A program made the position numbers and the translations under genes. 64,000 nt of DNA from Raillietiella orientalis. Taxonomy: Eukaryota. Under the pieces are notes generated by a model. That model saw only the letters and a program-made list of their open reading frames with translations. It had not been told where the DNA came from and searched no databases. Shown here piece by piece: positions 1 to 64,000 of the stretch. Every line of letters begins with the position of its first letter. The stretch's first letter is position 1. The stretch covers positions 434,001 to 498,000 of the forward strand of contig JAYWIR010000031.1 in assembly GCA_036172245.1 (NCBI GenBank), in the 5' to 3' direction.

Positions 1-3000
1 TTTCGTTCAAAACACACTCTTTATTAGGATTATTATCAGGTTTTGGAATAAATTCAATTGGATTATACATTTGTTTTTGAAGCTATTTTTCCCAGTCGAC
101 ATCGAATCCATTTTCACTAAAAACTGACGAAAGTTAAAAGTTGTTTTACAGTAATATTAATTGAATAATTTGAAATAAATACGAAAATGCCGACCAAATC
201 AACCCTCCAACCATTCCATCTTTCCAGTTTATGCAAATGATGAAATCATTTATTTTCAATAAATTGACAGATGTAAAAGTTCGTTTATTCGTTAAAACAG
301 TTATGCTGGATGCTTTCCTCCTTCAAAAAAATGCAGAACTGTTTTCTAGACTGCTTGCATCTCATCTCAAAGAGCCTATTCTCTATTAACTTTGCTTCCG
401 AATTTGCGATGAGTGATTCATGACACGTTCTAACCACAAAAAGCATCCAAACTGAAAATCCGTCCCAACAACATTCATATGCAAAACACTTAACCATGCT
501 ATTAGCTGTAGGGAACATAGCAACACTTATTGCAAAATGCCTGTCATTGTACTTGTTGTACTGTAATGTAAAGAAAAATGCACATTGTGAGTATGAAAAT
601 ATTATGGAAACACGTCATCCACTGAACAACCATATCCGTTCTCAGGACTATACTTGGTCCAGAGGAACGACGATGCCACAATCTCACAGCTTGCAAAGCT
701 CAAACTTATAATGCAATGTAACAATTGATGCACGATTCTCGTCACAGCATGTCCGAGTGCCAGTACATTGTCTACGCTGTTATACATACTTTGCAAATTT
801 CAATCTCATCTCCAAATAATTTTTTTTTAATTAATTTATCAGTACTATAGGTAATTACACTACATTAAGCATAGAACTCATCAGATTAAATAATTCTGTA
901 GTTACTTTGTATTTTCTAAAACTATCTAGCCTTCATTTCGGATCCAAACCCGCAAATTGAAGCTAGGTTGTTTCAGAAGACACCAGTCTTCCAGCTTTTG
1001 GAAATGAAAGTCGCTGAATTTTTTTTCCTATAATTTTGAACTATCCTCCAACGTTTGGATGTAAGCTCTTTTAGGAATGCGATTGAGCATTAGTAAAGTT
1101 TCGATTCTCTGTGCAGTGTGTTTACAATTAGGTTGTAATTCTTCTATTTGATATTTATAGCAACGCTATGTGTACACATCTTTTTTCGATGGCCACTATA
1201 GTGAGTTCAGAAAAGTTTGTATAACGCACATATACTCAAGAAATTAGGTCTAAACGGTTCTCACTAAACTGACATATTGCTATCGTGTATTCAAGAGTTA
1301 CACAGACCGAATTAAAGCTTGAAACCTGACAAAATATGAATTCGAAGGTTATCAGTTTTGTCAACATTTCTCAAATTTTGCAATGCATTTACCGAAACAT
1401 TTTGAAGGATATGTCTGTGCTTATTTTTATGAGATTTCATTTTCAAAGAGTGTAAATGTCCAATGGCTACTGTTTTATTCAGCAAAACTGTTTAAAATCA
1501 GGTTAATAATTGTGGAATTATTAAAATAAATAATTTAAATTAAAAAATTAAGTTAGTACTACAGTGTTTCCTTTTCCTTTAAATCTAAATCAAGTAAATC
1601 AGTCAAGTAAAACTTGGTATCTAGAAACAAGACGCTGTGGTGTTTTTAAATTTTATTACTGCCATCGGGACAGTTTATTCAACACAATGAAAGCTTTTGA
1701 AATTTACAATGCAAATAAAATACTTTACATTATGTATGCAATTTCCCAAAGCGGGAAAAAAAATAAAGTTGCAATAATGAACGACATAGAACGAAAAGTA
1801 GAAATCGCGTATTAGAATGGGATGCTGAAACATGGAAAAGCTGAGACATGGAAGATAAAAATAACGCATGCTCGTGTGATAGTATCATGAAAAACACAGC
1901 TCAATTTTGTATCGAGTCATTTATATACGGGCCAAAGCTCTCCATCATAAGGTAGTAAATAGAATGTTCGGGTCGCTCTTTCATTAGTGTTGGTTTCGCA
2001 GGTCGGCCTTTGCCGTCAGCACCAACATTTCTGCAACACGCTTATACTATGTTTTGAATTTTTCACCAATCTTCACAATATTCTCATGCAATGTCGACAA
2101 AACTAGTCTGCTATGCTTAGATTAAGGGAAATCATGATTAACCTTCAGTGTCTTATGCTTCGAAATTTAAAACACTTAAGGGGATCATATGCACCAGAGT
2201 TGAACCAGGATCTGTAATCGGGAGAAAAGGTAACTAAGCAACGGAGAAAAAAGTCTCTGCACCATGGCATCTCAAATGCATGTCAGGTTTACGTAATCAG
2301 TGTGTAAATGAGACACACAAACAATTGCATTTGCAAACAAATGGGAAGTGATATCTTACTTTCCATAAGATTGAGTGGGAGAATTAAGTGAAGGTTAAAC
2401 TCTAACTCGCGGTTCCAGAATTTTACTGCATGGATGAACAATGAGCGTTCCTTCAATGCGAATCCGTTCCCTGTGAAGATCAATATTTTCCTTGAATATC
2501 CGCTTTTTTTCGTTTTTTAATGACCTTGTGTTCTAACCGCTTCTTCGTCACCCTTGCACTGCTAGTGTACGGATCTGCCACTTTTCGTACTTCAATCTCA
2601 TCCTCATTGGCTGTAGACACTGTTACGGAACTGAATTCAAGCATGTTGGTTTGTCTTGTGACCATAAACCTTAGAACGTGTTGACTGTTCTACTGCTACT
2701 TGTCCGAAAATATCCGTTTTGATTGGTTCTTCACCATTTTCACCAGAGTTTCTTTAAACAGAAAGACATTCCACCGTTGACAGGATGATAGCATAGCTGT
2801 AAAGTCACATCTATATAACATTAGTGATTACCTAATCCAACTGCCTTACGTTTTGCATTTGTTGCAAAACTGTTTCACTGCTCCACCTGGTCACTAGATT
2901 GTACCTGCTCTGTATCATCAAGATCACCTTTGGATGTGTTAGCATCCATCAATAATGCTCGAACGATGTCTCTTTCTTAATGGTTAGCTTTTCTAAAATG

Positions 3001-5277
3001 TAATCTAAAAGAGCCAACCAAGCTGAAGAATATTTGACAAAAACTCCTACCAAGAATGAAAGTGATTTGACCGCAGTGGAAGATATGGAGAGGTCTTTTG
3101 AGTCTGACCAAACCACACCACCACGAGACACCATTTGGAGCCATCTGGGAAACAATTAAAAAGCTCTTTTAAATTGAAAAATCAAACATTTCCATCTTCC
3201 CACAAGCTGATTTCTGCAAGGCATCTTTCTGTTTCAATTTTATCACTCAATTCTGTATACTTCCCGGGTAATTTCAAATCCTGAATGCAGATCCGTTCTG
3301 CTTGCTATATTAACGTCGGATGGAGGACAGGCAATCGTAAATTAATAGAACCAATGGGGACTTCTGGCAATTTTTCATTCTCTACCGCCCTGCTAAAAGT
3401 ACTTATAGTATGACCACATTCCTCCCTCCTTTCCTGTCGGGTTCTCAAATTATCAAAAAGAACAGCTGTAGACGTCTTACTTGTGTACATTTTGAACTTG
3501 TTCAGGTGAATTTTCTGCTTTAAGTAGACTGAACAGGTCATGGCTGAAACAACATTAGAAGGAAAGCATCTTTACACATTCATTCCTGAAAATCAAATAG
3601 AATTCCTTCCCGTAAAAGTATAAGCAAATTAAATCTAAAGAGCATTGCAGATTACCCGAATTATTCGAACTTTCATTAGAATATTTTCAACCATTTAAGT
3701 TAACTAATCCTCATATTTTAATAATACAATTCTTATCTTATTTTTATCTTGATGGACATAACGCCGAATTCTTGTACTCATGAATTTGGTTATTTAACTG
3801 TATTAATAAAAAATTAACTACATTTGTCCTTAGTTTTACAGTTCATTTTTCTGCTCTCAAAGGACAAAGAAGAAATTATCGAGAACGTTTTTACTTTGCT
3901 CTGCTGAAAGATAGAACCAAACTTATCTGGATGTTATTTTCTTAGGGTAAATCAAATTATCTCGGTCTTTTGCTTCATATCTAGATATCCATAAAAGGCA
4001 AGATTAACAAATGAGCATCCTTAATTAGGCAAATACCTCAAGTTACTACAAGTACATGGATAAAGGTTAAAAAAATAACTCGCAATCACAGTGATGATAG
4101 CTTCAAAGCAAATTGTTTCCTTTTCCCAATCCTACTTTGCATTTGTTTCTTCATATTCCGCTGTTCTAAAAGGGTTTTCACTGTTCCGTAAGAATGATAA
4201 CATCTAATGATTCCAATAGCATTGCAATTAAGAACCCTTCGTAACATGATTTTCAAGGAGCATTGTATACAAATTCCTTCCACTCTTTTCTCGGACATTT
4301 CAAAATCACAAAAAAATTGTGTAGCTGTCTAAGATCTTCTGCAGTCAGGTTTGTTTTTTTCTCAATTACAAATGTCAAGGCAACTATCATATTTTCCCAG
4401 AAGTTTTAGAAATAACTTTGGTTAAAGAGAACAAAATAAAATCCCCACTGGATCGATTCACATCATCGGCATTTGGCAAATTCGGTTATCTCAAAAAATT
4501 AGAAACCCAAACATGAGATTCTAATTTTAATTGCCTTACTTATCATTAATAGCCTAAGTGCAAGTGACGAAAGACAGATTTTTTATCCCCATGCAAGGAT
4601 GTACAATCATTTCATCATTACAAAAATCTCATGGCCGTAAACTATTGGTATTTCTGATACTGTTTCAAACAATAAATGCCACCATTTCAGGACTCCATGA
4701 TTACTACAATATTCTGAAATATGCTGAAGCAAAGTGCAACAGAATATGAAATCAGACCTCCAATCAGTATTATCAAACTAGACACAGAAGATTGATCTCA
4801 GTGTTATTTCAATGTGTGAAACCATCTGATAAGGAGAAGAATACATCAAACATTTCAATATGAAATATGTTGTGATTGATCAAATTGATAAAATCCTGGA
4901 ACTTTGATTAAGATAAGAACTATTTGATTAAGACTCATAAAAAATAAAGAAATAAAAGTGGTGCACTACAATTTTATTTGATTTTATTCTAACTTATCAG
5001 CATCCCTTTCTTTTCATCCCTCGACATCGACACCTCATTAAACACTGGTGGGCAGTCATTAAGCCCTTTCTAGAAAGAACTTCGTGCACACACTCTTATG
5101 TCATGCATTTCATGGCCAGTAAGAAAGGAAGGAGCAAACTGGTTGCATTATCATATCTATGAATGAATGTTTCAGTATGTTTAACTTCAGACGTGTTAAT
5201 CCATCTACAGCAAGCAATATATCCTGAACAGTTTCATCTCCTTCCATCTATAACAATTTACTCCATTACCCGGAACC

Positions 5278-5290
5278 CAATAAACTCTAT
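5278..5290. repeat. Target-site duplication, copy at the element 3' end (CAATAAACTCTAT)
   Basis: Exact direct repeat of 10778-10790; the flanking bases differ on both sides. Confidence 0.9.
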
Positions 5291-5419
5291 TTTCTCCAGG
5301 TCCCACAAGGGGTGGGGTAAATTCATTTTCCTATAAAAGCATTCACTCTACAATCACATTCATACAAATGTAAGCACTTTTTTCCCACTTTCACTTTTGC
5401 TGAAGTTCACTGCTCACCT

Positions 5420-6798
5420 TTACCTTGGATTCGCTTGGGCTTGGGTACTTTCTTCGATCCTTCTCAGGATGTGTCGGTAGTTCCATGCTTGCATTTGTCC
5501 GCAGTTCCGGATTCCAATCTCCTTCTGGATGAGCCTTTTCAGGATTTCCAGTGGAGATATGGTCGTCCTCGTGGTTTTCATCTTCCACCACCGCACAAGG
5601 ATGGCGGTGATGAAAAGGGCGATGGTCACTCTTACCATGGGATTGTAGCGGAGAACCGTTCCAGTTCCCTGGGACATCCCTGCCAGAACGTCCATGGTCG
5701 AGGCATGGGCAGCCCGATGACCCTTTTCAGGGTTGTCCACTCGGCTTGCAATGTGGGGCAGGTCAGGACGTGGCGTCTTGAGTCTATTCCTCCACATGCT
5801 CTGCAGATCTCATCTTCTCTTTTTCCCATGAAGAGCTTCATTCTGGTGCCACACAGGAGTCCCCCATGGAAGAACATGAAGAGGTTGTCCTGCGTGTCTA
5901 GTGGCAAGTCACTCCTCCAGAGCACCGTCCCAATCGCTAGTGGATTGAATCCACTACTAGCGTAGCGGTCGGCAGCATCTTGGAGGGCACTGATGCCTGT
6001 AGACTCCGTGATTAGCTGGCGTATGTTCCTCTTCGTCACTCTGGACCACGCGAGGTTGTGGTGATTCTTCCAGACTTCGCGGGTCTTCAGTGTGAAGCTG
6101 CCAGATATTCTTGCAACGTAACGAAGTACCTGGAAATGATGCAGGTATCGTTGTCGCTTCCATGATTCTATCTCTTTCAAAGTAACTCCGGACCGCTGGC
6201 GTATCCAGCTCCTCGTGTCATCCCTCACGGGGAGCATCCAAGGGATTACCAGGATGGATTCCTCCTGCCAGAGTTCTTTGCTCTTCGGGATGATCTTCAG
6301 TCCTTCCTTCTTGACCAACTGTTGTTTCCGTCGCTATGTTGGGTCGATGGTTGACCATTTGCCGACTCTGCCGACGAGCGCAGTCATCAGGCCCCTCGAG
6401 TTGTTCAACAACAACGAGTATGCCCTGTGCGCTGCGTACGGCCAGTCGTCCCAGTTGGAAGACATCTCCAGGATTTGTCGCACGTCCATGAAGCTCACGG
6501 CGTGTGCAGGCGACTTCATCCCGGTTCCTCCTTCCTCCTTAGGACGACAGAGTGGCTTAAGGCGTACTCTTGGCTGATTCCTCTGCAGCTTTTCCACTTC
6601 TCGCTTGGTGTCTGTAGACATTTTGCAGAAGGTCGCATCTTCGGAAGGAGTACTTCATTCCAAAGATTGGCCCTCTGCTTCTGCCCAAGTCCGAGCGGGT
6701 GTACTTCGCTCCCTCTTCTGCTGTTTTCCCCAGGATTTCCTTCCACAATAATTGGATGACGAAGCATCGCCAATGTGGATACCCAGGTACTTGATTTG
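5420..6798 (-). pseudogene. ORF2 C-terminal remainder (RT thumb region and zinc-binding tail), broken by stops and frameshifts
   Basis: QIKYLGIHIG continues in frame right after the TAA at 6799-6801. LCRPKEEGGTG lies in 6334..6621 and CRACGGIDSRRHVLTCPTLQAEW in 5632..6318. The last segment ends at the stop at 5420. Confidence 0.88.
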
Positions 6799-8895
6799 TT
6801 ACACCGTACGGAATCCTTCCCTCATGCGTGTTGAGAGGTCCAGAATTCCGACGGGCAAAAGCTGGCTTTTTTGGGCATTGATCTTGAGGCCCAGTCCTTT
6901 TTCCATGAGCTCCACCACATGCAGAAACCCTCGCTGATCTCTCTCCCCTTTAAGAAAGAAGAAGAGATCGTCTGCGTAGGCCAGATGGGTGAGCTTTTGC
7001 TTGTCCAAAGTAATTCCTCGGAGGTACCCAGTTCTCTCGATGAACGATGAGAGGGTCTCCATGTAGATGACAAACAGCATTGGACTTAGCGCGTCGCCCT
7101 GGCGGACTCCGCGTTCCATCCTAATGGCTGCTGTCGCTTCTCCATTGATCTTGATGCGGAACTGTTGTTCTTGCAGTATCATCCTGACGAAGTTGCTGAA
7201 GTATTCCGGGAGGCCCAGTCTTCCTAGAATCTTCAGCAGCATCACATGGTCTACCGTATCGAAGGCTTTCTCCATGTCAGTGAAACCCAGCACCAAGTTC
7301 TCGCCGATATATCGGCTAAGAACTATGGTAGCTTGGGCACACTTGACATTGTCCAACATGTGTGACCTGGGCACCGCACACGTCTGGACGGGAGAGATCA
7401 GCCGCGGCATGACCTTGCCTAAGCGGTTGGCCCAGATCTTCGCTAACCACTTAGCATCGGAGTTCAGGATCGAGATTGGCCTCCATTGGGTGATCTGGGT
7501 TAGGTCACCTCCTTTCGGCAGCAATCTCATCCGACTCTCGTAGAAGGATGCGGATAGTCTTCCTTCTTCTTTGATGCATAGTGTCAGCTGGTGGAACAGT
7601 CGCCGGTAGGCATGCAGATACCTCTGATAGTGTGTGATGGGAATACTATCAGGACCTGCTGCCACATCCTTGCGAAGTTCCTGGAACGCAGCTTTCACTT
7701 CTTCCTCGGAGATATCTTCTTCCAGCATCATCTTGCTCTTGTCGTCTATTCTTTTTTCGAGATGCCTCAGAAGACTTTGCTGGTAGGCTTCACACAGATG
7801 TCTGCGTCGGAATTGTTCCGCACAATGCCTATGGAAGGCTTCTGCGATGTCCTCCGACGTGTGTCTTGTCTGATCTGTGTACTGGATGCTGAAGATGTCT
7901 GTCGCCAGATTCTTCTTCTCCAGTACGCCAACTGCACTCTTTACGTTCTTGAAGACGTATCGACTCTCATACTGTTGCCAGTACTTAGAGAGGGAGCGAT
8001 CTTGGATGTTGAGCTCGCGGTACGCCTCCTGCCTCAGCCTCTTGTCGCCAAACTGCATGTTGCAGAATAGATGGATTCGATGCTTTAGGCTATCCCAGTC
8101 GGCGACTCTGCTGATGGTTGTTTGCAGAATCGCCTCCATCAGATCTTGATGGTGCGGATGCGTTTCAAACCATGCGGGCATGCTGATGATCGCCGCCCTT
8201 GGTGCCTTCTTCCGTCGAGGATTTTCAGTCCTCAGGGTGAACCTCATCAACGGGTGGTCGGACACTGAGTGGAGCGTGTCGCGAAAACCGAGGACTCGGT
8301 TCCCTATGTCGGAGCTGTAGAGGACGTGATCGATCGGCTTGTGGCTCGCTGTTAGCCACAGCAGTCCGAACTCGTCGGATAGCCGCCGATACGCCTCTCT
8401 GCCTCTGACGTCCCGGGAATAGATGACTTCATCCAGGATGTTGAAATCCCCAACGATGATGACGATGTCCTTTGCAGCAACTTTCTGCCGAAGGGCTTCA
8501 TGAAGCACCTCCGCGCACTTCTGCTTAAGTTGGTGAGGCCCGTAAACGTTCACCAGGAAGAGAGGAACGTTCGCGGACCAGGACAATCGTGAGACGATGA
8601 TTCTTCCAGGTACGGGACAGAAGACTTCCAGGATGGTGGCGGCAAGCTCGTTCTTGATGGCGATTGCCACCCCCATCATGTACCTCTGCCCCTCGCTGGT
8701 TAACAGTTGGACGTTCAATCGTCTTTCCAACTCCAGGATGATCTGCTGCCCCATCTCGTGGGTTTCTTGCAGGCACACGATGTCGTAGTGCTTGATGTGC
8801 CGCACTATTCTTCTTCTTCGCACCGGGTCTTGAATTCCATTAACATTCCAGGAGGCGATGTTCAGTCTCCTGGCGGTCGACAAGGACGAGGCCAT
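6799..8895 (-). CDS. ORF2 N-terminal open segment: APE-type endonuclease plus reverse transcriptase (698 aa)
   Basis: EN motifs SWNVNG, LQETH, NVYGP, GDFN, IDH and SDH. RT motifs GPDS, WRPISILNSDAK, DMEKAFDTV, GVRQGDALSPMLF and AYADDL (YADD at 6967-6978). Confidence 0.96.
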   Translation of the reverse strand: MASSLSTARRLNIASWNVNGIQDPVRRRRIVRHIKHYDIVCLQETHEMGQQIILELERRLNVQLLTSEGQRYMMGVAIAIKNELAATILEVFCPVPGRIIVSRLSWSANVPLFLVNVYGPHQLKQKCAEVLHEALRQKVAAKDIVIIVGDFNILDEVIYSRDVRGREAYRRLSDEFGLLWLTASHKPIDHVLYSSDIGNRVLGFRDTLHSVSDHPLMRFTLRTENPRRKKAPRAAIISMPAWFETHPHHQDLMEAILQTTISRVADWDSLKHRIHLFCNMQFGDKRLRQEAYRELNIQDRSLSKYWQQYESRYVFKNVKSAVGVLEKKNLATDIFSIQYTDQTRHTSEDIAEAFHRHCAEQFRRRHLCEAYQQSLLRHLEKRIDDKSKMMLEEDISEEEVKAAFQELRKDVAAGPDSIPITHYQRYLHAYRRLFHQLTLCIKEEGRLSASFYESRMRLLPKGGDLTQITQWRPISILNSDAKWLAKIWANRLGKVMPRLISPVQTCAVPRSHMLDNVKCAQATIVLSRYIGENLVLGFTDMEKAFDTVDHVMLLKILGRLGLPEYFSNFVRMILQEQQFRIKINGEATAAIRMERGVRQGDALSPMLFVIYMETLSSFIERTGYLRGITLDKQKLTHLAYADDLFFFLKGERDQRGFLHVVELMEKGLGLKINAQKSQLLPVGILDLSTRMREGFRTV

Positions 8896-8904
8896 AGAAG
8901 GGTT

Positions 8905-10495
8905 TTATTTTTTGGCCTTTCGTAGCTTCTTTTGGCGGGGAGACCTTTGCAGTCTTCCCGTCGCAGAAGCTGTCTTTTCGCTTCCGGCATCGCTTTCCGT
9001 GCCAGTTGCGTCAGTGTATTCTTGTTCTTCCGCGGTACGTTCGATCTTGGCAACTACTCTGTGCGGTAGGGTCTCCAGACTGACCTTCGCACAGTATGCT
9101 GCCTTGACCTCGAAAAGCTGGGCTTCAAGCTCTTCGCTCTCCCCTCCATCTACCAGATTGTTGATGTGCTCTTGTGTCTCGCAGATACCAGTCAGGAGTT
9201 GCTCCTGTTGTACCGCCTTCGGCCCCTGGCTGATCGCCTCCGTTAGCTTCACCACCTGTTCGGTGAGCTGTTCTGCCTCCTGAGAAGCCGGAAAGGCTTC
9301 GCTCACCTCCATAGATTCGCCTTCTGGCACGCCAACCTGCTCTACGGCCTGCGAGGAGGATTCCTGCTCCCTAACGAGCATCCTCCTCTTGCCGCCTTTC
9401 CCTACTGTTGTGAAGCCGTCCTCCGAAACGGGAGCGGCCTCCTTCGCCTTCCTCTGCTTGATCGGCCTTTGAGGTTTTATAACCTCTGCCAACACCCTCT
9501 CCCTCACGGGGGATTGCCCGCGCACGTCCTATAGCTTGCATACTCAGGGCAGCACCACTTCCCATGCCCCGGCTGCTTACAAAAGGAGCAGACTTCGGGC
9601 ATGTTGCAGCCCCGCACCTGATGGCCCTGCTTCCCACAGCGGAAGCACCTGGACCGGGGGCACACGCTCTGTCGATGGCCAAAGTTTTTGAAGCCATTGC
9701 AGAACACTGGCTACAGCCTGTATCGCACGAAGACCTCCTGCGAATCCCCGTCGATATGCACGGTCCCAGGAATCTGGCCTCCTCCTTGATCTTCATTTTG
9801 GCCATCGCATTTCCGGAAAAGATTTTTCCGGAGATGTTGTGGAAATTGATTTCCAGCACCTCCCCGTATTGCATCAAATATGTCCACACAACCTTTTGTG
9901 TGGTCATTGGACCAATGCCACTTAAAAAGATGGTGGTGTACTGCATTTCGCCGATCCCACACACCATCTTTCCCTGTATGTTGATTCCCTGTTCGATCAG
10001 GGCCTCCCTAATGTTTTCACAGTCGATGTAAACTGTGAATCCCATTGTGCTGGGTATGATCGCCTGCAGGCGGTCGAAATCCACTTGTTGTTTGTACAAC
10101 GCCAGGTACACCTCCCTGACGTTGTGCATCCTTATCAAGCCCGTCTTGAACGTGACCGGCTTCACGTTCGGGCCTAACTGCACTATCGGCTCTTCCACGT
10201 TCCTAATCGACCCGGACTCGGGCTTTCCAAACTTCTGCGACTGGGTGGTTGCCGTCCCAGCCGTCACCGCCGCATATGAAAACGCCGGTGGCCGCCCCAT
10301 GGTCGCAGCCACCGAGCAATATGGCGTCGCGTCACTAGCAACGGGCGGGCCTACGGGCCCCCCCGTCGCTCCGGCGACCGCCGTCGCCGGGGACGCCGCC
10401 GCCGCCGCCGTCGCGCCAGAACAACATCCTTGCCCTACCTCCAAGGGCTGCGGATTCTCCGGCCTCGCCGCTCCTGCCGTCGCTCCATGCTGCAT
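8905..10495 (-). pseudogene. Tx1-type ORF1 (gag-like nucleic-acid-binding protein), disrupted
   Basis: First ATG is at 10495. An RRM-like stretch (YTTIFLSGIG...LMQYGEVLEI) is followed by a frameshift near 9780 into GQIPGTVHIDG...VRYRL. An in-frame TAG at 9711-9713 precedes the knuckles CNGFKNFGHRQSVC, CFRCGKQGHQVRGC and CSFCKQPGHGKWCC. A second frameshift near 9520 leads into an acidic/basic tail ending at 8905. Confidence 0.88.
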
Positions 10496-10632
10496 CCTGG
10501 CGGCGGGTTGCTGCACGACCGCCGGAGAGGGTCGCGAGTCCTCCACCTTGGACTCCCTGTCACTGCTGCTGCTGCTGCAGGCGGTGGGGGTAGTCCTGGG
10601 CTGCGCACTCACTGTCTTTTCCAATATTCACT

Positions 10633-10772
10633 TGCCCTCTCGGGGCACACAAAAATTGCCGTGGCAGTGGTTTTACGCACTGCCTTGGCGGGGTATTGGG
10701 TAAAGTTTTCAACTAGCAATAATCACGGCTCAGTCACCTTCCCCGCCTATGATAATGCACGTGCTCAAGGTT
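10633..10772 (-). ncRNA. U4: U4 spliceosomal snRNA-like sequence (140 nt), retrocopied as the 5' end of the LINE
   Basis: The minus strand reads AACCTTGAGCACGTGCATTATCATAGGCGGGGAAGGTGACTGAGCCGTGATTATTGCTAGTTGAAAACTTTACCCAATACCCCGCC...GGCAATTTTTGTGTGCCCCGAGAGGGCA. The core GATTATTGCTAGTTGAAAACTTTACCCAATACCCCGCC matches metazoan U4 as I recall it. The 5' stem-loop with K-turn, the 3' stem GGCAGTG/CACTGCC, the Sm site AATTTTTG (10650-10657) and the terminal hairpin TGCCC/GGGCA are all present. Confidence 0.93.
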
Positions 10773-10777
10773 TTCCT

Positions 10778-10790
10778 CAATAAACTCTAT
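10778..10790. repeat. Target-site duplication, copy at the element 5' end (CAATAAACTCTAT)
   Basis: Exact direct repeat of 5278-5290. Confidence 0.9.
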
Positions 10791-12909
10791 GTATTCTTTT
10801 TTAAGATCCGGCAACTCCATGGAAACCTTGAAAATTCGCTTTAATTTGCACGTTTTAAGTGAAATTAGGGAACCGATTAGAAAAAGACATAGGAAAAGAA
10901 AGGAAATCAGTAACCATAACTACAATGATATCGAGACTACCATGGGAGAAAGCATGCCCTCAAGTTTCAGTTTACACCATTGGAAAAGCAATGCAGACCA
11001 AGGAAATCAGACATGACCTCTCTACAGTTGGAGCCACGGTATTTCAATGTGACCACTTTGAAGGCAGAATTCCTATCTGCAGTTATAATTAAGCGCAGAA
11101 CTTAGCTGCAGCCTTCATCTGTCGAGCTCAACTTCCGAAATATGCTGCAGTGGTCACCTTTCAACTTATGCAGGTATCATCTGCTCATCGGAAAGGGCTC
11201 TCTGGTTCTAGAGCATAATGAAACACAGCAGAATAGATCTTAGTCGGTCTTCCTCTGGAGCTGAACGTCAGTGTAGATTTCTGCTGTTTACCGCCAGTTA
11301 TGTGCTTTTTCTTATTCATCGCTAAGATCGCTGTTTTTCGTTCCAGGCTAGTGCTACGTGCTGGAGTCAAACTCTTCGATGCCCACTTCCTTTTAAACAC
11401 ACCGGACAGTTTTCCTGGGATCCTTACAAGTCAAACTTTTAATAACTTTTGGAAAGTCTTCAGATTCAGACTTCACCCTATTGAAAGTGGTGTTTTCCTC
11501 TTGCTTTCCTGTGCCATGCCTTTTAATTTCACCTTGAATGTTACTGTCCATTCTTATTTTTATTTTTATACTGTGCATTCTCCTCTCAATTCATCTAGTT
11601 GCGCAGGATGCCTGTTTCTCCACGAGAAAGCAGCCCAGAAATGCCCATTCCAGATACCTGATTTATGATGAGATGAAAGGTAGGAAGAAAGCAGGACTCC
11701 TTTCCCGAAAGGGGATCCAGTCCAAGCTTATTGTTTGCTGCTTTGACAAACTCCCTCACGCTGCTAAGCTACTAAGCTGCTGTAGGCGGATGTGGACCGC
11801 GGAGCATGATGGCTGTGTGCGGCCGTGCAAAGCAGCATCACGAGAACGGTTGTGGTGCGATCGTAGCTGCTGCGTATCCATACGCTTGGACGGAATTACA
11901 CATTGTACACATTCCATGTCGCTTCGACTCCTGCCGAGCAAGTGCCCAAACACTCAAAAAAAGGAAAAGGAAAAACACACGAAAGCAAAGGGATTCTTCC
12001 CAATTCGCTTTGTTCTTTCACTTTTCCAGCGCTGAAACGTTTGCAGAAACGGCAACCTGAGAAACTCTGCAGCAGCATACGCCTTGGACTCCGACGTCAG
12101 ACGTACTCGCAAAGTGGAGAACCGAAAGTCCAACCGAATGCAATGTTTCGGCCACTCATCTTGGAAACGGTGGAGGAGAGAGTGGGCTGCCGGGGAGAAA
12201 CGGATGCTCGAAATTCTTAACGATAATGATGACAATAATAATAGTAAAAATAAAATTTGCCATTCCAATATACTGTGACTCGGCTTGGAGTTGGATCGCG
12301 ATGCCGATGGTCATCAGAAGGTGATCTGCGACCAACGTCATCCATGCTGGTTTGTCTCGCTTCAGAAAGACTTGCGCGGAAGAAAGCAGTTCCGTGATTT
12401 TCGTTAAGCACATGCACGCGAACGTGTTTCCTAGTGCGCCAACACGAACGACACATGCGAACAACAGATACGGGACTTCGGACGATGCGTTGAGAAAGGT
12501 TGCGTTTGGTGCGGGGACGAGTCAGATCGCATTGTCTGTACAGTGAACACCACCCCCAAGAGCCGTCCATAGAAGGAAGAGGCGGGAAAACACATGGGGG
12601 CGGAGTATTCGAATCGCAAACCGACCCTCACTCTCTGCACGAGCGGCATGGGATCTTTTCATCCATCCATCGATCAATTAAGTCGCATGATCCCTTTTTC
12701 CCTCGGGTAATTTTCAAGAAGCTCATGAAAGTCTGGAAGAAAAGGCGCCCCAAAACTGCGCACGGACGATTTTTTCGAATTCAGCGCGGGTGGGAGCATC
12801 GACGGAAAAGCGCGCTGAGTACTCAGGAATCATCGTTCCCCTAGAAGCTCAGGAAGCTCTTTAACGCTGATCCACAGGTGTGCATGTCGTGACTCTCTTC
12901 AAGTCAGGG

Positions 12910-14090
12910 GGTACCCCGGGAGGGGACCACCCTATGAATCCAGGAAGGCTCTAAAGGAAGGGGTCCATTCTTCTCTTGCGCTTGGTGGGGGATCCTGAAG
13001 GGAACCCTCCACCTTATTTGCCTCCGAAGGGAACGCCGGGGGGGACTGCTCCTCATTTTCTTCTCCGAAGGGAACTCGAAAGGGATCCGCTCCTGGTTTC
13101 CTCCTCTGAAGAGGGTCTCGAAGGGACACTTCCCGATTTCTCTCTGAAGGGCGCTCCCCGAAAAGAGTAGCGTGCGTCTTCACACTTTGAAGAAGCAACA
13201 ACCATCGAAGGGGTATCAACCAGCTCCACGGTACGCGATGGAGAATCTCTCCCGAGGGGAGCATTGCTCCACTTTCACAGCCGGAGGGAAGCTCCGAAGG
13301 CATCCTCGACTCCCGGAAGGACCCGGGAAGGTCGGATCCAAATCCCGGTCAGTCAATGGGGGCGTCCGGGGGTTTCCGGCTTCCACCAGTGCCGCACCCG
13401 CATTTGTTTTCTCTATATGTGGACTTTGCTTGGAACGTACTACTAGGTATTCCGAAGGAAGACCTGCAGTGGCCCCCGGAGCTTATGAACACCCGCACCC
13501 TCCCCTTAAAGTGTCAGGAGTCGGCGTTGATGCTGCTGCACTGGGGTCTCCCGTGCAACGCCCGCCGGCACACTGAACCCAAACTGTGAGAGGTGCGGGG
13601 AGCAAGAATCCCTCCCACACCTCCTAGAGGACTGTGTTGCCCTCCGGCTCCTTTGGGGACGCTTTGCTGCCACCCTTCGAACCCCCGGTGGCAACGCTAG
13701 AGACGTTGTAAAGCGCCTCTTCCTGCGTGACGCCCTCACGCCGGCAGCATCCCCAGCAGCACTTTGCTGCCCACGCGTCGAGACTGTGGTTGCATGGAGC
13801 AACTTCAGAGGAGGCTAGAACGACAGGAACGCCGTCTAATTTGCTGTCCTCTTCATGAGGACAGCGTCAAGATTGCCTCATCTGGGAGTATTGAAACGGG
13901 AACTTGCCGGCATCCTTACAAAAATGCAGAGGACATCCTCCAGAACACGGTGATTTCTTCCCGAATCCCCCATTCTTTGACTGCAGTTTTCGTTTCCTGT
14001 TTCTCCTTTGTCTCCCCTTCCCATCTGCTGCCGAAGTGAAACCCGCTAGCCTGCGTGCCAGTTCCCGGCAGGTTCCTTCTCGGCATCATC
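12910..14090 (+). mobile_element. Internally deleted, decayed copy of a second Tx1/L1-like family (family 2)
   Basis: Encodes PNCERCGEQESLPHLLEDCVALRLLW (C-terminal zinc motif of L1/Tx1 ORF2) near 13580-13660. Its 5' part is similar to 29410-29650, 32230-32480 (reverse) and 43005-43070. Its 3' part is highly similar to 43220-43680 and to the reverse of 30910-31560. Confidence 0.8.
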
Positions 14091-14095
14091 CAGTG

Positions 14096-14259
14096 TCGCA
14101 CCCGAAACCTTCAGGCCAGTCAGCGCCGCCCTGTGGAGGGAAATCGAAGCCCATGACTCAGCCCCCATTCTCAGAGTCGTTCTTTCCCCGGGTGGGACTC
14201 GAACTCGTGACGCTTGGTGCCGCGCGTGGGGACCGAGGCAGCTGGCCGCCACGCGGGCC
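14096..14259 (-). mobile_element. tRNA-derived (SINE-head-like) unit, copy 1
   Basis: The minus strand has a T-arm/B-box GAGTTCGAGTCCC and a second B-box-like TGGGCTTCGATTTCC. Homologous to 30651-30830 and 43760-43935. Confidence 0.65.
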
Positions 14260-15130
14260 ATGTGACGGCGGTCAAACGGAAAGGTTCGATGCCACACTCT
14301 CCATGGGGAAGCCGAGTGTCCACTGCCGGAGGGAACAAAAGCAACAACCAAACAACCGGAAATATATAAAAAGAAACGATAAAGAGTGGATGTGGAAGGA
14401 GTGGATAAGAGATGAAGGGAAAGAGTGGGAGGGGAAGGGGAGGTCCACTCGACGACCGTCAGCCTCGTCTGAGGACTCGTTCGGCTTGCGGCACTGTGAT
14501 TCAGGGAGTCTGCCTTTCCGCTCCTGTTCATGGGTTGTTTGGGGCGACGTGGGGTGGCGGGTAACGGCGTCGGATGAGCGGTGGCTGCCGCGTGGCGAAG
14601 AAGCCGGGCGAGGAGACTCGGGAGGAACTTCTGCAGCGGGTGATGCGGCGCTGGAGGCTTACGGCACGTCGCTCACGGGGGAGGGAAGTAGCAGTCCTGA
14701 GCTGTTCCCGAACGACGAAGGTCCGAGCAGTGGCTCCTCTCTCAGACGAAGGGAGCACTTGCTGAGTTCAGAGAGCCACAAGCAGTTCCAGGCTGGGATG
14801 ATCGTGACAAAGTGGAAGGCATGCCGATGATCCTCCAGATGGAGGCATTTCATAAAGCCTCTTGGTTTCCCCTGAAGATATCCGGCATCCAAGCTGTTCT
14901 CTTGGACATCTCAACATCTCTACAAGAAAGCCAAGGAAGCCTCTCCAGCAACACGGAGAGCATGCCTGCCTCCTTCTCCCTCCCCTACCCAAAGGACCGT
15001 CTTCCCCCCTCCCGCTCTCCAAGTCGAAGAGGAACACTTCCCGTTTCCCCGGAGACCGCATGCTGAGGAGTCTCCTCCTCCTCCAGGAAGGAGGTCCCCT
15101 CCTTTCTGCGTAGCCAAGGGCGCCGACCTT

Positions 15131-15334
15131 GTGATCGAGGAAGTCCGCCATAAGATCGAGGGGATCTGCCACAGCATCAGCCGCTGCCTGGGGAAGAAGG
15201 TCAAGTACGGGGGCTGCTCGGGCAACTACGTAGAAATATTTTACGACCACGGGAACGTCCTCATCAGGAACATCTCCAACAGCCTTCGCAGCCTGCAGCT
15301 CTACTGCTCCCAGCCCTCTTTCCATCACAGGTAG
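15131..15334 (+). other. Coding-like segment of unknown identity (possible exon or gene relic)
   Basis: Natural-looking peptide IEEVRHKIEGICHSISRCLGKKVKYGGCSGNYVEIFYDHGNVLIRNISNSL with strong third-position GC bias. It ends at CAG|GTAG, a possible splice donor. Confidence 0.35.
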
Positions 15335-16024
15335 GCGGATCCCAAGACCATGCAGGGGTGCTGCCAGATAAGTGGGATGCTCCTCAGGTTCTTCTTGCAG
15401 TTTTGGAACCAGGACGTCAGGAAACTCTTCAGCTTCTGAAACGCCTGGTCCTTGGCTACCATACCCACGCGGCACCACACCTATCAGCAGTTCAGTGAGT
15501 GTTCTGGGAGGGGTTCGAGCGACACGCAGGGACGGGAGAGGCGACCAGAGGTGCTTGCGGCGGCGTGGCCCGATTTCCCTTCCTTCGCTCGCTATCACCT
15601 CCCGGTGGGTCACCTCCGAAAGGGAGAAGGGAAGGGTCCCTAGAAGGGGCCAATTTTTCCCTTTAGGGTCTCTTCCACGAGGAGACCCGGAGGAAGAAGC
15701 AGACTGGTGAGGGTCTGAGCTGATTCTCGGGAGGGGATCGTGGCGCCTTGCTTTTCCCGCCCCCTCGACGTTGAGGGGCGCGCCGGCGAGTGCTCGGTTA
15801 AGGAGAAGAGGAACTAGGGCCTCCTCAAGGGGAGAGAGGCTTCCTTCCCCACGCGCGGCCAGGGGAAGGTTCGTTCCCTTCGTGCCCGCTGCTGCCACCC
15901 GCCGGCCGGTCCGGAGGTTCCACCCGGAAGTGAACTCACTTCCGGGTAGAACCTTTCACTTCCCCCTTTCTCAGAAGGATGGAGGGGGGGGTGGAGTCGG
16001 AACAGGGGAAGGGCTCAGTGGCCC

Positions 16025-16237
16025 ATGGTGGCCTTCTCCTCCTCCTTCGCTTCCGGAGCAGCAGCCGGCAAACGTTCTCTGCTTCCAGTGAAGACGTCCT
16101 CGGCCATGGTGACGTGGCTCAGCTCCAGCTCCGACGACCAGGGAAAAATCGCCGCCGCCCTGGAGACCCTGGCCGAGTACGGCAAGGCCATGAATGGAAC
16201 GGTGGCCTTCGAGGACATGGAGACCTCTACCGAGTGA
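16025..16237 (+). CDS. Small hypothetical protein or terminal exon
   Basis: Helical-looking peptide KIAAALETLAEYGKAMNG with GC3-rich codons. An acceptor-like TTCTCTGCTTCCAG lies near 16075-16088 and AATAAA about 35 nt after the stop. Confidence 0.35.
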   Translation: MVAFSSSFASGAAAGKRSLLPVKTSSAMVTWLSSSSDDQGKIAAALETLAEYGKAMNGTVAFEDMETSTE

Positions 16238-16330
16238 CCTCCCAAAACAGCTGCCGCTCCCGGGAAAAGGAAAATAAACCCTAAGGGTCAAGGCACCTCG
16301 TGGGGCGTTCTCTCGGGTCGAAAAGGGGCG

Positions 16331-16918
16331 GTGCGTCCGGGTCGAAGACCCGGGTCGGGAAGGCTCGCGCCTGCTCTGCCGAGGATCTCCCGGATCACTC
16401 TAGCTGCGCAAATGAGCCGGAGGTCGGTGAAGGACCTTCCCTTCCGTCCGTCCGTCCTCTTCGAAGGCCGCAGATGTCCTCGTTGCACGGCAGTCCCACT
16501 ACCTTCAAAGGGAAGAGGAGGGTGGGCGGGGCGGAACGAGTCCTCCTGGAAGCTCTTCCTGCCACCGTACAAGTCCCTTCCATTTCCCGCCGCTTTCTGC
16601 TTCCTGGGGGATGCCTTGCTGCTGCTGCTCTCTGCTCGCGGAGACCCGTCTCCTTCCCCGGTCCCCAGGAAGGCCGTAGGTGGCTCTCAGGCCGAAGGAA
16701 CAAGGAGGATCTCCCGTATACCCTCGGAGAAGATGCCGCTTCTTGTCGGATCACGGAGGTCGCTGCTCAGAGGTGGCGCGGAGGCGGGCGGGGTGGCGAA
16801 TCCCCCGCTCCGGACCAAATCTCCTTCCCCTACCGGGCGAGCGACCCCTAATCAAATTGCCGGTACCACGAGAACGATTTTCAGGATCAGTTTTCTTTTT
16901 CTCCAGGATATGACCTGA
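16331..16918 (+). CDS. Hypothetical ~195-aa ORF, apparent paralogue of 51368..52033(-)
   Basis: Shares SWKL(F)LPPY(K/R), a downstream PxPxPxPxK and an upstream LP...RCP with the 51368..52033 ORF. Nucleotide similarity is also visible around the WKL motif. The start is GTG only. Confidence 0.3.
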   Translation: MRPGRRPGSGRLAPALPRISRITLAAQMSRRSVKDLPFRPSVLFEGRRCPRCTAVPLPSKGRGGWAGRNESSWKLFLPPYKSLPFPAAFCFLGDALLLLLSARGDPSPSPVPRKAVGGSQAEGTRRISRIPSEKMPLLVGSRRSLLRGGAEAGGVANPPLRTKSPSPTGRATPNQIAGTTRTIFRISFLFLQDMT

Positions 16919-18025
16919 CTGCAGAGCTGCTTGGTTGATCAGCTGCATGTGCACAGCTGGGTTTTCCGAAGGTGGTTCCCAGACTCTCGCCTAGATGGCG
17001 CGCGCTGCGAGTCTCCTGGAAGGTGCCCGTCCGAAAGTTGGCACGCGAAGGGCGAGGAAAGTGCCCTGGAGACCTAGCGTATGTATGCAAACGGTACGTA
17101 CACAGAATTCCTATTCCTATTGTGCGCTCCATTGCACACGCGAACCATTCAGCTTCCTGTAAACAAGGCAAACACTGTGTGTACGAAAAATTTGACGTGT
17201 TCTCACGGCGAATGCACTCCGTACGTAAAAGTGGCCTAACGTGACGGACTGGATCACCATACATGCGTGTCTTCGGGAGATCTTGGAGACGTTTTCCTGG
17301 TACGGCTACAAAGAGGCGTCCTCCGTCCGTGCCTTGGGGATGTTAGTCTATCGCCTCCCGGCTTGAAGCAGGCGTTCCTCGAGAGCTCTCCACGGTAGGG
17401 AGGCGGCGGCGTGCTGCGCGTCGATGCGTCAGCCGTCGCAAAACCGACAGGCGCTTCGTGGTCCCGCAGGTAGCTTACGGGCACGCAGCGCCCATCTTCC
17501 TGGACCAGTGAGAACTTCCGAGCGAGCAATGCCGACATTGTGTCCTCGAAGGTTTCGTCCTGGACGGAACGCGCCCGTGCAGAGAGTGCAGGGCGGTCAC
17601 CCTGGCACGATGCCCTGCTGCTGGACCCTCTAGCTGGAGGGTGCGTGCGAGCAGCCATGGAGTGGGGATTGCCATGCCCCTGATGGCCACAGAACTCGCA
17701 TGTCAAACTGACGCAGCTTAGAACACGCACGAGGTCAGGAAGGCAACCCGTGCATGACGGGGTGACTTCGACGAGAGCGGATTGGATTCAGAGCGCGTTT
17801 TTGCAGGAATGCGGATCGCGTTGAACGCAAAGCAAAAGTCAGTGGGCTGTCAAGCTGACGCATGCGCAGTCAAGAGTGCCAGGTCCCCGTTAGAGACTTT
17901 CACACCGCTTTCCACTCGCATTTGTTTTTGTTTTTGTCTTCGCATATGCATGTGCCTGTCGTAATCTCCATTACTTTTCATGATTTGTTTTAATTACTGC
18001 GCCCCAAGAAAATTGACAAGGGCAT

Positions 18026-18061
18026 TATCTCTTCGTATATATATATATATACGAAGAGATA
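18026..18061. repeat. Perfect 36-bp palindrome centred on (TA)8
   Basis: TATCTCTTCG-(TA)8-CGAAGAGATA is its own reverse complement. Confidence 0.9.
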
Positions 18062-20478
18062 TTTTCGTATATATATGTATATGTAAAGCACTGGGAGTTT
18101 CAAAGGGAAGATGCTTGTTCTTGCATCAGAGCACAAAAATTTGATGGGATGTAAATTTGATGAGGCACTCTGCGTCTACAAACCACGCATGCAGATTTGA
18201 AGAACAGGAAAAGAGGCTGCGTGGCTCCAATGTTCCCAAAAGCAATGACGATATTTTCGTCTGCGTAAGGTTGCGCTCATGGATAGGATGTAGAATTTTT
18301 CTGTTTTCATTTTGCTCTCTGCAACTGTCCCGTGACTTTATTAACAGGAAGTTTTAGGTTGCACGCAGGTTATCCTTGAGCTTTCTGCTGCACTATTCAC
18401 TTAACGAGCACATAAAAACTTATCCTTCAAATCTTTCTCTATTAAGCTGGAACCAATTCCATATTTTCACGTGTAATTGTGTATTCAAATCGAGCGAATT
18501 CGAACGATGAGGCTGTTTCAATGGTCGGATTATTCGCGCTAATCACTCCCTGCCTAATTTCTTTATTAAGATGAATAACACAAATTATCGGACCAATTTC
18601 TAATGGGAATAAAAAATGCTTGTTCCGTGAAACGCATTCTTTTTGCAATCGTGTCCCATACAATGCTGAGAATGGGTATAGTACAAGATGAGCATTTCGT
18701 CGTACGACTCCTGTACAACAGTAATCACATATATAAGGTGCGCCTTTATGGTCGGTTTACGAATGCACGGAAATATTCATCAGTGAGTGTGCATATTCTC
18801 ATTTATTTCTATTAGCGTCATCAGTCCACAACATACTCTTCAGTCGTTTGAAGACTTTCGACTATAAAACTTAGTGTCAATACACATTCTGAACTGCTTC
18901 ATAATTGTAGTTCTCAGTTCTCCCTGCTCCTTTGCGTATTTAGGCTTTCATTCTTAAGAACCATTTATGTGCTTTTCACTGCTGCACCATTAATGCGAAA
19001 ACAAATGAAACGTCTGGTAATTCTGTTCAAGAACTTACTATTCTGATTCCTGCTTCCGAAGTTTCTATTTTTTTCCGAATGTTGCATTGAATTTGTTAGC
19101 TTAGCAGGGGACAGGGTAAGGATATGCTCTTTTGGTTAAACAGGACTTTGCACTGTTCTCGGATAAAACAAAAAACGAAATCAGCCTCCGAAGGAAAGAA
19201 TCGTCTGTGGTCGCCATTGTTCCTCACATGTAATTTATAACTCCTGTGTCTCTCTGAATTATGTTAGACAGTCAAGAATCTTGTTTGGTTGGCACATCCG
19301 CAAGCGATGACATTTTGATGATTTCGTTTTCGATTCAAACTCGGCCAGAGGTTCCTTAATGATCATATTGTTCCCAAACTCCCTATTTCATGTATATTTA
19401 TGATGGTTTTTTGTACTATCGTTGTTGCAAATACCATTCTAAATTTTTCTCTTCTTGCCACAGTATTTTTTGTTTATGAAACAAAGCTGTGGCTCAGTCT
19501 CGAGTTACCAAATGCTTTTTTCTTTGATGGTCCGTAGAGATGTTCTCTGTTAAAGAATGTTGAGGTTCAGCATCTTTCAAATGTGATCTTTCTAATCTTG
19601 CCTGGAACTGTCAAGCCTGAAGTTCCAAATGAAAATGCTCGGATGTTTTCACATTGCATTTCCTTAACATTTTGGGGTGGAGGCAAGATCGATAGACACC
19701 GATGGCTCCGAAGACTACGAATTTGATGAGAAAATTAGAGAATCTTCCCATGCACTCATATGCTAACATTACGAAGCAATGTTGGAAAATTAAAAAGCAA
19801 GGCGCAGTGTCCGATAACGTCATTACCAAACAAAAAAGCAGAAATTCAATCAAGGATGCACGAGAAGGAAAACCGCGAGGGCTTTCGTGTTATCCCAAAC
19901 GGAGATTCCTGTGACCTCTGTTTTCCACATTCAGTCACATCTGGCGAGAAATAGGCAAGAGCTTTCTGTAGGGACTTTTTGAAAAGCTGTATGTACAAGT
20001 CTTTTTTTTTTTTCCAAGCCGAATCAAAATCCACGTTCAACTAGCTTTCATTTTCGTTCCAAGTAAAGTGCAGCGGAGTTCAGCAAGGGCGGAACCCATT
20101 TGCTACTCTTCATAGATGACACTGGAGATTTTTGTTTCCTATGAGGTCAGTCATCCTATCTTTTTTACTTCACCTTTTTTGGGTTAGCATTACACTTAAA
20201 ACTATCCTGCAGTCTTTCGGAGGGAGGGGGAAAAAAAAAGGAAAAAGAAAAATTCGCTCTTCTTTCAAACGCAGAAAATACAAAAGGACCACACATTTCC
20301 TTTCTTCGGAAAGATTCGACACCTATTCGGTACTTGCTCGTGAGCTTACGCAAGCGCCATTTCGGCTTGATCGTCCACTTTGGTTGCTAAATTCCAGCAC
20401 AGTGCTGACACGAGGAGAAATCAAGAGACGCGCGTGTGCATATACACACACGCATCCTCTTCTATCCGCTTTCTTCTA

Positions 20479-21382
20479 CGAGGCCCATCTCAAAAGTAAG
20501 GGCCTATCGGACATAAAGACAGAACAACAAACAAGAGGAACAAAGGCGTATTGGTGGTTCGAAACACGTACACCCCCGTGTCATTTTTCCACGTAGTCAC
20601 CACCATTTTTGCCCAAAGGCTTTTGACACCGCAGAACGAGCTTTTTGAAACCCTCTGCATGAAATCCCGTCGCCTGGGAGTTCAGCAGCACTGCAGTTTT
20701 CCACTCCTCACTCTCCCCCTCGAATCGTCGAGCCACTTCTGAAGCTGCAGGAAGACGTGGTAGTCACCGGGGGCGAGGTCAGGACTGAGCGATCAAAAAG
20801 TTCCCATCTGAATTTCCGAGTTGTCTGGAATGGGTGAACGGCATGTGTTGCCAAGGCGCGCGTTGTCGTGGAGAAGAGCAATTGCTGATCTCAGCATTCC
20901 ACGTCGTCGGTTCTGAGTGGCACTCCGCGGCTTTGAAGGTGAAACACCTTCAAAGCTGCTTAGACTTGAGAAGTGGTGGTTGTCCCAGGCCAAAAGCACA
21001 CACCCTTTTGATCCCACGCACTGCTGTCCTCACATTCCAGACAATTCAGAAATTCAAATGGGAACTTTTTGATCATCCACCTTACAGTCCTGTCCAGTGA
21101 CCACCAAGTCTTCCTGCACCTCCAGAAGTGGCTCAACGATTCGAGGGGGAGAGTGAGGAGTGGAAAACTGCAGTGCTGCTGAACTCCCAGGCGACGGGAT
21201 TTCATGCAGAGGGTTTCAAAAAGCTCGTTCTGCGGTGTCAAAAGCCTTTGGGCAAAAATGGTGGTGACTACGTGGAAAAATGACACGGGGGTGTACGTGT
21301 TTCGAACCACCAATACACTTTTGTTCCTCTTGTTTATCCTTTCTTTATGTCCGATAGGCCCTTAATTTTGAGATGCTCCTCG
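20479..21382. mobile_element. Mariner-derived non-autonomous fold-back element (MITE) made of two inverted transposase 3' halves
   Basis: Starts TA|CGAGGCCCATCTCAAAAGTAAGGGCC and ends GGCCCTTAATTTTGAGATGCTCCTCG, with inverted arms of about 350 bp. The minus strand of the left part encodes LLHDNAR and SPDLAPGDYHVF. The plus strand of the right part encodes KFKWELFDHPPYSP and LNSQATGFHAEGFKKLVLRCQKPLGKNGGDYVEK*. Confidence 0.92.
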
Positions 21383-23549
21383 AAAATAGGTTTAAAGAAA
21401 CATTATTTAATGACTTCAATGTCGCTGTCGTGGAGATGGGATTCCCAGTTATTGCTCACCTCACGAGCTTCATATTCATTAGCAATTTAAATGAAAAATT
21501 CATGAAGTAAAGCATTAATTGGCGGAAATTGTTCATTGCACACACCCACACTCAATCCACATTCAAACCTTCCTATAAGTTGTTGGTGAGCATTCGTTTG
21601 AGCTCGACAGGGCACTTTTGCTAAATGTACTTGCAAGAAAGCAAAAGCACGCCTTTTTCCTCCTTCAAAAGTTATCACTTGAAAATGGGGGGGGGGGAAC
21701 AGATGAATAGAAAAACAAAAACATAACTGCATTTTTGAGTGCCACAGAATTTGGAATGTACGCTCACGAGAACGATTCTTCTTCAATACGTAATGCAAGA
21801 AGTTCCGTTTCTATATGATTTGCACTTGCTGCTGTATTTTATTTTAGTTTTTCAGTTATGGAAAAAAAAACATCAAATTCATTTGTTTTCTTTGCCATTT
21901 GCTTAGTTGGACTGAGAATAAATGATGACTCCCATGCCATCAGCTTCATTGAGTGCTGCGGAAGGACTGGTCGAGCAGCTTCATGATCTTATGATAGCTT
22001 TGTTCCAAAGCAGCTATCGTCTCGAATGTACGAAGTGTGCACGAAATCAGCGAAAGTGTCACACATTGCTCTGCGGATACGGTAAATCACACGAAAGCTA
22101 TGGAGCTTAGTTTTGGGACGCAGTTGCGTTGCTGCATTCCGTCCGAATAGGGGGAGGGGGGTGCACCCCTTGGTACGCAACAGGATCCTTCAGGATGAAT
22201 GCGAAGAGAGGAACTTCGAAAGAATCGCAGTTTCGAACGAGATCAGAAACATAGACAGATTCAGTGAGGATCGGAAACTTCAGGAGCAGAGTTTTGACTG
22301 CTTTCGAAATTCGACGAATGGGGTGGGGAGGGAAGGAGTCGATAAGTTTCTTGCGCCACATAAAAAAAAAAGACTGCCTCACAAGAGAGTCTGTGCACGT
22401 CAGCAGCAATGCATATAATTAAAAATAACCGAAGAAGTCCTGGAGCCAACCTTCCATACCCTCCTTTGTGCTGTGATGATTTCTTTGAGATGAACTCGTT
22501 CCTTGCAATGGTATAACCCAAAGCAGGAGTCCAGGATTTACTCTACCTGCAGGTTCTTCCCTGCCTGGACGACAACTGATAATAGCTTGATAATAGCGAT
22601 GCCGATATTGATGCTCTCATAGAGGTCTGAACTCTATGGTCAATGCAACCCCCCCACTGATTCCTTAGCTTATGTTCTTCAGTCAACACGTGGCCTCGGT
22701 CACTCGAACGAATGCTCTGCGCACTGCTGAACTCTAGAAATTGCTTTAGAACAGAATCGAGTCATGCGACGTTGATATTCCCTTACACCCTTGCAAGTTG
22801 TCATACCCGGAGGATAAAGCTCTGCATCCCTTCTCCGTTTCTTCTGAATCCTTGTGGTTTTAGGGCAGACGAGAATTCCCACCAATGTTCCACACTTCCT
22901 GCCAGTAATCCGGAAGTTCTTAAACAGCGAAAACCAGCGCGAGCTCCCGGTAATTTTTCACTCCAGCTCTGATTCGGTTGTGATCATGGAACCTGTAGCC
23001 TTGGATACGACGGTCATGTCTGGATTATTGGATGAGGAGCCTCGAACTTCTTTGCGCTTGAAAAATTTCTGTGAATTTGCTTGTTTGCTCCCGTTCACAA
23101 CGCAGAGTGGCATTCCTCCCTCGGATCCGTTTTGCAGCTTCTCGCCTCCGCGTGACACACTAATCATCTTTGCTTAGGTCTCACATTTGCAAAGTACGAA
23201 ATCTTGCCACGCACGAGAGTTTTAGATCAAAGAACGAGAGCGATTCATAATGCATCACTTCAAGAAGGGAAGGCTCAGTTTTACATCCTCAGCTTTTCAA
23301 ACTGAGGATTAGCAAATTGATTTATTCAGTGCAAACTAAACAGGCGCAATCTAGACGAAGACATACTGATGTCAGAGACGGGCAGAGAGAGAGAAAGAGG
23401 ACGAATGCATATGATGGAAAGAATACTATTTGGAAGTTGCAGTATTGGAAGAAAGTTTGTGACATACCAGTTTGAATACGCGGTTGCCTGAAGTTCCAAA
23501 AGGACTTCTTGTGCAAATCCTCTGTATTGATTCCTTTCTGTAAGGGGAT

Positions 23550-24760
23550 GTTCGTGTCTATGTTCTGGGTCAGTAGGGGCGCCTTACGAGGAACGGGGTG
23601 AACTGGCCTCGCTCTCTCCAAAGCGGACATTAAACTGTATACGCTGGGTGGTCAAGTGGAAGGTGTACCAGAGCTTCCGTACCTCTGCTTGTGACTCACA
23701 CGCACTGCCTCGTCGCGGGCGAAGACGGATGGTTTGCTTTGGAACCGTTCTGCCCTACCAGCAGCAGTTTCTCGACCCTACTAGGGAGACTACCAAAAGG
23801 CGGAGACTTTCTATAAGCGGAATATTGCAGCAGTAGTGCGGGTAAACCGAAGTACAACTCAGAAGATGGAGAATGCGACCAGCATAATGCTGCGGAGGAT
23901 ATTCGGAAACGCGGGCACGCAGAGAAGGACCAGATAAGTAACACGCGGTTCTCAGTTGACTCGAAGGATTTGCATACCAATTGCAATGGAATCCCAGCAG
24001 GAGAGAAATCCCCCATAAAGAGAGGTGCCAAAGTCAAAAACTGCTTTGTCTCTCTTTTGAAAAGTCTTTGCCTGCATCTTCACCTGCTGCAATTTCGAGA
24101 GCACGAAGTGCATCTGCATCGACTGGAAACTTTGGGAGATGAACAAAGCGATCACTAAAAAGGAGTGACGAACAGAAAAGATTAAAACATCACCAACGGA
24201 CTTGAATTTCTTCGATTTCCAACTGAAAAAAAGGAAAGGAAAAAAAAGAAAGAAAGAAGATATGATGTTTTTTTTTTGGAAGGCACGAATGTTGGGGTGT
24301 GCGGAGGCCCGCAGCGCTGAATCAGGAAGGCCTGCTAGTAGCCACAGTAGCTGGGAATGGGAATGGAGTCGCCAAAGATCAGCATCCACTTCGAACCAGC
24401 ACGAAACTTTGGCTTACTCTGCATTCGTTCTTGTCCTCGAATCCAAAGCCAACTGCCTGCAACGTCGAAATCATGGCGCCGGAATAAGAAACTGCAGATG
24501 CCGAATAATATGCCGAACCGTTTTCCTTTTGCGTCATGTATCACTTAAAGCGGCCTCGTTAGGAGATCCACAGATTTCGTCTTTTTTTTTTCTTTTGGAT
24601 CCACTCGCGGTGAGACCACTCGATCGTTGAAGCAAAATTGCGGAAGTACTTGCTGAGGAATACCTTTGCATAGGAGCTGCTCATATCAGAGCCGCTCCAA
24701 CCAGTGCAGAGTTCCAGCTGGATTATCCTCCTTAATGCATTCAGGTTCTTTCAGCCATCT
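23550..24760 (+). pseudogene. Highly decayed Ty3/gypsy pol remnant (protease/RT/RNase H traces)
   Basis: Collinear degenerate peptides: LSKADIKLYTLGG, SSPAA, WEWS...AFVL, MPNNMPNRFPFASCIT (cf. ERPIAFASRTL) and SWIILLNAF (cf. RWALLL.AY). There are many stops and frameshifts. Confidence 0.45.
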
Positions 24761-25929
24761 TTTTTGCTTAGCTTTGATTATCGTTTATTTAATGAGCGAT
24801 GCATGAATCCAATATTCGGGAAAATACGACTCGCTTTCGATAAGGCAAAAGACCCATGAGGAGTCGGATTGGATTTGGATAGCTCCTATGAAAGACAATA
24901 AAAAGCCCCCATCCTACTCGGTTGGCTCCTTAGTAGCCACCCTCCAGATTAGCTTCCAATTTGAGTCGGACCGAACGGCCGGAAAGCTAAAAGATGCTCT
25001 GTGAGGCGTGCACGTGGTGGGAAAACTTGGACCGCTCGCAACGTGATGTCGCACCCAACTGGTGGTTCAACCATAGCTTGCCTTTCACTTAACGATAATG
25101 GACGATAGATTATTTGATGACAGTTTAATCTCGTAAGCGCGCTGAGCGACTTCCCCAACTTCCTCGTGGTTGTTTTCCATCAGCCGCCGAGGTTCCCCTT
25201 AACAGACCAATATCATTTTCCTTAACTCACTTTTACCGTTGCGCGTGTTCCCGCCGATATCCCAGAACCTGGTCTGATGATTCCGAACTTTTGCCATGCA
25301 TCGAAGCTGCCCAAATAATTTTTTGCATTTCGACATGTTTTCCTCAATTTCTGCGAGCCTGCACGCTAGGGATGGAGATGGGAACAAGACCACAAAGACG
25401 ATCAAAGTCACAAGTTTTCTGAACGTTCTTTCCTTTTCAGCTTCCATTTCTCAAACCGCTTTTTCTTTTTCTTTCAAACATAAAATCATCTCGGACTTAT
25501 TGATTTCGTTTTTTGTTTTTTTCTCGAGGGTACTCGAAGGAGTTTTCGAGATTTGAGAGCTTCAAGTTCCCGAGGCTCAGCACACACTTCCACAGCAACT
25601 CCACTTGCACGATCCTAGTTCTTCCTGTTCCCGCAACTTCTACTCCAATTCTTAAACGAGATCTCATCAAACTTCATGAACGGGGCCTCTCTCACATGTT
25701 CAGGAGGAGGTAGGCTTCCTTTTTTTTTTTTTTTTTTTTTCCCAACTTCAACGACCTGCCATAATTAAAATGGCGATCGAGTCGTCAGGCAGATTCACTT
25801 AGAGGGCACCGCAGCATTTCACTTTCTTGCAATTCAAACTGAAAGTGCACCCTTAACCTCCTCACAGGACGTTTATCTGAAACGCTCGGCTACGGAATGA
25901 GACGCCATCATTTACACGAGTGCTCTGTC

Positions 25930-26560
25930 TCAGCAATCTTTCCTGTGACGCTGTCTGCGGAGAGAAATTTCGGAAGCATGATGCAGAGATAATACTAGAC
26001 TAAGCTGTAGTAGACACATGGAAAGCATTTCTTGATGCCGAAGTCTCATTTCGTTCCTGGCGAGCAGGTTTTCAATCTTTTCAGGCTTCCTCATCGTTAA
26101 GAACAGTGTGTGATGGAGCTGTGCGCATATCCTAGCAACTGTGCGGAGACAGTGTGCGACTTCTAGAAGGTGCTGGAAGCGTTTTCGAAATGCCTCGTCT
26201 TGCAAATGGTTCGTTCGCAGGCTCGGGATGGTGTTCGACGGTGCAGTATCAGGACAGAGTGCTTCCGGGCGCATCCATCTCGTCGTGGAAATGGAAAAGT
26301 AGCAACGTATGTGGGTAACCCTGTATCCATATCAAGCGGCACATCATCTTCGCCTTGTGACTTTTTTGACATCATGCCGAGCTGAGGTCACCATGGCTTT
26401 CGCACATCTAGATGGTTTTCTGCCTCTTCTGGTTTTCCTGTTTCCACATTCGTAGACGAACAAGAAGAATACCTTCGCTCTACAGCGAGTGTTTCGATCC
26501 GTGTTGCTAGAAGGACTGCTACGTCTATCGTCTGTAAAGACCACGTGAGCAGTCGCTGAA
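25930..26560 (-). pseudogene. Decayed Ty3/gypsy gag-protease remnant
   Basis: VPLDMDTG (aspartic protease DTG) follows a degenerate CRAK knuckle-like region and precedes NLLARN (cf. NLLGRD). Confidence 0.4.
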
Positions 26561-29399
26561 AAGCCACCTGTTTCCACTGCCTGACACAGATTTTCTCCTT
26601 CTCTTCCTAGAATACAAATGAATAATTGTCTATTCTGAACTCGAATTGAACGCCTAAATCCATCTTTTTGGATTACTCGTACTTTCCGAAATCAAATACT
26701 GGTGCTGTGCTCTGCACAATATCCATTTGATTTTGCATTCCTTTCCAGGAAGATGGCGAACTCTTCCATCTATGCTGGTCTTGTTGCTTGCTTGCCTTCA
26801 TTGAGAAATGAGTTGCATTCTTATCTCCGAAGGATACCCAAGAATTTTTCGGCTACCGTGCAAACAGATGAGGAGCCATTCAGATGCTTCAAATGGACCA
26901 TATACGTTTATATCAGGAAGAAATGGTGTCTGGCTGGATACAAAACAAGACCTTTAATTTCCTGCCGAACAAATAATGGACATATCAAAGTATCTAATGG
27001 ACGTGTCCTTTCGCATCTCTGCATGGAAGCGCCAGTTATCTGCTGCTCACTGTATTCACAAACAATACATCTCTCATCCAAAAAAAAAAAAAAAAAAGAC
27101 ACTCGGAAACGAATTAGTTTCGAGATTCCGATATTTTTACATATTCTGCCAAACTTCTCATGCCATACGGTTCTTCTGATGATTCCGATGTTTGCGTGTC
27201 CGCATTGATTTTCCTATTTACTAGCAGTGGAACTGAGGAACTGAAAGGTGAAACTCGGCAAAGAAGGATTTGCAGGTTTGTATCACCCCCCAAATTACTG
27301 CGAAGTCTTCTTTTTTCTTTCCTTTTTTCTTTTTTACCCCGATCTAAGTGGGAGCAGAATTCAACATTTTCGTATTGCAATGATTGGTGGTCACCCCACG
27401 GTACTTTTAATAGTGCTTTTAGCCCTTTGAGTGCTATGGACGCATAGATGGGTTCGTAGAAAATTACCGGCGTGGAATATGGACTCACATGTGCGTTCGG
27501 CAAATGTCTTTTTTACCGTACTCTCGCGACGTAAGTCAACACTAAACATTCGTGTTTGGGATGGGCACATATATACTTGCGTTCTTATAAAATTACCCTT
27601 AGCAGCGACAGTAAGCAACATTCTGTCTGTATAGGCCAAGTATGCTCGGTTTTTCAGAGAATCTCTGGAAAACCAAGAATTCTATTTAGTATGGTATAAA
27701 TAAACAGTTGCAGCAGTTACTTCATCAGCACTTTATGTAGTCAATGGGTACCTCGATCGGCACGCGAGATAGCATTCCGTCCACAGAGGTCGTCAACGCA
27801 GAAGCTTCCAATGTGATGACCTCCGCACCCAAATGGTTAACAGTGACTTGGAGGAAGCAACTATTAAGAGCCGTTTAATAGTCTCTGGAAGGACAAGGTG
27901 AAAATGAAGAGACGTAACAAGTGCGCACTCCAAAGCACGCAAAAAACTGGACTGCTTTAGCTGTGAGTTTTATAGTACTGGAAACGATGAGAAAACGCTA
28001 TGGTTACGTGCCTGCTCGCCAGGGCTTTAATGACTACAGGAGGTTTGGAATTCCACAAGAGATGGACCTCCGAAAACGTCTACGACAAATCGCAAAACTT
28101 TCCTAATGGAGTCCTTTTTTTATATCAAAAAGAAAAAAGAAGGAAAGCGCATTGCTTTGAAATAGCTGAGGATAAGGTTAATGTACAGTTGAAACTTCCG
28201 TTTTTAACATTTACAGTTGATGACGGTTACTTAATTTATTACCGGAAATTGAACCGAGGAAAGTTATCTTTGTGTCCCGGGATCTTTCATTTCAATTTCG
28301 CACTCGTGGCTTATCGTTGTCTTGCCTCAAAACGTTCCAACCAAACGACTGTTATCGGAACTGCTGTTTCCAAGCGAACAGTCACACGGGAGGATTCAGC
28401 GGATGTTAATGCGATGGAAGGAGCCTTTCTCCAGTAAAAAGCTCCCACTTTTGCCTTTCGAGGAACACAGGAAACACCTGTGCTTTTTGAATAGGAGACA
28501 GGGAAAGTAGGAATTTTTCCGGTTATACCTCGTCAGAAATTCGCGGGCTGGGAGGAAAGTTTGGCAACGGAATTCATCTTCCTTTCCTACAATGACGGTG
28601 GAGATAGAGGAGCCTGGAGCGGAGAGCAGACAGCAGCTTTCAATCATCCTAACGACGTACTTCTTGCACACTGTAAGTACGCGCCGTTTCCATTCTCAGA
28701 CTTCTTCTGTCGGTTTCCCTCGGAAGACACAAAACCGTTTCAAAAGCGAGGATGTTCAACAAAGTGGGCAGCTGAAATCATGATCCACAATATCAAAATC
28801 TCCAGCGGCAGTTGGCGGCACCGCTAAAGCACACCGTCCAAAATCTCGCTCCAGCATTCTTGTGCTCAAGAGTCCAACAGTGAAAGCAGAAGAGCTGCTC
28901 CTCCTCGTTTTGAGAAATTTCTCGAGCTAGCGGCGTGCTCTTCTGCCAAGTATCCCGCATGGAAACGCGCACCTTGCAGCTTCACGATGGATAGATCGGG
29001 TTACTGAGACGCCTATGAAGGTGGCCCCTGGACACATTCAAAACAGCAGCCCACGAAATACATCGAAGTTTAGCAGTGGTTGGGATGGCTCTAGGCGATC
29101 CTTGCAAGGCTGATCCTGCAGTAGATACCCAAATCAGAAAACTCTCGAAACGAAGAGGAAGTGGAACAAATCGAAACCTTCTAGTGAGGAAGTGCGGGCA
29201 GTACCTACACTTTCGCGAGGTTTCCCCGAGATCAAGTTGCAGAGCGTTCAAGGGGGAGTGCTGTCTATTCTATTGCCTCAACTTTGCTTTTCCGCTCTGA
29301 TCACGCTGGAGCTTGTGGTTTCTTCTTTCTTTCCTCCATCCCTGAATTTCTTCTTCGAACGTCACCCGTCATGAAACCGCTCCTTGAACCCACTCCTCC

Positions 29400-29660
29400 G
29401 AAGTGAACCCTGAAGGGACGCTTTCAGATTTTCCTAAAGGGCGCTGCCCGAAGGCAGCGGTGCGCTTCTGGACACTGGAGAGTCGAATCCCCCGAGGAGG
29501 GCATCAACCAGCTCCATGGTACGCCTCCATTTTCGCAACCGGAGGGGAATCTCGAAGGACACCTTGGTTCCCGGAAGGACCACGGAGGGTCGACTTCCAA
29601 TCCCTGCCGGTCAAAGAAGGCATCCGGTTTCCGGCTTGCACCAGTGCTGCCGAACCAGAA
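29400..29660 (+). mobile_element. Family-2 Tx1-like 5'-region fragment
   Basis: Aligns by eye to 13120-13400 (e.g. ATCAACCAGCTCCAyGGTACGC and GGTTTCCGGCTTsCACCAGTGC). Confidence 0.75.
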
Positions 29661-30650
29661 TAGGGAACCAGCGCGATCCCGCGGGGTGCATTCGAAACTC
29701 ACGGAGCACGACGGCGACCTCGCTTTTCGTAGCAGCCGAAGCGCCGGTTCGTAAATTGTGGGCTCTCGAGTCCCTCGCTCTGCAGATTCACTCGAAGCCG
29801 CAGCCTCATCTTTCTGACATCTGAAAGAGAAGTTGAAACCTGCTTTCTCGCGCCAACAGGTAGAGCATTCTATCGCGGCTGCCTGCCTACAAGCAGCCTT
29901 GCGTTGATTCACAGAATGGCGGCTGCGGACCCATCTATCTATCTATGCGTGTATGTGTTTGTTTGCTTGTGTGTGAGACTCCTCCCTCACCCAACAACTG
30001 CAAGGAGCAACCGATAGTAGCACATCTTTTCATTCCACCGACTGGGACCAAGGACGGTAGCAGTGATTGATCTTTAGAAGAACGAGCTGCTCTTTGGTCC
30101 ATCGGCAACCTCTATAGACCCAGACGAATCCAATTGCAAAGTCCTAAAATTTGAAGACGGGTTGCTCCGTTTACAGATACTGACGATCAGTCATGAGCAG
30201 ATGGCTACCTTCGAATAAAACGCCAGCAGAACTCACAGCAGCACGTATAGCTCCAGCCTCAAACCCGTGATTTTCCTCCAACGCTCAGGACGTGATCTTT
30301 TATCTGAAATAACAGGTTTCCTGCTGCCTGCATAGGTAGCTGCTTTCGGGACCCCCGAAGTTGATTTCATTGAGAGACGCAGTGACCGGTTCGGAAACGC
30401 CGCGCAGTGAGAATCTTTCAGCATCTCGCCATCATCCTCTCTTTGTCGGTCGTGCTTCAAGGAGACAGGTATCCTCTGGAGGAGCTCATGCCGGACTCGC
30501 TGCTGTGACTTCCCTGATGCGTCACCGCATGGGAAGCAAAGATGCACTCCCGAAAGAAATCAGTTCCCTTGGAAGATGAGACGAGGGAGTCTAGGGGATG
30601 TGTGCCAAAACCAAAGTCAGGCTGACCGACATCAACCCCGCAAGGATGTA

Positions 30651-30830
30651 GGGCCGCTTTGGCGGTTGTCCGACTGCGGTCTCCGCGCGTGGCGCCATGT
30701 GTTGCGGGTTCGAAACCCACCTGGGGAAGGGTCGACTCCGACAAATTGGAACCGCGTCTGGGTTTCGATTCCTCCCCGCAGGACGATGCTGAATGGCCTA
30801 TTCGGGTGCGGCGGCATCAGTGGACACCCG
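30651..30830 (+). mobile_element. tRNA-derived (SINE-head-like) unit, copy 2
   Basis: GGGCCGCTTTGGCGG... start, T-arm GCGGGTTCGAAACCCAC (B-box 30707-30717) and a second B-box-like TGGGTTTCGATTCC. Homologous to copies 1 and 3. Confidence 0.7.
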
Positions 30831-32500
30831 GTCATGCCGGGCGTTTATTTATAAAATCAACATACATGTCTGTGTCAGGACATTTGATCCTGCCACGTTA
30901 CTTACAAATACAAGAAGGAACCTGCCGGGAACTGGCATGCAGGCCAGCGGATTTCACTTTGGCAGCAGAGGGAAAGGAAGACTAAGGAGAAACAGAAAAC
31001 GAAAAATTCAGTCAAAGAATGGGGGATTCGGGAAGGGATGACCGTGTTCTGGAGAATGTCCTCTGCATCCTTGTGAGGATGCCGGCAAGTTCCCGTTTCA
31101 AGACTCCCAGATGAGGCCATCTTGACGCTGTCCTCATGAAGAGGACAGCAAATTAGATGGCGTCCCTGTCGTTCCGGCCTCCTCTGGCGTTGCTCTATGC
31201 AGCCACAATCCCGCCGCGTGGGCAACAGAGTGTTGCTATTGATGCTGCCGGCGTGAGCACGTCGCGCAGGAAGAGGCGCTTTCAAACGTCTCTGGCGTTG
31301 CCTCCGGGGGTTCCAAGAGTCCCGAAAAAGCGTCCTCAAAGGGGCCAGAGGGCAACACAATCCTCTAGGATGTGTAAGAGGGATTCTCGCTCCCCGCACC
31401 TAGCACCGTTTGGATCCACACACCCGTGTCCAATGATGCCAGCGGGAGTTGCGCAGGAGGCCCCAGTGCAGCAGGATCAATGTTGACTCCTGACACTTCA
31501 AGGGGAGAGTGCGGGTGTTCATTAGCACCGAAGATCACTGCAGGTCTTCCTCCAGAATACCCAGTAGCACAACCCAGCGCAAAAGTTCACGAGGTCGAGC
31601 ACTCGGGGTCGCAGCATCGGGGAGCTGGCCCTTCGTTCACTAGCCCAGTCCTTTCCTCCTTCCGGAGATTTTCTCAGTGACCTCCCAGCTAGCCGTAAGG
31701 CTGCTGCCGGTCTCTGAGGGAGGGCAGCACGGCAGGGAGGGAGGTTCTGCTTCCCCACTCACTCTCCACGGCATCTTCCAGGATCTCCAGCTCAATTGTG
31801 CAGCTCAGCGTGCAGTTGGTGCACGCGTACAGGAAACGTCGCAAGTGTTCCGCGCTTCGTTCCTGGATCCTCTTCTACGTACGAACTCTTCCCAGCCAGG
31901 CACTACCGTTCGCGGGGCGGCACGGGATCCATCCGTTCTTCCTGGCCAGCGTGGCCACCTGCCGAAGGTGCAGTCCGCCGTGGATGAGACTGCATGGACG
32001 GTGCTCAAGGAAGGACGCGAGCCCCTCGCTTCCGGTGGCTTACTGAACGAGGATACGTGCAGACTGGAACCAGGTGGCGCTCCAAAATTTAGCCATGAGG
32101 GCCCATATACGAAACTGGGGCTGCAGCTACATCCGCTCCAACGTTAGAAGTCTAGGCCGCCGTTCCGACGCGGAGCACACAAGTCCTTTAGACGGACTCG
32201 GACCTCCCTTTGCCCAAGAGTGCGATCCGGCGGAGGTCCTTCCAGGAATCAAGGAGTCCTTCGAGGTTCCCCTCCAAAGAAGAAATTCCAGGAGGTGAAT
32301 CCTTCCCGGGTTCCCTTCGAGGAAGAAGCAGAGAGCAGTCCTTTTCCGGTGGATCCTTCCGGAGAGAACAAAGAGGAGGTTCCCTTCAGAGACAACCAGG
32401 GTGGAGGGCTCCCTCCCAAGAGCGAGAGGGACGGACTCCTTCCCCCGGAGCCTACCTGGGCTGCATCCTCGGAACCAGGGTGCAAGGTGCGGGGTCAACT
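30827..32500 (-). mobile_element. Family-2 Tx1-like internally deleted copy
   Basis: The reverse complement matches 13480-14080 and 43220-43760 (zinc-motif region and 3' UTR with AATAAA at 30844-30849). 32230-32480 matches the 12930-13120 5' region. An LRKSPEGGK remnant (cf. L..PKEEGG) is present. Confidence 0.8.
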
Positions 32501-35049
32501 AGGGTGCAAGGTGGCTGCCGCAATTCATTGTCCAACAACAGATGAAGCGAGCAGGTAGGAGGATATGAAAGGTGGTCTACTCCCGTTCTTTCAATCCAGC
32601 GGCACCTCTAAAAATCTCCCCGAAATAAGAAAAGTAAGGTAACTTTTTAAAGTGGTACTCTTGAACAGGAGTACGTGATTTTTGGGAATAGGAGGATGCC
32701 GCCACGGTGACATGGTCTCAAACACCGAGGTGTCATCTGGTTATTGAGAGCAGGCTAACAGCGGAAGGAGGAGCAGGGAGACACACCACACAAGTGGGAT
32801 TGTTTCGGATAAACAAGCCGTGATCGACGCGGCATCGGATGAAATGATCAGAACGAAATCCGAGATGCACACCCACTCATAAGAACCGGAGGAAGTCAGG
32901 AGGAGGAACAGAGGAGTAAGAGGAAAGGCGGAGGAGGAAGGGAAGAGGAGGAGCTGCTAATAGCTGCACAGGACCGACGGAATCTTTCAGACCGGGGAAC
33001 ATTCCATGTAGGGAACTTTCGACTCTCCCTGCATGGATCCGCAAGGGAAAAAGACAAACTCGGCCAACGAGCTATGCCTGGGAACACTGCAGATCACGAG
33101 TATCCGGATAAGCAGCATCAGAAGCTGATTGAGATAACATAAGAATGCATGTTCAGATGAGATTGGTGCGTCGCCATATTTCAGATACTTTTCCTCGATG
33201 GTAACCTGTTTCGACAGCCCTCGAGGGTCCGAAACGTCCCAGAGACCACGTGTTGTCACGAAAGTCCGCGATTCATGCGAATTATCAGCTCTGTTTCGAA
33301 AGTTCAAGATTCCATCGAGGTTTGGGAATGGTGCTTCGAGTCAGCTGCTCGGAATGCCGCAATGCCTATTGGACGTGAGAAATTCTGTAGGAGCGAATTC
33401 ATGTTCGAAAGTATCGCTGACAATCCTTTCAGATTTTCAGGCACGCAGAGGACCCGAGAATCTGAGAAAGAATTCGAATGCTTCAGAGGCCGAAAAGCAT
33501 GAAGCAACCGTCCTTTCTGAGGACCTGTGGTAGATGGAAAAGAGTTGCCCTAAGATTCATGATGGGGTGACTAAGGAGAGGTACGCGAAGAGGTTTGAAA
33601 ATGATTGGAATAATAATACATGGAGCGAGTCTCGAAAGGTTGATGAGGATGGAAACTAAGGCAATGGAAATCTTGACTGAGGGTGCACTTTGTGCGTGGA
33701 GGCTGCTGTTAGTAAGTTTTTGATAGCAATTTGACTGGATGAAGATAGGTTTGCATATTGATTGTGAGAGTCATCTAGGATGTGAAATCATAAATAAAGT
33801 GATTCTGCTTCAAAGTTCTTGCTAACGTCATGGAGGAATTCCTCCTTATGGATGGGAGTTTCGAAAATCATCGTCGCAAGTAATCGCGCGGAACCCTCGA
33901 GAAGTCATCCCAAAGCATGAGCTGCTCTTTTGCTTTGGCCAACAGATGCTGGTAGAGGAGAAGGCACAGAAATGAATGCACATTCATGTGCAAGGTTCTA
34001 GCCTGCTCTTGACTCTTCCACGTTCTCTGAAGCAGATTTCTCCAACACAATCACCAGGTTTCATAGGATGCAGATCAGGGGAACTGAAGATTTACTGTCT
34101 TTTCTCAACCTGGCTTCCAGTACTATTCGAATGCTGTGACCATCGGACTCACGTCGCAGTCCTCCTGTCTGCTTCTGTTTGCTGCTGGTCTCCTTCCTCC
34201 ATACCACGTCTCATACCAAGCTTCCAGTCTTTCCCCACTCAGTAATGAATTCCTGTGGTTTCTACTGTGGATCCTGTTCCAAGAAACGAATCTGTGGATT
34301 TCCCCGTTTTTCCCGTTGTGCTTCTCGACCACCGAGGAGTAACCACCCATGTTCAAGACAGTTGGATGGCGTCAGGTTTGAGAGATGGGAAGGGACGCAC
34401 TGGTGTGCCTCCCCATCGATGTCGTGTCAGTAGGTGCTGCTCGTTGATGGCTCGATCCTCGAAGCTCCAAGAGATTCAAGAAGAACGCCTCGTAGGATCG
34501 ACTGGATTCTCGGAAATCAGCAGGTGGAGTCAAGTGTGCTTTTTTGCATGGATGCTGCCACTAACTGCTGCAATGGCACTCATTTTTCTTCCCATCCTGC
34601 CGTTCTTCATGAAAGGAACAAAGCTTCCATGTGTGCACCTCACACGGACATTCCTCTCTTTAAAAGCTCCTTTCCCTGATCATGTCAGGTGCTTTGCAAG
34701 TTTGTCAGGCGGGGTCAAAGAGCCAGTATCTGGGGGAAGGTGAGCTAGACGAGTTGAAGGAGAGAGAGGGAAGAAGAAAGTAGTCATAGTAGTGTCAGAG
34801 GCAGGAGGGGAAAGAAGATGAGGAAGGAGGAAGAAGGGAGAAGAAGGAAGAGGAGGAAGAAGGGAAGAGGAGGAGGCGGAGGAAACGAAAAGAGAGGAAC
34901 TTCAAAATTGTGCTCGTCATTTCCTCCATCTCTCTGCATTTCAAAAGGAAACGAACGAACACACACAAAAAAAAGAAAAGATGGAAAGAGTTGAGGAAGA
35001 AACGAGAGGGTTCGTTGCACGATCAGCAGAACAAAGAGACCAAGAATGA

Positions 35050-35800
35050 CGAAGAGCGCAAAAGAGGAGAAAAGTGCAGGGATTCTTTGCAGGAAATCCG
35101 AGAGCGTGTTGCAGGCAGTGAATCAAACTCCGTGCGCTCGCGAAGAGAGTTGGTCGCCCAAAATCGATGTCGGGCCTCCTGCTGCTCAGCGGCAAGCACG
35201 GAAGGGGAGTCGGAGGGATGTCCCTTCCAGGAAAGTGCGTTTCTTTGGGACTGAAGGCTAGTTGAGCAGCTGAGAAGATGGGTGAGGAAGAAGCCCTTTC
35301 GGCAGCTTTCTTGGACCGGACGGAATGCAACATTTGGGTCTCACAAACCTCTGGAGGGAGTCTTGATTTCTTTCAGGGAGAGAAAGATGGGAAAGGTGTA
35401 GAGCGGCAAAAAGGGAGCTCCGGAAAGCGGTTCCAAGACAAAACAGAAGCAGGAATAACAATTCCCCGAAAATCAATAACGGCCGCGTTGTCTCTTCGTA
35501 GAGTTCATAACCAACAATGTTCCCAAGGAGGTGTTCGGCGTTCCAACACGGGAAACAGGAAAACTCTTAAAGGGATCGAAGAATTCAGAGCAGAAGAAGC
35601 GCTATGGAAGGCGGATGGGTCCATGGTTCCAAGGTGTCGCAACAGAATGTTGCGTCGGAGGGAACACCGGTTGAAAGCTCTTTCTTTTGGGGTGCGGAAT
35701 CTGTGGGGCGAGGAAATCCCAAAGCGACGAGCTCAGCATCTGGTGCAAATCATGAAATCCCAAGCCAAAAAGAGATGTCTGCATGCTTAAGACGGGGTGC
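35050..35800 (+). pseudogene. Decayed Ty3/gypsy integrase remnant
   Basis: CAREESWSPKIDV (cf. ALARSYVWWPKID), VFGVP and AQHLVQIMKSQAKK (cf. AERxVQTxK) occur in the expected order. Confidence 0.5.
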
Positions 35801-36199
35801 TTTTAGGCTGTCACACCTGACCCCTTGGCGTCTGGTTGCTTCACGGACCTTCGTTTGCTTCGGGGCGAAGCCGCACCCCGATTACGCAGAAGTCCAGTGA
35901 CCCTACTCTGCTCTGGGTTGGGGTGGTGGTGACACTCGGAAGGGGGGAAGCAAGAGTGATGACCCCGAACGGTTCGAAAGTTTGCGCGACTTCCGAAAGG
36001 CCCGCTGGGCCACAGGCGGAGGCGCGGCAGAAACGGCGAACTGTGGCGCCTCCGTTCATTCATTGTGGATGAGCCGACGATGAATTGAAATCGCAGCGCG
36101 AGGATCGGCACCTCTTTGAGGGGCGTCGTCGCAGACGTGAGGCAATTCCGATACCGAGGAAACTCCCAGGAGAGCACGGATTCGATTTTGGATCGAAAT

Positions 36200-38540
36200 G
36201 CCCTTTGTGATATCTGAATGGGAAAACAAGAACGCCTTCACCGGTGATGTCTGGAGTCTTCCGAGACATGCCCCTGGGACCAGCAGTGAGAACGCAAAAT
36301 GCCAGAAGCAGAAAGATATCTGGTGCAAGGTTCCGGACGAATTTTCAGGAATTTCCACTCCAGCCTCGTTTTCTGTTGATTCCAAGCATTAGTTAAATCA
36401 TGTATTCACGGTTTTTGCTGGGGAAAAATTAAGGAGGAGGGGGTGAGTTGAAGAGAAGGACGTGGAGATTTGCTCCAAAACAAGAGAGTTCTCGAGAAGC
36501 AGAAGTCACACAAATTACCATTGTGGAAAGCATGCTCTTGCCAGCAGGAGGAGGAGAACCGTTTCTGGAGCAATATCTCTTGCCTCTAATGCCACTTGGC
36601 ATTTCAGGTGGAGAGCTGTTTTCTAGAGAGAACCATTCAGAAATTTTCCTGTCCATCAAGATGAGATCAAAAGGGAACACGGCTTGTTTCGCCTCGGCCG
36701 GAATTCGGCCTGAGGAACGAGGATGTGATGTCTGCTTGAGAGAACGCAGCATCCGTTGCAGCATCCGTTCCTCGCCAGGCGTGCGTTTGAAGATTCTCTC
36801 CTCAGAGAAGCGAGGAAAGCGACGCCTGCGGCCAAGCCCGCGAAAAGACGCATTTCCTGTGGACGTGAGCTGTATTTATTGACCAGAAGTCTCCAGAACA
36901 AGAACTCTGACAACAGCGAAGCTGTGCGTCCTGTGCGGGCGAGCAGCAACCATCATGGGTTTCGAGCCGCCTCAAGCATCCTCCCGCTGAGCGGGTGGGG
37001 CACCTCACACGATAACGAGGGAGCCTTTGCTTGACCCTGGCGACACGTCAGAAACATTGCTGATGGGATGCAAGCAGAATCCCCTTAGGGAAAGGGTTGT
37101 GATTCCAGATGGTTCCCCAAGTTCTTAGGCACAAGCACAGCTCTTGCCCTGCTTCGAGATCAAGGCTTTCGCACCGGCACAGACGGCTCCCAGCTACTTC
37201 TGGGAAGCTCGGAAAAGGCGTAGCAAGTGAGGTGACCTGGTCGTTGCCCCTGGCGAAGAATCTCGAGTCCTGCAGCTGCGCCCTGCGACAAGTGTACGTG
37301 GGAGTGTGGTGGAGCCGGGACCCGGTGTGGGCAACCCAGAAACCCCGAATCCCTTTTTCCCAAACAAGGAGGTGCGCTTTGGGACGATGCGGACTCTTTG
37401 CTGGAGCGACCGCCATCAATCAACACTTCGTCTCAGAGATCGTGACTTTCGAAACGGCGCCAGTTTGCACTCTTTCGCAGCGCCACTTGCTGGCTCCACC
37501 ACGAGCACGGCGCCGTGAAGGCGCCACTCGCAGGCCTTGCCTAAAGGGAGGAGCGAGGAAAGAAGAATGCGGTGTCCAGGGACCGAGTCTGCAGTCATTG
37601 GCGTTTTTTCTGGGGTCCAGACTCTGCCGGCTGAGGACACCACCGCTCGGGTGCGTCATTTTCCTCGGCGAAGCCCTCGCGGGCCGCCTGAAAGAGTGGC
37701 TCCCTGGCGCGCGGAGCGGGAAAGACGTCCTGGCATTCCAGCTTCCCTGGATCAATCCGGCAGCGTTCAGAGCAGCTTAGAGGAAGTGAGAAGGGGACGA
37801 GGGAAGCGCAGATGGATCTGACCTGCCTAAGCGCAGTGCGAGGCCAGCAACGCCAACCCCTTCTCCTCGAGTAGCAGGAGCTGGCGTTGCTGGTCTTGCA
37901 TGGGAGAATCCCATGCAAAGCGTGTCTTCTCCACTGGACACGATGAAACGTGGATGCAGACTGTGACAGGTTCGGGGGAGGGAGACCCATCCGCTCACCT
38001 GCTTCTAGACTATGCTGACCTTCGACTCCTCGAATCCTGGTGGGCGGCCCCTGGAAACATTTTGAAACGCCTCTTCGTGCGTGCCGCTATGCACTGCCAC
38101 CCGCGTTCCTCAGAGTTCACCACTGCCTTCGCGGGTAGCGGCAGGCTGGAACGCAGTAAGAAGAGGCCAGAATGATAGGGACGCCATCTACTCGAGGACC
38201 GCCACGAGATGACCCCACCTGGGGAACACCCAGAGCAATCTCTCCAGCATCCTGGACAGAATGCAGAGGACACCTGGAAGCAAACTGTGATGCCTTCCTC
38301 AAATTGCCCCACCTCCCCCCCCCCGAGAACTTTTCCGCCCTTTTTGCTTTTTGTTTCTTTTTGCTTTCGGTTTTCCCTTCTTCGGAAGTGGATCCCGCCG
38401 GTCTGCGTACCGTCATTTGGCAGGCTCCATGCGTTTCCTTTCTCGCACGTGGTAGGACCACGTTTTCTACCACATGAATGCATTTTTACTATTATATTGT
38501 ATCAAAAGTGTCCCGGAAACACCGGGTGAAAGACCTAAGC
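36200..38540 (+). mobile_element. Longer decayed family-2 Tx1-like ORF2 remnant with 3' end
   Basis: Degenerate RT-like MLLPAGGG...YLLPL (cf. LLPKGG...WRPI) and a zinc-motif region at 37890-38050 homologous to 13540-13720. A T-rich 3' UTR and hairpin module lie at 38390-38535. The 5' boundary is uncertain. Confidence 0.65.
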
Positions 38541-38949
38541 AGCTCGGATTAGGCGGGGACTAACCAAACGCATGTCCTACTTGCTGACGCTTACTTGCTA
38601 CTTGCTGGTCTTCGGTCCTGGTAGCCAACCATGCCAGTTTGAGGCACTGTAGCCTCCAGTTAAGATAAATGGCTGCCTTGGTGCAAGAAAACACCTGGAT
38701 CGCCTGCCCCCCCGCGGAATGCACTGCCTTGCTGCAGGAGTCAGCCTCCGCATGGGGAAAGATCCATGGCTCGTGGGAGGCGGAGTGTGCCTGCCTGCGG
38801 CGATGCAGATGCGCTCGAAACCCGCTGCAGGAGATCGTATGCAACCCATGCTGCCCGCTGTGGGCTTCGTTTATCCCACTTGCCCTAGTGTTGCTCTTCT
38901 TAAAAGATGCAAAGGATAGCAACCTTCCGGCAAGGTGATAGGTGTCCTG

Positions 38950-39830
38950 CATCCAAGGCAAGAAGAAACTTCTGTGCGCCTGGACAACTCATCGGCTTAC
39001 GGACGCTGCAACTCCGACTGCCCCACCCCAAAGACTTCTACGCTAGAGAGAGCTGCGGGACATCCCTCCGGAGGAGGTGAAGCGGTCCCCAAAGTGCTGG
39101 AACAGCGGCACCCAACCCCTAAAGTGGCAGGAGTTGGCGTTGCTGGTACTGCATGGAGGGATCCCGTGCAAAGCGCGCCTTGGCCACTGGACACGGGGAA
39201 GCGTGGATGCTCATTGCGACAAGTGCGGGAAGAGGGAAACACCCTCCTAAACCTGCTGTTGGACCGATCTTTGTCCCCTTTGGGATCGCTTCTTGACGAC
39301 CCTTGGAATCCCGATTGGGGGCCCCAGGGGCATTTTCAGACGCCTCTTCGCGCGTGCCACAATGACGCCAGCTGCGTCCCTTGCAGTACTCTGCTGTCTT
39401 CGGGTGATCGTGGTGGCGTGGATGGCCAGAAGAAGAGGACGAAACAAAAGGAACACCATCCACTGAGCGCAGATCTTCCTGAGGACCACCTCGAGTTGAC
39501 CCCACCTGGGTAACCTTAGGACAGAACTTGTCAGTATCCTGGACAGGATGTCGAAAACATCTCCCAGAGAATTCTGATCTCATCCTTGGTCCTCTCCTCC
39601 TCTCCAGTAAAACCTTTCCATCCGTTCTTCTCTTTTTTTCTTGTTTCTTTTTGTTTTTCCTGGTTTTCCCTTCCCCGTTGGTGTGAAAACAGACCTCGCC
39701 ACTCCACGTACCGGTCATGGCAATTTCCGAGTACGCGTTGCAACCAAGTGTTCCACTACATTTGAACATTTTAGTGTACTTTTATGAATTTTTAATAATG
39801 AGTACTCCGGAAAAAGTGGATGGAAAACTT
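38950..39830 (+). mobile_element. Family-2 Tx1-like 3' fragment
   Basis: 39110-39560 is homologous to 37850-38290 (GTrGCAGGAGyTGGCGTTGCTGGT..., CCACTGGACACG, CDKCG) and is followed by a T-rich UTR. Confidence 0.78.
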
Positions 39831-40739
39831 CCTGGTGCAGAACCAGGTAGACTTTTCCGTTGGGGGACGACAGCTTCCTTGCGTGCCGCTCACGAAATGC
39901 CTATGGGAGCTCTGGATTTGCTTCCAGGCGTGATTTCGCCGCGCATGTGTTGCTCAGGAAACTCTCTGATGGATGTTCGGCGAGCCTCCTTTCAGGTGTG
40001 CGCCTTCGTCAGATTCGCAACGGGTGGAACTCGACGCGGAAGCCGCTCGCCGAGAACCCGCCTGGTTCCGCTGGTGCCGAGGTCTCGGCGAAGACACCGA
40101 CACGCCATGGGTGAGCGGCAGTCCGTCCGAGCGGTTCCGGAAAACACCGCGCCCAGGAACATCCCCGTTCGAAGCTCGTGCGAACTCTTCCGGGAATCCC
40201 GTCCACCTGACAAACGATGGTGGAAGTTCATCTGCAGAGAGCCATCTTCCTTCCTTCCTTCGAGATTTCCTCGGACAGAACCAGCTCGGGCGGGCTGGAC
40301 CGTGAACTCCAGCATCTCCACCGCGAGAAAGGCATCGTCTTGCTCTTTCGTGCTCCCTCTGGGAAGAGCAGCGAATGCGCCCGGCAACAGCCGCGCAGCC
40401 CACGGTGTGATAGGCTGATTGGGGCAGCTTCCCCTCACCCGCCACCGGGATTCATCACGCCGTAGGAAGCGAAGAAATCAGTGTCGCCTGCTTGGAAAAC
40501 GCACCATTGGTTTCTCTGTTGCTCAGCTTACTTACCCGTTGTCAACGGCTGGACGTAAACATCATCTCCCATCATGACGATTTCAAATCCTGATGAGCAT
40601 TCTTAAGCGGATTTCAACACTTACACCTGAGAAAAAAAGGGAAAAAAAGGAGGGAAGGAAAAGAGAAGGAAGCAACGCTGTTCCGCTCACCCCTTCTTCC
40701 AAAGCTACGTATCATTCTTTTTCCAAGAAATCTCCACTC

Positions 40740-41580
40740 TTGGATGCCCCCCGCAGGATGTCTGACCTTGCGCAATAGCTAGAGGACCCTGCGACCCCGA
40801 TTGTCCCGAAGAAAGGACTATTCTGGGGTGAGCTGCTCGCGATACCTCCTCAGGAGGTCGAGTGGCCCCCAGCGTGTTGGGACAATGGCACCCTCCCCCT
40901 CAAGTGGCAGGAGGTGGCATAGCTGGTGTTGCATTAGGGAATTCCGTGCAAAGTACTCCATCATTGGACACGGGGGAGTGTGGATGCCCGGCGACAAAGA
41001 GACCTTGCCGCACCTTCTGCTGAGCTGCGCCGCCCTTCGACCCCTCTGGGATCGTCTGTCGACGATCCTAGATATTCCTAAAGGCGGTCCCAGGGAAATT
41101 TTCAAGCTCCTCTTCGTTGGTTCCTATCTACCGCTAGCCGCGTCCCTTGCAGCTCTCTGCCGCGTCCGCGGAATCGCGGCGGCCTCGAACGCGGCACGAA
41201 GAGAGCGGAATTGCAGTGGCGCCGTCCGCTGAGCACGGATCTTTTTAAGGACCGCATCCAGATGGCCTCACCTGGGCAACATGAGAACACAACTTGTTGG
41301 CATCCTGGACAGGATGCAGAGGACGTCTCCAGGCGAACAATGATCCCTTACACTCCCCCCCTTTCCTTCCTCCCCAGGAAACATCTCCCCATTTTCCCAT
41401 CTTTTTTGTTTGTGATCTTCTCTCTCTCTTCGCCGAGGAGACGGACCTCGCCGGTCTACAGACCGGTGGCTGACAGGTTGCAATGACGTGTTGAACCAAG
41501 CGGTTCCCCATAGGAGCATTTCATTATATTTTTACTATTTTTAGAACAAATATTCCGACAAATGTCCGGGTGACAAACCT
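40740..41580 (+). mobile_element. Family-2 Tx1-like 3' fragment
   Basis: Encodes KETLPHLLLSCAALRPLWDRLSTIL and carries the CATCCTGGACAGGATGCAGAGGAC block shared with the other copies. The 3' hairpin module is at 41444-41578. Confidence 0.8.
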
Positions 41581-42384
41581 CGCTCAGCAGAAGCGCACCG
41601 GCTCCGACAGTTCAAAATTCGGAGCGGGGTTCCCTCGGGTGATTTCCCGAGCAATCTGGCATTGGAAGCGGGGACGCTGCCTCTCTCCTTGTCAGGCCCA
41701 CGCACATTGTGAAGATTTCTCTTATCTTCATTTGTTTGCTCATCCTCTGCTTCCGGAGGATTTGAAGGCTCAAAGGAGAGATATGGGCCGAACGTTGACC
41801 TAAAGCCCATCCGCGAAGTGTTCCGCTAAGCCCGCCGATGGGCTCTTGGGTTTTTAGGATGCTCGGAAGACACGGGAAGACTGGCTGCGAAGGAGGATTT
41901 CCGCGGATCTGCCTGCCACCGAGGCACCTGGCACACCCAACCCCACCTTTTCGGAGGAATCGAGAACCGTGGCGGCTTTCCCTCGCAGTGGGGGAGTCCC
42001 CGAAGAGGGAGGAAATGAACAGGCAAAGAGCGAACCCGTGATGGCGTCGGATCAGTAGCATTGAGCCTCGCCCGGATTCGTAGCCGCCAGCAGGAGCGCA
42101 AGAGGACGAGATGTCCCTGGAACGAGACCTGCGGTCGATACTGCGCAATCTTGATGGGCATTCCAGAGGGTCACCAGCACATCGCGGTCCGTTCGCAAAT
42201 CTTGAGCAGGGCGATGCGGATGCGGCTTGCCAGTTATCTGAGTGTTTGGATGCTCATTTTTTTCTTTTTTCTTTTCGGTTCTCAAGGAATTCTGAAAAAG
42301 CCGTTCGCCTCCTTATGGGGGGGCTCAAAAAGCTCTTTAATACTGTCCACGCCACCCGAGAGTGTGTGTGACTATTCATGATAG

Positions 42385-42990
42385 GGTTTATCACCCGGAC
42401 ACGCCGGAGCGTTTTTTATAAAAAATAAACATCCATGTGTAGGGCCATTGACCCTACATTGTCCGAAAATGCTCGGAACACGCCGAGTGACCGGCATACA
42501 GGCCGGCGAGGGTCGCCTCGGCAGCGGAGGGGAGGAGGGGCGAACAAAAATAAAAATAAAATAACAATCAATAAAAGAAAACTCTGAGGCGCAAGGGAAG
42601 GGATCATCCGGTGCTGGAGAGCGTCCTACTGGAGGGCATCCTTTCCAGGATGCCGGCAAGTTCCATCCGAGTATGCCCAAGGGCCATCTTATTGCCGACC
42701 GCAGGAGGCGCAGGGCGAAGCAGATGGTGTCCCCATCGCGCTCGTCCTCCTCCCCCGTGGCTCAAGACCTCCACAACCTTGAGTAGTCAGCAGCAAAGAG
42801 CTGATGGGGGTATGGCAGACGAAAGAGAACCGCCTACGAAGAGGCGCTTCGTCGCGTACCTGGAACTGTCTGTCTGTGCATCAAGGGCCGTTGCGTAAGA
42901 CAACCAAAGGGGTCAGAGGGCAACAAAATCTAGGAGCAGGTGCGGGAGGGATTCCCGTTCTCCACACTTGAGACAGTTGGGGTCAACAGC
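42385..42990 (-). mobile_element. Family-2 Tx1-like 3' fragment
   Basis: The reverse strand encodes PNCLKCGERESLPHLLLDF and carries GAACTTGCCGGCATCCT and the 3' hairpin module (42385-42515). Confidence 0.8.
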
Positions 42991-43004
42991 CCAAGAAAGA
43001 AGGT

Positions 43005-43075
43005 TCCCCGAGAGGGGGCCACCCTATGAACCCAGGAAGGGCTCTGGAGGAAGGGCTCTGTTCCTCTCTGATCCT
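43005..43075 (+). mobile_element. Family-2 5'-region fragment
   Basis: CCACCCTATGAAyCCAGGAAGG...GGAAGGG matches 12915-12975. Confidence 0.7.
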
Positions 43076-43114
43076 TGGTAGCAAACCCCGAACAGAACCC
43101 TCGCGCTGGTTGCC

Positions 43115-43205
43115 TCCGATTTCCGCCCGGACATGCCGGTGACGTTTCTTAAAATTAAAAACAAACTCACAAATTGTGGCAGGACGCGTGGTCCTACCAC
43201 GTCCA
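43115..43205 (-). mobile_element. Isolated family-2 3' terminus (~90 bp)
   Basis: The reverse strand reads CGTGGTAGGACCACGCGTCCTGCCAC, an AT-rich spacer, then CCGGCATGTCCGGG, matching 38448-38526. Confidence 0.7.
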
Positions 43206-43219
43206 TCCCTCCCTCACCT

Positions 43220-43765
43220 CCTAGTGTTGCCCTCCGGCCCCTTTGGGAACGCTTTGTCGCGACCCTTGGAACCCCCAACAGTAACTCCAGAGACGTTTGA
43301 AAACGCCTCTTCCTGAGCGACTCCCGCACGCCGGCAGAATCCCCAGCAGCACTTTGCTGCCCATGCGTCGAGACTGTGGTTGCATGGAGCAACTTCAGAG
43401 GAGGCCAGAACGACAGGGACGCCATCTATTTCTGCTGTCCTCTTCATGAGAACAGCGTCAAGATGGCCTTATCTGGGAGTCTTGAAACAGGAAATTGCTG
43501 GCATCCTTACAGGGGTGCAGAGGATGCCCTCTAGCAAACAGTGATTCCTTCCTGAATCCCCTCATTTTTTGACTGTATGTTTCTTGTTTTATTTTATTTT
43601 TTTTGTTTGTCTCCCTTTCCCCTGTGCTGCCGAAGCAAACCCGCTGGCCTGCGTGCCAGTTCCCTTCAGGTTCCTTCTCGTATTTATAAGTGACGTGGCA
43701 GGATCAAACGTCGTGCCACAGACATGTATGTTGATTTTATAAATAAACGCCCTGCGTGATCGGGT
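43220..43765 (+). mobile_element. Family-2 Tx1-like 3' fragment
   Basis: Very similar to 13635-14080; the 3' UTR has AATAAA at 43742-43747. Confidence 0.85.
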
Positions 43766-43935
43766 GTCCACCGGTGCCGCCGCACCCGAATCAGCCATTC
43801 AGCATCGTTTTGCGGGGGGAAATCGAAACCCAGACACATTCCCCATTTCTCGGCGTCGATCCCGTGGGGATTCGAACCCACGACGTCCGGTGCAGCGCGC
43901 GCGGGGACCACGGCCACACGGCGGGCAGCGCGGGC
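43765..43935 (-). mobile_element. tRNA-derived (SINE-head-like) unit, copy 3
   Basis: The minus strand has the T-arm GTGGGTTCGAATCCCCAC plus a second TGGGTTTCGATTTCC. Highly similar to 30755-30830. Confidence 0.7.
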
Positions 43936-46900
43936 ATCTTCCATCCATTCGGCCATGCTCTACCAAAGGGAGGAGGACTGTCTCTGAAAATCATTTCCTC
44001 CTCTTTGCCGCTCCGTTTGCTGCGACTCCCTCTTAACCGTGAGTTTCGGAGCGGCGTGCTCGGAAATCGATATTTCGGGATGCGGGATATCTGGAGGCTT
44101 CGCTTTCCGGGAAGCGCGCGAGCGGTTCTCGGAAGCTCCCGCGCAGGGGCCGACGGTGACTCAAAGGGGTTTTTTCCTCGGGATTTCCCCCTTCCGTTCC
44201 GCCGCTCGCTTGCTCGCGCATGGGCAAAGTCACGGAGAGAGGCGGCGTAAGGAAGCTGCGCTGGGAGAGCGACCCCTGCGCCGCCGGCGACGGGTGTTTT
44301 CGGCGGCGACAGCCTCGCCCTCCGTCCTTGCAGCAACGCTCTCGGGGGGCGCGGGAGCGACAGGTCGAAAGAGCGAACTGGCGAGAGGAAGGGCGTGCTC
44401 CAGGAAGTGACTCATTGCGTCTCCTCCCCTCGCTCCTGCCTGGGAGCGCTCGCCCTACGTCCCCCCGTTTCAGAACGCGGAACGTCGTCTGGCGTCCTGG
44501 TTCGGAACCCGATGCCGAACTCGCTGCCCCGCTCCTCTTCGCCAGGAGAGTGAAGAACGAGAAGGAAAAAGGGAATGACGATATCGGTACCGCTGCGGGG
44601 AGCTCGTCGGGGGAAAATGGAACTCGTGTCGCCGGGTCCACCACCTCGCTCCCGAGTGAGATGAATTCACTGGTTTCTTCTTCCTTGTTGTGCCGGGAGC
44701 CAGTGTCGTCTCTTCCGCGCAGCCATCCGCGGCTTCGGCGTCCGTGATGGATGCTCACGAGGCACAAAATCGATTCTGGATCCGAAGAGTGAATGATGGC
44801 GGCAGTTCAAAGGGAAGGTGCGAAAGATTTCGAGCGATTTTTCATCTTTCGCGCAGATTTGAGCCTGAAGGGAAATAAATCTGAGCTTCCCCCCTACGCG
44901 AGGCAGCGGGAGCACCGGCGGACGAAGGCGAACCAGAGGGCAGGACAGGAGCGCGGCGGCACGGCGCTAAGGGATGGAAACACCAATGGAAACAAAACGT
45001 GCTGCTCGCGGGTTCTCGGTTGCTCCTCGGAAACCGGGGCCGCGCTCCATCTCCTGAAAATCTCGGCCTCCGCCATCGCCTGGGCAGTTCAGGAGGGCCG
45101 TCCTGAGACCGTCACGCCTCGAAAGCTGCCTGCGGTCTTTTCGAGTCCTCGGACCCTGGCGTGGCCAATTCCTGAAGTCCCCATCTCTAAAAGCGTTGCA
45201 GGGAAACGACGCTTCCCTCTTTGAGCATGCTCGGCTGTGCCCTTCGTGGACGTAGGAGAGAGTGAGCTGGAAAGTTGGGATCCTTTCGTAGGCGTACCAC
45301 AGAGGAGCATCCGGCTCTCCAAGAGGCAGGAGTCGGAAACATACAGCGACCTCTCGCTAGTGCTCCAGGAGCAAACTGGGTTCTCTCAGGATGCTTGTTC
45401 TCCCTTTCCTTCCATCCTCTCTTACAAAATCATCCCCTCCGTCTGGAGAATGGATCAGCTATCAGGGAGCACGGGATCAGATTCTTCTCTGAATTTGCTT
45501 TCCGAAAAAAAAAATAAAAATCAGAAGCCACCTGACTTCCTACGGGAGATCTGCAGGCGCCCACGCTGCATGCTTAAAAGATCCTACAGCATCCTACAGC
45601 ATCACCCAACATCTGGCATGGCCACGGAGTGACTCACCCGTAGGACGGCCACCCGGCGAATGAGCCAGCCCTTCGTCCATTTCTCTGCACATGTCGGAGA
45701 ATATCCTCTAGCACCGCCGCGAAGGATGGTAATGGGTCACTCTGATAATGAGGACCGAGGACCACAATCCTTTCTCAAAGGCGCGTAGGCGCACCAGTCT
45801 CCACTCCGTCATCATTCTCGTCGTACCTCGGTGATGGGGTGACCTCTTTCGCCTGTCTTTCGAGACGAAGGAAATCGGGTGGAGTCTTTGCCCCGAACTC
45901 CCCTGACGGGACCTCCCGTGGAATCCGATCTCTGTCCTTACCAGAGAAGAAGGACTGAAATGTATGCTGGGTGTTCTCGCACGCCCAACGCGGGATGGAG
46001 TGGCACCTCCAGTCCTCGTCTCCCCGAACGTGGCTCGGACCTTCGTATTACGCGGGGAGGCATCACGGCTCCAATCAGACGGTCCAGTGAAACTTTCCCC
46101 ATCCACCTCACCCCCTACCCTTTTTTCGCCTTCCAAGATGGTTGCCAAGGGATGGGCATTCCAGCGGACTCTTTCCTCGGTGCCCTGCAGAGAGAAAGTG
46201 TCTACAGCACCAGGTAATCGTCAGTCTTTTGAACATGAAGTCGCAAGAAACTTCCTGCCACTTGGGCGCTCTCTTCTGATTTTTGAGTCTCCTCTGACAG
46301 TAACCACGAGCATCACGATGATCAAAGGGATCAGTATAGCTACGATGACCCCTAGGATGAGAGGAAGGTTTGCCTACCAGCGTCCTTAACTAGAGGAGTT
46401 CAGATTCTTCTCAGTGCTGCTCTTCTCCTCTTCTTCGTAGGAGATGCGATCCAGGCTGCAAAGCTGCATCCTGGGGGAGTTCCGCCCACTGCCAGCAATA
46501 AGAGGAGGCATTTCGTGTCTGAAGTGAGTCCTTGAACGAGCAAAGCGCCCACAGCGGGAAGAGATCAGATCGTCTTGCCCCCTTTTCTAGAGAGAGTTGT
46601 TACTCATTGCAAGAGCAAGGAATCTTTGCAAGAGTGCAGTTTCCAGCTGCTTCCTCTTTGCCGTAGCAGCAGCGCAGATTCCATGCACAGTTCAAGAGCT
46701 GTGCAGGAGCTGTCCGGTTATCGCAACCTTTGATTGTGCTGGTCCCCCGAGGCGAACTGCGGCCAGACTCAGGGAGGGTCATTGCTGAACGAAGAACGGA
46801 AGGGTCTGATTTGGTGTCCATCCACCAGGAACACCAGGGACCTTCAGGATGGAAGCGGACTGAAGAAGGGAACGAAGACACCCAGATGATCAAGAGAGGG

Positions 46901-49900
46901 GAAATCAATACCCCCGATCTTGGTCTTCATCGGGATCTTTGGAACAGTATGATAATTGCGAAACTGCCAGATGGGAAAGGTTGATGGTGCGAGCACTCGC
47001 GGCTGCAGAGACTGTGCTACTGGATGGATTGGTTTCTCCTGACCTTTTTCCTCGCCGCAAGCTAACACCGGGGAGGACAATTCGAAAGAGAATTTTTTTG
47101 GGCGTTCTTCCATGATCCGGTTCGGCTCTCCGGAAATCGAGAGACAGAAGCAACTCGCTGCTCTTGTCGTGCAAGCAGCGGTCTCCGCTGCAGTCGTCGT
47201 CTCTCCCGCGCTAAGGCGGTTCCGCGGCCAGGATAGTTGAACCGGAGGAATGTCCTCGAAAGAACACGGAGCGGTACGTTTCTTTGCCTTCATTACCCCT
47301 TACGGGTCGAAATCCCTTTCAACGATCCGGAATTTTCTACGCTTTAAGATCAAAACTCCATCGGAAGAACTGCAAAAAAACCGCATCTCTTTCCCTTGTG
47401 AGCGCTCACCCGCCCGTCCTCAGCAGCCCAAGGCAAATCGCCCACCGTCTTTTCTGTCCGTGACGTACATCCTCAGCACTTGCCTTCAGCATCCGCAAAT
47501 GCGGAAAGAGAGTGGCTTCCACTCCACGGACGGAGGCTTCGCCAAAGAGCTGCGACTTCGAAAATTCGGCTTCCTCGGTGACAGCATGATTTTCCGCCCT
47601 TCCTGTTGGGAGTGAGCTCCCCTCTCCCTCGCCCCTTGATCTTCAGCCTCCGCGCCTTCCCTCTCTGTATCCAAGAGGAAACCCATGTCCAGTATCTCTT
47701 TGACTTCGCCTGTGGAGCCCTCGGCGACCCGATGAGCCATCATCCCCTCATTCAGTCCGTAAGGCGCCACCGTCCAGCCGCTCGAGATCACTCGTTCGTT
47801 CTAGGAGGAGGCGCCATGATGACGCTGCAGCTCAGCTGCGAGATCTGCACTGTGCTGGACGAGGACACACACGAGGGAGAAAAAGAAAGTTCATCGCAGG
47901 TTTCGAGCGTGAAGTTCTTGCTCCTCCAAATGAGGGACCCTACCGCAGATTCCCTCTCGTCGCAGTCCCGATCACCTCCGTAGCTGCCTTTCGCAAAGGG
48001 GAGCGCTCTCTGGGTGAAGCAGCTCCTCTCGGGTTCTGTCCTGCCTTCTCTGGAGTGTAGAAGGACGCCGGTGCCACACGCCTCGCCGCCGGCTCCTCCG
48101 TCCTCACCCACGGCTTCCAAAAAATAAAGAATGTTCACTCTAGCGGGCACCTGCAGGGGGAAAGGGCTCAAGGGGGAAGATTGCAAGATTCGTTGGAAAA
48201 CAGCCAGGTTTTGATGGGCCCAGCAAACCGGAGGACCGGCGAATTCAGCTTTTTCCAAGCGGCTTCTCCTTGTACACCTGGTGGTGGATCGATCCAACCA
48301 CGTGGACGTCGGTCCCTGAAGAGACTGCTTCCCGGAAGTCTCTAGGACCGTCCGATTCGCCCAAGGGCTTCTTCGGTCCTTCAACGCGCTGCTCGTGTGA
48401 CCAGTGCGAGCTCCTTCGTAGGAAGATGAAAACGCAGCCGGTCGTGGGGCCATCCACAGAGAGGGTTGCCGGCAAAGTCTCGCATCTCCTTGCTGGTGAG
48501 CAGAAGATGCAACGGTATCTGCGGCAAGCCCTTGCAGCTTGCAGACAGTGACCACCCATTCCGGGGCTGGTCCTCTACCCTCGGGAATGACACGCTGACG
48601 AAGTCCTGGCCGCCATCTCTGAGGACACAATCGGAAACAGAAAGGGGGGGAGGAGGAATCTTCGCTTGGTCCGGAAAGGTCATCTGAATGCTTTGGTACC
48701 TCCGGACAGGTGTCAGTGATTGGCTGCCGATCCGAAAGGCTCTAGAAGAGGAGGAAGGGAGAGAGAGAAGAAAGAAGAGAAGAAGAGCTTCCTCTTCTCT
48801 TCTTTCTCGGGTGATGGTCCATGAAGGAAGTGGAGAAGAAGAGGAAGGAAGGAAGGGAAAAAGATAAGTGAGGGAGGAAGAAGAAAGGAAAAGGAGTAAG
48901 ATGAGAAGGATGGGAGTGTGGGGATCCAGCGCGAAGATGAAGTGGCTATGCGGACTCCAAGAAGCGAAGAGGTGAAGGAGGAGGCGAACCTGGAGAGTTC
49001 GTTTTCTTCATTCTTTCGGGAAACGAGAGGATAGTGAAAGATTCCCAGGAGCTTCGGCCTCCACGCCGAGTGTCGGGAAAGGGAGAGGGCAGGGCTGCGT
49101 GCGGCACTGGAGTTTCTTCCGCAGCACCGCCTTCCCCTTCCTCTGTGAAGGGGAGCGAGCGCGCCGATCTAAGGACGTCTCCTTGTGTCACCTTGCGCTT
49201 GCCAGCGGAGAAGTGGGGAGAAGAAGATGACGGTGAAGATGAGGGAGTAAAGGCGCAAGGGTGCGAAGAATCAGGCTTCTCAACCCGAGAGTCAGGTCCT
49301 CGGCCGCAACTGGTACCGCTTCCGGGCCAGCAGGTGGAGCCCCCCCCTCCTTCCGTCCTTTCCCGCACAGGCTGCTTCGGCAGCGCCTTCTGCTTCTCCC
49401 CGACCGAATCCCGCCGCTGCAGGATCGGGAACCCTCCAGGCACACTGCCTCCAGTTCGGGACGGGCCTCCGTGGCCTTTGCAGACCGCGGAGACGGAAGG
49501 TTTCGAAGGATCTGCCGTGGCCGCAGGCGAGTGGCAGGGACAAGGCGGCGTCCCTCCCTGCCCTGAAAGCACCTGAACTCCACCTCATGGGGAGCAGAGA
49601 CGCTTCTGACGGGGCGCAACCGACCCGTTTCACCTGTGGGAGCGCCTCGGAATCCTCGTTCCCCTTTCTTTCCCCAGACTTCAGGATCCGCTCGGGATTC
49701 CTCGAGAGGACAATCCCGGGATCTCGGACGAAGTCTCGTGGGGGGGAACGCGCGCCCACCTTGTTCTTCGTCGGCTTCAAGAGCGGCCTGCTTGCTCTCC
49801 AGGAAGCGGCAACCATTTCATGGGAGCCGATCAGCGCCAGAGGGAAGAAAGCCTCCCCTGCCTCCCGCCCGTGGTGCTCCTCTCCCACCTTATAGACAGG

Positions 49901-50478
49901 GAGGAGTTCGGGAGCTTGTTCCGGGAACGGCTCTTCCGTGAGGGAGTTCCAGAGGCAGGGAGAGTCTGCGCTGCAGGAGCCGCCTGATGGAGTCGCTCTG
50001 GAGGATGTGCAACCCCTCCTGGCATTCCCGAAGATTGTCGGTTTCCCCGTCTTCGCAACTCCGCTCCGGCCGAAGCGGAAGGCCCCACGGGCCACTCTTC
50101 CTTCTCGGAGGGTTCCTTCTCCAGGAAGACCCGCAGGTCGCGAACCTTCCCCGGCAGAGGTTGAGGTCTCAGCGGTTAGATTCTGCCAAGTCTGCACGAC
50201 TGCAGAGCAGGAAGCTGGGAGGAGGAAGCGGCTGCTCCTGGGGACTCCCTAGAGCAGGAAGGGAAAGATTCCACATCCCGATCGAAATCCGTGGGATTCC
50301 CGGGAGAGAGGAGACAGGATTCCGGTAGAAGGGGCGGCGGAGTATTCCGGAGCATCTTCCAAGGAGCGCCCACCCATCTTGAGGGTTCCTCAGGGAGCGT
50401 CCGTCGCCGAGGCGATCTGGCTTGCAGAATCAGGAGTCCCCTCTGGCAGCGGAGCTTCCTGATCCCCTAACCCCCCTT

Positions 50479-51577
50479 CTCCTATACGCGAGCAAGTGCG
50501 CGCGCACGCTCTTCTTGACATGGGAGGCGAGTTCCGAATCCCCAGGGGCACTTCGTCGCTTCTGCCTCTGTCTCCTGGTCAGCGAGGTTTTACCCGATAC
50601 TTCCCCGTGCGCCTCCTCCCGCGGGAAGGAGGTCCGACTCTGACCCCGCGCGTGACTGATCGCCGGGCCCAAATTGCAAGGTGAACGTGGGAGCGGGAGA
50701 GAGGTCAAATCGCCATCGGCGGCTGAAAGAGAGCTGACAGCGAGAAGGTTCGCTCTCGATTCCTCATCTCATCTGGAGGCGGCCGGCCGCACCCGGAAAA
50801 AGGTGGGCTCGTGGGAAAGGAAAGAGGTGCGAGGGGAGGAGGAGGAATGAAGATGCCGGTTTTCTTTCGACCACAGCATCCGACGGGGCTCAGGGAGAAC
50901 GGTCCCGTGACCAGAGGCAGGTGCATCCGCCTCCGAGGCCTGCATCCACCTAAGAAGCAGAGAGCCGCGGTCGCAGGTCGAGGAGGAGGAGGCCTGCAGG
51001 GCGGCAATCGGCGAGCGACGTCTCCACGCGATGGGCCGCTGGCCGGCCTCTCATCCAAAAGAAACGACTACCCTCCTCCTCCTGTTGCCGGGAACGCCCT
51101 CTCGGAAAAATTGCGATCCCGCGACACTGGAGGGACCAGATCTCGTGGCTGATGAGGGTACGAGCGATGCGTGACAGAGGAAGAGGAAGGATGGAGGAGG
51201 AGAGAGAGGAAGAGGGCGATGCGGAGCCCGCTGCCCTGCCTCTGAGAGGTGGGTGGGTGCCTTTGTGCTCCTTTCCTCCGGCTCCTGCCTCTTCCCTTCC
51301 CTCCTCCCGCGCTCTCTCCCTCGAGAGGGAGATGCAGATGCAAGGTTCTCCTTCTCTTCTTCTCCTTTTAGTCTCTCCTTATGTCTCTCTCCTCTCCCTC
51401 CTTTCCTCTTCTTCTCCTCCTTTCCCTCTTCCTGCCTTCCTCTTCCTTTTCTAGAACCTTTCGGATCGTCATCCGATCGCTGACCAGGAGGCAGAGGCAG
51501 AAGCGGCGGAACGCCCCCGGTAATGAGGGACTCGGTTCCTTCGTCAGGAAGAGCTCTCGCGCGCTCGCGTATGGGAG
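50479..51577. repeat. Diverged inverted repeat, arms ~50479-50585 and ~51477-51577
   Basis: GGGGCACTTCGTCGCTTCTGCCTCTGTCTCCTGGTCAGCGA versus the reverse complement of TCGCTGACCAGGAGGCAGAGGCAGAAGCGGCGGAACGCCCC. Both translate to GA(L/F)RRFCLCLLVS(E/D). Confidence 0.8.
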
Positions 51578-52033
51578 CAGGGAGGAAGGTTGGGGCTCCG
51601 TCGCCGTCGGGAGCTCCTGACCCCGCCAGCCAGGTTGCTTCGTCGGTGCATGCTCCCTGAGGGGTCCCGGAGGACGCGACTCTTCCCACCTCGCAGCTGC
51701 AGCAGGGCGATTGGCGAGGGGCGGAAGCTTTCCTGGAATAGGAACTGGTCCAGGGCGCTCCCGTTGAGAGACAGAATGGAAGAATCTGTAAGGAGGAAGC
51801 AGCTTCCAAGACGGCGAACCCTTTCCAGGAGCGACCGGACAGCGGTCCAGGGCTTCAGACAAGAGGAGAGGAAGATGTTCTCTCAGATGCAGCTGGAATG
51901 CCCATCTCCATTCGAAGGTCCCTGCTGCCAGCCTGTCCTGGAAGAGAAGCCCAGAAGAAAGGAGACGATGAAGGGGTTGTTGACTGTGTGGTGGTGGTGG
52001 AGAGGAGGAGGAGGAGGAGGAGAAGGGAGACAA
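51368..52033 (-). CDS. Hypothetical ~220-aa ORF, member of an apparent local paralogue family
   Basis: Its central motif is shared with 16331..16918(+) and its C-terminal motif with 50422..50643(+). There is no clear ATG start. Confidence 0.3.
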   Translation of the reverse strand: MSPFSSSSSSSPPPPHSQQPLHRLLSSGLLFQDRLAAGTFEWRWAFQLHLREHLPLLLSEALDRCPVAPGKGSPSWKLLPPYRFFHSVSQRERPGPVPIPGKLPPLANRPAAAARWEESRPPGPLREHAPTKQPGWRGQELPTATEPQPSSLLPYASARELFLTKEPSPSLPGAFRRFCLCLLVSDRMTIRKVLEKEEEGRKRERRRRRGKEGEERDIRRD

Positions 52034-55000
52034 TAACGACGGAATTGTTGATGGTGCTGACTGTCAACGCGCCCTTAAAGGGAAGCCCAGAAGAAGCCTG
52101 CGGCGGACCTGGGGACGACGGTGGCTCAGGAGCCGGTGCTCTGTGAAGAGAAAAGAAAGAACCAGTGACCGTCTTCTCGCTCTCTGCTGGCTCCCTCTAA
52201 AAGGTCAACTGGGCACGAGTGGCCATCGAGGAGCTTCAAGTGGACCCAACTCCTTCCCTGGAAGGCTTGCTCTCCGTTCCTCCCGGATGCTGCTAGTGCA
52301 GCTCGGCGCAGATCGAAGTAACCATCTCGGTCAACTCTGGACCTCCCCTCCGCCTTCTACTCGCAGCCAAGATGGCTGAGGAAGCCACGAAAGGGTCGCA
52401 GCCACGAAAGGCAGCGAGCGGGTGCATGACCTCGGTGCCACCCAGTCTTCCACGTCAGCCGCCATCCTTCGCGTTTGGGGACGAAGCGCCACCTGCAGCG
52501 GCTGCCTGGGGAGTGCCGGATGTCACTGAGGAGGGGATTTCGGGCTGGTTGGGAGCTCCGGCAGACTCCCAGGAAGGGGAAGCTGTGCCTCCAGAATGCC
52601 TCTGGTGCACATCCTTATCGCAAAACTCCCGCTCCCTCGGGTGATAGTCCACGGAAATGGAGTGCTGGAAACGTGGGCAAAGGTCCGTAGCGAAAAAAAG
52701 GTCCGCTCGCTCCTCAAGGCTGCGCGTCTACACTCTCCCGTTCTGGAAGGCTTCTTTCTTCCCGGAGGGAACCACTGTCGGGCCACGAGATCCAGGGAGG
52801 AGGACGAGATGTGATGCGGCGCGGCTCCAGAAAATCCATCCGTTTCACCCCTGAAATTCCTGTCGCGAAGCAGACGTCATTCTGTCACTCTGGAGAAGTC
52901 TTTGCCTCCTCAGCATCCGCAACATCACCGCCACCGTCATACCCTCCTTCTCCTCCTCCCCGACACCGCCATCAACAACCCTGCCGTTTTCGACTCCCTC
53001 CATCTCCACTTAATTGCAAGTGTCGGAAGAGCTATAGAGGTGGTGCATCTACGAAGCGGTCGCCACCTCCAACCCACTTCTCCTGCCTGCTGCTGCTGCT
53101 GCCACCTGCTCCTGGCCATGACCCTCGCTATCACACCCCTGCAGCAATCCCAGCTGTTTGACTTCGCCCCGTTTCTGCCGCCGCGCCTCCCCCGCCAAGT
53201 CTGTTCGGCGGAAGAGCCGACGACCCATGCTGTTGGAGACGAGGGCGAAGCTGGAGGGAAGCGCGTGGAAGGCGGGAGGAGGAGTGACCGCGCCTCCCGC
53301 CGCACTTTTGCCGACCGCGCTCCCCCCCGGGTGCCGCTGACCTTCGAAAAAGCTTTCCCTCCGAGGAGCGGGCGGAGGATGGTCCCACGCTGAGAGATGG
53401 TAGCTCACGAAGGGGAGGAGGGGAAGCGCACGTGGGGTCGCGGTTGGGGTTCCCTCCTCGCTCTCCCTCGGGGAGGGGGTCCAGAGAGCCCTGCGAGTGG
53501 TCTCTGCCGTCGCTCCGGGAGACGTCGCCTCTGCCGGCGCCCGGCGCGATTGGAGGTCGCGCCTGCGCTCGAGAGCTGCCATGCGCGCGGCTATAAAGGG
53601 AGGGAGGAAGGCGCGCGCGCCTCCCATTCGCGAGCGCTCCGCCGCCGCCGCCGCTGCCGGTTGCTGCTGTTACGAGTGTGTGCGTCGCGCGTGCGCTCCC
53701 GGCGGGGTCGAGTGCGCGCGCGTGCGCTGCTGGTGGTGGTGCTGTCCAGAGGAGGCAGGCGTATCCCCTGACGACGTGGAGGTGCGCGAGCGCACGGTCG
53801 CGCGGAAGTCGCCGCCGGCCCCGCGTGGTGGGCACGCCGGCAGAGGCTCCCTCCTGCGGATCGGGAGTCTGGGAACCGCGGAAGCTGCATCTGGACCGCA
53901 GGAGCCGCGTCCCTGACCTCGAGGGTTGCGGCGACAGCAACGGCAGCAGCCTGGAGCCGGGTAAGGCGGCAGCGACCGCGTCCCTCCCCCGCCTCGGCCG
54001 GTCTCCACGAAGACAGACCTCATTCCCGCCCCCCTGCCCTCCACCACCCGTTCCTGGAGGACTCCCTCCGTAACGTGCAACGAGAAAGGCAGAAAGGGCA
54101 GCAGGGAGAGGACGCCACGGAGACCTCTCCATCCGCGTTGCCTGGCGATGGAGACCCGACCGTCCCGACGGAGGACCCTACCGAGTCCTTCCTGCCCTCC
54201 CCTCCTCCCCTTCTCGAGCATATGTTCCCCCCCCCCATCTCACGCCACGCCGCTCCTGGATCCTGCCCTCCCTGCTTCTCGCCTCGCCACCGCCCTTCCG
54301 CTCCTCCCGTTCCCCCGTCGTTCTATCAGTGCCGACCCCATCCGTCCCGTGCCCCTGCCCTTCCTTCCAGCGTCCCGCTTCCCACCGGCCCCGCTGACGG
54401 CTTCTCTGCTTTCCAGGATCATCTCCCGCGGCCCCCAGGCCGCAGCGGCCTGCGGGAGCGCCTTCGCGCCGTCTCCGCGGCAGCAACGTCGTGCTGCTCG
54501 CCGCCGCAGCTTGCTGCTGGCTGCTGCTCGCCGGGATCGCAACTGCCGTCGAGCTCGGTAAGAAGGTGGGGGTGGGGCAGGGGTCTCCCGAAGGGGTGCG
54601 GCGCTCGACCCTTCCTGCCCTTCTCTGCAGGGAACTGCCGCTGTTTCCCTGGCAACGGCGATCGGGAGGAGCTGACCTTCCCTTTCCTCCTGCTCTTCCT
54701 CCCCCCCCCTTCCCCTCCATCCTTTCGGCGTCCTCCAGGCTCTGGCGTGCGCAGGCGTTTCCATGATTACGCGCGTCTTCCTCCTCCCGCGCGGCGGTTC
54801 AGCGCCGCCTCAGCGGATGCAGAGGGAAGATCCTCCTCAGAGCAAAAGGGAAGACGAGTTGAAGGAGCCCCCCCCCCCTCGGGGCAGGGGCAAGGGAAGA
54901 GGAGGAGGCGACTTCACGTCTCCGCGCAGTTCCCTGCAGCAGTCCAGCCTCCCTTCCCCTGACCCGGCTTAGGCGCGCGCCCTCGGTCCTCGGCGTCTTT

Positions 55001-58000
55001 CCCCGAGAACCCGCGCGCTTGCCCTGGGACACTGGCACCCCTGGCTGCGGCAGCCGTGTGTCTCGACCGCCGAAGAGGCTTCTCCGCCCGCGACCTGGCC
55101 TCAGCTATCATCGCCCTCGGGCGCTGCTCATCGCGGTTGCCAGTCCCCCTCCGCCCCCCCTTCCTGTCCAGCAAAGGCGTCACGTCTGCCCTCCCACCTC
55201 CGCGGACGAGGGAGGGGAGGAAATGGCAACTGCTTAGGGAAGTAGAGGGAAGTGGAGCCATGAGGAGTTCGGGGTTGCGAGGGGCCTCCGAGGACGAGGG
55301 CCAGCTCGCTGCCCAAGGGACTTGCAGCCCTCTCCCTTCCCTGGCTCGGTGGAGAAAAGAGGGAGCTCTTTGGCAGCCCACCCGGAGGCACTGCTATGGG
55401 AAGAAAACCCTCATCTCCCTCGGGGCGGCGCGAGCCGGGACCGCTCGAAGCGTCGCGTCACGAACGTGATCGATAACCCGGGATGCTGCAGCTGCTGGAG
55501 CCGCTGCCGTGAGGGAACTATCGGTCGGTCGTTGATGGCTGTGTGTATGTGGGAGAGGAGGAGGGGAGGAAGGAGGAGTAAGAAGGCACAAAAAGGGAGA
55601 GAAGGAGAAAGTGAGAGACAGTGGGAGAAAGAGAAAAAAAGGGAGAGCGGGGAGAAGACCCTGGGCTCGGTGGCAAACACGAAACGTAGACACAGGAGAA
55701 CTTTAGGGATGCAGACGGGTGCGAAAGGAGCGCGAGGATAAGAGGACGAGGAGGATGGAGAGGATCCGGCACAGCTGGGCTTTCTCTCGCTCGTCTGCGC
55801 TTCCTTCCCTCCTGCTCCTCTTCCTCCTCCCTCGCTACCTTCGCCTTTCCCTCCTCCGCTTGCTGTGGAGGGTGCGCGCCACTTCCCAAGCGCGGAGACA
55901 CCCGCCTGCTTTTCCCCTCCTCCTCCGCCCGCGGCCTCCCTCCGTGCGCGTAATGTCGTGACTTCCCCGGCGACCCGCGTCGGTCGGTGGTTGCTCGCCG
56001 CCGCCGCCGCCGCCGCCGGCGCTCCTTTTGAGAACTCATCCTCCCTCCCGTTCCTGGCCGAGGACCGCCGCCTGCCCGTTCGGCGGAGGCCATAAACAAC
56101 CGCGCGCCCCCCGACGCTCGCCCCCGCGCCCTTTGTGCGCTGGAATTTTCGCGCGACTCCAGCGACCCCGCCTGCTCTCGGTTTTTCCGGTGTTCCATCT
56201 CTTCGGCGTCCGCCTGGAGCTGCATCCTTCTTGGAGAGCGCGTCTGAGGGCGCTCGCATTCCTTCCGTGTCCCTTCATCCGCCCCAAGTCTACCTCCCCC
56301 TTCTCCTCCTGTACCCTTACCTCTTCACACCCTTCTTTCTCTCTTTCTCGCCCCCTGCGCCAATTCCCGTTCACTCGTTCCTTCACCTCCTGGCTCCTGT
56401 CCCCCCTCACCTCTGCGGCCCGGTTTCTGCCCTCGACAGGGCGGTAGCCGCCTTGCCACCCGCCTCCCTGCTCAATCTCGTTCCTCCGGCCACCCGCGCG
56501 TGAGGCTCGCGCGCGTCGGGAAAGTCCCGCCACCGTTCCCCGCCGGCTGCCGAACTTTGCCGGGCCTCAGTTTCCAGACTGCCAGCGGGGGGCGCTTCGG
56601 CTCCGTTGCGACCGCGAGCCGATCTCTTCGGCCGTTTCGGTTTCCTGCTGTCCTTCCCGAGGGACTGCTGCCTCGGGCGCGGGAAGCGCCTATCGTTACC
56701 AAGCCGGGGATGAATCAGTCCTCCCCCTCCCCTGCCCACTCCTTAGCTGGAATCGCCTGGCTGGAACGTGCCTTGCTGCTGCTGGTGCCGCTGCCCCCTG
56801 CGGGCGGGAAACGCGACGGAAGACGGTTGATCCTTGCGGCAGCTTCCCCCGCGTCCCGGCGGCGCCTCGGGAGCGGAAGCGGTCTCCGAACCGCCTCAGG
56901 CCCTTTCCTGAAGCGCGTGCGGGCAAGGGTCGCCTGTTATCCTGTCCGCAATGCCCTCCCTTTCCCGGGTCTACAAGGACGAGGTCAGGGCGGCAAACTC
57001 GAAAAAGCTGCTCTGACTGTCAGCACGTCCGGGGGGGGGGGGAGAGTGTCTGATGGCTGCAGCGGAGACTTGACATGCGCCATCGTGACGCCTCTCGTCT
57101 TCTCCGCTTTCAAAGAAACGAGGCGCACCGTGGTCCGCATCCCAGAGCTTTGCCCAAGGAGGGCAGGAAGAGTCTATAGCCGGAGGATGGCGCTGGTGGC
57201 TGCACATGAAGATTCAGAAGAGTCCATGTGGACGTGCGCGTCGTCATCTTCCGCAGGTGATGCAGGACGCGGATAAGAGGGAGAGGAGGAGGACCAGGGT
57301 AGCTCGGCGGCAACGCCTCTTCGGATGCACGCTCTTCTTCTGGAGGTCGGGAAAGGCGGGCCCCCAAGAGAGCGAGAAGGCGCCCTTCGCAAATGTAACC
57401 CGGCGCCCGTCCGTCTCCACCTCCATCTCCCGGAGCGAGAGAGAGGAAGCGGGGGTGGAGTGGTCGGGAGGTGACGAGGCTGCTGCTTCCCAGGATGGCG
57501 TCCTCGGGTAGTCCCCGAGATTTCCTCCTGCAGCCTCTCTCCGGGTCCTCGGATTCGGCTGGCCCAGAGTCGCGCCATCGTCCGGCGGCGTCCCTCCCTG
57601 CCGAGAGGGGGTGCCTCGGCGTTCCTCAGTCAGCGAGAACGCGCGCCCCTTCCAAGAGCCGCCCTTACTTCGTTTCCCTCCTCCTTTCCCGCCCGCCCGG
57701 CTGGAAGCAATCTTCCCGTGATCCCATGCCTCCCGGATTTCTTTGCGCTCGCAATCCATCTTCCGCGGTTCGCTCCGGGATGCCTCCCGAACCAATCTGG
57801 TCCATTCCCGAGATAAACTTTCTCGCCCCGCCAGCTCGGGAGAATCGACTGGATTTTGCCGAGCTGGAGATCCAGAGATGCTGGCCCTCCGCCTCACCCC
57901 TCCTCTCGGGACGCTGCCTCTGCTCCCCCGTACATTTTTAACGAGGGAGGCGCTGCCAGCCTTCAGGCGCAGTCAGGTGGAGGAAGGCGGCAGCGGACGT

Positions 58001-61000
58001 CCTGGCGGCCGCTGCGAGAGGGGGCGAGCCGGGAACTCCTTCCCGGGAGGAGTGTTTCCGGTCCGAGGAAGGACCAGCCGGTTGCCTCCCAAAGGAACCG
58101 CGTCCTATTCCCTATCCTATTCCCACCTTCTCGCTCCCCCATCTCCCCACCGCCCCTTTTCCAAGCGTGAAACGCGTCGAAGAAGATGGCGCCTTCTCTG
58201 CGTGGGCGATGGCGCCGGAGGACTCCGAGCCGGCGGGGCGAGTAGTTGCGCGCGCGTCGGTGCCGCCTGCGGTCCGGAGGGGAGGGGCGGGTGGCCCTGC
58301 TGCAGACAGCCCGTCGCGCGTAGCCCGTCGTTACCGCAGGAGCAGTTGGCCGCCTGAGGGGCGTGGCTCGAAGACACGCCGGAGCGGATTTCGGCCGGAA
58401 GAGAAGCGGCGTGCCCGCCTTCGCGAGGGAAGGATAGTGGCGCGCGGCGGCCGGAAGGCCGGCTAATGAGCTCCGCCTCCGAAAGGCACTCGGGCAACAC
58501 CGCAGCTCTGGTCGAGCCCTCGACAGCAAACAAATGGGCCATTAGGGCCGACCCTCCTCGTATGTGACCCATTTCGGGCCGAATCCTAGGGTAGACGCGG
58601 GATGCTCGGTAATGGAGTCCCCGCCTCCATCCGTCTGCCCTTCTACTCTCCCCCTTTTCTTTGTGGAATTTCTTAGCCTGCGGGAAGTTTCTCCCGGGCG
58701 CGACCCAGCTCGCCGCAGTGGCGGGCAGGAAGTTCCCCTCTCGCTGCGCCTCGCCCAGTGGTGAGCCGGGAGAGACCCCCCGTGCGAGCTCCCGCTAGCT
58801 TCCCGAAGAGGGGAGGGATTGCGAGCAATTGCGGCTCCGAGTCCTCAGACCAGCGGGCTTGTGCTGAAGGGGGGTCTGATGGAAGGCGCGTGGATCGGGG
58901 AAGACGGATGGCAGCGGGGAGACGTCTCTCTTCCCCAGGACTCACGAGTCGCCCGGGCAGCCCGAGCACGTCGAAGGTGCTGCCGGGCAGCTCCTCCTTC
59001 CTCCCGGGACTCTTCCAGACCCGTCCGCCTGCTACGACTACGCTGTCTGCCCTGGAGCCGCGTTCTTCTGTCGCTCCGGTAGGAGAAATGTGCGTGCCAA
59101 GGCGAGGACACGCGGTGTCGGACGCCACGATTGGAAGTGCACAGAAGACGGAAGAGGTGGAAGTGAGGAGAAGGGAAGGAGGGGGAAGAGAAAAGGAAGG
59201 AAGGAGAAAGAAGAGGGAGGAGGACTTGAATCCGCTTCAAAGAGCGGCCGCCTTAAGCAGCGGCGGTGGCGGCAGATCCCATCCTGCAAGCAGTTCGGGG
59301 ACTCAGAACGCCTCGTTCTCCCTGAAGATTAGTGAAAGTGATGCTCCCCGGGCTTCGCGCAGCGGAAGGGAGGATTATGCTTTGGTCCTGTGGCCCTTCT
59401 CTCGGGAAGTATTTCCTTAAGTCAAGAAAGCGAAAGCACGGGCAGGGAAGGATGGTCGCAAGCACTGGAGTGTTTCCTTTTCGCCGTCCTTCGGGGCTGC
59501 CGAGCTCTACCTTTTCCCCCTCCTGGAGCGTCAATGGGAGGAAACTCCTTCTGTGGACGGCGTCTGCGGGCTTCTGGTGTGAGGAGATGCTGGAGAGAAA
59601 CACGGGAATCTTAGCTCCCCCCTTCCGCCCATTTCACCCTCGTCGTCGTGACGCCAGTGCTCACTCCCTCAGCCAGCCGCCGTCCCAAAGGGCCGCCTCC
59701 TCAAGGTCGCACCACGAGATCGCTTCCTTCTCCTGCCGAGACGGTCCTACGGCTGCCCTCCTCTTTCCCCGTGCGCGCCAGCGGGGCCGCAGGAACGCCC
59801 AAGGGAGGGACCGCTCCCTGGGGAGGAAGGAGGGAACGGCGGCGAGATGTAAAGGGAGGAAGGAGCTCCGGTCCCATCTACACCCTCGTGGTGGTGGATT
59901 CAGATGGTGACCCTTTCCCTCCCTCCCGTGACCTTACCCTATCGCACCCTCCGCTCTTCAGAGAGTGGAAAGATGGCAGAGCTTTCAGCGCTTCGAAAAT
60001 GGGGCGCGTCGCCAAGAGAGGGGGTTGTTCCTCCTCACTACAGAGGGTCCTGAGGAGCGGTATCTTCCGATCCAGTTGGCTCGCGAGCTGCATGTAAGAG
60101 GGGCGATGAGAGGAAAGGCGGGTGTCAGGAGGTAGTTCCGGATTCCGGTCTCTTCTGCGCCGCTCGTGGAGTCCTCACCGCGGCTGCTGCTGCTTCCGAT
60201 TTTCGCCAACCCCACCGTCTCGAATCCACGACCACCCACTGCATCTCCGGCGTCCCCTGGGGTGTGCCCTTCCTTGCGGCTCCTGGCTCGTCCTGCAGTG
60301 ACTCCGCTTCCCTCCCTTCCTCCCGGCTCAGCTGGCGGTCTGTCGCGTCGCCGGCTCAAGAATCCGCCACTTCCTGCTCCCTTTCAGTGCTCCCCCCCTC
60401 CCCCCCAGGTTAGGCTTTCTCCCCGGTGCCGGCCTGCCGGGAGCAGCGGTGGCCCAAGGGCGCACATCTTGTCCCTTTTCCCTCCCTCTTTCGCGCTCCT
60501 GCCTCCTCCTCCAATGTGGGGAGCCGCGCCCCGAGGCCCGTCCAGTAGCCCAGGGTGACGAGGGATGTTTCAGCTGGATGTGACGGCGCCCTGGGCATGG
60601 AAGATGGTCACATCTCGGACAGCTCCCTCAATGCGAGCTCTTCGTTCGACGGCGGCAGCGTGGGACCCCAAAATGCCAGGTAGGCGGGAGAGAGGGAGGG
60701 GAATGACAGATGAGGTGCCTCAAGTCGGCAAAGGGGAGGAGAGATCATTCCTTCGGGTGCGCCCACGGCTCTTCCTTCTCCCCCTGCGCGTCTCGACCGT
60801 GAAGGAGAAGAGCCTGTCCGCTCCTTTTTCCGTTGACGAGAAAACCTCCTTCAGCTCCTTCCCGCCCAGAGAGCTCCTATTGCGGAGGGACTAGGGGAAG
60901 GATCGTCTCCCTGCGCTGCCGAAGGTCCTTCCTGGGAGTCCTACGTTGCCGGAGGGCACCATCCTCCAGGAGCGCTTGGGGAGATTCTCGCCCAGCAGCG

Positions 61001-62924
61001 GAAAAAACGAGCGCGCCCTCGCATCCCCTCGAGCGAGTCCTTCCTTTTTTCACCCCCTCCTCTCCCGCCCATTGTCGAGTCCCATCCTTCCTGGACCGGG
61101 GGCGGACGGCAAGTCACATCCTTGCCAGTGGCTGCGGAGGTTTGGCTCCGGATCCGGCAGGACATGGGAACGAGCGTAGGAGGAAGACTTCGGTCGCATT
61201 GGCAACGGCATGCTTTGTCCAAAGTCATCCTTATCCGGTTGTCTTTCCCTCTGGGGTCGCAGAGGAGGAATCGAGAAGAACGACGAAGGAATCTCAGAAA
61301 CCGCAGTCGCTCTCTCCACGGTGCGATGCCATGGCAACCTTCGTTCAGACCCCACGAGGTGCCCTGGCGGTCTGCTTCACGTCGGAAACGGTCCATAGGC
61401 GAAAGGTCTGCATGGCATTCGCAGGAGAGGAGGAGTCCCTTCTCCTCCTACAGGGAGGAGGCTAGCCGTGTCGGCTCTTCCTCTGCGCCCCTCGGGCTCC
61501 CCGGCAACTTGTCCTCGCCGGCTCCGGGCGATGAAGGCATTCGCTTGTCCCGGCGAGCGAGGAGTTACCCTCGGGAAAGATGCGCCGCTCCGGACTTTGT
61601 CTCATCTCGAGAGGAGAGGGAAAGCGGCCTACAAGAGCCCAAAGTGAGCAGGGGAAGGACACGTAACCTTTGCGACTGGGTCGGAAGATCCTTCATCTTG
61701 CGCGTTCGCTGTATTCCGACTCCCGTCACTGAAAAGAGCAACGCGTCCATCCTCCCTCATGCGTGTGCTGGAGGTGGAATGTGCTCCTCGACTCTTTCTC
61801 TTGCTCGACTTTGAGAAAGCTGGAACCCAACGACGCCGTAGCGTCAGACCTTATGTGACCTAAACCTCGAGGGGCAGTGACACTTCATGGTCCTTCCCCT
61901 ACCGGTCCAGGAGGTGTCGTTGTTGTTCATCTGCCCCAGATGGTTGCTGGGTTTCCCGCCTCCCAACTCTCCTCCCCGCCTTCTGCTTTTCTTCCACTTC
62001 CTTACATCAGGGAGAGACCGCTTCGCCTTCCCTCCCCTTTCCATCTCCTCCCGCTTTCCCGCGCGAGGCGGACCCGTTTCGCCGCGGCCCGCGTCCGTCG
62101 AGACGCGAACGTCTCTAAGCGCCTACGTGGTTGCGGGAAGCTGCGATCGCACATCTCCTGTTACATCTCGTGCGAAGAGGTGCGGAGACGAAAAGAGTTG
62201 CATCTTCCTTCTCATCCGAGTGCCCGTATGGATTACTCGCCCTTGTTCCTGGAAATCTCCCCGTGCCCGATGCGGCTTCGGGTTTCTCTCTCCTCTCTGG
62301 CCGCTCCGGAGTGGCGGCTCCGAAACGTCACGAATAGGATGCAGAAGGCGCGCTTTCGCTGCCAGGATAGTACTGCTGGAGGGAAGAGACGACCACATCG
62401 CCCCCTTGGGAGGGACTCCTTCCTCTCCCACGGCCGCCGCCGCCTCCATCTTGGCGGGCGCTTCTCGACAGAGGGCTCTGTGCGTTGGTGGCGCTCCTCG
62501 GCGCTTGCGGGCTTTTGCTGCTCCTTGAAAGCTTCCCTCCCTCCGGAGGCTCGATGAGGGAAAGAGGAGGAGGGAGAGGAGGGTTGGTGGTGGAAATGCA
62601 TGGCGTCCTGCTCCTCTGGCCTTGGTTACCGTGGGATGCGATCGGCTTCCCCCTTGTGCGAGCGCAGTTCCTTTGGCGACGCCGTGCTTACAGCTAATGG
62701 AAGCCGCGGAAAATGGAATCCAGGGCGAATCCCCGCATAAATCTAGGTAATGACACTTCGGGTACACAGCGCGGAGGATGCAGCTTCCCGTGGAAGGGGG
62801 AGGGAAGGAGGAGTTTGCCTCGCCAGAAACGCATGCTCTTCGGGGGCATCCAAAGCGGGCAAGCGACCGACCGCGTGGCGATGGGCAGGTGATGGCGCGA
62901 TTCCTTCAAGCGAGCTGCTTTGTG

Positions 62925-63168
62925 AAAGAAGGAGGAAGGAAGGAGAATGAGGACGGAAGTATGAAAAGAAAGGGAGGAGGTGGAAGGCAGGAGAATGAGG
63001 AGAGGATGGGAGGAGGAGGAAGGAGGAGGACAATAGGGAAGGAAGGAGGAGGAGAATGGAAAAGAAAGGAGGAGGAGGAGGAAGGGAGGAAGAAAGGAGA
63101 ATGGAGAATGAAGGAGGAAAAGGAAGGGAAGAAGAGAGTGGAAGTGGAGGAAGAAGGGAAGGAAAAGC
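62925..63168. repeat. Polypurine (GGA/GAA-rich) low-complexity tract
   Basis: About 240 bp almost exclusively A/G on the plus strand. Similar tracts occur at ~34760-34900, ~48745-48915, ~55550-55655 and (pyrimidine strand) ~51345-51450. Confidence 0.85.
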
Positions 63169-64000
63169 ATAGTGGTTCGAAAGCTGGAACCGACCCTCGT
63201 CCTCTATCGGTGACGCACGAATGTTCAAAGGCCTCTGCCACGTTCGAGGATCCACATGCGCCGAAATTCCTTCAGCTCAATCGGCTGGTAGCTGTGGCTA
63301 GGTTTTCAGGAAGGGTTCGCGGATCCCCAGGCCTTTCGAACCTTCCAGTGATTCCGTTTGCGGAGATCGGAGAGGGAAAAGAGTGTCATGGAGAGACTCT
63401 TCTACATTCCATCCCAATCGAGAAAGATCCTCTTCTACAGACGGCGTGTGCACGGAGGGAGGCTCTCTCACGGCGTTTCCGTCGACCATTTTCAAGCAGC
63501 TCGCGACTCCTCCCCCCATCGGATCGGCCGCCCCTCTGTGCCAAAGGTCCCATCCCGTCCGCTCCTCGATGGCCACAGGCGGCAACGCCGCCGTGCATGC
63601 TGAGGACCCTCGCGGCTAGGCCATCGGGACGCTTTGATCGCACTTCCGCGCGGGTGGCAGCTGGAACCCAGTCCATTTTTCGGGAGTGGAACCGGGACCC
63701 ATGGTGTCCTCACGAAGCGGTGGGTACGTTCCCGTCGGCTACGGTTCTTCTCGCGCTAATTTATGTTAATGATTGCAGCTGCTGTTTGCAATCCTCTGGT
63801 CCCATTAATCATCTGCAACTCGGAGCGGTTTCGGAGAGCAGGGGAGCGCGGGAGCGTTTATCCAGTTTGGATCCAATTAAGTACCAAAGCGATTTGAATG
63901 TCATCAGCTTGTTTTCGCGGGTCTTCTCAACACGGTCGGAACGCGGGTGCGGAGGAGGCGCTGCTTCGTACACAAACAGCATGGGTGGGAATGCGCATCT

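Follow-up and report, generated by a model that had tools for sequence, protein, structure and literature searches.

The window, a 64-kb stretch of Raillietiella orientalis DNA, contains a LINE on the minus strand, with a complete U4 snRNA sequence at its 5′ end and one target-site duplication (TSD) around both. In the sense of the element, the features are as follows.

10778-10790, minus strand: 5′ TSD copy, atagagtttattg in element sense, the same sequence as 5278-5290
10773-10777, minus strand: AGGAA, five extra nucleotides between the TSD and U4 position 1, from sequence reading (the cmscan alignment starts U4 at 10772)
10634-10772, minus strand: complete U4 snRNA sequence (RF00015, 91.9 bits, model positions 1-138 of 138)
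10496-10633, minus strand: 138-nt leader
9374-10495, minus strand: N-terminal part of ORF1, ATG at 10495, frame 1 in the frame map
9507-9710, minus strand: CCHC zinc-knuckle segment of ORF1, in frame 0, unlike the N-terminal part
8908-9528, minus strand: 207-codon open stretch in frame 2, stopping just before the ORF2 ATG
5632-8895, minus strand: ORF2, with APE endonuclease, reverse transcriptase and a Cys/His-containing C-terminal part (frame map, Pfam, tblastn of homologs)
5291-5631, minus strand: 3′ UTR of 341 nt, ending ...GGAGAAA, from sequence reading
5278-5290, minus strand: 3′ TSD copy, from direct-repeat comparison

On direct comparison the two TSD copies (5278-5290 and 10778-10790; CAATAAACTCTAT on the plus strand) are identical over all 13 bp, as the initial annotation had claimed, and they form the sole pair of 100% identity among the largest 20 of 33 direct-repeat families in positions 5000-11100. 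For two 40-nt windows of the local composition, chance would supply about 2.7e-5 shared 13-mers. The direct-repeat check over 5000-11100 gave no longer repeat around the U4 sequence alone or the LINE alone. GC content is about 0.35 in the flank and climbs to about 0.5 within the element. The true TSD may be 11 bp, with two nucleotides belonging to the element tail, because a contig from a relative matches the LINE 3′ end through 5289. With a TSD starting 5 nt before U4, the DNA upstream of U4 is target DNA. The order TSD, AGGAA, U4, leader and ORF1 ATG (10495, minus strand) is as first described, with a leader of 138 nt. Both parts lie inside one TSD, and the earlier proposal that they form one inserted unit is very probably correct; judging from this arrangement, one retrotransposition event almost certainly brought in U4 and the LINE together. 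No second copy of the element was found in the 64-kb window.

The identity of the U4 sequence was examined with an Rfam covariance-model scan. RF00015 scored 91.9 bits, where the gathering score is 46 (E 2.6e-19), untruncated and over the whole model, which bears out the assignment made from the letters alone; no other Rfam match in the window reached gathering threshold. U4 genes in 20 of 20 metagenome loci used for comparison scored 85.6-129.8 bits, which puts the copy near the bottom of the spread for genuine U4 genes. It has the 5′ stem-loop with a tandem G.A kink-turn, the central U6-pairing box, the Sm site AATTTTTG and the 3′ stem-loop. In the cmscan structure line the 5′ stem-loop is paired, with GA...GA on both sides of a short capped helix. 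The Sm site, followed in this copy by GCCCCGAGAGGGC, and the 3′ stem-loop were compared side by side with 32 metagenome U4 sequences. At the 5′ end the copy reads AACCTTGAGCACGTGC and deviates from the CTTTGCGCAG core of most among 100 distinct metagenome U4 5′ parts, as do the divergent loci L018, L021, L062 and L080; in loci L113 and L114 the vertebrate-like U4 has a different 5′ end. The U4 sequence has the same orientation as the LINE.

The LINE is assigned to the L1 superfamily because ORF2 encodes APE and reverse transcriptase domains (PF03372, E 4.1e-19, amino acids 14-214; PF00078, E 4.5e-29, amino acids 460-680) and, among solved structures, human L1 ORF2p matches it best (E 6.2e-46), with R2 at 3.4e-24. 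The closest ORF2 relatives are at most 31% identical and mostly unnamed; those with names come from plants, Mucoromycota and a nematode. No named Tx1 sequence was among them, and the Tx1 placement given in the initial annotation is best read as putative. No close relative of the element was found in protein, metagenome, prokaryote-genome or viral collections. In ORF1, no Pfam family was found in the N-terminal part, and PF00098 zf-CCHC was detected in 9507-9710 (E 8.2e-5; 23 bits, cut-off 20.8). The 207-codon stretch, which matched only RRP7, below threshold, represents either the C-terminus of ORF1 or an ORF of its own; in the relative, 8896-9356 is left out of one contig. The description of the element as a full-length LINE applies to its extent alone. 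ORF2 keeps one frame throughout, from 8895 to 5635, and is interrupted by in-frame stops at 6799-6801, 6655-6657 and 6334-6336, and the N-terminal part, the CCHC knuckles and the 207-codon stretch lie in three frames, so that ORF1 carries at least two frameshifts. The copy is mutationally dead, which the initial annotation had not mentioned, and it shows no sign of function. There is no poly(A) tail, the element ending ...CCTGGAGAAA right before the TSD; many non-mammalian members of the L1 superfamily lack poly(A).

Directly after the U4 3′ stem-loop the sequence begins AAGTGAAT, the Rfam model ending at 10634. The first 28 nt of the leader are A/G-rich (C 4%), and the rest is 71% G+C and includes (CAG)5. 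The motif AGTGAA occurs five times in the 5.5-kb element (at 10632, at three places within the final 120 nt of the 3′ UTR and at one in ORF2), against a background of 0.29 per kb in the window. Sharing of AGTGAA(T) with the 3′ UTR suggests that the LINE sequence starts at or beside the 3′ end of U4, where an end-to-end jump between templates would place it; this argument is weak, the chance being about 0.04 given the base composition of the stretch. A possible alternative origin of the 28 A/G-rich nucleotides is a U4 gene's 3′ flank.

Diverged copies of the LINE are present in a public sequencing run from a relative (X1). The contigs from this run fall mostly on the LINE, and 81 of 115 are less than 90% alike. 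Among the best-supported 40 of 742 differences only one, at 10662, lies in the U4 region; it is borne by both contigs covering that position, with a summed depth of 28.2. The U4 head is thus near-identical to its counterpart in X1, whereas the LINE bodies differ by 10-20%. The combination of a near-matching U4 and a diverged LINE makes the head look as if it had been copied recently from the conserved U4 of the host lineage, and not like an old co-evolving part of the element. Sequencing depth was 1.9 in the leader bin (10350-10583), 19.5 in the U4 bin and 20-90 over ORF2; from the leader value, contigs joining U4 to the leader are therefore rare or absent in X1. A second kind of junction was observed, in which the LINE 3′ end is followed by 20 other letters and then by U4 from about nucleotide 42 (joint 10731 to 5289). 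This junction is a single contig, aligned at a threshold of 80% likeness, and it hints that U4 and the LINE have been joined more than once.

We tentatively favour, at a little under an even chance, a chimeric retrocopy made by a single target-primed reverse transcription during which the enzyme, having reached the 5′ end of the LINE RNA, jumped to U4. The element's endonuclease would have nicked an AT-rich site, and its reverse transcriptase would have copied a full-length L1-type LINE RNA from 3′ to 5′. Instead of stopping, the enzyme would have jumped to the 3′ end of a U4 snRNA and copied it to the 5′ end, so that 10633 would be the LINE's own 5′ end. About five untemplated nucleotides (AGGAA) would then have been added, and once the composite cDNA was connected to the target DNA upstream, a single 13-bp TSD would have enclosed U4 and the LINE; the copy has decayed since. 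The single perfect 13-bp TSD around both parts argues for such a jump. So do the sense orientation and completeness of U4, as in the U6/L1 chimeras reported in PMC11838501. The near-match of the U4 head in X1 and published precedents (L1 chimeras with U1-U6, PMC11838501; U1/U2 added to elements moved by Tx1-type LINEs, PMC4494074) also count in its favour. The second junction in X1 would be explained naturally by a double template jump. What argues against a jump is that the LINE here is full length, while it is usually 5′-truncated in the snRNA/L1 chimeras described in that source.

Another explanation, which we consider unlikely, is 5′ transduction. A source LINE lying just downstream of a real U4 gene, where it may have come to lie by chance or by target preference, would have been transcribed by read-through from the U4 promoter, and the co-transcript retrotransposed into the present site. 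This fits a U4 copied from position 1 and followed by 28 AT/purine-rich nucleotides ahead of a GC-rich leader. Those nucleotides contain ATTGGAAAAGACAG, which is loosely similar to the snRNA 3′-box consensus and stands at about the distance of a 3′ box; it also resembles GATTGTAAAGACAAAC downstream of U4 in the vertebrate-like locus L113. The motif and the likeness to the L113 flank would favour read-through over a template jump. In addition, TATTG ends the TSD and recurs 7 nt after U4, as the same endonuclease site preference would produce. These two arguments are mutually exclusive, since a TATTG|G junction would halve the 3′-box-like motif. Moreover, a 5-mer common to the 15 nt on each side of U4 arose in 11.9% of random trials, and the observed repeat does not reach 6 nt. 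Through AGTGAA the stretch is tied to the 3′ UTR of the LINE itself, and an L1-like ORF near U4 was found in 0 of 119 metagenome loci (325 kb). Some co-transcribed LINEs carry a self-cleaving ribozyme; a search of 5200-10900 at E up to 1 yielded no family of this kind, which also counts against read-through. Transductions onto the 5′ ends of near-full-length L1s are, on the other hand, documented (PMC11838501).

A stable, propagating subfamily that kept a captured U4 as its lasting 5′ end, and would thus be an autonomous counterpart of SINEU, is in our view distinctly improbable. With its full-length LINE, the chimera might in principle have been competent for retrotransposition when made, and the U4 fragment beside the LINE 3′ end in X1 could be a 5′-truncated daughter. 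Against this, U4 genes use upstream promoters, so a U4 head brings none, and Kojima argues likewise for U1 and U2 heads in PMC4494074. The low depth over the leader relative to U4 in X1, the near-identity of U4 beside diverged LINE bodies, which argues for recent capture, and the single copy in the window all speak against propagation with a U4 head. Taken more broadly, a LINE lineage habitually tied to U4, either as a propagating U4-headed subfamily or as a LINE at U4 genes riding their promoter, has perhaps a modest chance of being real in view of the second, differently arranged junction in X1.

Very improbable are two sequential insertions, of the LINE first with its 13-bp TSD and later of a U4 retrocopy (AGGAA, U4, AAGTGAA) into the 5′ TSD copy, which may have re-used the endonuclease site and duplicated TATTG: the 5-bp direct repeat around the U4 unit does lie exactly at the end of the 13-bp TSD, and the U4 fragment 20 nt past the LINE 3′ end in X1 could mirror such an event at the 3′ TSD copy, but a shared repeat of at least 5 nt is the same chance outcome noted above, the prior for an independent hit within a few base pairs of the LINE 5′ end is very small, and the U4 unit has no poly(A), is not 3′-truncated and has no LINE 3′ tail, and is therefore unlike a stand-alone snRNA retropseudogene of the types described in PMC4494074.

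The initial annotation knew of no full-length two-ORF LINE with an intact U4 head. The implied novelty was overstated, since snRNA/L1 chimeras with U1-U6, 5′ additions onto near-full-length L1 (PMC11838501) and SINEU (PMC4494074) have been published. In the mammalian snRNA/LINE-1 chimeras, of which U6/L1 is the commonest and which also involve U1-U5, the snRNA likewise lies 5′ of the LINE, in sense and with a complete 5′ end (PMC11838501; PMC4476161; PMC6789731), and one TSD around both parts indicates one event of target-primed reverse transcription, as here. Their L1 part, as described in PMC11838501, is usually strongly 5′-truncated and has poly(A), whereas the present LINE is full length without poly(A). 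The partner here is U4, an Sm-class Pol II snRNA, for which the RtcB ligation route proposed for U6 (PMC6789731) is no obvious fit. Crocodilian SINEU, mobilised by Tx1-Mar, also has a spliceosomal snRNA at its 5′ end and depends on L1/Tx1-type machinery. U1 and U2 were recurrently added to the 5′ ends of Tx1-mobilised elements, which PMC4494074 ascribes to template switching, with a head that lacks an internal promoter. SINEU is short, non-coding and multi-copy, with U1/U2 heads; here a single observed copy of a two-ORF LINE has a U4 head. L1 5′ transduction or promoter co-option (PMC11838501) and SVA-MAST2 (as cited in PMC4494074) likewise place foreign 5′ sequence inside the TSD, in the former case on a near-full-length LINE, but that sequence consists of exons or flanking DNA from protein-coding genes, which have Pol II mRNA promoters, and not of a whole snRNA. 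Keno and Utopia (U2), Dada-U1 and Dada-U6 are also physically tied to spliceosomal snRNAs. They split the snRNA gene at one fixed position and have its halves on either side, in contrast to an intact U4 inside a TSD at a non-U4 site; the accounts of these U2-, U1- and U6-targeting families in PMC4640811 and PMC8869645 describe no U4-targeting family alongside them. In Magnaporthe, MINE (WEIRD RNA with the MGL LINE) is likewise a non-mammalian LINE chimera with an abundant non-coding RNA, although partner RNA and LINE clade differ from those here, and the chimeric and tripartite retrogenes are ascribed to single or double template jumps (PMC2104539).

The U4-LINE chimera thus most likely arose by accident, in a rare event of a type already known, and is not a new system; as one dead copy it is without functional consequence. 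It offers a clean, well-delimited case in which a LINE reverse transcriptase joins a spliceosomal snRNA to a complete, not a truncated, element, in what is probably a non-vertebrate host. Such joining is raw material for new LINE 5′ ends, and is thought to be the origin of snRNA-headed retroposons like SINEU. If the junction were recurrent in the host genome, it would point to an unusually jump-prone enzyme with a preference for U4, or to a new snRNA-linked transposon strategy. A habitual association with U4, if true, would be the first of its kind, either for an autonomous LINE headed by a spliceosomal snRNA or for a transposon directed at U4.

The U4 snRNA sequence and the LINE lie together inside one 13-bp target-site duplication (TSD; window positions 5278–5290 and 10778–10790), arranged as follows.

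10790 to 5278, minus strand: whole element, the order of its parts read directly
Upstream end of the element, minus strand: 13-nt repeat atagagtttattg, with an identical copy at the other end
Between the 13-nt repeat and U4, minus strand: AGGAA
After AGGAA, minus strand: U4 snRNA sequence, 139 nt
Between U4 and ORF1, minus strand: leader, 138 nt
After the leader, minus strand: ORF1, then ORF2
After ORF2, minus strand: 3′ UTR, 341 nt, ending in ...GGAGAAA and followed by the second 13-nt repeat

The leader also contains a (CAG)5 microsatellite (10563–10577), and the frame of ORF1 is open upstream past the ATG, up to 10627.

The 13-bp TSD is real. Its two copies are 100% identical, the sole such pair among the 20 largest of 33 direct-repeat families detected between 5000 and 11100, and the chance expectation for a shared 13-mer between two 40-nt windows is ~2.7e-5. 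The GC fraction is ~0.35 outside the element, against ~0.5 inside it. The U4 sequence matched Rfam model RF00015 with 91.9 bits (threshold 46; E = 2.6e-19) over 138 of 138 model positions, and nothing else in the 64-kb window reached an Rfam gathering threshold. The initial annotation had described U4 and a LINE within one TSD, and had taken them to be inserted as a single unit. The covariance-model score, which covers the whole model, and the identity of the 13-mers confirm the description, and the enclosure of both parts by a single TSD supports the interpretation, arguing for one event of target-primed reverse transcription.

As a yardstick for the U4 score, 20 metagenome loci with U4 genes were scored in the same way. 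All 20 gave U4 matches, at 85.6–129.8 bits; the window U4 falls within this range and thus scores like real U4 genes of divergent lineages. In its alignment a 5′ stem-loop containing tandem G.A pairs, a conserved central box, an Sm site and a 3′ stem-loop can be recognised. Of 100 distinct U4 5′ parts from metagenomes, most share a CTTTGCGCAG core from which the first 16 nt of the window copy differ, as do a few divergent metagenome loci; the deviant 5′ end may represent either decay or the normal host U4. When ribozymes and other RNA families were sought between 5200 and 10900 at E values up to 1, U4 alone exceeded its threshold, and three sub-threshold snoRNA or miRNA matches were chance-like.

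ORF2 encodes an endonuclease of the APE type (PF03372, E = 4.1e-19) along with a reverse transcriptase (PF00078, E = 4.5e-29). Its best match among solved proteins is human L1 ORF2p (E = 6.2e-46), with R2 proteins far behind (3.4e-24), and ORF1 carries CCHC knuckles (PF00098, E = 8.2e-5). Together these features place the element in the L1 superfamily. No close relative of ORF2 was found in the protein database; the best of the matches listed (48 in each of two length classes, mostly unnamed) were 23–31% identical, and the ESM Atlas returned generic APE plus reverse transcriptase clusters only. The LINE had been called full-length, which holds for its extent but not for its coding capacity. 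Three in-frame stops interrupt the ORF2 frame (8895–5635) and ORF1 is split across three frames, so this copy, though it spans the whole element, is dead.

Other copies and relatives of the element were sought in the window and in contig collections. Self-blastn of the window gave the self-match only, with no second LINE copy or U4 fragment, and neither tblastn with ORF1, ORF2 and 96 homologs nor blastn with U4 produced a match in the window outside 5200–10900. Pattern searches for ORF2 relatives gave 48 matches in metagenome contigs, 40 in prokaryote-genome contigs and one in viral contigs, none of which was confirmed, and the exact 26-mer spanning the U4–leader junction had no match in the prokaryote-genome contigs. 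A U4 core 19-mer retrieved 122 metagenome stretches, from which 119 loci (325,018 bases, mostly in contigs of 1–5 kb) were examined. No L1-like ORF was found beside U4 in these loci, with 0 tblastn matches to the element's own ORFs at E up to 1e-3 and 0 to the 96 L1-like homologs at 1e-5.

Contigs assembled from X1, a public sequencing run of a relative, were compared with the window, with which the run has 7% of sampled words in common. The stretch was matched by 115 X1 contigs, 81 of them less than 90% alike and mostly lying over ORF2; depth was 20–90 over ORF2, ~4–11 over ORF1 and 1.9 in the leader bin. This profile, together with the likeness of the contigs, indicates a relative with many diverged, mostly 5′-truncated copies of the LINE. 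The U4 region was covered by two contigs at a depth of ~28, and of the 40 best-supported differences from the window, out of 742, a single one (10662) fell in it. The X1 U4 is thus far closer to the window head than the LINE bodies are, which fits a head that would be a recent copy of conserved host U4 and argues against one that is old and co-evolving.

One X1 contig, read in the sense of the element, consists of the LINE 3′ end (through 5289), 20 unrelated nucleotides, and U4 from about nucleotide 42 (depth 11.8, shorter side 41 nucleotides, 80% threshold; values from its summary line). The 20 nucleotides within the joint had no match in the window when up to 3 mismatches were allowed. In this contig U4 and the LINE family would lie side by side for a second time and in a different arrangement, which seems unlikely to be due to chance. 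A double template jump, from LINE to U4 and then to a LINE 3′ end, explains it simply; it could alternatively be a 5′-truncated U4-headed daughter, or reflect re-use of a target site. No joint across the empty site (5277 to 10791) was present among the 15 X1 joints listed, with 8 of 133 contig pieces displayed. Another X1 contig is without 459 nt at 8896–9356 (joint side 35 nucleotides), a segment that takes up the greater part of the acidic C-terminal region lying between the CCHC knuckles and ORF2, and some relatives may be without it.

For the joining of U4 to the LINE we tentatively favour a template jump, a quite possible course of events in which the reverse transcriptase would have moved from the LINE RNA template onto U4 snRNA. 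U4 ends where the Rfam model ends, and the sequence after it opens with AAGTGAAT. The final 120 nt of the LINE 3′ UTR hold three copies of AGTGAA, a hexamer found in the window at a background rate of 0.29 per kb and possibly a UTR motif shared within the element. The U4 end point and the sharing of AGTGAA with the 3′ UTR suggest that LINE sequence begins directly at the U4 3′ end. The AGTGAA sites lie at 5331–5411 in the 3′ UTR and at 10627–10632, right at the beginning of the leader; of eight AGTGAAT occurrences on both strands of the window, two are at the 3′ UTR end and the leader start.

Transcription reading through from a U4 gene into the LINE, giving a 5′ transduction, is rather unlikely. 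The 28 nt after U4 are AT- and purine-rich, in contrast to the GC-rich leader beyond, and include ATTGGAAAAGACAG, which loosely resembles the consensus of snRNA 3′ boxes and also the flank of L113, a metagenome locus with a U4 gene. The internal signals for read-through and for a template jump pull in opposite ways, and both are weak. A stable U4-headed subfamily of the LINE appears improbable. We consider it very improbable that a U4 retrocopy landed later in the 5′ TSD copy: the 5-bp repeat TATTG is found on both sides of the U4 unit, but repeats of at least 5 nt between 15-nt flanks arose in 11.9% of random trials, TATTG stops short of 6 nt, and the unit is without any tail expected of a stand-alone retropseudogene. 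The remainder of our confidence falls outside these four readings.

No recognisable features were found elsewhere in the window: 170 ORF submissions (20 + 150, some ORFs in both) gave no Pfam family outside the element, and no tRNA was found. Base composition is strongly heterogeneous, GC rising from ~0.35 over the initial 4 kb to 0.60–0.65 at 48–64 kb; the long open frames in all six frames of the GC-rich part probably reflect composition alone. Purine-rich (AGG/AAG) short tandem repeats with periods of 23–42 nt lie at 34825–34884 and 63017–63167. Among the metagenome loci carrying U4 genes, L011, L027 and L045 are dense small-RNA gene clusters on single 5–6 kb contigs, with U1, U2, U4, U5, U3, 5S rRNA and metazoan SRP RNA, and U6 in L045. 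In L017 and L003 the U4 genes lie inside tight tRNA gene arrays, L017 having 14 tRNA matches, U4 and a partial U6 in 2.2 kb.

Passages of one report describe L1 chimeras with U1–U6 snRNAs and 5S rRNA that combine a complete, sense-oriented snRNA with a usually truncated L1, 5′ sequence gain being commoner in near-full-length L1s than in truncated ones (PMC11838501). In crocodilians, according to parts of another, U1 or U2 was added repeatedly at the 5′ ends of retroposons that Tx1-type LINEs mobilise, which gave rise to SINEU families, and Kojima notes that these heads bring no promoter (PMC4494074). The transposons targeting snRNA genes that appear in sections of two further papers use U2, U1 and U6 only (PMC4640811, PMC8869645). 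No U4-headed LINE is described in the titles and abstract openings of the literature searched. The element is a chimeric snRNA–LINE retrocopy, a new member of a kind already known, and unusual in that the snRNA is U4 and the LINE is full-length.
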